A DNA stretch of 64,000 nt from assembly GCA_951406725.2 (NCBI GenBank), contig OX597814.1, positions 214,272,001-214,336,000 of the forward strand. The letters run 5' to 3'. The stretch comes from Octopus vulgaris. Its lineage: Eukaryota. The stretch's first letter is position 1, and each line of letters opens with the position of its first letter. The position numbers were made by a program, and so were the translations under genes. The notes under the pieces were generated by a model. The model searched no databases, was not told the origin of the DNA, and saw only the letters and a list, made by a program, of their open reading frames with translations. Shown piece by piece: positions 1 to 64,000 of this stretch.

Positions 1-129
1 AGAAGGGCTCGATATGAATCACGACTATAAGATACCCGCTTTTGGTTACACTGCACTGCAAAATGTGGGAGTATTTAGGAATCTAAATCGTAAGAGACAG
101 ACACACAACTTCACTTTTATATATAAAGA
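1..129 (-). mobile_element. Non-autonomous Helitron, 5' portion (cut by window edge)
   Basis: Near-identical to 47327-47454; the minus strand begins A|TCTT (TC 5' terminus). Confidence 0.75.
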
Positions 130-304
130 TACTTCAAATCTGGTTATCTTTAATCATCTATCTTTAGTCTATCTGTTGCCTGATGATTGAGCCATTTACT
201 TGACTTATCAATATCAGAGATTAGTCATCAGTGGATAATCAGTTCTACTGACTTCTAAACAATACTTGTGGAATCCAATTCTTTGTCAATAAAAATATAT
301 AAAT

Positions 305-533
305 GCACCCTTTTAAAGCCTAGCCAGGCTCATGGGCCTGATTTCCCGGTTTCTATGGTGTATGAGTTCCCCAGCTGGACAGGACGCAGTCCATCGCAGC
401 ATTACTCATTTTTGCCAGCAGAGTGGACTGGAGCAACATGAAATGAAGTGTTTTGCTCAAGAACACAACGTGTCGCCCGGTCCGGGAATCGAAACCACAA
501 TCTTACGATCATGATGCTGACACCCTAACCACT
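305..533 (-). mobile_element. tRNA-derived SINE (family F)
   Basis: Minus strand has an A-box-like AGTGGTTAGGG and B-box GGTTTCGATTCCC; related heads at ~13825-13950 (+), ~24840-24942 (-) and ~55150-55255 (-). Confidence 0.7.
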
Positions 534-711
534 TCGAACACATTGCTACAAGCTAACATAGTAGTTCTATAGTGCAGCCACTGCTAAAATAGTGAGTTGT
601 CCTATACTACTATACCTACATTCAGCCAATAGGTTGATTCTTTAGAACGGTGTTTTTCAAGGTGGAGCACAAGTGAATAGAACTTACAATAAAGTTTTCA
701 TTAAACTTCTT

Positions 712-1165
712 ATTGCCATGACACTGCATCCTTTAACCCTTTAGCGTTCAGATTATTCCATCAAACATAATGCCTATTGATTCACATTGATTTGAGTTAA
801 TCATGCATTATCTCATATCTTCAAGAGCTTGATGGTGTAATTACTTAACGTAGAATAACACTGTAGGGTAGGTGTGAGAGCCTGGATCTGGTCAGTTTGA
901 ACATAAAACAGATTAACTATTTTGGCCGGATATGGCCGGTTTAAATACTAAAGTGTTAAGGCCCTCATGCTTTCCGAAATCCGCCGAAACTACACCTGAT
1001 TGTCCCATTCCATACTCATACACATATGTGTATGTCATGACTCATGCACTGTTCTTTTCCTGACGCTTGTACATTACCCTATGTACTATACATACACTTT
1101 AGATGGGTTGTAGTGCACCTGAGCACTGTACACAATGTTTTATTATTATTATTATTATTATTATA
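712..1165 (+). mobile_element. CR1-like LINE 3' end interrupted by a MITE
   Basis: Flanks match 33587-33735 (tgccatgacactgcatcctttaa|ggccctcatgctttccg...gcacctgagcactgtacacaa) and end in an (ATT)n tail. Confidence 0.75.
737..955. mobile_element. piggyBac-type MITE (family 1)
   Basis: TTAA duplicated at 733-736 and 956-959; ends CCCTTTAG...CTAAAGTG; the uninterrupted CR1 site is seen at ~33605. Confidence 0.8.
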
Positions 1166-1467
1166 AATATTTGTGCGTGTGTGCGTGCGTGTGTGTGTGT
1201 GTGTGTGTGTGTGCATTATATAATAACTTTGTATGCTCCTGGTAGAGTGTACATTTTTAAGAGAAAATCAAAGTGGGACATGGAACAAAAACAGTTGTGA
1301 ACACTGGTGACTCCAGTGGTGTGGAAATGCTGTCAGCATCATCATTTATGGTTTACATTTGAATACTGAACTGAGTGACTTTGTCCATTAACAATCACCA
1401 CATAATTAGACTCTTTTATATCTAGAGTAAGAATCAGAACAGATATATCAGGACTGCTAACCAGATA

Positions 1468-1710
1468 TATATTTCTTTACTGCTCACAAGGGGCTAAACA
1501 CAGAGGGGACAAACAAGGACAGACGAAGGGATTGAGTCGATTATATCGCCCCCAGTGCGGAACTGGTACTTTATTTATCGACCCCGAAAGGATGAAAGGC
1601 AAAGTTGACCTCGGCGGAATTTGAACTCAGAACGTAACGACAGACGAAATACCGCTCAGCATTTCGCCCGGCATGCTAACATTTCTGCCAGCGCACTAAC
1701 GTTTCTGCCG
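1468..1710 (-). mobile_element. SINE family B (Meta-domain-like core)
   Basis: Contains the reverse complement of gagttcaaattccgccgaggtcaactttgcctttcatcctttcggggtcgataaa; many copies in the window. Confidence 0.8.
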
Positions 1711-2044
1711 GATATAGACTAGCAACCTCTTCACTGGTTGTCCAATCACATTGTACATGCACTGTATCATGCTAGCAAAGTACCAGTTGAAATTTTAAAA
1801 ATATTTTAATTTAAAAAAAGTAGTAGTTACACACACACACACACACACACACATACATGTATATACGACAGGCTTCTTTTAGTTTCTATCTACCAAATCC
1901 ACTCACAAGTCTTTGGGTAGCCCGAAACTATAGTAGAAGACACTACTTTCTTAAGATACCATGCAGTGGGACTGAACCTGGGAACTTGTGGTTGGGATAT
2001 ATATTTGCAGACTAGTCATAAAGACCTGAAGATTTATCTCATCA

Positions 2045-2460
2045 TTGCTGCAGTGGAATCTGTACAGGTTTGAGACTTGGACACTGATCAAGAAACTCAG
2101 TCAGATGGTGGATGGGTGCTACAAGAGAATGTTGAGGATGGCTCTGAACATTAATCAGTATAGACTGAGGATGAAGAACTCAGAGTTATACAAGAGCCTC
2201 CCAATAGTTAGCTCAAAAATAACACAGAGGAAACTGAGTTCAGCTGGACATGCTCACCGTCATTCAGAGTTGATACTGCACTCAGTGCTCATGTAGGAGC
2301 CCCTACACAGACACACTGGAAGAGGGAGACTGAGGATGACATAGACATAGGTTGATGCCCTAAGGACAGACACTGGTTTCTGGGAGACACAGGACATGGC
2401 AGCAATGATGAGGGACAAAGAATGCTGGAGAGAACTCGTCCATGGATCTTGGGAATTTTA
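2045..2460 (+). mobile_element. Decayed RTE-like LINE ORF2 C-terminal fragment
   Basis: LYRFETWTL...VDGCYKRMLRMALNI...AGHAHRH resembles the RTE post-RT region; contains stops and frameshifts. Confidence 0.6.
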
Positions 2461-2694
2461 CCCAACCTAGATAGATACAAGTTGAGCACTGGGGTTAATG
2501 TAATCGACTTATGCCCTCCCCTGAAATAGCTGGCCATATGCCGAAATTTGAAACCAATATTTCCCCCAAGACCAGACATGTTATCACAGAAGATTGGAAA
2601 TGAAGAACACTGCTTGTATGACAGGGACACTCGTTTATAGCTATCATGAGATGTCAAAGGAGAGAGTAACACACACAAATATATACATATAGCA

Positions 2695-3070
2695 GGAGAG
2701 GTTGTGTGGTAAGAAGTTTGCTTCCCAGCCACATGGTTCTGGATTCAGTCCCACTGTGTGGCACCTTGAGCAAGTATCTCAGACTGACCAAAGCCTTGTG
2801 AGCAGATTTGGCAGATGGAAACTGAAAGAAGCCTGTTGTATATATATCTACGTGTGTGTGTGTGTCCATGTTTGTCCCCCACCATTACCAATTGATAACC
2901 GGTGTTGGTGCGTTTACATCCCTGTAACTTAGCAGTTCAGCAAAAGAAACCGATAGAATAAGTACCAGGCTTTAAAAAATATAAGTACTGAGATCGATTC
3001 AGTCAACTAACAATTCAAGGCAGTGCCCCAGCATGGCTGCAGTCTAATGACTGAAACAGGAAAAAGATAA
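2695..3070 (+). mobile_element. SINE family A (tRNA head, CORE-like ggcaccttgggcaagtgtctt)
   Basis: Similar to 7445-7830 and 20370-20765, with partial copies at ~1860-1998, 17620-17880, 19385-19535, 26676-26830, 39880-40015 and 52810-53040. Confidence 0.75.
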
Positions 3071-3156
3071 AAGATATACACACACACAATGGGCTTCTTT
3101 CAGTTTCCATCTAACAAATCCATAAGAATGTCTATAAAGACAAAACAATATCATAC

Positions 3157-3312
3157 CTGAGTGGCTGATTCCAATGTTGTATGTAGTGTTTAAACTTCCC
3201 CACCATGATATCGGTGCTGCTGTTGTATCAGCAAGAGTGGTAAAAATCCTCAGAGCAAGAGCAGCAGAAATATTGTACACAAGCAAAGACTTATTGCCAC
3301 TTTCATTCAAAT
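3157..3312 (-). CDS. NAALADL2: NAALADL2-like (M28B family) coding exon 5; gene continues beyond the left edge
   Basis: ttttcAG acceptor and G|GTATGA donor, phase 1-1. Encodes DLNESGNKSLLVYNISAALALRIFTTLADTTAAPISWWGSLNTTYNIGISHS, matching the GCPII ...SWRGSLKVPYNVG segment. Confidence 0.85.
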
Positions 3313-3388
3313 CTGAAAAATTAAATTCATCTGAAATACAAAAATATAAACTTTAAAAGATAGTGAAGCATTGATGCACACACAAAAT

Positions 3389-3790
3389 ATAATAATAATA
3401 ATAATAATAATAATAGTGAAATTATTGTATACAGTGCTCAGGTGCACCACAACTTGTCAGAAAGTGCATATAAAGTACATGCAGTAATGTACAAATGTCT
3501 GGAAAGTGAACAGTGTACGAGTCAGATACATGCTTGCTTGTGTGTATGGAGGGGAGGAAATCAGGTGTAGTGTTGGCGAATCTCAGGAAGCATGGAAGTT
3601 TTGAAGGATGCAGTGTTCCGACAACTAACAACTGATGCCAGGAGTTTGTTCCATGCTTCAGCAACTCTCAGCGTGAAAAAATGTTTCCTGAAGTCATGGG
3701 AGCTGTGCTGTTTTCTGACTTTGTAAATATGTCCACGGGTTTTAGACAGGTGGAGTTTGAAAAGGTGCTCAGAGTTGTTGTTTGGAAGGG
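3389..3790 (-). mobile_element. CR1-like LINE 3' end
   Basis: Reverse complement of the family at 33290-33735, with an (AAT)n tail at 3389-3415. Confidence 0.8.
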
Positions 3791-3866
3791 TGTTCTGGCA
3801 AAATTTTTCTCAGGAACAGCTTGATATATTGGTGAACAATCAACAGTATTTGAAAGCATAACTGTC

Positions 3867-4105
3867 GGCATCAGTTGTTAGTTGTCGGAGCACTGCATCC
3901 TTCAAAACTTCCATGCTTTCTGAGATTCGCCAACACTACACCTGATCTTCTCCCCTCCATACACACGTAAGCATGTATCTGACTCATGCATTGTTCACTT
4001 TCCAGACATTTGTACATTATTGTATATGCTTTATACGCACTTTTGACAAGTTGTGGTGCACCTGAGCACTATACAATAATTTCATTATTATTATTATTAT
4101 TATTA
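3867..4105 (+). mobile_element. CR1-like LINE 3' end (inverted relative to 3389-3790)
   Basis: gcatcagttgttagttgtcgg...gcacctgagcactatacaataatttc followed by (att)n. Confidence 0.8.
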
Positions 4106-4399
4106 TAAAGATTAATGTTGAAGTCGAGAAAAAGTTAGCTAACAGGGAGGACTGGAAGCCATCTGGATATTGAAAAAGAGTAAACTGTATCAAGATGATT
4201 CACACCAGATATCAAAATACTGACATTATGACTGCTGTTCAATGTTCTGTGAACACTGTAAAGGCTGTATGTCAGCCGCAATAGAGGATATGAAGCTGTA
4301 GCCAACAGGAAGAGACACAGCAGGTATTCTGACTGTGTCTGCGCACCAGGATTCATCCCCACATCTTTGAACAAAACTTTAGGCTCAATTCAGAGTTAT

Positions 4400-4864
4400 G
4401 TGAAGGTGCTGTAGGCTACAGTCAAACCCTAGCTGGAGAGGGTTGCTGTTGGAAGGCCATATGTGTGGAAACAGAATTCAACTCCTTGCTATACTTCCAG
4501 AAAGAGTCAAAAATAGCTCTCAGAGAATTTCTCTGACTTCACCAAACCCAATTTCTGACTTCCTAATTCTCCCGATTGTAATCCTATACATTACTATGTG
4601 TGGGATGTGGTTGAGAAGACACCAACTGCTCTGCCTGCAACACCAAAGCTTCCCAGGGATCCAGTGAGAAGCAGATGCACCAGGTTCCAGAACCATCTTG
4701 AGGCCGTGGTGGAAGCTGAAGGTGGCTACTTTGAGTAAACTATTACCTCCCATCCATAATCTAGATAATATATTTTGCTCTTTTAAAATACTTTTATTTT
4801 TGGATGGGATATTGTGCTTTCTTTTCCTTTTATGCAAACTGTCAAACTTAGCCCAAACACCCTG
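4400..4864 (+). mobile_element. Tc1/mariner-superfamily transposase relic with right TIR
   Basis: 4550-4618 translates NF*LPNSPDCNPIHYYVWDVVEK (WPPxSPDxNPxDYxVW motif); the end gcccaaacaccctg is the complement of a CAGGGTG terminus. Confidence 0.65.
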
Positions 4865-7444
4865 CATATATAAATTAGAATTTATATCACTGATAAATAT
4901 TCAAATAATGAAAAAGGAACATAATAAAGTATTAGTAGCTTCATACTGAGGAGATGCAACTGAATTAAAATAAGTAGCTATTATATGATAAAATTTGGTA
5001 CTTTTACTGCAGAAAGCAGAAATAGCTACTCAAAGTTTCATTACCTTTAACTGCAGAAAGCAATTTATAATAATAATAATGAAATTATTGTGTACAGTAC
5101 TCAGGTGAACCACATCTTGTCAGAAAGTGTGTATTTATCTTTTGTTGAGAAATGTCTTTTTTGAAACTATTTTTTATTGAGATATGTTAAGTTTATTGAG
5201 ACAATGTGACTTGGAGAAAATAACAATTCTATTTTTTGGTTGAAATAATTAACATCATTATTGGAATAACCATGAAATTTAATTTTGCAGCTAAAGGGCT
5301 AAGTATGTTATAACTGGAAAAAAAAAAAAGAAATTTGAATTAAATGCATAAAGGTTATGATATACAGAGATGTACTTGCATAGCGAGTGACTTGATCTGA
5401 GATTGTGTGCTGGAGCGAAAACAATTGCAGCGTGGAAGGTGTTTATAAGCCATTTAAGAAACACACAAAAACCGTTAGATTCACTTCAACATTTAAGTTT
5501 AATTTAAATGTTGAAGTGAATCTAACACTGCAATTGGTTATGATATAATTCATTCTTTTAAGCTTATATTTACTTCATAAATATAAACTTGTGACAAGAC
5601 AATTCTCTTACTAGAGGGGGCTCTCTCTATGCAAGGTCTTTCAGGAAAGTGAAATAAAAAAAATGATTTATTCAAAGGTCAAAAATGAGCACTTAATAGT
5701 GCAAGGGTGACAAGTTAGAGTTAAGGAACAAAGATTTATGTCACATGGTTAAAGAAAAGATGATTGTAGGTCCATCAGACTTGCACAAAATTTTAAGTTA
5801 TGTAGCCCAGTTTGTTTGTGTAATGGTTTCTGTCAAATATATTTCAGTACTCGGGTGTAGCTGATAAACACCACCCAATCACAATATATCTACACACACA
5901 CACATATATAGTGCATGTTCGTGTATTGATGAATTTCTTAACAGCTGTCAAATTAACACCAGTATGCATATGTATATACGCAACTGTAAATTTAGATGCA
6001 TTTTCTATTTATATTTAACCATGAACTGGGTTTTTTTTCATTGTGGCAATGGTAGTAATTTTAAGATCTTCCCAGTGTTACAAATTTACACTTTTTATAT
6101 TTTTAAGGCTTCGTCAGAAGATGGAGGGCAGTACCTGTAAACTTTTTATTAGACTTCTAAGGATGGTATGAGAAAAAGAGGAAAAAACAGCTCATTGGAT
6201 ATCCTCAAAATGAGACCTAGTCTGAATGCTTGAAGAAAATGGACTCTACACAGATGGTATAACACACTCACTTGATGAAATATCTCAAACACTTTCTTGA
6301 GTGTGTCTTTCATGCCTTCATAAGAACATGTGCTATGTGCTAGTTTTCCATTTTCTTCCTTTACGGTGCTGATGCCACATCAAAAGAACTCAGTTCACTC
6401 TGCTGGGTGGTTGGTGTTAGGAAGGACATCCAGCTGTAAAAACCCTGCTCAAACAGACACAGAAGTCTGGTGCAGGTTCCTGCCTAGTTGTCTCTTGTCA
6501 AACCATCCAACCCATGCCAGCATGGAAGCCAAACCTTAAACAATGATAATGATGATGAAACACTAAAAATACTTGGATAAAGCGATTTGAAATTATTATA
6601 GTTTTTGATGAAGAAATTCATACCAAATGAGAAAATCATTCAAACCTGTACCTGAAATTCTCATATTCTCATCATAAAGGTAAATTTTGCCAAGTTTATG
6701 TGTAATAGTCTGACTCCAGAGTCTTTATGAATATCAAAGGATGCTAGGTTGCATAAACATTCACATATGTTGAGAGGCAATGATACGAACACTGCAAGTC
6801 CATGTTGTGTTCTTGGCAAATCTGTGTAAACTAGCCAAATTTTTACATCTTCCTCCCATTCTGTTAATGATTAGACAAAATCAGTAGTTGTTCACCGAAA
6901 TTCTCCATTGAATCCAAATGTACAAGCTGTACTAGAAATAATATTTCTTGTTGTAGGTGCGGGCATGGCATAGGCGCAAGCATGGCTGTGTGGTTAGGGA
7001 GCTTGCTTCCTAGCTACATGGTTTCAGGTTCAGTCCCACCGTGTGGCACTTTGGGAAAGTGTCTTCTGTTATAGCCCCGGGACGACCAAAGCTTTGTGAT
7101 TGAATTTGGTAGGCGGAAATAACTGCCGTCTGTGTATATGTGTGTGTGTAGGTGCTTGTGCCTCTCCGAAAGAGATAGAGGGTTATACGAGAACCAGTGG
7201 CAATTGCTACCACTGTGAAGGCTCATCACATTATATACACTGCTTTGTCATCATAAACACAGTAATGTTTACAGTGGCCATTTCTATATATAACTAAATG
7301 CGTTTATTATGGGGGTGGGGTCCAAAAACAAAAGATAAACAAATGAGCAATAAATGAATCGTATCCATATACTTTGTAAATGGAACAAATGATAACTTCA
7401 TTGACACTAAATTCACAGTCCTAAGAAGGGAAGCTTCCACTGTC

Positions 7445-7830
7445 GTGTGGTAAGTACCTTGTTTACCAACCACATGGTTCCGGGTTCAGTCCCACTGCGT
7501 GGCACCTTGGGTAAGTGTCTTCTACTATAGCCTCGGGCCGACCAAAGCCTTGTGAGTGGATTTGGTAGACGGAAACTGAAAGAAGTTCATCGTATATATG
7601 TATATATATATATGCGTGTGTGTCTTTGTCCCCCTAGCATTACTTGACAACCGATGCTGGTGTGCTTATGTCCCCGTTACTTAACGGTTCGGCAAAAGAG
7701 ACCGATAGAATAAGTACTGGGCTTACAAAAGAATAAGTCCCGGGGTCGAGTTGCTCGATTAAAGGCGGTGCTCCAGCATGGCCGCAGTCAAATGACTGAA
7801 ACAAGTAAAAGAGTAAAAGAGAGTAAAGAG
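7445..7830 (+). mobile_element. SINE family A, near full length
   Basis: Head gtgtggtaag...ggttccgggttcagtccc, internal (TA)(TG) tract, tail (gagtaaaa)n. Confidence 0.8.
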
Positions 7831-7850
7831 TTACTAGTTGAGAATACACT

Positions 7851-8253
7851 TGTAGCGAGGCACAAAGAAACCAGCGCCATTCTGAAACAGCAAGATCCCG
7901 CCTGCAACCATTGCCATACGTGAGACAAAAACAAGATCTCGCCTGCAATCATTATTTAAGGAAAAGACAACATTTTCTCTCTCGTTCTTCTCACGCTGAT
8001 GCTGAGAAGATACTTTGAAGCCAGGAGCTCACAGTGGACTTTCGTCGCGCTGTGATACCACATGCATTGTCTCCAGAGGTTATTGAACCTCACGTGTATG
8101 GGAGAGAAGGCTAACTACACACTGCTGTGAAGATGGTTACTGGAAGCAAACCCCTTGTATGAAGCATCTGTGAATAAATGGTTATTGAATTTGCTCCGCC
8201 TGAGAACTTCATTCTTTGTATTTCCAGCTTCTTGAATCAACAGAATAACTACA
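7851..8253 (+). mobile_element. Possible solo LTR
   Basis: TGTAG...CTACA inverted termini and internal AATAAA at ~8173; adjacent to a Gypsy-like fragment; no clear TSD. Confidence 0.35.
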
Positions 8254-8499
8254 ATAGAAGAAGAAGATACCCCAAAAGTATCATAAAAACCTTCCTTCCA
8301 TTATATACTCATCTACATCATTTGTTAGTATCAAGCACCTGTGGGATGACGTCAGCAGCTGGGTGCGTTGACCGGAAGCTGGGGCAACCGGAAGGCGTGC
8401 GCAGGCGGTGGTGAATTTGGCCTTTCCAACGTGGGTCGTCGAGATGTCAAGAAGTGGGAAGACGTCGCCAAGGTTTGGGTGAGCAGCTGCTATCTTTAG

Positions 8500-8655
8500 T
8501 GTTCGGGTCGGGGCTGTGCCGCAGAGAGCTGTGTTCAAATATGAGTGGAGGCACCCGAGCAAAGCGCCGGAGGGTCTCGAGGAAGAGAAGGGACCCGTTC
8601 GCGTGAAAATAGGGGAGGAAGTCTGGGTCAAGCCACCAAAGGCGCGCTGTATGTC
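8500..8655 (+). mobile_element. Gypsy-like integrase C-terminal fragment
   Basis: PQRAVFKYEWRHP...IGEEVWVKPPKARC in a GC-rich island. Confidence 0.5.
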
Positions 8656-8964
8656 CGAATCGCGCACACACACCTTTGTATTTTTCCTGTTCATCGGTTC
8701 TATGTTGATGAATGAGTAATAAATCTGTAGAAAAAAATAGCCACAGCACAGTCATGTAAGCACAAACAATATTCAGAGTGCATTTTGGGAAGGTGGGCAT
8801 TGTAGGTGAGTACGAAGAAGGGATGTGCTTTTGTAGTTTCAAGCAAAATTTTTGACTGATTGTCCTTTGTTATTACAGATCAATTTGCGAAATGCATAAC
8901 ATGGTTTACAACTGAATGCACCATGCAATTCTGAATCAGTGATAAATGAGGTTGCATGTGTATA

Positions 8965-9567
8965 TTTCTTTACTACCCACAAGGGGCTAAACACAGAGGG
9001 GACAAACAAGGACAGACAAATGGATTAAGTCGATTACATCGACCCCAGTGCATAACTGGTACTTAATTTATCGACCCCGAAAGGATGAAAGGCAAAGTCG
9101 ACCTCGGCGGAATTTGAACTCAGAACATAACGGCAGACGAAATACCTATTTCTTTACTGCCCACAAGGGGCTAAACACAGAGGGGATAAACAAGGACAGA
9201 CAAAGGGATTAAGTCGATTACATCGACCCCAGTGCATAACTGGTACTTAATTTATCGACCCTGAAAGGATGAAAGGCAAAGTCGACCTCGGCGGAATTTG
9301 AACTCAGAACATAATGGCAGACGAAATACCTATTTCTTTACTGCCCACAAGGGGCTAAACACAGAGGGGATAAACAAGGACAGACAAAGGGATTAAGTCG
9401 ATTACATCGACCCCCAGTGCATAACTGGTACTTAATTTATCGACCCCCGAAAGGATGAAAGGCAAAGTCGACCTCGGTGGAATTTGAACTCGGAACGTAA
9501 CGACAGACGAAATATGGCTACGCATTTCGCCCGGCGTGCTAACGTTTCTGCCAGCTCACCGCCTGAA
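8965..9567 (-). mobile_element. SINE family B tandem trimer
   Basis: Three ~182-bp units with a single head; flanked by a 17-bp TSD gagg(t/c)tgcatgtgtata (8948-8964, 9568-9584). Confidence 0.85.
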
Positions 9568-9893
9568 GAGGCTGCATGTGTATATGGTTCACTCACCTAT
9601 GCCAAGGACAACAACTTGTGTTGGCCTTGCAGATACATACAACAAGGAAGCTAATCCAGTAATTTAATAACAGTACTGTCTTGCACATAACGTATTTTGT
9701 TTCTTTTCTCTAGTTCATAGCAGGAGTGGCATTACCTTTCATCCTCCATGGATAAAAAAAATAAGTACTCTAAATATAGTCAATATATTCCCTCCAAAAA
9801 TTGTTTTTGTGCTTACATAAGGCATAAATATCTGAAAATTTATAAAACATATAAAATTTTTTATTAGGGCCATAAAAAACAAAATTTTATTAC

Positions 9894-10026
9894 CTGATGA
9901 GATATATGAAATAGCATAGCTGTCAGATTTTGGATAGTTTTCAGCAAGCCAACGTGCCTCAGTGTTACTTTCTGGGTCAGTGTATAACAGAACTCCGCGT
10001 AGTCCAGCCATTTGAGCATTATATAT
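9894..10026 (-). CDS. NAALADL2: NAALADL2-like coding exon 4 (PA/apical domain)
   Basis: tatAG acceptor and G|GTAATA donor, phase 0-1. IYNAQMAGLRGVLLYTDPE... matches GCPII VKNAQLAGAKGVILYSDP. Confidence 0.88.
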
Positions 10027-10349
10027 CTATAATACAAAAAACAAACCTTCCGTTATTATTCTTTATCATATAGACGACTAATAACAATTAGAGTTTCACA
10101 GTCAATATGACTTAAAATTGTGATTTCCAACTCCACTGAAAATCACTAAGCATTTATGAAACCATCTTTATTTCACTTAAAGGGGCCAAATCTAAAATGG
10201 ACAATCGCTACTTTATTTTTATATATATAGATTTCAAACAAAGTGAGTTGGCAGGGTCATTAGAATTTTGCTTTAGAATGCCTTGTGATCTGATTCACTG
10301 CATTCTGAGTTCAAATCCTGCTAAGTTTGACTTTGCTTTTCGTCCTAAC

Positions 10350-10800
10350 ATCATCATCATCATCATCGTTTAACGTCCGTTCTCCATGCTAGCATGGGTT
10401 GGACGGTTCGACCGGGGATCTGGGAAGCCAGAAGGCTGCACCAGGGTCCAGTCTTATCTGGCAATGTTTCTACGGCTGGATGCCCTTCCTAACGCCAACC
10501 ACTCCGTGAGTGTAGTGGGTGCTTTTTACGTGCCACCTGCAGTGGTGCCAGGCAAGGCTGGCATCGGCCACGGTCGGATTGGTGCATTTTACGTGCCACC
10601 GGCACGGAAGCCAGTCGAGGCGGCACTGGCTTCGGCCACGATTCGGATGGTGCTTTTTACGTGCCACCGGCACGGAAGCCAGTCGAGGCGGCACTGGCAT
10701 TGGCCATGATTCGGATAGTGCTTTTTACGTACCACCAGTCCAGGGGTCCTGGCATCTGCCGGGTGCCAGTCATAGGATTGGTTCAATTTCCATTCCGATT
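10350..10800 (-). mobile_element. RTE 3'UTR-derived element (family C)
   Basis: Reverse complement of the RTE tail at 16140-16330 (ggcgttaggaagggcatccagc...(GAT)n), with ~59-bp internal repeats. Confidence 0.8.
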
Positions 10801-11030
10801 TCAATGATAAATAACATAAAAGCGCAATTCTGGAAGCAATTCTTTTTTTCTTTCTTAGTTTATATGTTCCCTTCATCTCTTTCTCTTGGAATCAGTTATT
10901 TTTATGTTATGAGAAAGGTTATGGAAAAACCATTCTCAGCATCTCTTTCTTCAGGTATTGGAGAATGATTAAGCAAGGGATAGCAACTTCTCATCTCTAT
11001 ATTCTATATTTGCATCTAACACATAGCATA

Positions 11031-11387
11031 TACCATATGTTCAGGCATATAAGGTACACCCCAATTTTGGCAGGCTTAATCTGCAAGAAAGAAACTGCAG
11101 CAAACACTGAATCCCCAAGTTGAATATCTCACACATCTTCACTTTTAGAAACCATGAAAATTTTGACTGATGTTCTTTGGTAAGATGTTATGGTAGGCTA
11201 AGTAACAATACTTACGTTAACACTACCAAATATCACTATTGATTTCCACTGACACCAGTTTTATCCATCATTAATAACACTAACCAAGCCTACCCAAAAC
11301 CTGACCTTTAGCATATAAGGCACAGGGGAAATTTGGGGGTGGAATTTTTAGGAAAAAAAGTGTGCCTTATATGCCAGGAAATATGTG
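11031..11387. mobile_element. Tigger/pogo-like MITE
   Basis: Imperfect TIRs taccatatgttcaggcatataaggtacac / gtgtgccttatatgccaggaaatatg. Confidence 0.55.
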
Positions 11388-11394
11388 ACATACG

Positions 11395-11439
<45 letters not shown>

Positions 11440-11797
11440 CTCCAGGAAAGTTAGGGGTTGTGAGTCCAACCCGCTAAGGGGTAATATCTATCCAATATAC
11501 TGTTGGTAGAATACCCAATTATTAATACACAAGTCTTTTTTATTGCATTGCAATTAACTTCCCTAGTGTATTAAATGGGTGAAGGTAAAGAGATATTTTA
11601 CCATTAATTTATATTGCAAATAAGAAAATGGAGGAGAACAATAGTTGGTTCATCAACTTTAGGACATTAAAAATGTTAACTTATTTATTTATTAAACTGA
11701 TAATTATAATAACATACATACATATAGCATATTATTCTATGCATATAAAATAAGGATACAAGTAATTATTAAAAAAACATGAATATAAATTATTAAA

Positions 11798-11926
11798 ATA
11801 ACTTACAGCTGTTTCAGCCCATAGATAAAAGCATTTAATTCTGCCTATATTAGTCAAGTGTATTGAGGTAATAGGCAGTTGAAAATGAGGTACTTGTATA
11901 TATCTCTAGGCTTCGTCAGAGATTAT
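11798..11926 (-). ncRNA. Type I hammerhead ribozyme motif with long stem II
   Basis: Minus strand reads ATAATCT CTGACGA AGCCTA-G-AGATA...TATCT-A-TGGGCT GAAAC AGCT GTA AGTTAT: intact core, GUA cleavage triplet, palindromic stem III ACAGCTGT. Confidence 0.75.
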
Positions 11927-11974
11927 AAAGTACAATCATAATAAATATAAATATAAAACAAAATACACACACAT

Positions 11975-12021
<47 letters not shown>

Positions 12022-12947
12022 CATATATGATGATACTTAATTAATTATATATACTGAAATATACATACACATCCACAAGTACATATATAATATTCAGTTA
12101 TTACTAATATTATCGTTATTATTAATATTAGATTATGTGTATTCTGCTATTCACAATACATAGTATATGAAATCTAAAATATAGAATACAATATATAAAC
12201 ACATGTTTATGAAAGATATAAATATATTAATTTTACAATCAATATCAGTATATCAATATATCATTTATTATAGTTATTTCAATATTATTGTGCATATATA
12301 TATATATATATATATATGGGTAACAAACACATGCATATGTATACATACACATACACACAAATATACATAAATACATATATAAATTTTTTTTCCATTTCAT
12401 CATACTAAAATATACATACATATATTTTTAAACGTAATATAGTTCGCAGACTAAGAGAGAAACTTTGTGAGCTTTCTTTTTCCGTTATTTATTAATATTT
12501 TAGTAGTTTAAATCTTACGGGGATTGGGGAGGGATTATTTTTAATCATTTGCTAAATCTAATTGGTTAACAATTTTGAAATTCTTTGTCTCGGTTACGGT
12601 TGGTTGATTGAAAACCGATGAAGTAAAACAAATTATAAACAGAACATAAATAATTGAAAATGGGAATTCATATGTTTTTATATATACATATATATACATA
12701 CATACACCTATATATAGATATATATACGCAGATATACATACATATATATACGGACTAACATACATATATACAGACATATTAATTAATTAATTTTTAAAGT
12801 GGTATATTAAAGGGATATTATTTAATATATAAACTTAGTCATAATATGTAAAAGGATAAAATAAAGTTTAGGTCACATCATATATATGAGATCACATTGT
12901 ATTTAAGTGAATACAGTAATTAAAGATTTAGTATGAACTGGGTAAAT

Positions 12948-13515
12948 ATCATCATCATCATCATCATTTAGCGTCCGCTTTCCATGCTAGCATGGGTTGG
13001 ACGGTTCAACTGGAGTCTGTGAAGCTGGAAGGCTTCGTCAGACCCAGTCAGATCTGGCAGTGTTTCTACGGCTGGATGCCCTTCCTAACGCCAGCCACTC
13101 CGTGAGTGTAGTGGGTGCTTTTTACGTGCCACCTGCACAGGTGTCAGACAGAGCTGGCAAACAGCCACGAATGGATGGTGCTTTTACGTGTCACCGGCAC
13201 GGGGCCAGGCGATGCTGGCAACGGACACGAACGGGTGGTGCTTTTACGTGCCACCGACACGGGGCCAGACAGAGCTGGCAAACGGCCACGAATGGATGGT
13301 GCTTTTACGTGTCACCGGCACGGGGTCCAGGCGAGGCTGGCAACGGACACGAACGGATGGTGCTTTTACGTGCCACCGACACGGGGCCAGACAGAGCTGG
13401 CAAACGGCCACGAACGGATGGTGCTTTTACGTGTCACCGGCACGGGGGCCAGGTGAGGAGGCTGGCAATGGACACGAACGGATGGTGCTTTTACGTGCCA
13501 CTGACACGGGGCCAG
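12948..13515 (-). mobile_element. RTE 3'UTR-derived element (family C) with ~61-bp tandem array
   Basis: (CAT)n start, family C core, then about 6-7 units of gatggtgcttttacgtg(t/c)cacc. Confidence 0.8.
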
Positions 13516-14120
13516 GTAATATATAAATGGAAATCTGTATGTTGAGGTAAGAACTGTTAGAATGAATGTTTGGGTTCAGTAAAACTTTTATATATAGTAC
13601 TTTTAAATGTTTACTCAAGAAAATTTGGTTTGGTTGAGTTAAGGCAATATTTATTAAGACTGATTTATAAATAGAGGAGAAAGTCTAGTTGAGTTTATTG
13701 ACATAGAGACATTTATTTAAAAACATGTATTACTTGTTGAAATAATCAGAAAAGGTGTGAAAGTGTTTTGTGTACATATGTAATCAAAAGTCTTTATACG
13801 CATGCGTGTGTGTGTGTGTGTAGGTGCATAACCTAGTCGTTAGGATGTTGTACTCATGATCACGAGATTGTGGTTTCGATTCCCAGACCAGGTGGTGTGT
13901 TGAGTTTTTGAGCAAAACTCTTCATTTCACATTGTTCTGCACTTATTTTGACTTGTGACATGTGGGCACACTTGTGCACCTGTACAGGTAATGTTAGTTT
14001 GATGAAGAGAGTGAGCTTATGTGAACACAAACATTTGATTTCCATAAACAAGTTATCCATGTGGTTGTTCAAGAAATTATGGAACCCTCATATGTCGTCT
14101 AACAATAAGAGAGTTCATAA

Positions 14121-14122
<2 letters not shown>

Positions 14123-14159
<37 letters not shown>

Positions 14160-14252
14160 AAGAGCAAGCATGGTACCCCCTAGGATTATATATTCCTCTT
14201 AACCAACTTTGGAAATTTACTTATATATATATGTGTATATATGTATGTATGC

Positions 14253-14302
<50 letters not shown>

Positions 14303-14473
14303 ATACATATATATATACATATATATATATATATACATATACATATACATACATATACATATATATACATATATATATATACATACATATATATATATAC
14401 ACATATACATATATATATACATATACATATATATATACATATATACATATATACATATACATATACATACATA
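14123..14473. repeat. (TA)n/(TACA)n microsatellite complex
   Basis: Directly visible; produces spurious YI-repeat ORFs. Confidence 0.95.
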
Positions 14474-16330
14474 AGCCCCTGTACCTGGCTTTCGTTGACA
14501 TGGAGAAAGCTTTTGATAGGGTCCCCCGATCCCTCATCTGGTGGTCAATGAGGAAACTAGGGATAGATGAATGGCTGGTGAGGGCAGTGCAAGCCATGTA
14601 CAGAGATGCCGTAAGTAAGGTTAGAGTTGGCAACATGTACACAGAAGAATTCAAAGTAGAGGTTGGGGTCCACCAGGGTTCAGTACTCAGCCCCCTCCTA
14701 TTTATCATAGTCCTCCAGGCAATTGTGGAGGAATTCAAGACAAGTTGCCCCTGGGAGCTCCTCTATGCTGACGACCTCGCTCTAATTGCTGAGTCACTAT
14801 CAGAACTGGAGGAGAAGTTCCAGGTGTGGAAGGAGGGTTTAGAATCGAGGGGCCTTAGAGTCAACCTAGCTAAAACCAAAGTACTAATAAGTAGAAAGGT
14901 AGACAATCCACAAATATCCTCAGGAAGATGGCCCTGCTCGATCTGTAGAAAAGGTGTGGGTAGAAACTCTATAAGATGTACCCAGTGTAAGCTATGGACA
15001 CATAAGAGGTGCAGCAATGTCAAAGGTAGGCTAACTGGGAAGATAGTTTTTGTATGTGGCAGATGCTCTGGAGCATTGACCTCCGAAAATCTGCAGAAAA
15101 CAACTTCCGTCACTTTCCGGGGGAAAAACTAGAAGTAGTTGATAGCTTCCGCTATCTAGGTGACCAAGTCAGTAGTGGGGGTGGGTGCGCTGAAAGTGTA
15201 ACTGCTAGAATAACAATAGCCTGGGCAAAGTTTAGGGAGCTCTTACCTCTGCTGGTGACTAAAGGCCTCTCGCTCAGAGTAAAAGGCAGACTGTATGATG
15301 CATGTGTACGAACAGCTATGCTACATGGCAGTGAAACATGGGCCGTGACTGCTGAGGACATGCGTAAGCTCGTGAGGAACGAAGCCAGTATGCTCCGATG
15401 GATGTGTAATGTCAGTGTACTTACTCGACAGAGCGTTAGTACCTTGAGAGAAATGTTGTACCTAAGAAGTATCAGTTGTGGTGTGCAAGAGAGACGATTG
15501 CGCTGGTATGGTCATGTGGCGAGAATGGATGAAGATAGGTGTGTGAGAAAGTGCCAATCCCTAGCAGTTGAGGGAACCCGTGGAAGAGGTAGACCCAGGA
15601 AAACCTGGGACGAGGTGGTGAAGCACGACCTTCGGACGTTAGGTCTCACCATGGAAATGACTAGAGACCGAGACCTATGGAAGTATGCTGTGCGTGAGAA
15701 GACCCGGCAAGACTAGTGAAGCCATAATCCGTGGCCCCTACCTGGGACGTAGTCAGTCCACCTGTGCATACCTTCCTTCTTGTGACACTTGTTGAAGACC
15801 TGTTGAGGCAAGTGAGAACCGAATCAAATCAAATCGAACCAAATCAAAATAGATGTACATCAATGGAATTTGTACCCTTGTGGTACCAGTGCCGATGGCT
15901 AATAAGAAAACCACCCGAACGTGACCGTAGCCAGTACCGCAACGACTGGCCTCCGTGCTGAGGGCACGTAACAAACACCATCCGAGCGTGGCCGTCTGCC
16001 AGCCTCGTCTGGCACCTGTGTCGGTGACACATAAGAAAACACCATCCGAGCGTGGCCGTCAGCCAGCCTCGTCTGGCACCTGTGTCGGTGGCACATAAAA
16101 AACACCATCCGAGCGTGGCCGTCTGCCAGCCTCGTCTGGCACCTGTGTCGGTGGCACATAAAATCACCCACTACACTCTCGGAGTGGTTGGCGTTAGGAA
16201 GGGCATCCAGCTGTAGAAACACTGCCAGATCTGACTGGCCTGGTGCAGCCTTCGGGCTTGCCAGACCCCAGTTGAACCGTCCAACCCATGCTAGCATGGA
16301 AAGCGGACGTTAAATGATGATGATGATGAT
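14474..16330 (+). mobile_element. RTE-clade LINE, 5'-truncated (RT + Cys-rich insert + 3'UTR + (GAT)n tail)
   Basis: [32 protein letters not shown] and FRYLG motifs; one frameshift near 15120; stop at 15716. Confidence 0.92.
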
Positions 16331-16348
16331 ATATATGTATATACATAT

Positions 16349-16386
<38 letters not shown>

Positions 16387-16654
16387 TATCTTATATTAAA
16401 CTTTTTAATACTTTTTGATAGTTATATATATTTAATAAAAATATATGTGTATATATAAAAATTTATAAATATAAATTAATAATTTTAATTTTAAATTTAA
16501 ATAATTAAAATTTTATATTTTATATATTATATTAATTATTTTTATTTTTATGTTTTGGCTTATGCTTTTCACTGTTTGATTTGCCTAATAGTGGTTTTAT
16601 CTCTAATTTAATTTATATATATATGTATGTGTGTGTGTGTGTGTGTGTGTGTAT

Positions 16655-17557
16655 TTCTTGACTACCTACACACCCATAACCCCATTGCTAAAAATAACTC
16701 TACAGCCACTGACCTTAACCAAAATGGACACAAGCATTTATTACTAGATTTCCTCCCTAACCCCTGCAGAGAAGAAGAGATACCTGCTACTTTCTTTAAA
16801 TTCTTTTCATTTTGCTCTATTTTGTTTATTTTTTTAAGCTATCTTCTTCTACCTCCTCATCCTCTCCCTTATCGTTTTGGCTGCCCCTGTACACCATATT
16901 CTTAGACACTATATGCTCATATCCCTTACTTTATCTATAAAGCCAATCCTTAACTTCCCCCCTCACTTTTTCTACCTCTCTTTCTATTTATTTATTTTTC
17001 TTTCCTTTTACCACTTGATAGCCACCTCCACTACCATTCTGTTATTGAATGTTGATATGTCTTTTTTTATGGATGTTTACAATATCAGGACTTTAACCCA
17101 CATGGATCTATGCAGAATTACACCTAAGGACTTATGCGCTTATTTTATAAAATCGGAAAGTTGAACTGTGAACTTTTATGCTTTATTTTTCTTTTCTCTC
17201 CTCATCTCCTTATTCCTTTACTCCAGGCCTCTATGTCATCATTTCATTAATCTATACCGTTCTCAATTTCCCTATTTGTCTCTGATGATGGAATATCCCA
17301 TACTCTGGGATATCCCAGAAACAGCTGTAAGACTGAATTTTTTCCAGGGAAAATAATGCATAGGACTTGAGATGTTTACCTTACTTTAACATTTGTTGTC
17401 CTCTTTAACAATTATATATCCTCTATATCGGAAATCTGCAATGGCTCCATAACTACCGTCTCGGCTGTAATCTTGGAGCCCTAGTAATTCGTTACAGCAC
17501 TTACCTAGCGTACCTTATCGTTTAGATCACCTGTGAACTAAACCTCCATACTTTGTA
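16655..17557 (+). mobile_element. Probable Penelope-like element 3' end/pseudo-LTR carrying a hammerhead
   Basis: Unique segment bounded by (TG)n and (TA)n, containing the hammerhead at 17278-17333; class inferred from the hammerhead type. Confidence 0.45.
17278..17333 (+). ncRNA. Type I hammerhead ribozyme motif
   Basis: GTCT CTGATGA TGG-A-ATATCCCA TACTC TGGGATAT-C-CCA GAAAC AGCT GTA AGAC: stem I GTCT/AGAC, 11-bp stem II, palindromic stem III; predicted cut after 17329. Confidence 0.85.
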
Positions 17558-17559
17558 TA

Positions 17560-17619
<60 letters not shown>

Positions 17620-18041
17620 ATAGCATCACACCAACCAAAGCCTTGTGAGTGGATTTCATACATGGAAACTGAAAGAAGACTGTCGTATATATGTGTATAT
17701 TTGTGTGTGTGTGTGTGTGTACCCCCATCATCCTTTGACAACAGATGTTGCTGTGTTTACATACCCATAACTTAGCAGTTCGACAAAACAAACACTGATA
17801 GAATAAGTACTAGGCTTACAAAAAATAAATCCTGGGGTCGGTTTGATCAACTAAAGGCGGTGCTCCAGCATGGCTGCAGTTAATGGATACCGATAGTATA
17901 TACAGATACTTTATCCCTTAGTTGGTTATTATAACCACTGACTCTGTTTACACTATACATATACAAACTTACCAAATCATTCCTCAACAACCACACAAAC
18001 CAATGCACTTTTGTACCTGTTGATTACAAACAGTTCCTTAC

Positions 18042-18164
18042 CTTCTTTGAAATAGGTATCTTGCCTGTTCGTATTATTGCAATCTGGTCATTGAGGGTGA
18101 CTTTCAGTTTATTCAGGTAAGCAAAGTCAACTGACCTCCCATAATTGGCATAATACAATAAACC
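18042..18164 (-). CDS. NAALADL2: NAALADL2-like coding exon 3 (PA domain)
   Basis: tttAG acceptor and AAG|GTAAGG donor, phase 0-0. GLLYYANYGRSVDFAYLNKLKVTLNDQIAIIRTGKIPISKK matches the YxNYG..DF...IAI.R.GK PA motif. Not in the ORF track. Confidence 0.9.
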
Positions 18165-18303
18165 CTAAATAAAAACAAAATAGAAAAAATAGTATTAAAT
18201 AATTGTGAGAAAACACAAACATGCAACTGAAGAACCCTCCACGTCACATTCTGAGTTCAAATCCTGACAGAGCTAGTTTTTTCATAGCAAATTTCAATTT
18301 AAC

Positions 18304-18674
18304 ATATATAAAAGTGAAGTTGTGTGTCTGTCTCCTACGATTTAGATTCCTAACTACTCCCACATTTTGCGGTGCAGTTTAACCAAAACCGGGTATCTTT
18401 TAGTCGTGATTCATATCAAGCCCTTCTGGGTATTAGTGTGCGTCTATGATGAGTCTACGATTTAAAAAAAAATTTACCATCATTTTTTTCCATTTTAATG
18501 CATTTTTTCGCTATTATATAAGGGAAGTAACTCTCTTAAAATGTCTACGATGAGTCAACGATTTTTTTCTCATTTTTAATGCATTTTTTTGCTATTTTTT
18601 GGCTATAACTCTCTAAAAATGCTTATATAGTTATTTCCCTTACAAACCTGAGCAATGCCGGGCGATACTGCTAG
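18304..18674 (+). mobile_element. Non-autonomous Helitron
   Basis: Reverse complement of 47060-47454; 3' GC hairpin then CTAG|T. Confidence 0.75.
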
Positions 18675-20369
18675 TAACCATATACAAATGTACATGTGAA
18701 CAACTTAATGTAACCTTTGTTTCTCTATCGCTGTAGGACATGATTCTTTTTACCCTTTGCTTCGGTAAATCATAAAACACAACTCCAGTTGATCGGTTTT
18801 TCAGTAGCTTATTTGCTTTTGCACTTCTTTGCATATTTTCATTTAAAGTATGAATTTCAACAAAAAATAACTTACACTGAATCAGCCTGATTTTCACTAA
18901 TTAATTAAATTTTTAATAGAGAAGGTGATCTATCCCTTGTCAATGAGGATTAAGGCCCTCATGCTTTCCGAAATCCGCCGAAACTACACCTGATTATATA
19001 TACACCTTAGATGAGTTGTAATGCACCTGAGCACTGTACACAATGTTTTATTATTATTATTATTATTATTGTAATGTCGTTCTCTTTGTTTACTCAAATC
19101 AAGAACTCCAAAGTTGTTAAAGGAACTACAAGCATTCGCTGGGGTCAATTCCATCAAATCTAAACATTAGCAATCACACATACTCAGTATATGTGCTTTG
19201 TTTGTTTTCTGGTAGGCTGCAGTTTAGCACAGTGGAGACAACTCCTTCAGTTCACCTCCAATTCCTTTCAGGTGTGTGCTGTTGATAAGCTACAAAAATG
19301 GTGAAGCATCAATATTTACGTTACTTTGCCAACATCTTCTTTGTTTCACTATAAATAAAATGCACACACACACACACACACATATAGGTGCAGGAGTGGT
19401 TGTGTGGTAAGAAGCTTGCTTCCCAACCACATGGTTCAGGGCTCAGTCCCACAGTGTGGCAGGTGTCTTGTACTATAGCCTCAGGCTGACCAAAGCCTGG
19501 TGAGTGGATTTGATGGACAGAAACTGAAAGAAGGCGATTTGGAGTGAGCTGCCTCACTTGTTTATGACTTTTGGGTGTTTTAACACCTGCACTTTGAAGG
19601 TCTCATCTCCACACCATTTTGCAGCCTACAGGTGAACAAGCAAAGCACATACATTGAGTATGTGTGTTCGTTAATGCTTGCAACACTAGTAACTATATCT
19701 ACTTTATATTTGAATCTATTAAGTTTATTCAATTTCTGGTTTTATAATAATGTCAGGTACTTTTTGGAAGTTTTTCATGCTTGCATATATACAAAATGTT
19801 TTTTTTTCTTTTGTTATTGGAGCCATTCAGAAACAGACAGCTGAAAACTATTATATAAGGAGTATTGTTGGTGACTCAAAAATATAAATGATACATTAAA
19901 ATGTAAAGGTTTCTTTTTTACCTAATATACAATGTCTAACAAAATGATAATGAAGTAAGAAGAGCAGAACTCTGGTAATGAAGAGAGAATAAAATGGTAG
20001 CTGATAGATATACACAAGAAAATATCCAAAAAGCCTGCAGGCTTGATCAAACTTGACCACCTATGTCAGATAATGTATATAAAACATGAATAAGGAACAT
20101 AGAGAAATAAATTCATTTTAATTGAGCTTACCAGTGGAAGCTTGTACAAACAAGTAATAGTCAATAGAAATTCAATACTTTGAAAAAAGGAAAGAATTTA
20201 CTATACAAAGTTACATAATAGAGCTATGTTCAAAAAGTAATGCAAGCGACAACTTTATTTAACATAACACAAAAAATAATTCTTACTAAAAAGAATAACA
20301 GTTTTGACCAATAAGATAAAAAGTGTCTGATAGAAATGATAGTAGAATGTCCTTTGACATTTTCTTTAC

Positions 20370-20517
20370 CGTGTGGTAAGTAGCTTGCTTACCAGCCACA
20401 TGGTTCCAGGTTCAGTCCCACTGCATGGCACCTTGGGCAAGTGTCTTCTACTATAGCCTCAGGCCAACCAAAGCCTTGTGAGTGGATTTGGTAGACGGAA
20501 ACTGAAAGAAGCCCGTC

Positions 20518-20559
<42 letters not shown>

Positions 20560-20765
20560 ATATGTGTTTGTGTTTGTCCCCCTAGCATTGCTTCACAACC
20601 GATGCTGTTGTGTTTATGTCCCCGTCACTTAGCAGTTCGGCAAAAGAGACTGATAGAATAAGTACTGGGCTTACAAAGAATAAGTCCCGGGGTCGAGTGG
20701 CTCGACTAAAGGCGGTGCTCCAGCATGGCCACAGTCAACTAACTGAAACAAGTAAAAGAGTAAAT
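20370..20765 (+). mobile_element. SINE family A, near full length
   Basis: Colinear with 7445-7830. Confidence 0.8.
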
Positions 20766-21169
20766 AAATATTCAGAAAGCAGAAATTAATGTTTGTTGCA
20801 ATATATCATTAGGGGTGTGCAGAGAAGAATATATATACATGAAGTTTCATTAGTCTTTATCTGTGTCTATGCTTCATTGGCTTCAGCTAGGGGTCAGAGC
20901 AATTATAGTGTTTTGCCCTTCTATGGTGCACCCTCCCAACCCACTCTCACCACCTCTACTAGAAGTCTCTCTCCTCTTACTTCTACCAGAAGTCTCTCTC
21001 CTAAGCACCTCTAACAGTCACCCATACAGAATGCTTCCCCTCCATCCCTGTCTAGAATCTATCTCCCATTAAACGTAGGGATCACGAAGCAAATATAATG
21101 ATGGTGAAGTGTATGCAGGTTGAAGTCTATTTGTGTGTTTACGATGTCTGCCAAATACACATGCAAGCT

Positions 21170-22015
21170 TTCTTTTCAGATGCATAATGCTGCTCTTCCC
21201 TATCCCAGGGTCTTGCCTGCCCACACCATCAACACCCTCAGAGTTGGCACACTTAGTGTTGGCACATTGAAAGGTAGGTCTGGTAAGATTGTTGAGATGC
21301 TTGAATAGAAATATGTAGATTTATGTTGCATCCAGGGGGTAAGATGGAGAGGAAGTCCTATTAGGTTCTTCGCAGGTAAAGAACATAGGTATAAGATTTT
21401 CTAGGGGGGCGTGGGTATACTCCTTGCAGAGAAATGGGTTCATAAAGTAATCGAGGTAGTCAGAGTCTGTGATAGAATACTTAAGCTTAGACTAGTGCTG
21501 CAACATGGAATAGCAACCATTATCTAGGCCTATGCTCCTCAGTCAAGGCTACCTGACAAACAGAAAGACCAATTTTATGTGACCCTCTTGCAGACTATCT
21601 TGTTGACAAATGACAGGTACCTTCTCTTTGTGGCTGGCGACTTCAATGGGCATGTTGGACAACATCCAGGGAGCTTCCATAGTGTGTATGGTGGCAACAG
21701 ATTTGGTTCCAGCAATGAGAAAGGAACCAGGCTGCTGGAGTTCTGTGATGCAAAATATCTTATTAATCTGTAATACTAACTTCTGGAAACGTGCTAGTCA
21801 CCTGCTAGTCTGGTAGGTACACTAGTCAGATTGACTACATTCTCACCAGGAAACGAGAAAGATGGCTACTTATAAATGCCGAAACTCCCCCAGATGAAGA
21901 ATGCACCCCACAACATAGGTTAGTAGTTAGTGACTTCAGAGTCAGGGTTAATTGGCTGCCAAAAAGACAACCAGTGTGGAAAAGAAAGGTCTGGAAGTTT
22001 AAGGATCCTCTGAAA
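21170..22015 (+). mobile_element. Decayed RTE-type AP-endonuclease region
   Basis: LRVGTLSVGTLKGRS, AYAPQ, VAGDFNGHVG, LLEFC, QIDYIL and QHRLVVSDF motifs, with stops and frameshifts. Confidence 0.8.
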
Positions 22016-22074
22016 GGTATTCAGGACAATGTAGTCCTGAATACCCTAAAAAGATGGGATGGTCATGACTGGAA

Positions 22075-23260
22075 TGCCTGAAGGTAAATAATACAGTGAG
22101 CTATAAGAAATTCGACAATGAAGTAGCAAGAATGACCACCAAATTCAAAGGGGAAGACAAACAAAAGCTCATGGCAGGATGGTCATTCGTCTGCTGATAT
22201 TCGTTGATGCTGTATCAAAGAAACCAAAGAACAAAAGGCCAAAGAAAAAAGGAGAAAGAAAAAATGCACTCAACACCATAGCTGAAGACGCCTCCGAAAG
22301 CAAGGGGCCTCACCATGTCAAAAACAAAACTGGACATGGTTCCTCCTGATGGTGTCTTTAGCCACTGGATCCTATAAAGAAGCTGTTGATGTAGCGAACC
22401 ATGAAATGTGGTTGGAATTCCTCAGATATTGACTGACTGCAGGAAAAGACTTGCTGATAATCCACAAAGCGGAATGACAAAGCAGAGAGATGCTGGACAG
22501 TATGACAGTGTAACAAAGGATCAAATGGGTTTGCAGCTCAATCTGGGGTAAAGTTGCAACAAGTAATGATGATGAACCATGTCCCCTTGATCCCAGAGCA
22601 CAGGGGGAGAATAAAGGATCAAAATGGAACAGAAAATGGAATGGACCCGGACCAGAAATGGACAATGAGAAAGAAAGTGGTAAAGGAAAGGTAGACGAAG
22701 AATTCAGCTGCTGTGGAAAGGTGTTTTCTAGTTACATTGGGCTTAGAATTCACCAAGGGAAGGTGTGTCAGAAGAAAGTGATTTAACAGTGTGGGTAGAA
22801 AAACCAGAAGATATGTGGCCAGAACCTCTTGGAAAGAAACCATAGCAAAGGTAATTCCACAGTTGAATCAGAACAGCCAGGAAAAGAGATAGGCATGAAG
22901 AAGCCAAAGATTAAGTGGCCAAAGGCAAATGATGCAGCTACCTATAAGAAATTTGACAATGAGGTGGCAAGAATGACCACCAAATTCAAAGGAGAAGATG
23001 AACAAAAGCTCATGGCAGGATGGTCATTCGCCTGCTGACATTCATTGATGCTGCATCAAAGAAACCAAAGAACAAAAGGCCAAAGAAAAAAGGAGAAAGA
23101 AACAAACGCATTCAACACCAGAGCTGAAAGTGTGTGTGTGTGGGGGGGTCACATCAAAAACAGGAGAGGAGTAGGGGTTGAAACTAGATGTGGTTCCTCC
23201 TGATGATAGCCACTGGATCTTATAAGGGAGCTGTTGAGGTAGCAAACCACAAAACATGGC
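22075..23260 (+). mobile_element. Duplicated, internally deleted non-LTR element (HERO/R2-like)
   Basis: ~320-bp direct repeat (22100-22420 vs 22940-23265); KIKWPKANDAATYKKFDNEV resembles the pre-RT region of RLE-type elements. Confidence 0.45.
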
Positions 23261-23539
23261 TGGAATTCCCCATACATATATACAATGGGCTTCTTTCAGC
23301 TTTCATCTACCAAAAATCTATTCACAAGACTTTGGTCAGCCTTTTGAGCAGAAGACACTTTGCGCAAGGTATCATACAGTGAGACTGAACCCAGAACAGT
23401 CTGTTGGGAAACACACTTCTCACTATACACCCATGCCTATGCCTAACCATGCCTGCACCTGCTGAATATAGAAATACTTATAGAAAAATTAGGTAAAAAT
23501 AAATCTTTTATTAAAGGTAAATATTAATTGTTAACTTAC

Positions 23540-23864
23540 TTTGAAGTTATCGTTACTTGTCTCAAACACGTAGCTGTGTTCGTCTTGTTCAACATGGTTT
23601 GCTTTAGTCTTAGAAGAAATTTTAGGGATCGAACTGCTGTCAGAATTTAAGGTTTTCAATTGGGCACTCAACTGAACTTGTCCTTTCCCATTAACAATCT
23701 CCATATAATTAGGTTCTTTTACATCCGGGGTAGTAACTAGAACATTGTAAGTAAGAACTTCAACTTTGTCAAGTCCAACTTGGTAAAATTTCTTTTGAAT
23801 GTAATCTCTGAATTGATTATCATAGTCCTTTTTTGGCTGTTGTGGAAGCTGTTTTGGAAAATCC
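23540..23864 (-). CDS. NAALADL2: NAALADL2-like coding exon 2
   Basis: ttatAG acceptor and AAA|GTAAGT donor, phase 2-0. YIQKKFYQVGLDKVEVLTYNVLVTTPD matches GCPII [26 protein letters not shown]. Confidence 0.88.
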
Positions 23865-24142
23865 CTATAATAGAAAGATTTCAAAACAATTATTATATCA
23901 ATCATTAACACAGAATAATTTGGTATGTTATAGAAGTAGCCAGAAATATTAATATCGATTACCTCAATTCCTATATTTTTCTTTACTTGTATTCTAACAC
24001 CAGAAATATTCAAAAACTCTTTCCTCTATTCTACACCAGATCAAATTGGACAAAAGATCAACCCATACCAGCATGGTAGACACACATTATTTGATGATGA
24101 TGATGACGATGAAATTAACAAATGCCTCTTCGCAAACAAGGT

Positions 24143-24372
24143 GGTAGGCTGGCAGAGACGTTAGCACGCTGGGCGAAATACTTAGTGGTATTTCGTCTGC
24201 CGCTATTGTTCTGAGTTCAAATTCCGCCGAGGTCAACTTTGCCTTTCATCCTTTCAGGGTCGATAAATTAAGTACCAGTTACGCACTGTAGTTGATATAA
24301 TCGACTTAATCCGTTTGTTTGTCCTTGTTTGTCCCCCTCTATGTTTAGCTCCTTGTGGGCAATAAAAAAATA
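24143..24372 (+). mobile_element. SINE family B monomer
   Basis: Full head-to-tail copy ending ccttgtgggcaataaaaaaa. Confidence 0.8.
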
Positions 24373-24559
24373 ACAAACATAATATTTTCATGCGTCTAAG
24401 TCAAACTATTAAGAAGTACAAATTTGAAAACCCAACCTGTATTTCACTTCATAAAAAGAAAAAATCCCAGAATATTTATTAGCAATCATAATAAAGTAAT
24501 AAACCTTCAGATAAACTAATAAACCTTTCTAACAGAAGTTTAGAGGTGCAAATTTGGAT

Positions 24560-24942
24560 TGGAAGCACTCTGTCGGTTACAACGACGAGGGTTCCGGTTG
24601 ATCCGAATCAATGGAAGAGCCTGCGCGTGAAATTAACGTGTAAGTGGCTGAGCTCTCCACAGACATGTGTACCCTTAACGTAGTTCTCAGGGATATTCAG
24701 CGTGACACAGAGAGTGACAAGGCCGGCCCCTTGAAATACAGGTACAACAGAAACAGGAAGTAAGAGTAAGGGAAAGTTGTGGTGAAAGAGTACAGCAGGG
24801 ATCACCACCATCCCCTGCCGGAGCCTCGTGGAGCTTTAGGTGTTTTCGCTCAATAAACACTCACAACGCCCGGTCTGGTAATCGAAACCGCAATCCTATG
24901 ACCGCGAGTCCGCTGCCCTAACTACTGGGCCATTGCGCCTCC
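24560..24942 (-). mobile_element. SINE family F variant
   Basis: tRNA-like head on the minus strand: ggaggcgcaatggcccagtagttaggg...ggtttcgattacc. Confidence 0.7.
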
Positions 24943-25589
24943 ACAGAGGTGCAAATAATAAATGGAGAAACAGAGTGAGAGGAAAAAACAATTTACTAGA
25001 GTTACTGTTTGGTTCCAGGTTAGCTTTGGTCAAGCAGACTTATGAAAATGGCATTAACTGTTTTGTGTATGTAACATTAATATGGAGAAAACATGGGCAA
25101 AATAATTTGGAGAAAGGTATAGCATAAAATTTCTGTCTAGTTTTTATATAACAGCTTATCAAAATATAATAAAGAGTAAGATTTCTAAATATAAACATCT
25201 GTATAATAAATCTATGACCTGAAAATATGTTAAAGAGAGGGAATAAGTTTATTCTTCTTGCCATCTTATGTGTCTAAAAAGCAAAAACTATTTCTCCCAG
25301 TTAGGGGTCTCAAAAAGCTAGTTAACTGCTTTCGTTTAGCTCCGGTTCAGACCTGACCAACCAGATTATTTTTTTATCAAAATGATTCCAGCTATGACTA
25401 TCCTGCCATTCTGTCATTCCACAAGTACAGTTAACCCTGAACTACCTAATCCAATGTGTCTAGATTTTCTAATTGGTAGAGATTTCAAAGAAATTTACTA
25501 CCATTACTGCTGGTTGACTTACTTATCTACTATTTCCTTCTAGCATTAAATTAATGAAAAACATTTTTTTTCTCTATCATATGTAAACA

Positions 25590-26053
25590 CTCCAAGTGTT
25601 TGGTCACTACCCGGCCGTTGCTAGTGCCGCTGGACTGACTCCTGTGCAGGTGGCAAGTAAAGAAACACCATTTGAGGAGACCTATTGAGTCAAGTACATC
25701 AACATCAAAAATCAATGGAAATTATAGTTGTGATCCCTGTGCCGGTGGCACGTAAAGAGCACCAACCGAATGTGGCTGATACCAGCGCCGCCTTGACTGG
25801 CTTCCGTGCTGGTGGCACGTAAAAAGCACCAATCGATCGTGGCCGTTGCCAGCCTCCTCTGGCACCTGTGCCGGTGCCATGTAAAAAGCACCCACTACAC
25901 TCTCGGAGTGGTTGGCGTTGGTTGGCATTAGGAAGGGCATCCAGCTGTAGAAACACTGCCAGATCAGACTGGAGCCTGGTGCAGCCTTCCTAGACCCTGG
26001 TTGAACCGTCCAACCCATGCTAGCATGGAAAACGGACGTTAAATGATGATGAT
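25590..26053 (+). mobile_element. RTE 3'UTR-derived element (family C)
   Basis: Family C core with a (GAT)n tail. Confidence 0.75.
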
Positions 26054-27097
26054 ATATATAAGTGAAGCAACTACAAAAGCCAAATTAATTAAAAATTGTA
26101 TGAAGTCTGTAGTACAGAACAAGTTTGACCACTGGCAAGTGTCAGTGACAATTCCAGATATATTTCAGTCTTATTAGACCTCAGCAAAGCAAGCATACCA
26201 GTACTTCAAATTACGTATGCAGAGTTGTCATCCTTGCTTTTCTTGATTAGAATTAATAATTAAAGATAATGATCTATTTTTTCTTTTCATTAGGGACATT
26301 ATTTTGAATGACTAAGTATTTATTTAGACTTACAAAATTAAGTAAGTATCCATTTAACTATATGTGAAATGTATTTTAGTTTAGACATAATAGTAATATT
26401 AACTAAGAGATTGGTTGCTTGATCACAAAAATATATGAAGCAAATATACAGTATGCTATTTCTCCTTAATTCCACTTTTAATCTAATTACTTCATTGCAT
26501 ATCTTCTTTAATCTATACTACCATATCACTCACTACACTTTCACTCATACTATACACCTTATTTCTGATAAAAAGAAGGGATGGACAAGGTTCAAATGCT
26601 CTTACTCAATCAAAGCTGCCCTAGGGCTAAACAGCAACTTTTACCCATGTATGATCCCTTTATAAATATTTCATTTGGTTAAGAAGCTTGCTTCTCAAAC
26701 ACATGGTCTTGGGTTTAGTTCCACAGCATGGCACTGTGGGTAAGTGTCTTCTACTATAGATCCTCCAGGTCAATCAAAGCCTTGAGTAGATTTGATGGGT
26801 GGAAACTGAACAAAACCCATAGTGTGTGTGTGTTCGCATACACCTTTGTCTAGACATCACATGATGGTTGTAAATGCATATCAACATCATACAAGTGAGG
26901 TTGTTCATTTCACAATCTTTCATGATAAACATGTCTTGCTATGGGAGAATAATAATACCTTACCTGAAAACAGGTGAGGGTTGGCAGAAGGAAGAGCATC
27001 CAGCTGTAGAAAATTTGCCTCAACAAATTCCATCTGACCCATGCAAGTATGGAAAAGTGGGCATTAAATGATGATGATGATGATGGTAGTACAGTCA

Positions 27098-27701
27098 ATA
27101 AAAGGTGGCGAGCTGGCAGAATCGTTAGCACGCCAGGTGAAATGCTTAGCGGTATTTCGTCTGCGTTACGTTGTGAGTTCAAATCCCGCCGAGGTCAACT
27201 TTGCCTTTCATCCTTTCGGGGTCCATAAATTAAGTACCAGTTACGCACTGGAGTCGATGTAATCGATTTAATACCTATGTCTGTCCTTGTTTCTCCCCTC
27301 TGTGTTTAGCCCCTTGTGGGTAATAAAGAAATAGGTGTTTCGTCTGCCGTTACATTGTGAGTTCAAATTCTGCCGAAGTCGACTTTACCTTTCATCCTTT
27401 CGGGGTCAATAAATTAAGTACCAGTTACGCACTGGGGTCAGTGTAATCGACTTAATACCTATGTCTGTCCTTGTTTGTCCCCTCTGTGTTTAGCCCCTTG
27501 TGGGTAATAAAGAAATAGGTATTTCGTCTGCCGTTACGTTGTGAGTTCAAATTCCACCAAGGTCGACTTTGCTTTTCATCCTTTCGGGGTCGATAAATTA
27601 AGTACCAGTTACGCACTGGGGTCAGTGTAATCGACTTAATACCTATGTCTGTCTTTGTTTGTCCCCTCTGTGTTTAGCCCCTTGTGGGTAATAAAGAAAT
27701 A
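27098..27701 (+). mobile_element. SINE family B tandem trimer
   Basis: One head plus three body units; 13-bp TSD ggtagtacagtca (27085-27097, 27702-27714). Confidence 0.85.
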
Positions 27702-27751
27702 GGTAGTACAGTCAGTACTCTTGCAAATATTGTCACCTAAATGCATTGTCA

Positions 27752-27780
<29 letters not shown>

Positions 27781-27783
<3 letters not shown>

Positions 27784-28990
27784 CAAAGACCAAAGTATTA
27801 GTAAGCAGCAAGAGGTACTCAACACACATCCCCTCGGGTAGGTGGCCCTGCTCAACCTGTAGGAAAGGTACAGGTAGAAACTCCATAAGATGCACCCAAT
27901 GTAAGTTATGGACACATAAGAGGTGCAGCAACATTAAAGGGAAATTAACAGATAAGATAGCTTTCATGTGCGGCAGATGCACAGGGACAATAGACACAAC
28001 AGACACTCAGAAAACAGATTCCATCACACTCCAGGGAGAGAAACTAGAAGTAGTTGATAGTTTCCGCTACCTGGGAGACCAAGTTAGTAGTGGAGGTGGA
28101 TGCACAGAGAGTATCACCACTAGAATACGAATAGCCTGGGCAAAGTTCAGAAAGCTCCTACCCCTACTGGCAACAAAAGGCCTCTCCCTCAGAGCAAAAG
28201 GTAGATTGTATGATGCATGTGTGCGAACTGCCATGCTTCACGGTAATGAAACATGGGCTGTGACTGCAGAAGACATGCGTAGACTTGAAAGAAATGAAGC
28301 TAGCATGATCCGCTGGATGTGTAATGTCAGTGTGCACGCAAAACAGAGTGTAAGTATCCTGAGAGAAATGCTGGATATAAGAAGCATCAGATGTGGTGTG
28401 CAAGAGCGACGCTTGCGATGGTATGGTCATGTGCTGCGGATGGATGAAGAGAGATGTGTGAAGAAGTGCCACTCCCAAACAGTTGAAGGTATCAGGGGAG
28501 AGGTAGACCCAGGAAGACATGGGATGAGGTGGTCAAGCATGACCTCAGAGCATTGGGCCTCACTGAGGCAATGGCGAAGGACCGAGATCTCTGGAGATAT
28601 GCTGTGACTACAAAGACCCGGGCTGCTTTCTGCAGCAATTCCACATACCCCCTACCCATTCTAAGTACCCCGGATCCCCAAAGTACCCTGGATCCCCAAA
28701 GTACCCCGATCCCCAAAGTACCCCGGACCTCGTTGCCCCCGTGCCGCTGACACGTTAAAATGCTCGAACCGATCGTGACGATGCCGGACCCTCCGGCCCC
28801 TGTGCAGGTGGCACGTAAAAAGCACCCAATCCACTCACGGAGTGGTTGGCGTTAGGAAGGGCATCCAGCCGTAGAAACTCTGCCAGATTCAGACTGGAGC
28901 CTGGAGCGGCCCCTGGCTTCCCAGACCCGGTCAAACCGTCCAACCCGTGCTAGCGCGGAAAGCGGACGTTAAACGATGATGATGATGATG
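27781..28990 (+). mobile_element. RTE-clade LINE, second subfamily, 5'-truncated
   Basis: Protein highly similar to 14870-15716 (WPCSTCRKG, FRYLGDQ, RRLRWYGHV); the 3'UTR has a ~20-bp tandem repeat at 28664-28725 and a (GAT)n tail. Confidence 0.9.
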
Positions 28991-29342
28991 ATATATATAT
29001 ACACTGAAACTGTCACTCACAGTCAGGAGGTTGTACATGCATCAGACAGGATTTAAAATATTCTGTCTTTGTTGCTGATCTGTTTTCATTCGCCACATTT
29101 TAAAGTAATACAACATTAGCGGTAACACTTATCTGATAATCTGTCCTTTGTGTCAAAAGAGGTAGCAATTACCTAAACTGCTCAAATATCTTTTTATTCT
29201 GCCCAAAACACAACACTATCACTAATTCCATCCTCAGCATTCGTTACATCATCTAAGTAGCATTTTTTACATACTACATCCGGTTATAAAAATCAAGCAG
29301 TTCATATTCTCCAGTCCTTTGTTCATCACTCAGTCACACATG

Positions 29343-29373
<31 letters not shown>

Positions 29374-29944
29374 CTGTAACCTCTCTCTCTTTCGGAGAGG
29401 CACTGAGCACCTACATGCACACATACACACACGGCAGTAACTTCCGCCTGCCGAATCCAATCTCAAAGCTTCGGTCGACTCGGGGCTATAGCGGAAGACA
29501 CCTGGCCAAAGCGCCCCGCAGTGGGACTGAACCCGAAACCATGTAGCTGGTAAGCAAGCCCCCTAACCACACAGCCATGCCCACGCCTACTACATTTATA
29601 ATATTTTGAGTTGTTGCTATATTTCACACCTCACTGCTGCCTTATTTGCACATTGATTGCTCTTCCTATACAATATTTACTTCATTACTACAAAGAGACG
29701 ACTATTTTCTTTGCATTCAAAGTATTTACTACTGTGCTGCAGTTGGTCAATATGAATTATTGACTTGTTTCCTGTCACAGACACTATACTGTAATATTTG
29801 GCAAAGACAGCTTGTAATGGCTCAATCTACTTAGAGATTAACCACGTACCAAGGGGAGGTACATTTTTACCACTTACAGTAATAAGAATACTTTATAACT
29901 GTTGCTTTGTTAATTTATAGCATTGGCCTTAAATCCTCCTTTAA

Positions 29945-30164
29945 CCCTTTCGTTACCAACCTGGCCAAAACCGGCTCTGGTTCTGAGTTCAAATGTCTTA
30001 TTTTCATAAGTTTTGAATTAAAATCTTCCATCAAACTTTACTCACAATTTATGTTCCTAACTCCAGCTTAACGATAACGAAGTTATTTTACTAAATTCTT
30101 CCTTATATTTAAAGTAATTGAAAGAAACACAGAGCATCACAAAATAAATACAGTAACGAAAGGG
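29945..30164. mobile_element. piggyBac-type MITE (family 2)
   Basis: Perfect 12-bp TIR CCCTTTCGTTAC/GTAACGAAAGGG with TTAA on both sides. Confidence 0.85.
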
Positions 30165-30774
30165 TTAACCATTGAACATTTAAACAGGCCATGTCTGGCC
30201 CAGATATTCTCCTTGCTTTATGTTCAAGCCATACACATCTGGCTTCTCACACTTACACTACAATGTCTTTCTAAAAATAATAATCACATCATAAAAATCT
30301 CAAAGCTACAAGATAATGCATGATTAATTCAAACCAATATGTTGTTATGTTCTGTTTGATTTTAAAATACATTACACTACCAAACTAAATGACCGCCATA
30401 CATTTTTATTATTTCATCAGTAGTAATATACATATATTTTTTGCTACTTAGTCTAGGAGAGAAGGACTTCAAGGACTAGTTGGAGGAAGGGATGAATGAA
30501 GTTATCCTAACATCAAATGCTTACTAGAAAATGAACTCACTTTGTTAAAGGTTCCCAGGTGATGGTAGTTTAAACTGAGTAACAAATTAAGCCTACAACT
30601 GAAGAACTCAGAATATAAAGAACAGGATCAAATATTTGAAGTCATCTCATGGAATTCACTAACATTTCTATCAATTCACTACTTTGAATTGTCACTTTAT
30701 TTTATCAACCACCAAAAGAGTGAAAAGAAAAGTTGCCCATGTTAAGATTTGAACTCAGAGCCTGAACAAATACC

Positions 30775-31002
30775 TATTTCTTTACTACCCACAAGGGGGC
30801 TAAACACAGAGAGGACAAACAAGGACAGACAAATGGATTAAGTCTATTATATCGACCCCAGTGTTTAACTGGTACTTAATTTAATCGACCCCGAAAGGAT
30901 GAAAGGCAAAGTCGACCTCGGCGGAATTTGAACTCAGAACGTAACGGCAGACGAAATACGGCTACACATTTCGCCCGGCGTGCTAACGTTTTTGCCAGCT
31001 CG
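30775..31002 (-). mobile_element. SINE family B nested in an older family B copy
   Basis: TSD cctgaacaaatacc at 30761-30774 and 31003-31016; degenerate family B sequence on both flanks. Confidence 0.75.
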
Positions 31003-31812
31003 CCTGAACAAATACCACAAGGCATTTTGCCTGAAGGTAACAATTTTGTCACTTTGCGGGCAATGTAACAGGGAACTTATGAGAACAAAGGGATTATAAA
31101 ATAAATATTTCCTACCTTTTAAGATAGAAAATAGCTAAGAATAATTAATTTCCAATAAATTCTAAAGAGCTGAAACAAGAAACTAGTCTGCAAAACTAAA
31201 TGCAATTTGCTAATCTTTGCCATGAACACCACAACTCTTTAAGCAAACACTAACAAACTGGATGGCAAAACAAATGCAACATACTCTGACTATGCTTCTA
31301 TACTCTGCATAAAAATAAAATTATAGTTTGACCCAGACAAGCATGAAATGTGGCATATCCAAGCATAGTGAGCAATTGGTTGTTCTTAACCATATAACAC
31401 TTGAACTATCAATGTACAGAAAATTATTTATTGGTCTTTTTCAACTCAGAGGTAATTAACAATTAAAATTTTCTACATATACTTATTTGAATTGTTCAAA
31501 TCTCTGATAATATAATTGCTTACAAAAAATAATCTTGTTCATTCATAAAGGCTCTTAGAGCTTATCCAATCTTTCAAGTTTGTCATTTTCTTCCCATACC
31601 AATGTTATATTTGAATAATAATTATTATTAACAATAAGTGTAAAAAGGTTAAGGATTCAATAAGTTTACATGAATAGAGTTGACAGAGCTAACAATTCTT
31701 CACTAAATATATTATCTTAACTTGTAATCCAGCAAATATTCAGATTTTTCTTTTGAATTGTAATACTGTTGAAGTTGTCTGTATTCAACAAAATGAGAAA
31801 TAAATCCAAGCA

Positions 31813-32200
31813 TATCATCATCATCATCATTTAACGTCCATTGTCCGTGCTGGCATGGGTTGGACAGTTTGACTGGTCTGACACACTTGAAGGCTGCACC
31901 AGGCTCCAGTCTGATTTGGCATGGTTCTCTATGGCTGGATGCCCTTCCTGATGCCAACCACTCTGAGAGTGTAATGGGTGTTTTGCATGCCACTGGCACA
32001 TGTACCATTTGCACGAGACTGGGGTGCTTTTATGTGCCACCAGCACAGGTGCCAATTTGTATGATACCAGTATCTGCCACGGTTTTGATTTTGCTTGGCT
32101 TGATGGGTCTTCTTCTCAAGCATGACATAATGCCAAAGGTCTCGGTCACTGCCTCCCTGAGGCCCAACTCTTGAAAGGAACTCGGCCACTTTACCTCAAA
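31813..32200 (-). mobile_element. RTE 3'UTR-derived element (family C), diverged
   Basis: (CAT)n start followed by the family C core. Confidence 0.7.
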
Positions 32201-33289
32201 TGAATATCGGGAGAAAGAGATCTGGGTTAGATATTGACTATGTAAATACTTGAAAAAAGTGGAAATGAAGTATTAATGGTATAGAATAAATGAAAGTGGT
32301 TGCCTCATTTGGCTGCAGACACAATACGGACTGTAAAATGATTCATATTAAGAGCATTCTACAATAGAAATGTTGAAATCAGAACATAAAAGTGGAATGT
32401 GTTCCCTAACCCACCTATAAGGCCAGTAACTCCAAATAACAACTGATCTCTATCCATCTGGCCCTTCAAACCCATGCTAGCATGGTAAAGCAAATATAAA
32501 TTGTTGATAGATGCACTCAACTTTCATAAATGAAAAACAGACAAATCGTCAGTTTGAGGAGTTAACCTATATTTAATTAATATAACACATCACATGACCA
32601 TTACAAGTATCTGAACCTAGTTGAAGACCATTCCCAGATAAAACAGGGTTCAACCTTGTAGCCAATGTAATAGGAAGCTGCCTCATCAATTGGCACTGAT
32701 GCTGATGATGTAGAAGTCAAATCTTTTTCCATTGAGGATTGTCTGCATCAGTCAGTACCATCACCTACCCACAACCCTGATCAATGCACTGACACTCCAA
32801 ATACTCTTAACTTCTTTCTAACTTTCAAACCCAAATTTTATCCGGCCACCCACACATCAGCCACCCATTAGATTTGATGACAGCAGCTAAGCCTGGAGTA
32901 TTACAAGTTAACAACTGGTGAGAATTCTGCCAATCTCATACTGACTACTCCAGGCAGTAAATATACTTTGACCTCAACCCATCCAAAGCACATAATGAAA
33001 GCCATAAACCTATCAAAATTTACCTGTAGCAATAGCAATGAAGAACACTATTTAGAACACCTAGAGGATGTCTCTAACTTCCTACCAACTAGAAGGCTTA
33101 ATTTTCAATATTCTTATGTCTTCTATTTACAACTTAGACATCTCAAACCAGAACAGTACTGCTTTCATAAATAGAAACCTTAAAAGTTTCCTTCATTTGG
33201 AAATTGACAATCTCGTTTCTTTTAACAGCAAAATCACTACACATTATTACGATAATAACATCTAGTTAAAAACAACACACAAACATCTC

Positions 33290-33698
33290 AGTGCAACCAA
33301 ACGCATACCCTCCATCAGACACCTACCATATTCTGAGTGCCTTGTTTCCCTGGGCATGGATTCACTGAAGCTCCGGCGTCTGGCGACGGACTTGGTAAGC
33401 ACCCACAAAGTTATCAACCACCTCACCAACAACAACACTGAACACCTTTTTGATCTCCATGTGTCTAACACACGTGGACATGCCTACAAAGTCAGAAAAC
33501 AACACAGCTCCCATGACTTTCGGAAACATTTTTTCACGCTCAGAGTTGCTGAAGCATGGAACAAACTGCCTGCATCAGTTGTTGACTGCCATGACACTGC
33601 ATCCTTTAAGGCCCTCATGCTTTCCGAAATCCGCCGAAACTACACCTGATTATATATACACTTTAGATGAGTTGTAGTGCACCTGAGCACTGTACACA

Positions 33699-33735
<37 letters not shown>
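33290..33735 (+). mobile_element. CR1-like LINE ORF2 C-terminus, 3'UTR and (ATT)n tail
   Basis: SLKLRRLATDL...TRGHAYK...RKHFFTLRVAEAWNKLP motif. Confidence 0.85.
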
Positions 33736-33736
<1 letters not shown>

Positions 33737-36700
33737 ATGCTAGATCTCACATACTTTGAAAATTTCTCATTGTGACTCTCACATAACATTGCCTAAACTA
33801 CATCCAAAAGAGACTACAATTCTTCTTTGAGGCAGAAACCACATCAGCCTTGATTAGCGGATGAATCTTGACAAACTCACCACAAACCACATAATTAAGT
33901 GCTGTACACATCAGGATGGCTTACTGCTACATACACACACACACACACACAATGTTGATCGCATCCGAACAAGGCCTTTCTTGTATGGGTTCACTTAATG
34001 TGTTACAACCTTCTATTTCTATTACAATAGTCTCTGTGACAAAGACTCTGTTCCTCATCCTGATACATTCCCATCTTCCAAGCTTTGCACTAAAGAATTT
34101 TCTCAACTCTCCTTCATAAGACTGCTACTCTCTGGAATACCATCTGTACACACATTCTTCTTGCAGACAGAGATCAAAAGATGTTCAAACTGAATGTCAA
34201 GAATATTGGGGGAAAAAATGTAAAAAAAAAATAAATAAATAAACAGAAGAGGCATGGACTCCACAGGGGCAGCAAAGGCGACTTATCCTGATGAGTAGTA
34301 ACTCTGAAAGGAATAAAAAACTATTATACTTCTATTTTTACCTCTACAATGCCTTATAGATCAACCCAGTATTTATCTGGTATTTCATTTTATTGATCGG
34401 CGGTGGGGGTGAAAGGTAAAGTTGATCTCAGCTGGATTTAAAATCAGGAGTAAAATGCCATTTCTAAATTCCTGGAGACATTTGTCCAATGCTTAAAACA
34501 CGTCAGCCAATTCACTGCAGACTCTGTGATAGGATAAAATTAATCCCGACCACACTGTAAAATGGTTGGTGATAGGAAAGATATCCAGATGGAAAAACAA
34601 ATGATAAATGATGATGATGATAAGCGAAAATGACGATCAAAATACAGACGTAGGAAGCAGTCAACAAATTCTCACTAGTTTGCAAATAAAGTTTAAATGA
34701 CTGAATTCAAATGCTCTTGTGATGAATTTGTATCATGCCAATTTTTACATAGCAACAACAAATAATAACTATGGGGATTCGAAGGAAAAACAAGTCTATG
34801 ACGATTTCCTAGACAGAAGATAAAGCTTCAGGAAATAAAATGCATCTATGAAAATAACCAACCCTAATTTTTTTCATACATAACAAAACATATATATGAG
34901 TTGTATAATTTTTCAAAGCGAGTTATTTGCTCATCAAGTTTGTGCCATTATTTGCAATGTTTCAAGAGTTTATAGCTATACACACATCTCCAGTTAAATG
35001 GAATAGGATAAATCATATATCTGACATGTAGAGAGAGAATGTTGACATGTCACTACATATTTATTCAGTCTGGATTGCAAATTAATATGCACCTGTCAAA
35101 TTTTTCTCACTGACAGTTGTTATTAAGTCGTTTTAACACCTCTTTTTGCGAGTATATATTTGTTAGTAGCTAACTACTACTAAAAAATAGCGAATCTGAA
35201 TTTCTTTTGTTCTATATGTGTGTCTGTATAACATATATAAACATTTCTGTATAAAATTCATCATGTATTTGTCCCCCAACATCGCTTGACAACCGATGCT
35301 GGTGTGTTTACGTCCCAGTAACTTAGCGGTTCGGCAAAAGAGACCGATAGAATAAGTACTGGGCTTACAAAGAATAAGTCTTGGGGTTATTTGCTCCACT
35401 AAAGGCAGTATCCCAGCATGGCAGCAGACAAATGACCGAAACAAGTATAAAAGAATTAAAGAATAAATTCAGGCCTTTAATTCCCCCATTGAAAATTTCT
35501 TTTCAATCATGCTCGTTCTTCCACAGGAGAGAATGGATTTGACCGACTTTAATAAACATTACTAAAAGATATTGCTAGTAAAGTTACTTTTTGGAACGGA
35601 GACCACAGAGTGTCGCATAACATACTTTTTCTCTTTTCATTTTTCTCCCCCGTAGGAATAGTTCTCTAAATTCCATTTATTTTGGACTCCAGCCAAAATG
35701 TTATCAGGAGTTTTATGTTCAACAGTAATTAAACTGTCGAGATAAATCAATAGTTTTTGCAGGAGTCCTTATCACATAGAAAACCCACACCAGTCGTACA
35801 TTATTAGAACTGTGCATTGAGAGTACAATGGCAAATTGTCAGGAATTACACAATATTACTCTTCTACTATACAAAATTTTAATTAAATTTTCAATGGGGG
35901 AATTAAAGGCCTTAATTTATTCTTTTGTTTGTTTCGGTCATTTGACTGCGGCCATGCTGGGGCACTGCCTTTAGTCGAGCAAATAACCCCAGAACATATT
36001 ACTATGAAATTACAATCACACACAAATGTTTTAGCAGCCCACCAGATTCTAAAATTAAAATTAACCCCACCTGTATTCTTCTAATGCAAATCCAAATAAA
36101 TTATGAACTCTAACAAATTATAGTTCTGATCTTATTTTTCTCACCTTCAGAAGTTGGGAATTAGAGGGGTGTAGAGAATCTTCCAGGTGTATTTTCCTTC
36201 TTTGCTTTACAATTAATTAAGTGATGAATCAAATGATACAATATGTTGGAATTAATCAGAATTACTTTTGGTTAAAGTATCATAACAGCAAGCCTTGTAA
36301 TGAATTAAGTAAGAGCTGAATCATAATGTTAAAGTTATATCGTATTTTTTTTTTTAATATCCCACTCCGTACAAAAAGGGTTATTTAGAAATATCCACAT
36401 TTCAATAAAAGCATATTTCCCTGCCAAAACACTCCAACAAAATGTATAGCTATGAAAATTAGTAAAAAGGGGTTAGGATTTTATTTATAAGAAATACATC
36501 ACGGGATCGTCACGCTCAATTCAACAGGTTTGTTTAAAACCTGTCAGCAATATTAGTACGGTGTGTGCCCTTAAAAAGATATCAAGTCAATTATTTGTGA
36601 CCTAAATGTTAATTATTATATCTGGTATGAATATCTTAGAGCTTCATTAATTTTGATTTCCCTCATTTTCTCTTTTGTCCATAAAGATTTCTCACGTACA

Positions 36701-36980
36701 GGTACATTACTGAAAATCTTCATATGGGAATAGAAGCACTGACTCTTTGAATTCTGACACTTTTCATATTTGTATTTGTTTTGTAAGAGAAATACAGTTA
36801 TATATTTTACAGATCCACAAATGATGACTGTTATCATTAAGGCAATTATCAAAATAAAAGAGCGCAAAAAAATAAGCATGAGCACAAATTAGAATGAACT
36901 CGTATTTAAGGAAAAGAAGAAAAAAAACAGTAAAGAACAATGGGGAGTAGAATGAACTTGAAAAAATTATACTTTCCTAC

Positions 36981-37636
36981 CTAATAAGATCCATCATACG
37001 GTTTCCATTAATATAATACATGATATTTCCGTGTATGGACTCGAGATGTCTGTTAGAACAAAGATCGGACAGTTTGGAATCCAGGTGACATTTCTGAAGA
37101 CAAATCTTTTTATTTTCTGTCGTGTCCAAATAATCCTCGGATGATCCCAAAAGAGGTTGTCTCTCGTTTTCAGTGCTATGTGAACCAACGCGAACATAAT
37201 ATCCGATTAATAATCCCATAAGGAAAATAATTAGAATAGCCAAACCAATTAAAACTAATGTCGAGTTTGAACCACAGGATCCGTGGCGGCTTCGGGTGGT
37301 TCGGAAAACATTAGTTGAAAGGGGAAGAGGTGAGTAATTGGCACTTAACAAAGATGAATTGCTGGTTCCGTTACAGTTTTTATCATGAGCACCACTGCAG
37401 CTACTGATCCAGTTGTAAGGTCCTTTATAACATAAAGGTATTGAAGAGCTGCTACTGTGAGCTAAAAGCTGTTGAACTTCGTTGTCGTCTTCAGTATGAC
37501 CCATTGTGGTCGCAGATACTGCACTCCATGGTTCCGATAAATGTCTGTTTGATTCAGTAGAAGTCCTTTTGCAATATATATCTTCATCGAAGTTTACAGT
37601 AGCCAAGTCTAAAGACGAGAGCCTATCCGTCGCCAT
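36981..37636 (-). CDS. NAALADL2: NAALADL2-like coding exon 1 (cytoplasmic tail, TM anchor, stalk)
   Basis: ATG at 37636 (aatATGG); TM segment LVLIGLAILIIFLMGLLIGYYV resembles NAALADL2 GILIGYYV (from recall); donor AG|GTAGGA, phase 2, fits exon 2. Confidence 0.85.
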
Positions 37637-39244
37637 ATTTATCACACCTGTATTGTCCTATTAAAGTAATCACAGGTGGAGAAAGGTAAGAGTGATAAGT
37701 TGTGCTCACGGCACACACTTCATTGTTCTTTTCCTCCTTCTTCAAAAGAACTTAACATAATCATGCTACATTGAAATGTAAACAATCATAAAAGAAAAGA
37801 GAAGCCTCGTAAATTAAACACGTTCATGGGTAGACGTGTTTGGAAGAACATAAGTAAACAAGAGCAAAGGGCTGACAAGCAAGAGAGCAACTTGCAAATC
37901 CGCTCCGTCTAATCTTTTCTAGCGTTGTGAGCCAGAGCTGATTATAAAGTTTTGTTGTCAGCAGTCAATTTGGCCGACCACCTAGATATTTCTCTCCCTT
38001 CCTTCTTTATTCGCCTGACAATAATATATTAGATATATATTAGATATTTTATCTTAGTTATAGAGAGAAGTATGTATTTAAAATAATACATACGGGTTTT
38101 AAAAGCAAAAACGACAAAGCAAATTAAAACGAATAATTAAATTAAATTAATCAATAATGAAATTAAAACTAATTCACTGGTTATTAAAAAGAAACAAACT
38201 TTTTTAGCTGGTAGAATTGATAGCACGCCGGACAAAATGCTTAGCGGCATTTCGTCCGTCTTTACGTTCCGAGTTCAAATTTCGCCAAATTTTGCCTTTC
38301 ATCCTTTCGAAGGTCGATAGTAGATTAACACCCGCCTATAAAAATTTTTGGCTTTGTGCCTATAGTAGAAAGGATGTTGGTAGCGAGCTGGCAGAATCGT
38401 TAGCACGCCAGGTAAAATGCTTAGCGGCATTTAATCCCGTCTTTACGTTCTGAGTTCAAATTCCGCTGAGGTCGACTTTGCCATTCTTCCTTTCGGGGTC
38501 GATAAAATAAGTACCAGTTTTGCACTCAGGTCGATGTAATCGACTTACCACACGCCACCACCAACAACAAAAAAAAAAAATTCAAGCCTTGTGCCTTTAG
38601 TAGAAATGATAGATAGAAAGTATTTAAAATTTACTTTTATTTTTCCACAGAGAGCTAGGACAATTTACATATAGGCCTAAGGCGAAAACCTCAGTGATTA
38701 CTACAAAGCTTAATTGATATTTTTAAAGTGGGTATCTCGTCCGTAAATCTATAGGAGAATGAAATTACATCACATTTATACCTTTCGTTATACAAGTTAA
38801 TATCCCTTCGCTATTTTTGCACTTGAACGAAAGTAATTTACGTTAGATCGAATCCTATGGACTTTTACGGCTATCAGTATCGATCCTTTCAATTTTATAA
38901 CATGGAAACTTGCGCTCGAAGTTAAAAACTAACGGTACTTTTACTACATATTAACAGAAATTAATTTATGAATTTACCAATTTATTTTACTGAAAAGTCA
39001 TCGACTTAATAATGTTCGTGGGGTATCACGTCCGTATTCGGAAGGGATTACTCTAATTAGGTATTAGTCATCATATATTAACATAATTTCAATGCCAGTT
39101 TTAGTTAGGAAACAAAAGAGAAAAAAACATTTGTTCACACACACACCTTGCGTGTGTGTGTGTGCGCGCGTGTGTGTAAGTCGTCTAAAAGTCCATATGT
39201 TAGGAAAAAAATGCACTCGTATATGTCAATAGAGTGGGTATATT

Positions 39245-39643
39245 CTTTTCTACTCTAGGCACAAGGCCCGAAATTTTGGGGGAGGCGGGTCAGTCGTTTA
39301 GATCGATTCTAGTACGCAACTGGTACTTAATTTCTAGATCCCGAAAGGATGAAAGGCAAAGTCGACCTTGGCAGAATTTGAACTCAGAACGTAACAGCAG
39401 ACGAAATACCTATTTCTTTACTGCCCACAAGGGGCTAAACACAGAAGGGACAAACAAGGACAGACAAAGGGATTAAGTCGATTACATCGACCCCAGTGCG
39501 TAACTGGTGCTTAATTTATCGACCCCGAAAAGATGAAAGGCAAAGTCAACCTCGGTAGAATTTGAACTCAGAACGTAACAGCAGACGAAATACCGCTAAG
39601 CATTTCGCCCGGCGTGCTAACGTTTCTGCCAGCTCACCGCCTT
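39245..39643 (-). mobile_element. Chimeric SINE B dimer (two tail types)
   Basis: 17-bp TSD aatagagtgggtatatt (39228-39244, 39644-39660) enclosing two units with different 3' tails. Confidence 0.8.
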
Positions 39644-41095
39644 AATAGAGTGGGTATATTATCCGAAAATGGACATATAATACTGTACATTTCGGATAAT
39701 ATATATAAATATATCGTCAGTAGTTCTTATAACCGAAAAAAGAAGCACACTCTAGTACAAAAGAGCAGCGATACATTATATATATTTAGTAGATTGTTAT
39801 GGTTGGACAGAGGGCGACCATTGATTTTGCACCTATAGCGCTTTATAAATGCGGAACCAATGGTCACTCTCTGACTGTACGTGGCTTCCCAACCGCATGG
39901 ATCCAGGTTCAGTCCCATTGCATGGCACCTTGGGCAACAGCCTTCTACTAAAGCCTCGGGTCGACCAAAGCTTTGTGAGTGGATTTGACAGGCGGAAACT
40001 GAACCAAAAGAATACACACACACACACACACACATATCTTACCAATCGCTTTCGCGCTAGGGGTACCGCGGAGTGTTAGTTAACAATACGATTATATTAC
40101 CGTACGCTCATCAGATGTAGCCGATTTGGAACGAAATATGACCATTCCATATAGGCCACCTTTGATGAGCATAGGGTTATATAATCGGATTGTTACATAA
40201 TACTCCGTTGTATTCCTAGCTCGAAACCAATTGGTAATATCATCCGTAATAGATATGTAAAAACTAACACTTCCTTTTTCCGAGCTGACATTCGACACCG
40301 AATCTAAGGATTCTCGCTCGTCTGATCCACCACTGGCCAAACAGGCGTGAAAAAATTTTCTTTGTCCTGTCAAAAAGTGATGGATGGATTTCCCTTCGAC
40401 TTACGACTTGAGTCATGTTGTTTAAGGTTCAAGTGGACAGGAGACGACCTACATAAGTAATCTGTCCTTCTACCTGTCATGACCATTATAAATACAGCAA
40501 TCCGTCAAGGGGCTGCGGAGAGAGCCATCACCAAGCAGACAGCCAGCAAGTAACTTGCGCCAGTCAAGCAGCCAACATAGAAGCACATATTCAGCATGAA
40601 CGATCCAACACAGTAGCAGTCATAGAACATAAACAAATACCATCGGATGACCATAATCACCGAACCTGGAGCTTAACTATGGTCTATCCTTAGCACTTAC
40701 TCGGCATTACCTGACACCTTTGGGTCTTATTGACACCATTACCTCTCATAACCTATATATATATATATCAGTTATCGACCAATGGTACCTTTCAGTTTCG
40801 CACCTTTAACGATTAGACTGAATGCTTCCCAATTGGCGGTGCCCGTAAAGAAAAAGTTTTCCTACGTAGAATTATGGACAAGAGCAAACAAAACGAAGCA
40901 AAATAAGCAAACCAACACTGTGTGATTTAGGACGGTGGACGAGGACAAACAGTTTAACAATATATATATATATACACACACATACATATGCATACTTATA
41001 TACATACACCGATCAACAAATACATTCATACTTATACATACACGCACATACATTCATTTACATATATGTATGTACATAGGTATATTTTGGGGCAC

Positions 41096-41146
<51 letters not shown>

Positions 41147-41322
41147 TAGATAAGAAAGTTGGTTTGTGAAAGCACGTGGGTGAATATATAGAAAAAAAGT
41201 AAAGAGTGAAAAAACTACAGAAGGCTTAAATGTTAAAATATATATATATTTGCGTCAATATGTCTGAAGAATATTAGAAAATTTAAAAAAAAAATTTTTT
41301 CTCTTATAATGACATAATTTAA

Positions 41323-41361
41323 AAGAAAGACCGGTTTCGCGTGTAGCTTTTCAAATTTCTT
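41323..41361 (-). ncRNA. Minimal hammerhead variant (U3-A8) in the Penelope pLTR
   Basis: Minus strand reads AAGAAA T TTGAAAA GC TACAC GC GAAAC CG GTC TTTCTT. Confidence 0.6.
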
Positions 41362-42482
41362 GCAACGTTATGTTTATGTTGAATAGAGTTTTCGTTATAT
41401 TTAAGTTCAGGAGAGTTCTAAATAAGGGAAGGTAGTGAGTGATTTCTTCCGGTGTAAGGGAGATAATCGCTTAAAAAATTTTCCCTTTCCCTTGGTGTGA
41501 ATTTCTCTGTATCAGTATGTTCGGATGGTTGAGTCTGGGCTTGTACTTTTCAATGAAGAATGTTTCCTTGTTTAGTCTAATTTGTGTTGATGTTCCGAAA
41601 GCACATTGGTAAAATGGAAAGATTAAAAATTGTGGTAGTAGTTGCTTTGCGCATTTCTCAATGTGCTCACTAAAAGGTATCATTCTATATTCTGGGAATG
41701 CAATTTGTTGTCGATGCAGTGTGCATCTACGTCTGAGTGATAGTCCCGTGGAACCCTACATACAACCCCAGAAACAAAGAAGCCTTCACCATCATCACCC
41801 AGAATTTACCAATACTTCATAAAGACCCCAAATTAAAGGAAATTCTAAACATACACCAAATCATTAAAAGCTACAAACAGCCTAAATCACTTAAAAGATT
41901 CTCACAAAGGCAAAATTGTCTTCGGAAATTACGGATGCAAGAGTAAAAAAATGTGGTAGATCGAACTGTGCAACATGCCCTTCCTCTTTAAAGAGGGACA
42001 GAAATTCAAGATCAAATCTAACTTTACTTGTGCCTCTGAAAACATAATTTATGTCATAAAATGCTCGGGCTGCCACCAAGACTACGTGGGTTCCATGGGA
42101 CTATCACTCAGACGTAGATGCACACTGCATCGACAACAAATTGCATTCCCAGAATATAGAATGATACCTTTTAATGAGCACATTGAGAAATGCGCAAAGC
42201 AACTACTACCACAATTTTTAATCTTTCCATTTTACCAATGTGCTTTCGGAACATCAACACAAATTAGACTAAACAAGGAAACATTCTTCATTGAAAAGTA
42301 CAAGCTCAGATTCAACCATCCGAACATACTGATACAGAGAAATTCACACCAAGGGAAAGGGAAAATTTTTTAAGCGATTTTCTCCCTTACACCGGAAGAA
42401 ATCACTCACTACCTTCCCTTATTTAGAACTCTCCTGAACTTAAACATAACGAAAACTCTATTCAACATAAACATAACGTCAC

Positions 42483-42521
42483 AAGAAATTTGAAAGGCTA
42501 CACGCGAAACCGGTCTTTCTT
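42483..42521 (+). ncRNA. Second copy of the minimal hammerhead (A9>G change)
   Basis: AAGAAA T TTGAAAG GC TACAC GC GAAAC CG GTC TTTCTT. Confidence 0.5.
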
Positions 42522-42648
42522 TTAAATTATGTCATCATAAGAGAAAAAATTTTTTTTTTAATTTTCTAATATTCTTCAGACATATTGACGCAAATATATA
42601 TATTTTTTAACATTTAAGCCTTCTGTAGTTTTTTCACTCTTTACTATT

Positions 42649-42694
<46 letters not shown>

Positions 42695-42769
42695 GCGGGA
42701 TGGGAAGGATGTGAGTGGGGTGGGGGAACTGAATTATAATATTTTTATACTCTGTCCCATCTTGAAAAT

Positions 42770-43175
42770 GCTTATTTGGCGCGGTGGTTACACCTTGGAA
42801 TTTTCTCATCATGCTTGTTTACCAGGTTCTCACTACTCAGCAGAATACTCAATACTTCCTCAAGGCGAAGATCACATTTGCCGGATAGGAATTACATGGG
42901 TGTGCATTTTTTTTTTTAATTATTGACCATTTTATTTCGTATTTCATTTTTGATTTTTTTTCAGTCTCCATATCCGGTCTGCCAGTGAAGTTGCGTATCG
43001 TCTGTATATTTTTCGGAAAGACGAAATGTGATTGCGACAACAAACTTTGAATTGGTTTCTCCGAGGCACCTATGTATGGGTATTTATGTTGGGATGTGGA
43101 GATTGTACATTTGGATATTATGTTTTTTTTTAGACACATTAGTTCATTAGCGGATTTTTTACGGCATGTGTAGTT
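42770..43175 (-). mobile_element. Decayed GIY-YIG endonuclease of a second Penelope-like lineage
   Basis: CLKKNIISKC...YPYIGASE...IKWSII...AHP, then (frameshifted) CDLRLEE and LVNKH..IPRCNH. Confidence 0.65.
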
Positions 43176-43215
43176 ATTTGTACTATTATAATTTTCATGT
43201 TTATATGTATATGTA

Positions 43216-43247
<32 letters not shown>

Positions 43248-44004
43248 ATGATTATATGTTGTGTATCTTCATCTATAAAATGGTACAGTTTGAGAATGGA
43301 AACCAAGTTTAAACACATCGATTTGCGTTTCAAAATGCAATTTATACCATGAATGTAGTTTTTTTAATACAAATCTGACGCTTGTGCAGTTTTGTACATA
43401 TAATATTTCACATTGTAAACGGCGGTGTCCCAGCATGGCCACAGCTCGTGAGCTGAATCTTGATGAAATGAAAAATAATGAAATGAAATGTTTCACCAAA
43501 ATAAGTACATAGATTATACTTGTCAACCACAGGAAACAGCTACACGTCACTTTCCCTTTTCAGACTTTTGTTTTATGGCTCATCTACACTTCCATTTAAA
43601 AAATTAAAACTTTCCGAACATGTTTTTATTATTTTGACCTTGCGGGAATTTCTCATTTGCGACACTTCCCACACTCGTAAAACTTCGGATTTTGAAAAGT
43701 TTTCAGAATTTTGGATAAAAACTTATACACGCATACATAATTATAATACATACAAATCAGGTATGGTTTGGCTTTTTTGAACATACACGTATTTCACCAA
43801 AATACCATAATAATGACATAACAGTTGTAGAAACATTATGCAATCTTGCACTCCATCATATCAGTGTTCCGCAATAAATATTTTTATTGTGGAACACTGA
43901 TGAGGTAAAGTGCAAGATAGAATAATGTTTCTACAACTGTTATGTAATTACTACTGATGAGACCTGTATATGTTCTATCAAGCATTAAATACCATACTTG
44001 ATAT

Positions 44005-44430
44005 ATTATTATTACTATTATTTCTTTTTATCACAGGTTTTGTTAGAACTGGAGTCTTGCATGCGCAACAGGCTTGCTGCTTTCTGTTCTTTTCAACTAT
44101 TTAATACTTTTCTGATTACTCTGGCTGTGCCAAGGAGGCAAACCTTTTGTAACAGTTCTACTAGGCACTCTCTTCCAATTTCCCTTATATTCCTCTTGAT
44201 GCCTTCTGATACTGTCCCCAAGGACCCAACTGTAACTGGAACCATCTTCACCTTCTTCATTTTTCATAGCTGGTCTATTTCGTACTTAAGAGGGTTGTAT
44301 TTATTAATTTTTTCCCCCCTTTCTTGACTATTTGTGGGTCAAAGGGACATGCAACATCAACTCTATAGCACATGTAGTGCATCTTGTCTACCACCACTAG
44401 GTCTGGTCTGTTATGCCTTACCACCTGATC
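44005..44430 (-). mobile_element. R4/Dong-like non-LTR element 3' end (restriction-like endonuclease)
   Basis: DQVVRHNRPDLVVVDK...VDVACPFD (PD..D motif); (TAA)n-like tail at ~44005-44020. Confidence 0.7.
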
Positions 44431-44702
44431 TGTTATTCTTATATGTAGCGCACGCATACATCCATGCCTATACGCACATACACTTTGTTCTCATGACGGC
44501 CTGTCTATTATTCTGTATACATAACGCACACACAGTTAACATATCAATAAATAGAACTCTCTTAATCATTCTACTCGAGTGTGTCTCTCTCTTTTCCAAC
44601 TGGCACCTTATATGTATTATTCTAGCCTTTTGAACAGAGTCGTTATTAGATGGTTTCACCACACTTCACCCCGACCATCTATAGAAGCTTTACCTCTTGA
44701 AC

Positions 44703-44850
44703 TCACGTTTTTGTGCGCAACAATGTTGTTGAACCTCCGTTAACAGCACCGTATGCAGGTCCTTTTCGTTTCCTTTCACGCACGGTTAAGTTTTTCACTA
44801 TAGACCTTATTGGTCGTAATGACACTATACCAGTGAGAAAATTGTCCCTG
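44703..44850 (+). mobile_element. Gypsy integrase GPY/F-domain fragment
   Basis: VFVRNNVVEPPLTAPYAGPFRFL...DTIPVRKL. Confidence 0.6.
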
Positions 44851-45125
44851 TTCCCACTGCAGACGACACACACAGCATTGCAAACACCGCCCGCACATCC
44901 ATATCCACATTCCATGACTACCATTGGGATCGATCAGGTACCGGACAAAGATTCTGGATTATTTTTCCGTTTTTTTTTTTTTCACTTAATTTTTGAGAGT
45001 GGTCGGGTTCATTTTTAGTATTCTCGTTTGTGAGAGTAGTCGAGTTTATTTCAGATATTCTTATTTTAAAAGTCATCTCCGGCTAATCGTTGATGTTGCG
45101 TTCTCTGAGTGCTATTATTATAAGT

Positions 45126-46560
45126 CCATGCCGTCCAACAGCGTCGTAGGGCGCTGGACAGATGGACCCGTTAAACTGCTCGGAGTCTGGTTCGGTCCGG
45201 ACCTCCAGGTGGATAAAAACTGGGAAGAAGTGACGAGCAGGGTGGCCAATCTCACCCAGAAATGGGCCGAGAGGAAGCTGTCCCTGAAAGGTCGAGCGGA
45301 GGTGGCGAATGCATACATCGCATCCGTCATCCTTTACCGATTGACCGTCGTCCCTTGTCCCGACCGCTGGTTGGCCAAGCTGGTACACTTGCTCTTTGAC
45401 TTTTTGTGGAAGGGTCAGGTACCACTGGTCAGGCGATCCATCTGCTGTCAACGACCGCTGAACGGAGGCCTTGGCATGCCGTGGTTACTGATGCGCAGAC
45501 ATGCGCTCAAGCTACAGCATCTCAAGCGTTTCCTAGACGGTGAACAGGTGTGGTCGTCTTTTGTCAAAAGCGACTTTCCGCAGCTCGTCTCTTTGACAGA
45601 GCTGCAAACCTGGATCAAACGCAGACCGAGAAAGGGCGCTTGGCACCTCGAGTGCCGTCAAGCTCTCTTCGCCCTCCGCCAAGCGGGCAATGCAATCGGT
45701 AGTAGTTCCACTCTAGCGTTCTATAGAGGGTTAGTGGAAGAAAAGTGCGACGACGTTCTCGGGGAAACTGTAGGCGTTGACGATAACGAGCTGAGCAGTC
45801 TGTTCGGGAGGACTTTCGGGCCGGGGCCAATGGACAATTTCCAGAGGTCCCTCGCCTGGCAGTGCCGTCAGCCGGACCTGCCCGAGGTGCTGCCAGGACG
45901 ACGAAACCGTTCTGCACGCACTCGTCCAGTGTCCGAGTATTGCTGAACTATGGGTTTATGTCGAACAGCTACTGTCGCGTATAGGACGGATCCGGCTATC
46001 AGCTGAATCCATAGTGAAGATTGCCCTGCCGACCTCCTTTAACCAGGAGGGTAAGGCAGTTTTCCTTTGCCTAGTGGCTGTAGCGAAAGAGGTGGTATAG
46101 TGGACCCGTTTGAAAGGGCTAAGGTCAGACACTTTCCTCTTTGGCCCAGGCCTCATGAACTTTTTCAAGTTTCACTTGAAAAGGAAGATGAGAGTAGAGA
46201 GGCAAGTGCTGTCCGATAGCAAGTTTACTGAAAGGTGGATAAATGTCGCAAGAATGGCCAGTATGAAAGGAGCCATTCTGAGGATACACCTGTAATTTAA
46301 AAAGGTATTACAAAAGGAGAAAGGGGCTCTCTACCCTCCTTTTGACCAGGCTCCCGTGGCTTTTATGGGTTTTTGTACCAGGAACCTTTCGTAACGCCTC
46401 CCCCTATTGGGAGTTTTTCGTTGTTATAATTTTTCGTAGTTACACTGTTTTTACACGGTTTTTTTACAAACGGACAAAACCTTTTGTAACCTTTCATCCT
46501 GTGTTTTTGTCCCTTTATGTTTTAATTAATTTTTGTCAGCCCTTGTGGGCAATAAAAGAA
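45126..46560 (+). mobile_element. L1/Tx1-clade LINE, 5'-truncated ORF2 C-terminus and 3'UTR
   Basis: KLLGVWF, WAERKLSLKGR, FLWKG and GGLGMP motifs; frameshifted CPRCCQDDETVLHALVQC knuckle; ends in AATAAA. Confidence 0.85.
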
Positions 46561-47059
46561 TGAATTATTATTATAATTATTATTATTACTACTACAACTA
46601 CTATTGAAGACGGTGAGGTGCCAGAATCGTTAAGGCGCTGGGCAAAATTCTTGGCGGTATTTCGCCTGTCTTTACGTTCTGCCGAGGTGGACTTTGCCTC
46701 CCATCCTTACGAGGTCCATAAATTAAGTACCAGTGAAACACTGAGGTCAATGTAATCGACTTATCCCCTTCCCCAAAATGGCTGCCCTTGTGACAAAATT
46801 AGAAACCATTATTATTATATTGCTGTCTTTCGTTTGGTTCGTTTTATAAACCAGCCTATCCTGGCGGTGATGTCTCGCATCGTACTACACTGGATACTGG
46901 ATTGGAGTCCGGAACCCACTACTGAGCCTGGTCTTCGTTTTGTGCAACGATTCATATGTATACGAACACACAATCACATATATGTGTGTGTATGTGTCTG
47001 TCTGTGTATGTCTATGTATATCTCGATTGTTATTTTTAGATTTTAAACACTCCTACTAA

Positions 47060-47454
47060 CTAGCAGTATCGCCCGGCGTTGCTCGGGTTTGTAAGGGAAA
47101 TAACTATATTAGCAATTTTAGAGAGTTATAGCCAAAAAATAGCAAAAAAATGCATTAAAAATGGAAAAAATGATGGTAAATTTTTTTTAAATCGTTGACT
47201 CATCGTAGACATTTTTAGAGAGTTACTTCCCTTATATAATAGCGAAAAAATGCATTAAAATGGAAAAAAATGATGGTAAATTTTTTTTTAAATCGTAGAC
47301 TCATCGTAGACGCGCGCTAATACCCAGAAGGGCTCGATATGAATCACAACTATAAGATACCCGGTTTTGGTTAAACTGCACCGCAAAATGTGGGAGTAGT
47401 TAGGAATCTAAATCGTAGGAGACAGACACACAACTTGACTTTTGTATATAAAGA
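47060..47454 (-). mobile_element. Non-autonomous Helitron, full length
   Basis: Minus strand A|TC...cccgagcaacgccggg hairpin...CTAG|T; inserted in an AT dinucleotide with no TSD; ~105-bp internal duplication. Confidence 0.82.
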
Positions 47455-50400
47455 TTACACGAATAGTCTCAGTTAATTGAAGTTTTCAACATTCGATACC
47501 AGTTATGCGAGACCTTACCGTATGTGTATTTAGTACACAGATCATGACCCTGGGGTACTTTTCGTTAGTTTTGTTGTTGATATAGATAATCATCGTCACT
47601 ACACTCTTTCTATTTCTATATATACTGATCATTTCTGCCTTGCCAACTGAGTTGAATGCGATTTTTTGAGGTAATGTAATAAGATCGAAATGTTCGTTAC
47701 TTTCACTAGTTGACCTTAAAAATACAATCAAGACAATCTAACCATGTGGCCAATGGTTAGATCATTTGCTTCACAGATTTCCAAAAGTATTTATCTCTTT
47801 TTGTGCATCATATCCATTGCTTTCATGCACACTGGAATTGCCCAACATGGTCTTTATAGACTCTAGTCGTGACAATGATGTTGCTGTTGTAGTGGGTATC
47901 CAAGACCTAACCTCTAGGTACTTGGTCAGGCCCTACGAGTGAGCCATCACAATTTCACGAGATTGATCTATAAATTGACCAGTCAGTGTGAGGCTGTGAC
48001 ATGATATAGTTTTCTCGAATGTTCACTAATTTAAACTCCTGTCCCCCTCAAAAAAACCGTTTTTGGCACTAAACTAATTGTAGAGTATTGAAGGTGGCTG
48101 ATTGATTCATGAGCCTCCTCTCTTGCCATGCAGATGGATCTGGACATTTGTGCAGACAACACCAGGTTCTTGGACAGACCATTCTGAACATTCTCACAAT
48201 GTCTTAGAAATAACGTCTACGGATGCAGTGCAATTTTCTCTTGCTACCCCAGTCGGAAGTTATTAATATTGCTCATTGTAAATAGCCAAATTATTTCCAG
48301 CAATAAATAGGAAGTTAAATGCTTGTGAGTTTGCTTCGATTATTATTCTTCCAGCCAAGAATGACCTCTCCATTTACACTACACCATGTTAATAAAGCCA
48401 TCCAATTTGGCAATGGTGACACACTCTTCTGAAGTATATCAACATTCTTCATGACCCAGTCAAGTGACAAGCTGACCTCGCGACACTCTCATTCATTATC
48501 AATGTGTCCCACAAGAGCATCTCATAGAAATAAAAGGTCCTTTTTTTCACCTGCTAGTGATGTGGTGTATATGTAGAGATCAGTGCATATAACTATTCTA
48601 AGATTAATTAGTGATTCACCAACCGTAATAGTTCTATAGCAAGAACTATTGTCATAGATTATCACATCATTTAGGCTTAAACAGTCCGAAATTGGATCAT
48701 CCCGCATGTTCCTAATGAATGGTCACATAAACTGGTCTTGTGATGGTGTGATACTTGATTGAGTCTGCGTCTTGCATTGGTCTAGTTTTCAATCTGTATC
48801 CAATCGCGTTGTACTATTGACCAACCTGCGTGGCAAAATCAAATGCTTGTTTGAGCTTGATGGTGTCTTTAAATAGCATGAAGTTTTTCATTTTTGCTGG
48901 TGAGGTGAGAATTTTCAGAGAAAGGAGAGAGACTGCCAGGAAGCTTTGTCACATCATTTGTTTCCTGTTTGCCAAGCACTTATAACCAAGTTTCGACTCA
49001 GTTGAGAAGCAGACTATGTATATTTTCTACACACTGTTATATTCATGACTAGCTTGAAAGCTGCACTCCGTGCGGACTTTTATGCTGGCTCCTGTGGAGG
49101 GCTAATTAGGCCTGCGGTTCCAAACCAAGGAGAGCTAAACAGCATTTCTATAGTATGTCTATAATGACTATATGCCCTGGTGGTGTTTGATAAGAGGTTA
49201 AGGACAGGTGATAATTACTTCTGTCATGCAACCATTCAATTGTTCCTGTCCCAAGTTGAATTCCAACTGTTGGCCAATTTGTCCCAAAATTCTTTTCTTG
49301 ACATAAAATTAATGAAGCGAATATCATTTATCTCCCCTTGATCTCTGACGTCATCTGACATGCAAACTAGGATGGCGTAAACCAGCTAAGCTTTACCTGC
49401 TAGAAATAGCAACCCAAATCCATTTAAATCAGGTTCCAATGCTGGATGTTCAAGAACCAAATAAGGGCAGATTTTCAACCCTGGATCACCCTGATTCCAA
49501 AATGGTATATGCCCATGTACAGCAAATGTAGACTGAGATACAAGGATCCCAGGCAGACAGACAGAATTTTAGTTTTATTGATATAGATGTAGCCAGCTGG
49601 TTTGCTGTACAAATTTATTTAGCAGATGAATAGTGTCGCAGTTCCTTAAAATGTCGTTTTGTATTTCTTTCCACTAATTTATATGGAACCCATGGAACCA
49701 AGAACTTGTAATAATATAAGGGCTAAAGACATGCTTCACACCAGCTAAATTTAATTATTTTATCTATCCAAATTTCTATCAATAATATACCGATTCCACA
49801 AAACTTAGCACTGTTATACCAAACAATTTGCATCTATATTTCTTGCCCTTTGACATTTCCTTCAAGTCTCCCATCCAGCTTATCTTTTGAACACAAAACT
49901 CACCCATTCTACATTCATTCAAGTGTTTCTATGATCTTTCCAGATCATATCCACATTGACAGAGCCACTCCTTAGGTTTTGCAACCTTACAGGAAGTGGA
50001 GTATTTCAGGTGATGTTTTGGCTATCTGATGTCTGTTTTCTGGATCTGAAAGGAAGAGAGGTGGTGTGATCATTTTGATATCAGTCGAGGGATGTTTATA
50101 ATTAGTCAGATGTTCACACTCGACCATCCCACTTGTGTAGACCTCAATATACAATTAGTTTTTATTATGATTATCAAGATATTGTTATGGTTTTATTAGC
50201 TAAAGCCACTTGCTATAATCATTACTTTACAGCCTGTAGTGCGTACATTTTATTGTACCATAAGTACTAGAAAGGTTATCCAACCAGATTAAAGTGTCCT
50301 TTATACATTGTGTCATTTTTTTATTCACAGTTACTGCTTTCTTTAGATAAATTACGTTTGTCATGAGTTGCAGAGTTCACTTCTCCCTTGTGAGGATTTT

Positions 50401-51658
50401 ATTCAGAGTTTTGACTCTCCTAGTCAGGCTTCTTTCATAATGGCTAAAGAGCAATGTCTCTCTGTAGCATAGTATGTCAGCAGAAAGTGAAAGAGCTTTA
50501 TATGTTTATATGTTGTGGTTGTTCGGCTCTGGGTTAATCCCCATGATCCAGTCAAGACCACATGCATGATCTCCTAGAAACTTTCTTGACAAGCTAGTTG
50601 AATTAATGACAACAGTTATACAAGGGGCTGCTGAAAGGTTCCTGGCTTTAAGAGTATTGCAAAAGGCCTGGCTGGAGGCCCAACCTTCTGAGTCCTTTTA
50701 CAGGGCTTAGAAAAACTGAAGGACTGAATAAAATCATAATCAACTGAGCCGCCTGTATTTTCTTTTACCCAAAGCTATGAACTTTACAGTACCCCCCCCC
50801 ACACACTTGTACTTGTCATCACGAGGAGTGAGGTGGGATAGTTATGACTACCATTCTACTGAGTAGACATATTTACTAAACAGGAGGGAAATAAACAAAT
50901 TTCTTAGTAGCAGCAGTAAGAAATTATTTTTCTCTTAGCTTAATTTTATATCTCTTGGTTTCTTTTTTTTTTCTGTCCATAAAACCAGTAGGAAGGATTG
51001 TCCTCTATCCTGGAGTGGTATTTTATTTACCCCAGTTTGCTGTGCAGAAAGATAAATAAATAAAGGAATTGACAAATGGTTCAATATATCTTCAAAATTT
51101 GTGGAGCTTCTTCATTGAAGTTGCCAATAAGAGAAGAGAAATTTCAAAGAAAGAATTTGGTCAATTTTTATAGTTATGGTAGTAATAAATAATTATCCTT
51201 AGTTTAATTTCAGGTCTATGAATATTTATTTCTTTATTGCTCACAAGGGGCTAAACAAGGACAGATAAAGGGATTAAGTCGATTACATCGATCCCAGTGC
51301 ATAACTGGTACTTATTTAATCGACCCTGAAAAGACGAAAGGCAAAGCTGACCTCAGCGGAATTTGAACTCAGAACGTGGCGGCAGACGAAATACCGGTAA
51401 GCATTTCACCCGGCATCCAAACGATTCTGTCAGCTCACTGCCTTCTATGAATATTGATATTCAGGTCTTTGAATATTGATAGGAATCACATTAGATATTG
51501 TGTGCAGGAGGCAAGACAGCTAGGAGGGTATGTATTGTATATGGAGGATAGCAGTTAACAAAACACATAAAAAGGTATCTAAATGGAAGGAATTTGCAGA
51601 AGAAAAGGACTGAATATTATATGGAATAAAGTGGTGCAAGTGACTCTCAGAAGATTAA

Positions 51659-51870
51659 CCCTTTAGTGTTCACATTATTCTGCCAAAATTAATCCTTTTT
51701 ATCCACATTGCTTTGAACTAATCTTGTATTATCTTGTAGTTATGAGATTTTGACGAGGTAGCTATTAATTTTTAAGATGATATTGTAGGGTTGGTGTGAG
51801 AGACCAGATATGGCCAGTTTGAACATTAAACAAGCAGAATACTTTTGGCCAGATATGGCCAGTTTAAATC
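51659..51870. mobile_element. piggyBac-type MITE family 1 (right end lost)
   Basis: TTAA|CCCTTTAG start; colinear with 737-945. Confidence 0.7.
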
Positions 51871-53160
51871 TCACAAAAGAGATGAGAAAGGGCTGCAAAA
51901 AGTAGAGAGTGACACTTTACTAGAGAGGACCTGTTTAACACATGCAAGCATAGAAAACAGGCACATGATAACAAAGGTGGCTATGCAATGGCATCAATTG
52001 TGCACCCACGTGACCTCAAATTGGTTGAGTCCTAAAAGAATCTAATAGAATGTCTTATGGTATTTGTTCCAGCTCTCTCCACTCAAATAGGTAAATTTTG
52101 CTTTTCATCCATCTAAGGTTAAGACTGACTTACCATCTACTCGCAATACTCTCCTACCCTGATGTAATCTCCAGGGATACAGGCATCCAGCAACAGGACC
52201 TCCATAATGCCATGATGGACCGTGAAGTCTGGTAAATTCCATTGTCTCGACTATGGTCGAACAATGATGATGATGAACAACTGGTACTTATTTTATTGAG
52301 TCTGAAAGGATGTAAAGCTAAGTCAACCTCAGCAGCATTTGAACTCAGAATATAAAGATCGTTGAAATGCCACTAAGCATTCTGCCCTCTTCGAGCTGAA
52401 TATTAGCCACATCAATATCACCAGTCTAGGTGGGGGTTACAATAGTCATAGATAATGCCCCTGCTGTCCTGATTATAAAAAAAAAAAAAATTAAGACTTC
52501 ATATCCTTTAATCTTTAATTCCATCGAATTGTATTTGCTTAATCTATATACTGTTTGAAGTAAGGAGATTATTTTGATCCTTCCATCAGTTACATCTCAT
52601 TATTTACTGAAGATAGTATTTGAGCTGTCAATATTATATTTTCCAATTCTTTTTTTTTTTTTTTTAACATTAGCAATATCACGGCATGATCAAAAATAAT
52701 AGTGGGTATAGGTTATCTCAGAAATTATTTTATTGATCTCACTGTCCAAGTATTTATTAGATTAGTTTCTGTTTCTAATTGCTTCATACTCTTTATAATT
52801 AAATAAATCATGGTTCCAGGTTCAGTCCCTGAGTAGCAACTTGGGCAAGTGTCTTCAACTCCAGCATTGCAAATATAGATTTGGTAGATGGAAACTGAAA
52901 GAAGCCCATCGTGTGCGTCTCCAGCCACTGATGTTTACATCCCTGTGACTTAGCAGTTAGTCGATAGAATAAGTATCAAGCTTAAAAAAATAAGGACTGG
53001 GGTGGATTCATTTGACTAAAACCCTTCAAGGTGATGCCATGGCTTTGTAAACGCATTTTCTTTTTGTGATGGTGTAAGAGCAAAAGATTTGTTCAGAGTT
53101 ACAACACACACTGTAGCAAACAAGTCAAAGACAAAAGGCATCCACTACATTATCATTTAA

Positions 53161-53351
53161 CCCTTTCCTTACTGCATTTATTTCGAGATGCTCGTGTTTC
53201 TTTCAATTAATTTTAAATATAACAAAGAATTTAGTAAACCAACCTGGTTATCATTCAGCCAGTGTTAGGAACATAAATTGTGACTAAGGCTTGGTGGAAG
53301 ATTTTAATTCAAAACATTTGTACTACAGAGCCAGTTTCAGCATCGAAAGGG
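53161..53351. mobile_element. piggyBac-type MITE family 2, inserted in a family C element
   Basis: TTAA at 53157-53160 and 53352-53355; reverse orientation of 29945-30164. Confidence 0.75.
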
Positions 53352-54044
53352 TTAACATCCACTTTCCATGCTGGCAAGAGTTAGACTGGAACAGGTAAGG
53401 AGAGGGCTACACTTGGTTCCAGTGCAATTAGGCACGATTTCTATGGCTGGATGCCCCTCTTAACACCAGCTACTCCGAGAAGGTAACAGGTGCTATTTAC
53501 ATGACACTGGCAACAGCCATGACTATTTTGGCAAGTGTTGCATATTGCAAAAATGTATTTTTGGTGATTCCATGTAACATGGAAGTCAGTCAATAGCAAA
53601 TGGTTTTCACTTTTATAGAATTCCATGACACAACAAAGTTTTCAGGAATGCAACAACTTTGTAACATGGAAGAAGCTTGTATTTTCTGCACTACCTACTT
53701 TTCTATTATGAGGAATCTTCATCTTCACCTAGCATTTGTTTTCTATGCTGGCATGGGTTGGACACTTTGACTAGAGCTGCCTGTCCTGGCATTGTTTCTA
53801 TGGCTGTGTCTAGGGAGAGTCATACTGCTTTAATACACACAACAGAATTTTAAACAGACAAAAAGGAACACAGCTCTAATAATGGACAGAGTTAACATCC
53901 ACTGACAAGGTTGCAAAAGCAATGAAAATTTTTGGAAAAAAATAAACAAAAATGGAAATTGAACCGGTGAGTGTTAGATACAGACCAAGGTATTCTTGTG
54001 GAATGTAACCAGATGAGGCTTACTATTCAACATAGCCCCTCTTG

Positions 54045-54325
54045 CAGTTTACACACTTCTTCCATCATTGTTGTAACTTTTGGTACCCATTGGTGAATAA
54101 GTTTTCATTCTGATGGTCAAAAATAAGTCATCAGTAGTAGATACATCGTTATCACTGCAATGTTGGTTCTCAGCCAAGTGATTTTTCCTATATTGAGAAC
54201 AGATGATAGGGCCAAATGGGAATAGAGTGATCAATTAGTCTAAAGCCAGTCAGGCACAGTAGCCATTGAAAGCAAGGATCTGTGTTGGGGCATTGCCCTG
54301 ATGAAACAAGACCCCTTTCATCAAT
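54045..54325 (-). mobile_element. mariner transposase relic
   Basis: Minus strand KGVLFHQGNAP (HDNA-like) and a YHLF segment; degraded. Confidence 0.5.
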
Positions 54326-55697
54326 GGATGCAAGTATGATTCAAAAATAAAATAAAAGCAAAGGTGAAAGAGCAACAAATAAAGAGAATTAGTTTTAAAT
54401 ACTCAGGAAAAACAAAAGTCCATAAGATTTTGAACCTACACTTTTTTACAGAAAGGTTAGACAAACAGAAAAAAAAGTGTCTAAAATGGTCTCAAGGCAT
54501 GCTGAAACAAATGGAAGATGTTGGTTTGAAGAACATGTGGCAAGGGAGACAACAATGAGCTAATATACATAACATTCAATGTCATTGTTCGAAGCTGGAA
54601 TGGATTGGATGCTTTGATAGGATCCAACAGGTTCAAGGACTGCATCATGCCCCACTGTCCAAGGTAGGATCTCTACTGCCTATCATTTAATAGTATGTAG
54701 CGGGTGCTGAGCTGCTAAATTATGGGGGTGTAAACATACCAACACCAGTTGTCAAGTAGCATGGAGGGACACAAGCATGTAAATTTGAAGTGGGTAGGTT
54801 TTTCAATATCAGTATATTCCAGTCATTCTGATTCCCCGTTATCTTCTCCATTAGCTTGAAAGTCCTGAGATAAGACCTTACCACTTTCTCTGCAAGCTCT
54901 ATTCACAGTTAAGAAATTAGCAAGTCATGACTGTGTGACCAGAAGTTCATCTCACCTACATGGTCTCTGCACAGCACACTGGATAAATGCCTTCTACTAA
55001 AGGCACTCCTGACCCCTTGGTCAGGAATGACCATGGGACTGTACCTAGAAACTTGTCTGTACAAGGTTGTTATAGAGCAGTTGCCTATGCATACCATCTA
55101 GGAAAAGGCTGATACAACTTGGCACCAGAGATGTAAACTAATTTCTATAGCTTTGTGAACTGGGGCAACATGAAATAAAGTATCTTGGTCAAAAACAACA
55201 CAGCCTGGTCTGGGAACCGAAGTCACTACTTCTTGATTGCAAGCCCTGTACTAATCCATGAACATGGGTTAACCAGTCTTCCGAGTGGATTTGGTAGTAA
55301 GAAAATGGAAAGAAGTCCAGTATATATAGACATATGCACGTGTTAAGAGTGCCTGTTTCCTTATCCAGGAATTACATATTTCCTGTGGATGGCATCTAAT
55401 TAACAGTGATTTATTAAAATTTTTCATGCTCTCAAGTTAAATGATTGTCATCAAGTGTAGTCTGCTGTGTAAAAGAAGTTTAAGAAACATAGATGGATGG
55501 TAAATGATATGCTTGCAACCCTTGTTAAGGCATTGCACACTAATTGTAAATAAGCTTCAGTAGAATACAAAGTGATGCTTGTTATGCATTTGACAACAAT
55601 CTGAATGCTAAAAGGATTAAACAACGGAAGTGTCTGACAAAGCAGCCTTCTACCATTCAACCAATTAAAAGACAACAACAGAATCTTGGAATTAATA

Positions 55698-55703
55698 TTT
55701 ATT
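55698..55703 (-). promoter_or_regulatory. RPL10A: RPL10A polyadenylation signal AATAAA
   Basis: 18 nt after the TAG stop on the minus strand. Confidence 0.75.
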
Positions 55704-55721
55704 CTTCTATCTCAAGAATCC

Positions 55722-55892
55722 CTAATAAAGTCTCTGAGATGGACCCATTGTTGATGTGATGTACAGGGCTCGAACATTTTGCCAATTCTTCTTCAGCAAC
55801 GACACCAAAAAATTGATAGCAAGACTGATGTTGGAGTACAGCTGATCAGGCTTCATCTTCACATGACCAACACACACAGATAGACAAAGCAC
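55722..55892 (-). CDS. RPL10A: 60S ribosomal protein L10a (uL1), exon 5
   Basis: [13 protein letters not shown]...[30 protein letters not shown]; ctAG acceptor; 171 nt. Confidence 0.97.
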
Positions 55893-56789
55893 CTAGCAAA
55901 GGAAAAAAAAAAAAAAATTAATAATCAATCAATTAATATAGCACCAACAAAGCCAGAGTCACTCGAGACTCAGCAACACATTTAAAAATATTGACTCATT
56001 TCAATATACAATAGCTATGAAGACAATACAAAAGAATTCTTGGAAGAAAATCTAATATTCTATCCATGAAGTCATAAATATGAGTGAAGACAAAGTTGCT
56101 TAAATGGCAGTGATAACAATGTAGTAAAGGAAAAAAGAAACTGAAGGAAATGAGATATTGTCAGGGGGAGGGGCAGTGGTGGTGTGTGTGGCAAATTTTT
56201 TTTGCATATCCATAATCCCTGACATATCAAATGTAGGAATCTTAAAAAAAAAAAAAAAAAGAATTATTCAAGGAGAGGTATGAAACTGCATTAGCCTCAA
56301 TGTGTAAATTAAATATACACCACTTTAGGAGAAACAAACATTTAATAATGTTATAAAGTTTAAAAAAGTGACTCAAATGTACCCCACCCCCAAATTTTTA
56401 ACTTTTTCATCCATTTATGTCTATTTATCCCTATCCATTTATTCATAAGATTTATTTGTCAACTAAATGTGGCGGTCCTATAGAAGACAGCGTTGCTTTT
56501 AGCCCTAGGAAGATATATCTATCTCTTTATACACCTATCTATATGCTTATTGAATTTAAAAGCTTCAGAACGTGGTTTCTTGCATATCTGGAATCTGTCA
56601 TCTAAAACAAAAATAAATTATAAAAAAGTTCTAAATTTAAAATGGGAGGGGGAGAAGAATGACCGTCAACTTTTTGCATATTTGTAGTCTGACATCTAAA
56701 ATGCAAGAATCTGAAGAAAACAAAAACATTAGCCCCACAAATTCATCGCTTTTGTCACTTTAAAACTTCAGAGTAATAATGAAGTGCTT

Positions 56790-57295
56790 AACTTTCCATG
56801 CTAGCAAGGGTCAGACGATCTGACTGAGGACTGGCAAACCAAATGGCCGCACCAGGCTCCAATCTGATCTGGTTGAGTTTCTACAGCCAGATGCCCTTCC
56901 TAACGCCAACCACTCTGAGAGCGTAGTTGGCACTTTTACGTGCCACTGGCACGAGGGCAAGCCAGGTTGTATGGGCAACAGCCACACTTAAATGGTGTTT
57001 TTCGCATGCCACCAGCACAAGTGCAAGTAAGGCGACGCTGGTAATGATCACACTTGCTGCTTTTTACATGCCACTGGCAATGATCATGCTAGGATGGTGC
57101 ACTTAGCGCCCCACTAGCATGGATGCCAACCATCGAATTTTGATTTCAATTTCACCTGCCTCAACAGGTCTTCGCAAGCAGAGTTTAGTATCCAATGAAG
57201 GAAAGGTACGCATAACTGGGCTGGTTACACCCTTGACATAGGCCACGGTCTCACTCGGCTTGCCAAGTCTTCTCAAGCACAGCATATTTAACTGA
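56790..57295 (-). mobile_element. Family C element in RPL10A intron 4
   Basis: ccatgctagc...gatgcccttcctaacgccaaccactc core. Confidence 0.7.
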
Positions 57296-57339
57296 TACAA
57301 TTAATAAATTGTTACATAAAGAAAGAAACACAAACTCAC

Positions 57340-57512
57340 CTTCCTCATTTGGAATTTAATAGTAGCTTTGCAATCCTCAACTTTGGACATTATAGACTCT
57401 CCATGGGAGATTGGTGTCGGGAATTTACCAGCTTTGTTCAAACCAGGACCAAGAATTCTTGGAATTTGTTTGATGAGCGAGTCGGAAGCAAGGAAAGCAT
57501 CATATTTTTTAG
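57340..57512 (-). CDS. RPL10A: RPL10A exon 4
   Basis: [32 protein letters not shown]...TIKFQMRK; 173 nt; AG/GTGAGT junctions. Confidence 0.97.
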
Positions 57513-57904
57513 CTGAAAAATGAAAAGACACAAAAATTTCAGACATTCACAGCCAATCCATTTTGCAATCAAAACCTATAAACATACCCTTGCAATATTG
57601 ACACAACATCCAAAATAAAGAACACAACTGATATACAGCCATAACCATCCAAAAAGAAAAACTTATAGGCCCTTATGCCAACTGCTACAATTCAAATGCA
57701 ATTCCAAGAGGTTTAAGTCCCCATACAAAGGATGCTAACAATACAGATGTGTTTTGTGGTGAATAACAATATTTTTTAAGATGCATACCCCCAATGAGAC
57801 CCCACCAGTCTGGTTAAGAATCCCAATAGTTGAGAGAACCAAGCCTTCAATCCAATAGATCTAGGTTGTTTCAGTCACCCTACACTACAAGCAATAAGAC
57901 TCAC

Positions 57905-58053
57905 CCAATTTTTTAACAAGTTTCTTATTCTTGTTCAGCTTCTTCAAAGCATCGGCGTCCATACATTCAACGCTGTTTGCCTTAGCCTCATCAATATGCT
58001 GCTGATCACCCAAAAGGCAGACCTTCAACTTGGGACGTGGGATATACTTCAAC
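57905..58053 (-). CDS. RPL10A: RPL10A exon 3
   Basis: [49 protein letters not shown]; 149 nt; AG/GTGAGT junctions. Confidence 0.97.
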
Positions 58054-59382
58054 CTGAAACAGGAAAATATAGCGTTATTAAAACATACCAGATCGATCGA
58101 TCACCTTGCATGACCCTCCATATCGAACTCCTATTGGCCCCTTAGTGCACCAGATCACATATGCTTGAAAACCACCGCATCTTAAATGCCAGGTGCGACT
58201 AGTTTTAGGCTCGTTAATTTCCTAATCCCCAACAAATATGGAAACACCATGTTCTTCAACCATCACGGATTTAACCGCGGTTAAATGGGGAATTAAACCC
58301 GAAAAGGGTGTGGGTGGATGCGATCCATGTCCTTTACGTCTGCCCTAAAACCAAAACTAGACGGCAATTTTCATAAGAGAAAAAAACCTACACGTGTCAC
58401 ATATTGGATTAATCAAGTCATCAACTTTTAAAGAATTTTCGTATTCCGGCAATGCCTAAAAAACGCACGTCAGTTGTGATATCTCATGTCGGATTAAAAA
58501 AAAAAAAGTTCAACAAACGAAACTCATGAAAGTTTGAAATAAAAAGACTAACGGAAAAAATGAATTCTCTAAATTAACTAATCAAACAATATTTGTGGAC
58601 TATAATTACATGATTCTTCGCACCAGATGCAAGAAAGTAAGTCTTTCATCCACATTCCTTTGAAAGTATTTCGTCCATGTCAACACGTGGCATCCCAGAT
58701 GGCAACTAGCTCATCTCGAACGGCAAACAAGTCCCCTAACACGACGAAAACTTCTGGTAATTAAGGTCTCTTAATAGCATAGCAACATCATCCAGTGCAA
58801 CGTAATGAGGTACTGCTACGCACTCGAACAGGTGCACTCTGAGCCCTCCGCTAACTTAATTGTTCTCTCTCATCTAAAAACGGTGTACTATAGAGATATA
58901 TACATCATAGAAAGCATAAACAGAAATACCAGCAACATCAGAGACGGACTCATTTTATGCCAGCATTAAAAATATATAATGTACATGGAAACAATTAAAG
59001 CTAGATAATTCGTCTACTCACCACAAGTACAAGTTCTGCTATACAGAGCGGTGCTATTTCTTTTAGAAAAAAAGAATAGGACCTCCCCATTTAAATTTAA
59101 GACCCTGGGTAAAGGTCCGTAAGGTTTAGAAAAACCCAACTACCTAATAAGTGACTTATAGGAGGCGATCTAACGACTTTCATTAAAAATAATTTGACAT
59201 AGTGGTAGGCAAATGAAGGATTTTTGCTAGCCTAGACATTTGATCATATACATCACACATATATATATATAGGCTAGCAATTTTTTCTATGAAATCAAAT
59301 AGGATAATTAAACTGTCGTATTGTTCTGCCTCCTAGGAGTCTCTTTTATAGGTCGAATAAATAAAAAGATTGCCGTCCGTAC

Positions 59383-59538
59383 TTTACTGTACCAGAAAAC
59401 CTCTTATCTTTTTGAGGGTCGTAGTTCTTGAGGGCGATTTGTAGATCTACGGATTCGGTAAACCGCCTCTTCTTTCTCTTAGAGAAGGCGAGCATCGCCG
59501 CAATTGCTTCCTGCAAAGTATCCTTCGTAATTTTACTA
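59383..59538 (-). CDS. RPL10A: RPL10A exon 2
   Basis: [12 protein letters not shown]...[20 protein letters not shown]; 156 nt; donor AA|GTACGG. Confidence 0.97.
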
Positions 59539-59809
59539 CTGCAAAACAAAAATAAAAATATATACGTTGAGGTGTAAGCAGCATCATTAATCCTAAGTAA
59601 TATGAATACAAATACTACGACAAATCGAGACGAGGAATGAATCATGTTCAAGCTAAATTATGAAATACAGAAAATAGATTTTTACAATAAATATATACAT
59701 ATCTAAATTAAGAAAAGATATATCAAGACTAAGCAATGACAATTATGAAAAAATTAAGTATTTTTAAAACAAGATGCATGAAATTGAGAGAAGCAATAAA
59801 TTTACGAAC

Positions 59810-59814
59810 CTCAT
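59810..59814 (-). CDS. RPL10A: RPL10A exon 1 coding part (ATGAG)
   Basis: ccagccATGAG|GTTCGT; total CDS 5+156+149+173+171 = 654 nt = 217 aa plus stop. Confidence 0.9.
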
Positions 59815-59833
59815 GGCTGGAAGATGTAGTATC

Positions 59834-59840
59834 GGAAAGA
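59834..59840 (-). promoter_or_regulatory. RPL10A: TCT initiator / 5'TOP start of RPL10A
   Basis: Minus strand TCTTTCC about 25 nt upstream of the ATG, as typical of ribosomal protein genes. Confidence 0.75.
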
Positions 59841-59870
59841 CTGATTTATCGTAAGACCGGCGCAATGATG

Positions 59871-59910
59871 ACTTCCTGTATTTTCGACAAAACTCGGTAA
59901 ATTCCGGAAG
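59871..59910. promoter_or_regulatory. Paired ETS/GABP-like sites in the RPL10A promoter
   Basis: ACTTCCTG (59871-59878) and TTCCGGAAG (59902-59910). Confidence 0.5.
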
Positions 59911-62900
59911 CCGAGAATTATTTAATTCTCTAGAAATTTCTCATTTTGTTTACTTCATTCAATCTCGCATTAATTGGCCTGTTTTGCAATTAGCTTCCTG
60001 ATTATAGTTATAGAGGAATTTCTAATGGGTGTTTGTTTTATATACTTATAACAAAGGCGTGATGTAATTTCAAGAAAGTATTTTTTTATATCTCGAGAAA
60101 ATTTAAGTAATTTATGCAATTTAAAAAATAAATTCTGATATATATATATATAATTTATAACGAGTTACAAGTAAATAAAATACATAGGACTTTAGTTTAA
60201 TTTTTTTTTATTTTGTATTGTTTAAATTAAGGAAATTGTTTATGAACTTTGTATACGTAGTTACGTCCCTTTAGCTTTTGAGTTCGAATCCCGCTGAAGT
60301 AAGACTTCCCTTCACGCTTTACAGGGACCAGTGTTGAAGCGATTAATTCCGAACCCCACTAAAAATTCGGGTTTTGTGTCAGTGCTAAAACTTATTTGCG
60401 TGATCGAGTGACAGACAGTATTAGTAGAGCACCGGACGGACAAAATGATTTGTGGTATTTAGTTATGTGACCTCTCGTTTTAAATCCCCAAAAACTCTGC
60501 CCCGGGGTCAAGTTTTCATTATCGTATCTAAGCAATCGATTTGAAATTCTATTAGTCCGGTACTTGGATCGGTAAAAACTGACTGCCCTCGCACTCAAAT
60601 ATATAACCTTGTCTCTAAAACTGTACACTAATTTGTCATTATTGAATTTATGAGCACAAAACAGCAACTTATATTTAATAATCTAAAATTTTACATAAAC
60701 GTAAACCACATGTCATTTTCATTAATTATACAAATCGAATTTTTCTGCAAATATTCAGTTTTTGTTTCACGGAATTAAATTATTGCGTGAAGAATTTTGA
60801 AAATAATTTTTTCTCGATTCATTTTTTTCAAATTAATTTTTAATTCATTTTTATCGCGAAAAAGAAAAATTTAGGGTTTTATTAAATTATTTAGCAAAAG
60901 GTCGCAGATATATGTAAAACATCCTCAAATGTCACTTCCGTATGTGTAATTGCGTGTGTATACACAAGTGTGTCTGTGTACACATAAGTGTGTGTGTATA
61001 TACATAAGTGTGTGTGTGTGTATATATACGCAAGTGTGTGTGTGTATCCACCACGAGATCTCGCAATTTACCGTTCACTGCATTAGCAGTAGAGTTGATC
61101 AGGGACTAAAATACTACTAAAATACCATGATACCTCTGCGAATTTGTCTTCAAACCTGTTTATTCGGGGGCGTTAATTTCCCCCTTACGTCCAAAATCTG
61201 TAAAATTGATCGAAGGTAGGAAACACAGAATCTACAACAGCTGACATTTTCGGCTGCATCTTAGTTCCAAACCATGCTTCTTCTATTTGGTAAATTGTTA
61301 ACCAGCGACTTTGTTGTTATTGCTGCTGCTGCCCGTCGTTGTTCGTCCCTTCAGCTCTTGCCCTCTTCTCAGCCACGGCTTCTGGCTTCTCTTTCTTCCA
61401 GTCTCCAACACTCATTTCCTTCAATAACGCCTCCCCAATATAAAACAAACTCTTTCTTTCATATTTCTTTGTCTTCGTGTGGTCACACAAACAACAATTC
61501 GGTCGTATTACGTCTCTCAGACTAGTTTCCTATGCTTTCATCTTAACGTTTCTTACTAATAATTTAGGTCCCTCCCACGACTCTTACATGATGTTCCTTC
61601 GTAAATGTTGGCCAAAGCATTCAGAAAATACATTACCCACTAATCAAAACAAACCATTGCCCATAACTGATACCCCTTGTGTAAAATTGAATTTATATAT
61701 TCCTTAATTGTTGTTGATTCTTCTGCCTTTATCCTTACTAATCCTGACTATATTATTTATTCCATGTTGTCCTATAATTCTACGAAAAGTGCTTTCATCC
61801 TTCACTAAATAAACTTTGAATTCTGTTCGACAAAAAAGAAAAAAGAAAATTAAAACGTAATTTGGAGCCTTTTCACTTTCTATAACCCCTAAGTATTTTA
61901 GTTTTCATTATATCCCGAATTATTAAATTAATAATCATTCTACTGTCTTATCTCCAGCTTTTTTCCCCTTTGCAATTTATCCCCCTAATTACGTTTTTGT
62001 CCATTCTGTTTCTATCGATTTTCCAGTTTTTACCCTCATCTTTATCGTTTCTGTTATATTTACTGTTTCTTCCTAATTCTCCATGAATATTTTAGTAGAT
62101 TGTACCATTCTTGGTAAACTTATCCTGGGTTTGGTAGTTTGAGTGTAATAATAATAATATGTGTAATAACGTCACTTGTAGCTTAGCCACTGGTTTAATA
62201 ATAATAATGATGCCCAACATGTAATTAGGAAAATTAAGATATGAAAATTCTAGGGGAAAAAAAAAATTGCTATTGTTGTCAAAATTTCTTCTTTTATAAT
62301 TCTTAGAGACATGGAAAGATCTATTTTCATCAACTGCATACATTCTGTAAATTGTTTTACCAAAATATAACTGTATTAAAAAGAAAGTGAAACAGTATTG
62401 TGTAAAAGCATCAAACTTAAATTAACACTCATCAGAAAGCAATTACATTCGATAAGCAGCCACCCGATTACACAGTGGTTTTACAAGTCCAATTAAACGG
62501 GGACCTGGTACTAAACAACTATGGTGACTGGAGACAACAGGCAGCTCCTTCCAGCTGACGTGAGTTGATTTTTTTCTGTTTTGTTTTCATTCCTTACTCT
62601 TTCTACTTAATTCTTTTATTTTTTCCCCCCTATTAATTGTCAATATGGCGATATCTTATTTGACATTCTTCAGAACTGTCTAATTCTACATGAAATTATT
62701 GTTTTTTTAATGAATTGGAAATTACACCCATTATGCAAGAAATGTGTAAATATGAAGCAGACATTCACGTGCATGTGCGTGTAAAGTTGTAGGTTTTCTT
62801 GTGTTCTGCTCTGAGCTCTTATTAATCTACGTATCAAGATGAAATGTCAATAATCCAAGTTGTGTTTATTTATTCATTACTTTAACTGACAGTGGCATTG

Positions 62901-63213
62901 CATTCTATTCAGGCCGCAACCATTCTTCTTTTTATTTCATCTACATCTTACCTATATTAAACTTAGTGTTTTCTTTAAAAAAACCCCACAAAACCAGGCC
63001 CCTTATTCTCAATACATTGTTGACAGTTCTCTTTCCATTCACATGTGGTCATATAGTTTACGACATTTTAAACTCTTTAAGCTCATACTCAGATCCTAAT
63101 TGTTACTACACTGTATCTGTTGACCTATTAGTTTTCTCATATTACACTTGCTCTTATTGCAAAGTTAATACTAACATGGCTGTGACTAGATTTCATTATA
63201 TACACACACATAT

Positions 63214-63245
<32 letters not shown>

Positions 63246-63412
63246 TATGGTAAAAATAATTTTACCTTTGCCCATGTAATACAGTAAATGAATTAATTGC
63301 ATCGCAGTTCTTAACATTTTATGTATTAACTTTGTTGGGTACTTCACTAGCAGTATAATTGGATATATGTTATCCCATGGAGGGTTGAATTTGCAACCCC
63401 TATCTCAATTTG

Positions 63413-63443
<31 letters not shown>

Positions 63444-64000
63444 TTTTGTGTATATATGTATTAGTTTCAGTTCCTGTATTCTTTGTCCACCCCTCTTTTA
63501 TATCGCAAACCTTTACGTCAATATCTGCGAAAAATTTATGATGATCATCTTTATTGCCATAAATGGATGCATTCGTTTTAGTAATTTTTTAAAAACTGTA
63601 TAAATACATTCATTTTGGTTCGTATCTTTGGTTAAGCGCCTGGTAGAATAAAAAAAAAAACGCCTATATTATTCGATATTATTCATTTGTAATAATACTT
63701 TCATTTCAGTGGTAATATAGTTCCTGTTTTTTTTTTATATATATTTCATTTTCATTTCATTTAGTTATCTTAGGCTTCTCTTTAGGCCAGAACAAGCAGT
63801 ATATTTTTGTTGGTTGATGATAATTTAGTCAGCCGACTTTATGGCTATTTCTGTTTTTAGAGAAAGTTCTAAAACCTACCAATTCAGCTTGATATGATGC
63901 AATGCGTATTTGGAGAGGAGTTGGCTAAGTCTGCAAATACGTAAAAAAAAATCACGTCTTGGTTCAGGAGTTTCGTGGTCTCCTAGCAACAACACAAAGT

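What the first reader, a model, noticed from the sequence alone, without database searches (positions are those of the whole stretch)
11798..11926. Hammerhead with ~95-nt structured stem II, in sense within the NAALADL2-like pre-mRNA
Seen on the minus (gene) strand in intron 3: CUGACGA, stem II AGCCUA-G-AGAUA/UAUCU-A-UGGGCU enclosing a second hairpin (CUGCCUAU/AUAGGCAG), then GAAAC AGCU GUA. The stem III and cleavage segment GAAACAGCTGTAAG is identical to the 17278 motif, although all other sequence differs and the strand is opposite. Inference: independent elements share one dimerisation palindrome, so trans-dimers between families are conceivable. Cleavage between 11804 and 11803 could cut the host intron co-transcriptionally.
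Basis: partly seen in the sequence, partly recalled or inferred. Interest (0 to 1): 0.75.

Follow-up and report, generated by a model that had tools for sequence, protein, structure and literature searches.

The report
Long-armed hammerhead of octopus Penelope retroelements
This is the tail end of a broken jumping gene inside an octopus intron; it carries a predicted self-cutting RNA (hammerhead) whose side arm is about four times longer than in the published lists I could read and is kept in thousands of related copies, including young intact elements, so the arm likely serves the jumping gene rather than the host gene.

Summary
The motif is real: a type I hammerhead at 11919-11804 (minus strand) with a 97-nt stem II, sense within coding intron 3 of an octopus NAALAD-like gene. 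It is the 3' end of a 5'-truncated Hydra-clade Penelope-like element (about 11439-12830) inserted in (TA)n. 3,410 genome sites carry the core with an 80-110-nt arm (control 0). The arm folds as a rod with compensatory changes between subfamilies, and an 85-nt version flanks intact 5.6-kb elements whose copies are 96-98% identical. The longest arm among 26 Hydra rows in Craig et al. 2021 is 24 nt. The segment shared with the 17282 motif occurs 14,584 times, so two in one window is ordinary (28% given one). That neighbour is a distant Hydra element lying antisense to the pre-mRNA. This copy looks like a decaying passenger: cores mutate at the flank rate, and an upstream hairpin is predicted to trap its core (about 12 kcal/mol). 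Cleavage is untested; no RNA end or truncation pile-up marks the cut. The scan noted long stem II in Penelope-type hammerheads before, here and in other genomes. Verdict: new variant of a known kind; host-intron cutting unlikely.

The parts
11439..12830 (-). 5'-truncated copy of a Hydra-clade Penelope-like element (3' non-coding region, hammerhead, tail); no ORF
   Evidence: Homology to other copies starts at 12830 while L062/L063 share more upstream; collinear over 1,042 nt at 79% with L173, which carries the RT ORF upstream; ends at (TA)n
11913..11919 (-). Hammerhead core, 5' half CUGACGA
   Evidence: Sequence
11816..11912 (-). Stem II, 97 nt: unbranched rod with internal loops; two substitutions nearly private to this copy (11837, 11835) break the middle helix
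   Evidence: Folding of subfamily representatives; pair counts; letters shared by 1 and 2 of 29 other copies
11804..11815 (-). Core 3' half GAAA, minimal stem III with palindrome ACAGCUGU (11812-11805), GUA triplet; predicted cut 11804/11803
   Evidence: Sequence; self-duplex -11.1 kcal/mol
11920..11924 (-). Stem I 5' strand
   Evidence: Constrained fold; the 2 core-proximal pairs are kept in 48 of 48 aligned copies, the 3 distal pairs in 64% of cells
11797..11803 (-). Stem I 3' strand (2 bp, 2-nt bulge, 3 bp)
11890..11933 (-). Competing hairpin that is predicted to trap the core and the 5' strand of stem II
   Evidence: Minimum-energy fold; 0 of 16 pairs with two-sided change
11439..11612 (-). 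Optional 3' tail between the family's two fixed 3' ends; holds a small hairpin at 11472-11455
   Evidence: Copies end near 11607-11612 or run on to about 11440; young family ends at +198..210 (16 of 30) or +372..384 (14 of 30) after the cut; hairpin
11410..11438 (.). (TA)n target microsatellite at the element's 3' end
   Evidence: Sequence
10027..18041 (-). Coding intron 3 of the NAALAD-like (PA-domain) host gene; holds both hammerheads, this one sense, the other antisense
   Evidence: tblastn of P0001 and splice sites
17282..17329 (+). Second hammerhead, 29-nt stem II, in another, distant Hydra-type element (about 16650-17550)
   Evidence: Hydra-type endonuclease remnants lie upstream in 9 of 25 related loci

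Best explanation
The motif is the terminal-repeat hammerhead of an octopus lineage of Hydra-clade Penelope-like retrotransposons, here in a truncated copy that is likely inert, and its long stem II is a conserved rod that likely works for the element's own RNA. Shown: the element context, the copy number, the rod and its compensatory changes, and two such hammerheads 5.6 kb apart around an intact RT + GIY-YIG ORF in young copies. Inferred: in a read-through transcript of an intact element the two hammerheads would pair through the ACAGCUGU palindrome to build stem III, possibly helped by the element's protein, and cut after GUH to release unit-length RNA; the rod would fold locally, hold the two half-cores together and end up at the 3' end of the upstream product, where it likely serves as a structural handle for the element's protein. 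The window copy lacks a partner in cis, has a damaged rod and a competing hairpin, so it is predicted to cut the host pre-mRNA rarely if at all.
For: Dispersed family: 40 of 40 scored matches at 90-100% identity among 1,237 candidates. Link to a PLE ORF: L173, L228, L220, L231. Intact relatives: 4 loci with direct-repeat hammerheads 5,579-5,604 nt apart, units 96.5-98.2% identical, ORF of 947 aa in L216. Hydra motifs RWR, DKT, CxCX5C, CxxC, CxH present as defined in PMC8557442 section 11. Rod: 12 of 14 cluster representatives fold with z from -2.2 to -6.3, 2 of 14 at -0.5. Sequence-only alignment of 36 copies: 8 of 39 pairs and 18 cells with two-sided change, 0 of 500 shuffles reach the cell count, but 120 of 500 reach the pair count. 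Model-fitted alignment of 48 copies: 26 of 39 pairs, 0 of 500 shuffles (leans towards the structure). Neutral decay after insertion: 12/210 changed cells in CUGANGA (5.7%), 4.7% in stem II, 3.1% in GAAAC..GUA, 5.4-6.5% in flanks; 19 of 30 copies keep the strict core. Cost of the active fold: 12.9 kcal/mol for this copy against 4.5 for the young family. Dimer and protein-assisted cleavage are published for other PLE hammerheads (PMC4209133; PMC11167929).
Against: No cleavage was measured. Among 30 young copies none starts exactly at the cut; 5 start between -7 and +22 (4 insertions), which is not a clear pile-up given the bias to short copies. Contigs bridge the young family's cut site in 3 of 4 runs guessed to be RNA, and in the lizard element cleavage was not needed for insertion in vitro and no RNA ends were seen at the cut. 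Covariation counts sequences, not events, and the distal helices are the weakest (72-76% paired). The handle function has no direct evidence. The two RT-linked copies closest to the window family (L173, L228) lack the endonuclease part, at different junctions, so its own master element was not seen whole. Folding energies ignore tertiary contacts and proteins.
Confidence: 0.7

Rival explanations
1. The long arm is a tolerated passenger: an insertion in loop II that must stay paired only so that it does not disturb the core, with no function of its own.
For: Arm length varies 85-105 nt between related subfamilies and the distal hairpin differs; other families with the same stem III have arms of 21-61 nt; stem II is known to accept inserts in engineered hammerheads (recalled).
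Against: An internal loop about 11-12 pairs from the core and the middle helix recur across subfamilies; the arm persisted through at least 10 multi-copy clusters and in the youngest family instead of being deleted.
Confidence: 0.35
2. The host uses this copy: co-transcriptional cutting in intron 3 lowers or reroutes NAALAD-like mRNA, alone or with other hammerhead RNAs in trans.
For: Sense orientation, intact core, 1.8 kb before the 3' splice site; any RNA with the same palindrome could pair, and 14,584 loci carry it; an intronic ribozyme tunes CPEB3 in mammals (search listing only).
Against: An intact core is common by chance (19 of 30 copies); stem II pairing probability falls to about 0.01-0.09 with upstream sequence; the only neighbour is antisense; an 8-bp duplex (-11.1) does not pay for opening this copy (12.9); a full-length protein is annotated across the intron.
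Confidence: 0.06
3. The arm is kept partly at the DNA level as the element's internal promoter or start region, so that internally started transcripts begin inside the arm and escape cutting.
For: Contigs of two studies stop at L216 2094-2101, the apex of the young family's arm, one with a loose end that looks like a template-switch adapter (adapter identity recalled); PLE transcripts start in the upstream terminal repeat (review passage).
Against: One adapter-bearing contig; another run bridges the apex; reverse transcriptase can stall at hairpins; no DNA run was laid on that stretch; compensatory pairing points to RNA structure.
Confidence: 0.1

Closest known systems
Hammerheads of Hydra-clade Penelope-like elements (Craig et al. 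2021, PMC8557442; read: passages, sections 6 and 11, supplement part 2 of 59 with File S1 Hydra sheet and File S2)
   Same: Type I hammerhead near the 3' end; short palindromic stem III (ACAG..CUGU-A in Penelope-1_NV, Hydra-1_aMil, Penelope-1_SK); RWK-like, DKT and CxCX5C motifs; C-terminal GIY-YIG; (TA)n targets; the clade includes Hydra-1_Obim of Octopus bimaculoides.
   Different: Stem II plus loop is 85-105 nt against at most 24 nt in the 26 Hydra rows of File S2 (51 nt in the longest non-Hydra row); units are 5.6 kb against mostly under 3 kb; GAAACAGCTGT occurs 0 times in that supplement; stem I is only 2 bp + bulge + 3 bp.
Minimal and dimer-type PLE hammerheads (Cervera & de la Pena 2014, PMC4209133; read: parts 1-2 of 4. 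Luense et al. 2017: title only, in a reference list; not held)
   Same: In terminal repeats of PLEs and as thousands of solo copies; palindromic helix III; low activity as monomers, some as dimers.
   Different: Their 'larger than usual' helix II is 6-8 bp; nothing near a 35-bp rod is described in the parts read.
Anolis Poseidon (PAc) hammerhead (Frangieh et al. 2024, PMC11167929; read: parts 1-2 of 4)
   Same: PLE hammerhead in the terminal repeat; two fixed 3' ends that define a tail.
   Different: Another clade; short stem II holding the start codon; tail 30-40 nt against about 180 nt here; here the ORF starts about 510 nt after the cut.
Animal non-LTR retrozymes (PMC7229834, passages; bioRxiv 10.64898/2026.07.22.740005, part 1 of 5)
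   Same: Type I hammerhead, AT-rich, PLE-related.
   Different: Retrozymes are 150-450-nt tandem non-coding units; this copy is a single truncated end of a coding element with no tandem unit.

Membership tests
Type I hammerhead ribozyme | Core CUGANGA...GAAA...UH in type I order | tested here: met
Type I hammerhead ribozyme | Stem II closed by a purine-pyrimidine pair next to the core | tested here: met
   G-C 21, G-U 17, A-U 10 of 48 copies, none unpaired; A-U in this copy
Type I hammerhead ribozyme | Stem I | tested here: inconclusive
   Two proximal pairs kept in 48 of 48; distal three pairs 64%; pair probability near 0 in this copy's context
Type I hammerhead ribozyme | Stem III stable alone, or short and palindromic for dimers | tested here: met
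   ACAGCUGU is a perfect palindrome, duplex -11.1 kcal/mol
Type I hammerhead ribozyme | Loop I-loop II tertiary contact of fast hammerheads | not tested
   No terminal loop II lies near stem I; an internal loop could stand in, but this was not modelled
Type I hammerhead ribozyme | Self-cleavage at GUH | not testable with these tools
   Only contigs were available; truncation points inconclusive
Hydra-clade Penelope-like element | Single ORF with RT and C-terminal GIY-YIG | tested here: met
   947-aa ORF in the young relative L216; decayed in L231 and L220 with window-type ends; absent from the window copy; Pfam gave no hit for the ORF, so domains rest on motifs
Hydra-clade Penelope-like element | RWK motif, DKT motif, CxCX5C linker, CxxC and CxH motifs near the C-terminus | tested here: met
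   RIRWR 35, SDKTN 137, CNCRNKNKC 809, CSLC 907, CIH 935; definitions
Hydra-clade Penelope-like element | Insertion into (TA)n, partial tandems, inverted 5' arms | tested here: met
   30 of 30 young copies end in TA-repeat sequence; tandems and inverted arms
Hydra-clade Penelope-like element | Placement in an RT tree with published Hydra sequences | not tested
   No tree was built; membership rests on the diagnostic motifs
Hydra-clade Penelope-like element | Generally short (<3 kb) | tested here: not met
   Units of 5,579-5,604 nt; the paper gives this as a tendency, not a criterion
Naiad (N-terminal endonuclease PLE) | GIY-YIG N-terminal to RT, DKA motif | tested here: not met
   Endonuclease is C-terminal and the motif is DKT
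Non-LTR retrozyme | Short tandem non-coding units each with a hammerhead | tested here: not met
   Single copy here; relatives run on into an RT ORF

The most novel reading that the evidence does not exclude
An active octopus Hydra lineage has grown a dedicated 85-105-nt RNA domain inside hammerhead stem II that binds the element's protein and licenses cutting, making a natural protein-gated hammerhead; because thousands of loci from many families share one kissing palindrome, their RNAs can also pair across families, so short-armed and non-autonomous elements can be cut by partnering with long-armed ones.
Probability: 0.2. Interest if true: 0.75.

Novelty: new variant of a known kind. Interest (0 to 1): 0.43.

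Why it matters
Hammerheads in Penelope-like elements are known, but their role is open: they are slow in vitro and, in one element, need the element's protein. A lineage with a large, covarying stem II arm in young intact elements offers a clean test of whether that arm is a protein handle or gate. It also shows that searches with short stem II limits miss thousands of motifs in one genome (Rfam gave no hit), which bears on statements that some elements lack hammerheads. For the host gene the finding matters little unless cutting at 11803 is shown.

Tried and rejected
Rfam scan: no hammerhead at E<=1. RNAalifold on 36 copies did not recover the rod (9 pairs, -5.3 kcal/mol; it paired the core with the distal loop); I put more weight on single folds and pair counts, but this result goes against a strongly fixed consensus. 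Naiad reading: considered because L173 lacks a C-terminal endonuclease, dropped after intact relatives showed Hydra motifs. Link to the abundant PLE at 41960-42373: its protein does not match the RT upstream of this family (best E 0.02 in low-complexity sequence). Competing hairpin as an evolved switch: no two-sided change in 16 pairs and weak in the young family. Sequencing runs: no RNA holder listed on record; contigs only, no piece spans the window stretch, no ends can be read; second lay on the young family likewise contigs only. Metagenome pattern scan: 9 hits, none with a full rod or a PLE match, taken as chance. 5' truncation at the cut: no exact start in 30 copies. Literature searches for a long stem II in natural hammerheads or for octopus hammerheads found no description of an arm of this size; 'long helix II' in PMC13725137 means 6-8 bp (passages). 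Luense et al. 2017 is not held, and I did not open the supplements of Cervera 2014 or of the 2026 preprint; they may list longer arms. Rows dropped: of 135 distinct stem III sites, 44 had no core within 150 nt; 36 of 49 long-arm rows went into alignment A1 (TA-expanded and near-duplicate rows left out); 42 chosen loci went into the model search.

Full report
Observation. The minus strand reads CUGACGA (11919-11913), 97 nt, GAAAC-AGCU-GUA (11815-11804), with a weak stem I of 2 bp, a 2-nt bulge and 3 bp. A descriptor scan of both strands of the window found this layout twice, here and at 17282 (+); Rfam found neither. The host gene matches an Octopus sinensis protein that its source names NAALADL1-like (PA domain). 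Its coding exons put both motifs in coding intron 3 (10027-18041): this one sense, the 17282 one antisense.

It is a repeat. The 166-nt region has 1,237 candidate copies, and all 40 scored are 90-100% identical. Homology runs from 12830 to (TA)n at about 11438. Two other copies share more sequence upstream, so this one is 5'-truncated. In L173 the same 3' region (79% over 1,042 nt) follows a reverse-transcriptase ORF. Searching with that RT led to intact elements: four loci with hammerheads in direct repeat 5,579-5,604 nt apart, units 96.5-98.2% identical, and in L216 a 947-aa ORF. [quoted passage not shown] No tree was built. L231 and L220 carry decayed ORFs with endonuclease next to window-type ends; L173 and L228 lack the endonuclease at different junctions. 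Young copies end at two fixed sites, +198..210 (16 of 30) and +372..384 (14 of 30) after the predicted cut, in TA repeats; the window copy ends at +365.

The long arm is a lineage trait. Core + 80-110 nt + GAAACAGCTGTMAG matches 3,410 sites and core + 10-40 nt matches 4,425, with 0 for the reversed controls; a tighter long-arm pattern gives 2,747. 82 distinct long-arm sites in my loci fall into 14 clusters with arms of 85-105 nt; 12 representatives fold with z of -2.2 to -6.3 (mononucleotide shuffles) and 2 at -0.5. One covariance model finds all the subfamilies given to it (48 matches in 42 loci, E<=2.5e-9), so they are homologous. On a sequence-only alignment of 36 copies 89% of cells pair, 18 cells change on both sides (0 of 500 shuffles) and 8 of 39 pairs do (120 of 500 shuffles). 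On the model-fitted alignment 26 of 39 pairs do (0 of 500; slid controls 9-16), with the caveat that it leans towards the structure and counts sequences, not events. RNAalifold on the 36 copies did not recover the rod. In File S2 of PMC8557442 the longest stem II plus loop among 26 Hydra rows is 24 nt, and the longest in the file is 51 nt. My searches found no paper on an arm of this size; Luense et al. 2017 was not available.

The shared palindrome is ordinary in this genome. GAAACAGCTGTAAG occurs 14,584 times against 18 for the control; given one copy, a second within 64 kb has probability 0.28. Of the first 30 hits, 19 had a plausible core 21-100 nt upstream, from several families. The 17282 element has 2,176 candidate copies; in 9 of 25 related loci Hydra-type endonuclease remnants (27-37% to the young ORF, CxCX5C in L274) lie upstream. 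Published Hydra hammerheads have the same ACAG..CUGU-A stem with a 2-nt loop. Common descent therefore explains the match at least as well as convergence. Pairing between families is possible on paper (8 bp, -11.1 kcal/mol) but is not special to these two loci, and they lie on opposite strands.

This copy looks inert. With 25 nt or more of upstream sequence a hairpin at 11933-11890 traps the core; stem II pairing drops to 0.01-0.09 and the active fold costs 11.8-13.2 kcal/mol. The cost is 4.5 for the young family and 5.0 for the 17282 motif. The hairpin shows no covariation. Two nearly private changes break the rod's middle helix, and across 30 copies the core changes as often as the flanks (5.7% against 5.4-6.5%; 3.1% in GAAAC..GUA); these copies were picked by similarity to the motif, which would favour conservation. 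Selection seems to act on master elements, not on inserted copies.

Mechanism. Shown: context, copy number, rod, two hammerheads per intact unit. Inferred from PMC4209133 (dimer-type PLE hammerheads, low activity) and PMC11167929 (no cleavage without protein; cleavage not needed for insertion in vitro): the two hammerheads of a read-through transcript pair by the palindrome, perhaps with the protein's help, and cut out unit-length RNA; the rod stays at the 3' end of the upstream product and likely acts as a handle. Against: no 5' truncation exactly at the cut in 30 young copies, 5 within -7..+22; contigs bridge the young family's cut in 3 of 4 runs guessed to be RNA. One odd hint: contigs of two studies stop at the arm's apex, one with an adapter-like loose end (identity recalled), which could mark a transcript start or a polymerase stall.

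Earlier notes of this scan describe long stem II arms in Penelope-type hammerheads in this and other genomes; a look-up by this sequence found none. I had reached the Hydra reading before those look-ups.

Verdict. Observation confirmed; interpretation partly supported. A new structural variant of a known retroelement ribozyme, well supported as a structure, untested as a catalyst, and most likely without effect on the host gene. Interest 0.43.

Noticed in passing
window 42489-42524 (+) and 41355-41320 (-): Two copies of a hammerhead with the U3-A8 core variant (UUGAAA(G/A), short stem II, GAAACCGGUC) behind a C-terminal GIY-YIG ORF of a very abundant young PLE (16,418 candidates, 89-95% aa identity among those scored), as an inverted pair.
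   Followed up: partly
window 42757-43184 (-): Decayed Hydra-type endonuclease remnant (29-34% to the young ORF).
   Followed up: no
window 43816-43945: Long near-perfect inverted repeat that scores weakly against a plant miRNA model; probably a foldback or MITE-like repeat.
   Followed up: no
L216 2094-2101 (-): Contigs from two studies stop at the apex of the young family's arm; one carries an adapter-like loose end.
   Followed up: partly
L302, L313/L314, L326: Young insertions whose arms start 3, 22 and 14 nt after the predicted cut; in L302 and L313/L314 an inverted arm joins right there, as if reverse transcription turned back near the end of a cut RNA.
   Followed up: partly
L173 6313-6604; L228 5200-5240: Two window-type copies join the RT region to the 3' region without the endonuclease, at different points.
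   Followed up: partly
L127, L137, L123, L134: Further families with the same stem III and arms of 54, 61 and 49 nt; the 54-nt arm folds as a rod in both copies.
   Followed up: partly
L238, L240, L247, L251 and many short-arm copies: Whole subfamilies carry C instead of U at core position 4 (CCGANGA).
   Followed up: no
window 11455-11472 (-): Small GC-rich hairpin just before the distal 3' end, also present in the young family; a candidate signal for where reverse transcription starts.
   Followed up: partly
window 14520-15716 (+), 27780-28607 (+), 33266-33649 (+), 44990-45946 (+): Fragments of non-LTR retrotransposon ORFs; the first has an RVT_1 hit.
   Followed up: no
window 8963-9514, 10448-10761, 13044-13526, 15943-16161: Short interspersed repeats with 61-68-nt and 184-nt internal units.
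   Followed up: no

Follow-up and report, generated by a model that had tools for sequence, protein, structure and literature searches.

A probable L10a feedback switch in intron 2 of the octopus RPL10A gene and its predicted fold with motifs similar to the 28S L1 site

Introduction

The closest described system to the one reported here is that of L10a/rpl-1, whose autoregulation by unproductive splicing (AS-NMD) through an element termed L10ARE has been shown in worm and human (PMC4937301). According to that paper, the regulated worm intron lies between the second and third bases of the Arg53 codon, and L10ARE bears no resemblance to the L1 stalk; its main text contains neither 'pseudoknot' nor 'mollus'. 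In the fly, L10a binds intron 2 of RpL10Ab, from which a stable intronic RNA, sisR-8, has been described (PMC8659306), and an NMD isoform of zebrafish rpl10a rises in upf1 mutants (PMC7354994). uL1 binds helices H76-H78 of rRNA, a site (that of 23S rRNA) that bacterial operators mimic (PMC10931766), and a G-A pair marks the bacterial L1 sites (PMC3616713).

Here, we analysed a 64,000-nt stretch of the Octopus vulgaris genome (contig OX597814.1; hereafter, the window), for which a preliminary description had proposed an unproductive-splicing module in RPL10A intron 2. Our analysis indicates that this intron is probably an L10a negative-feedback switch, which would operate via the predicted fold of a conserved element and lead, through a downstream donor at 59021 or through intron retention, to NMD. 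It also supports the view that octopus RPL10A is a molluscan member of the known L10a circuit, the locus itself being an expected extension of this circuit to molluscs. In the titles and abstract starts that we searched, neither the molluscan case nor the structure proposed below (helices P1-P4) is described, and supplements or subscription papers could hold either.

Results and Discussion

Gene structure and position of intron 2

RPL10A is encoded on the minus strand of the window in five coding exons: exon 1 (coding part, 59814-59810), exon 2 (59538-59383, 156 nt), exon 3 (58053-57905), exon 4 (57512-57340), and exon 5 (55892-55722). The gene is single copy, a query with exon 4 finding one place in the 2.8-Gb genome, and the nearest named protein over exon 2 is L10a of Argonauta hians (94%). 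Intron 2 is 1329 nt long, and its acceptor at 58054 is common to both isoforms discussed below. The last two bases of exon 2 belong to the Lys54 codon; residues 3-53 of solved L10a chains match exon 2, and residues 55-103 match exon 3. Octopus exon 2 ends in F-S-G-T-V plus two bases, i.e. at residue 53 plus two bases. The worm primers in the supplement of PMC4937301 show a protein start that is one residue shorter and an exon ending in F-S-G-S-I plus two bases, which places the two introns at the same position. Octopus intron 2 is orthologous in position and phase to the regulated L10a intron of worm, fly, and human.

Two donors and a premature stop codon

The productive 5' splice site of exon 2 is the non-consensus AA/GTACGG (59382-59377), and GTG/GTGAGT (59021-59016) follows 361 nt downstream; both lie where the preliminary description had located them. 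The 59021 donor is the sole GTRAG within the intron. By a crude count of U1 pairing, the alternative donor scores 6.5, the productive donor 5, and each of four further intronic GT sites 7; therefore, the U1-pairing score alone proves little. Use of the 59021 donor extends exon 2 by 361 nt (59382-59022), a form represented by a contig of run X12 (see below). The extended or retained forms contain an in-frame TAA (59348-59346), 324 nt ahead of the alternative junction and 646 nt ahead of the last junction, in agreement with the earlier claim of a stop codon far upstream of later junctions. Three read-through proteins (P0001, P0002, and P0005) continue with K-Y-G beyond exon 2, which is compatible with the same productive donor.

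Junctions and intron coverage in presumed RNA contigs

We examined eight of 24 listed runs, all consisting of contigs presumed to represent RNA (none of the listed runs is recorded as such), from which isoform levels are not derivable. The table of joints was complete for four of these runs and comprised part of the rows for the other four (15 unlisted). The productive joint between exons 2 and 3 was present in seven of the eight runs (absent in X16). In X12, which derives from a close relative (organism B), a single contig spans 59020-59390 with two differences and joins exon 3. This joint skips 968 nt with CT..AC ends and corresponds to the junction 59022>58053 exactly as predicted; its contig depth is 80, against 6023 for the productive joint, and its short side measures 27 letters (25-28 in the productive joints). 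Among the joints listed, 59022>58053 was absent from the other seven runs, contigs being prone to drop rare forms, and a donor-like site at 59143 had no junction. The preliminary description had named the absence of this junction and of cross-species conservation of the intron as grounds for refutation. Neither applies: the junction was found in one of the eight runs, and conservation is seen as an element shared with other animals, which is described in the next sections.

The preliminary description had also offered a poison cassette exon as an alternative. The elements on which this idea was built are indeed there: a pyrimidine run is followed by two AGs, and the resulting exons of 38 or 32 nt (59059 or 59053 to 59022) would both shift the frame. 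A joint to 59059 or 59053, however, occurs neither in the complete table of four runs nor among the rows listed for the other four, and the sole contig with the 59022 junction is unbroken to 59390. From the joints listed, a cassette exon is very unlikely to be a product of this intron.

Contigs of X1, X2, X9, X11, and X14 continue past 59021 into the distal part of intron 2, and one X21 contig contains both of the conserved intron 2 islands (59040-59178 and 58578-58703); retained or unspliced intron 2 is thus common. These contigs could mean that the same element and feedback exist in octopods, with whole-intron retention or a fly-like stable intronic RNA as the main product and the 59021 donor in a minor role. 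Contig depth, a weak measure, points in the same direction, with 148 over intron 2 versus 11-27 over introns 3 and 4 in X1, and 23-100 versus 4-8 in X2; moreover, intron retention has been reported in human (PMC4937301) and fly (PMC8659306). However, the extension contig of X12 (depth 80) lies approximately tenfold above the distal intron contigs of that run (5-7.5) and carries the junction, the spliced form would be removed selectively by NMD, and unspliced pre-mRNA yields the same intron cover as retention. We regard predominance of retention as rather unlikely, and it would in any case be compatible with, rather than exclusive of, the feedback switch that we propose.

Coverage of another kind was seen in intron 4, where the stretch 56776-57360 is matched, in each of the four runs of the set that includes X12, by very many contigs that show joints and loose ends. 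This stretch is an abundant interspersed repeat.

Conservation among close relatives

Organism E differs from the window at 11 of the 149 nt of exon 3, and its intron 2 aligns (80%) only at 59040-59178, at 58578-58703, and at the acceptor end. The first of these blocks ends at 59040, 19 nt short of the 59021 donor. In organism C, 59284-59408 aligns with three differences and 58347-59187 also aligns, and the sequence between them (59188-59283) is replaced by 91 other letters; a long contig of organism D likewise stops at 59187. The replaced stretch holds an 11-bp stem (59224-59234/59270-59280), to which the preliminary description had drawn attention. The stem exists as described and is unusually stable (z -4.36, 0/200 shuffles), and sliding-window folding of intron 2 gave its best window there (z -2.94) and did not single out the conserved element. 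Because its stretch is replaced in organism C, this stem is not the conserved part, and a role as the relevant structure is not borne out; the hairpin (59280-59224) is better described as a variable insert inside the predicted helix P1.

The second island (58578-58703, minus strand), which is aligned in organism E, is single copy and has no Rfam match. It contains an ANANNA box at 58661, an ACA at 58596, and a 3' hairpin with z -1.98, and is possibly an H/ACA snoRNA; its comparison with rRNA yielded five weak, wobble-rich matches and no convincing target. In RPL10A introns of other animals, SNORA57-like and SNORD45-like matches were present at L047:1466-1605, L054:1972-2111, L048:637-728, and L048:1394-1463, of which only that in L047 passes the Rfam gathering score.

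An L10ARE-like element between the two donors

The supplement of PMC4937301 lists a primer for the extension of human exon 3, of which 15 of 19 letters are identical to 59116-59098; with up to three mismatches allowed, it has no match in the window. A degenerate motif was built from this primer and the window; its one match in the window is therefore no test. Among metagenome contigs, the motif was found at 61 loci; at 14 of these, an RPL10A exon 2 lies shortly upstream in the same orientation. Four of the 14 are identical, leaving 11 distinct genes, or 12 with the window; we presume some of these loci to be fish-like and others copepod-like. Two flanking features outside the search pattern, namely CGG before the motif and W'GGG-N-AG after it (where W' is the complement of the motif's W), are both present at all 14 RPL10A loci and in the window, but at none of the 47 other loci.

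These 47 loci outside RPL10A (L004, L016, L022, L023, L027, L030, L043, L050, L056, and others) were taken as chance matches; most of them belong to a few repeat families that do not have the flanking features. With a looser motif, none of 173 loci in prokaryote genomes (120 matches) and viral contigs (53) had an RPL10A exon.

The octopus element thus defined covers 40 nt (59119-59080, minus strand), lies between both donors at 265 nt from the productive one, and is single copy in the genome. As judged from the human primer and deletion flanks, this block is very likely the published L10ARE. The shared core comprises only seven fixed letters. A search of Rfam with 55500-60200 (E<=5) gave no match, and the six matches obtained with the 11 homologous loci do not cover the element. 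In the homologous introns of L047, L054, L012, L029, and L035, no downstream donor scoring at least 6.5 was found past the element. Taken together, the orthologous intron, the junction 59022>58053 in one of eight runs, and the element in 11 other animal genes favour the molluscan equivalent of L10a AS-NMD that had been proposed from the window alone.

The invariant UUAA of the element (59102-59097 region) is a stop in the exon 2 frame of the window. It also ends P0002, a read-through protein from another octopod-like source in which both ends of the extension are kept, translation stops within the L10ARE-like element, and the TAA corresponding to 59348-59346 is out of frame. The UUAA may thus be a back-up premature stop in some species.

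Predicted fold of the element and its upstream flank

In the predicted folds of all 12 genes, the C that precedes the element has a G further upstream as its partner, and this pair closes a hairpin, P2, of 15-46 nt. In 11 of the 12 genes, the four letters ahead of this G read GG-N-A, and the predicted partner of these GG is a CC preceded by A, with which they close a helix, P1, of 14-210 nt. The whole upstream pattern appears in the predicted fold of 11 of the 12 genes, compared with 0 of 1200 shuffles; the exception, L012, has G for A and also a one-base shift set by hand. As the genes were picked on the downstream motif only, this test of P1 and P2 is independent of the selection, and some of the genes are related to one another (L025/L028 and L012/L047/L054). 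The third pair of P1 is kept in 12/12 genes as U-A, A-U, or C-G, and the next three pairs in 8, 9, and 8 of 12. The first five pairs of P2 are kept in 12, 12, 11, 12, and 11 of 12, the first always being G-C and the second occurring in three types. Upstream GG pairing into L10ARE itself was also considered and was rejected, the GG pairing with the A-CC near the donor.

In the window, the 5' strand of P1 (59353-59328, minus strand; pair probability 0.99) forms part of an inverted repeat, I1, and starts with A-CC, the first C being at intron position +31. Its 3' strand (59166-59141) lies within the island aligned in organism E and ends in GG-U-A. P2 (59140-59119; pair probability 0.88) is closed by G-C and abuts L10ARE. 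Across the 12 genes, the first C of P1 is located at +8 to +31, and the element starts at +42 to +265. Inspection by eye shows a P2-like hairpin, also closed by G-C, at the end of the human deletion-primer flank.

These results bear on the view that the 59021 donor is latent, its use being splicing noise, and that the conserved block has another role, such as that of a separate non-coding RNA. The occurrence of the junction in a single contig from one of eight runs would fit this view, as would the lack of an Rfam family match. However, the block occupies the same intron, and the same place between two donors, as the L10a feedback demonstrated in worm and human (PMC4937301); it is single copy, and the predicted helix P1 ties it to the donor. 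We consider splicing noise very unlikely and retain the feedback switch as the preferred explanation.

Within the element, two further helices are predicted, P3 (six pairs, 59118-59113/59105-59100) and P4 (four pairs, 59109-59106/59089-59086), which cross without a spacer and leave an A-rich loop of 7-10 nt. Pairing holds in 119 of 120 cells, the lone miss being a misaligned row, and two of 500 shuffles scored as high, with P3 fixed by the pattern. The pairs of P3 never change on both sides, an invariance that is largely circular given the search pattern. P4 shows one compensatory pair, its outer pair being A-U in nine genes and U-A in three; the latter are three vertebrate-like loci, and the change probably represents one event. 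The element alone folds at z -1.85 in a program that cannot model pseudoknots. An H-type pseudoknot in L10ARE is thus a plausible model.

Similarity to the L1 site of 28S rRNA

In the Rfam LSU consensus, GG is paired with CC, GA faces UA, and the next G closes H78 as a G-C pair. We presume that the H77/H78 letters GG-N-AG and A-CC are the uL1 contact in rRNA. The L1 stalk of octopus 28S departs from the eukaryote consensus in its core, having GG-U-AG with A-A-CC (L063:2553-2882, G000:C20). Its H78 also carries approximately 150 extra GC-rich letters.

Two sites in intron 2 repeat the rRNA pattern with the strand order swapped. At site A, formed by the predicted base of P1 together with P2, A-CC is paired with GG-N-A-G; at site B, in P4, Y-A-CC is paired with GG-K-A-G. 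Two G-C pairs, N-A facing A, and a second helix closed by G-C are found at site A in 11 of 12 genes. Site B has the G-C pairs and the A in all 12, and a second helix is not evident there. A G-A pair next to the stem is present at site B in eight genes and at site A in one; octopus 28S has U-A at this place.

These similarities suggest a model in which L10ARE is the 3' half of a larger, animal-wide fold that is absent from Rfam. Two helices of variable length would bring a pseudoknot to within 8-31 nt of the productive donor, and the fold would mimic the 28S L1 site twice, in permuted form, and act sterically. We put this model forward tentatively, at slightly less than even confidence. The element could also be functional without mimicking the L1 stalk, L10a reading the sequence of L10ARE, P3 and P4 being alternative hairpins, and P1 and P2 serving only to shorten the intron. 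Such a reading accords with a shared core of so few fixed letters, with the general absence of the G-A pair from site A, and with the use of a folding program that does not model pseudoknots, as well as with the statements in PMC4937301 that L10ARE is unrelated to the L1 stalk and that deletion of L10ARE alone abolished regulation. However, 11 of the 12 genes have the A-CC/GG-N-AG combination at two places in the intron, its unpaired A's are fixed and would be needless for plain helices, and L10ARE was insufficient in another context (PMC4937301). We regard recognition without mimicry as less likely than not.

Proposed mechanism

In the mechanism that we propose for the feedback switch, surplus L10a would bind the predicted fold of the element. 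P1 would close a variable stretch of 14-210 nt, by which its base would come to lie 8-31 nt from the productive donor; P2 would come next, and L10ARE would stack on P2 as an H-type pseudoknot made of P3 and P4. If, as we infer, the H77/H78 L1 site is copied in circularly permuted form at both site A and site B, bound L10a would be near enough to hinder U1 at the weak productive donor. Splicing would then shift to the 59021 donor or to intron retention, and the extended or retained mRNA, with its premature stop, is predicted to be destroyed by NMD. In this scheme, binding, feedback, and NMD are borrowed by analogy from the worm, fly, fish, and human papers. A block of splicing after 5' splice site recognition, as in yeast RPL22, is another possible step.

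Three points are left open in PMC4937301, namely that L10ARE has no apparent likeness to the L1 stalk, that it seems too far away for steric hindrance, and that it is not sufficient alone; the P1/P2 module would account for all three. If the model is true, L10a splicing feedback would use the same rRNA mimicry as the translational feedback of bacterial L1, one recognition motif would link bacterial and animal feedback by uL1, and the RNA family would be new to Rfam. The main value of the structure model beyond the locus itself is that it names pairs relevant to worm and human reporters.

Comparison with known systems

The octopus locus resembles L10a/rpl-1 (PMC4937301) in the gene, in the position and phase of the intron, in an element of approximately 40 nt between the donors, in the premature stop, and in signs of retention. 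It differs in being molluscan and in the distance of 265 nt between the element and the donor. The text of PMC4937301 does not describe the features that we propose here, namely a P1/P2 module, a pseudoknot, and L1-like motifs. Fly RpL10Ab and zebrafish rpl10a also have a second 5' splice site further down the orthologous intron; a stable intronic RNA is described for the former, and a response to loss of NMD for the latter.

In the yeast RPL22 intron switch (PMC13630204), splicing is likewise inhibited by a ribosomal protein bound to a structured intron, although the protein is a different one and the block follows 5' splice site recognition. The bacterial and archaeal uL1 operators (PMC10931766, PMC3616713) have a stem with G-C pairs on its flanks that also carries a non-canonical pair and an unpaired A. 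The octopus sites are similar in build, and some bacterial operons have two uL1 sites each, like sites A and B. Unlike these operators, the octopus sites have the strand order of rRNA permuted, with the G-A pair unevenly represented (8/12 genes at site B, 1/12 at site A). Furthermore, what the operators block is translation, whereas the target here would be a splice site.
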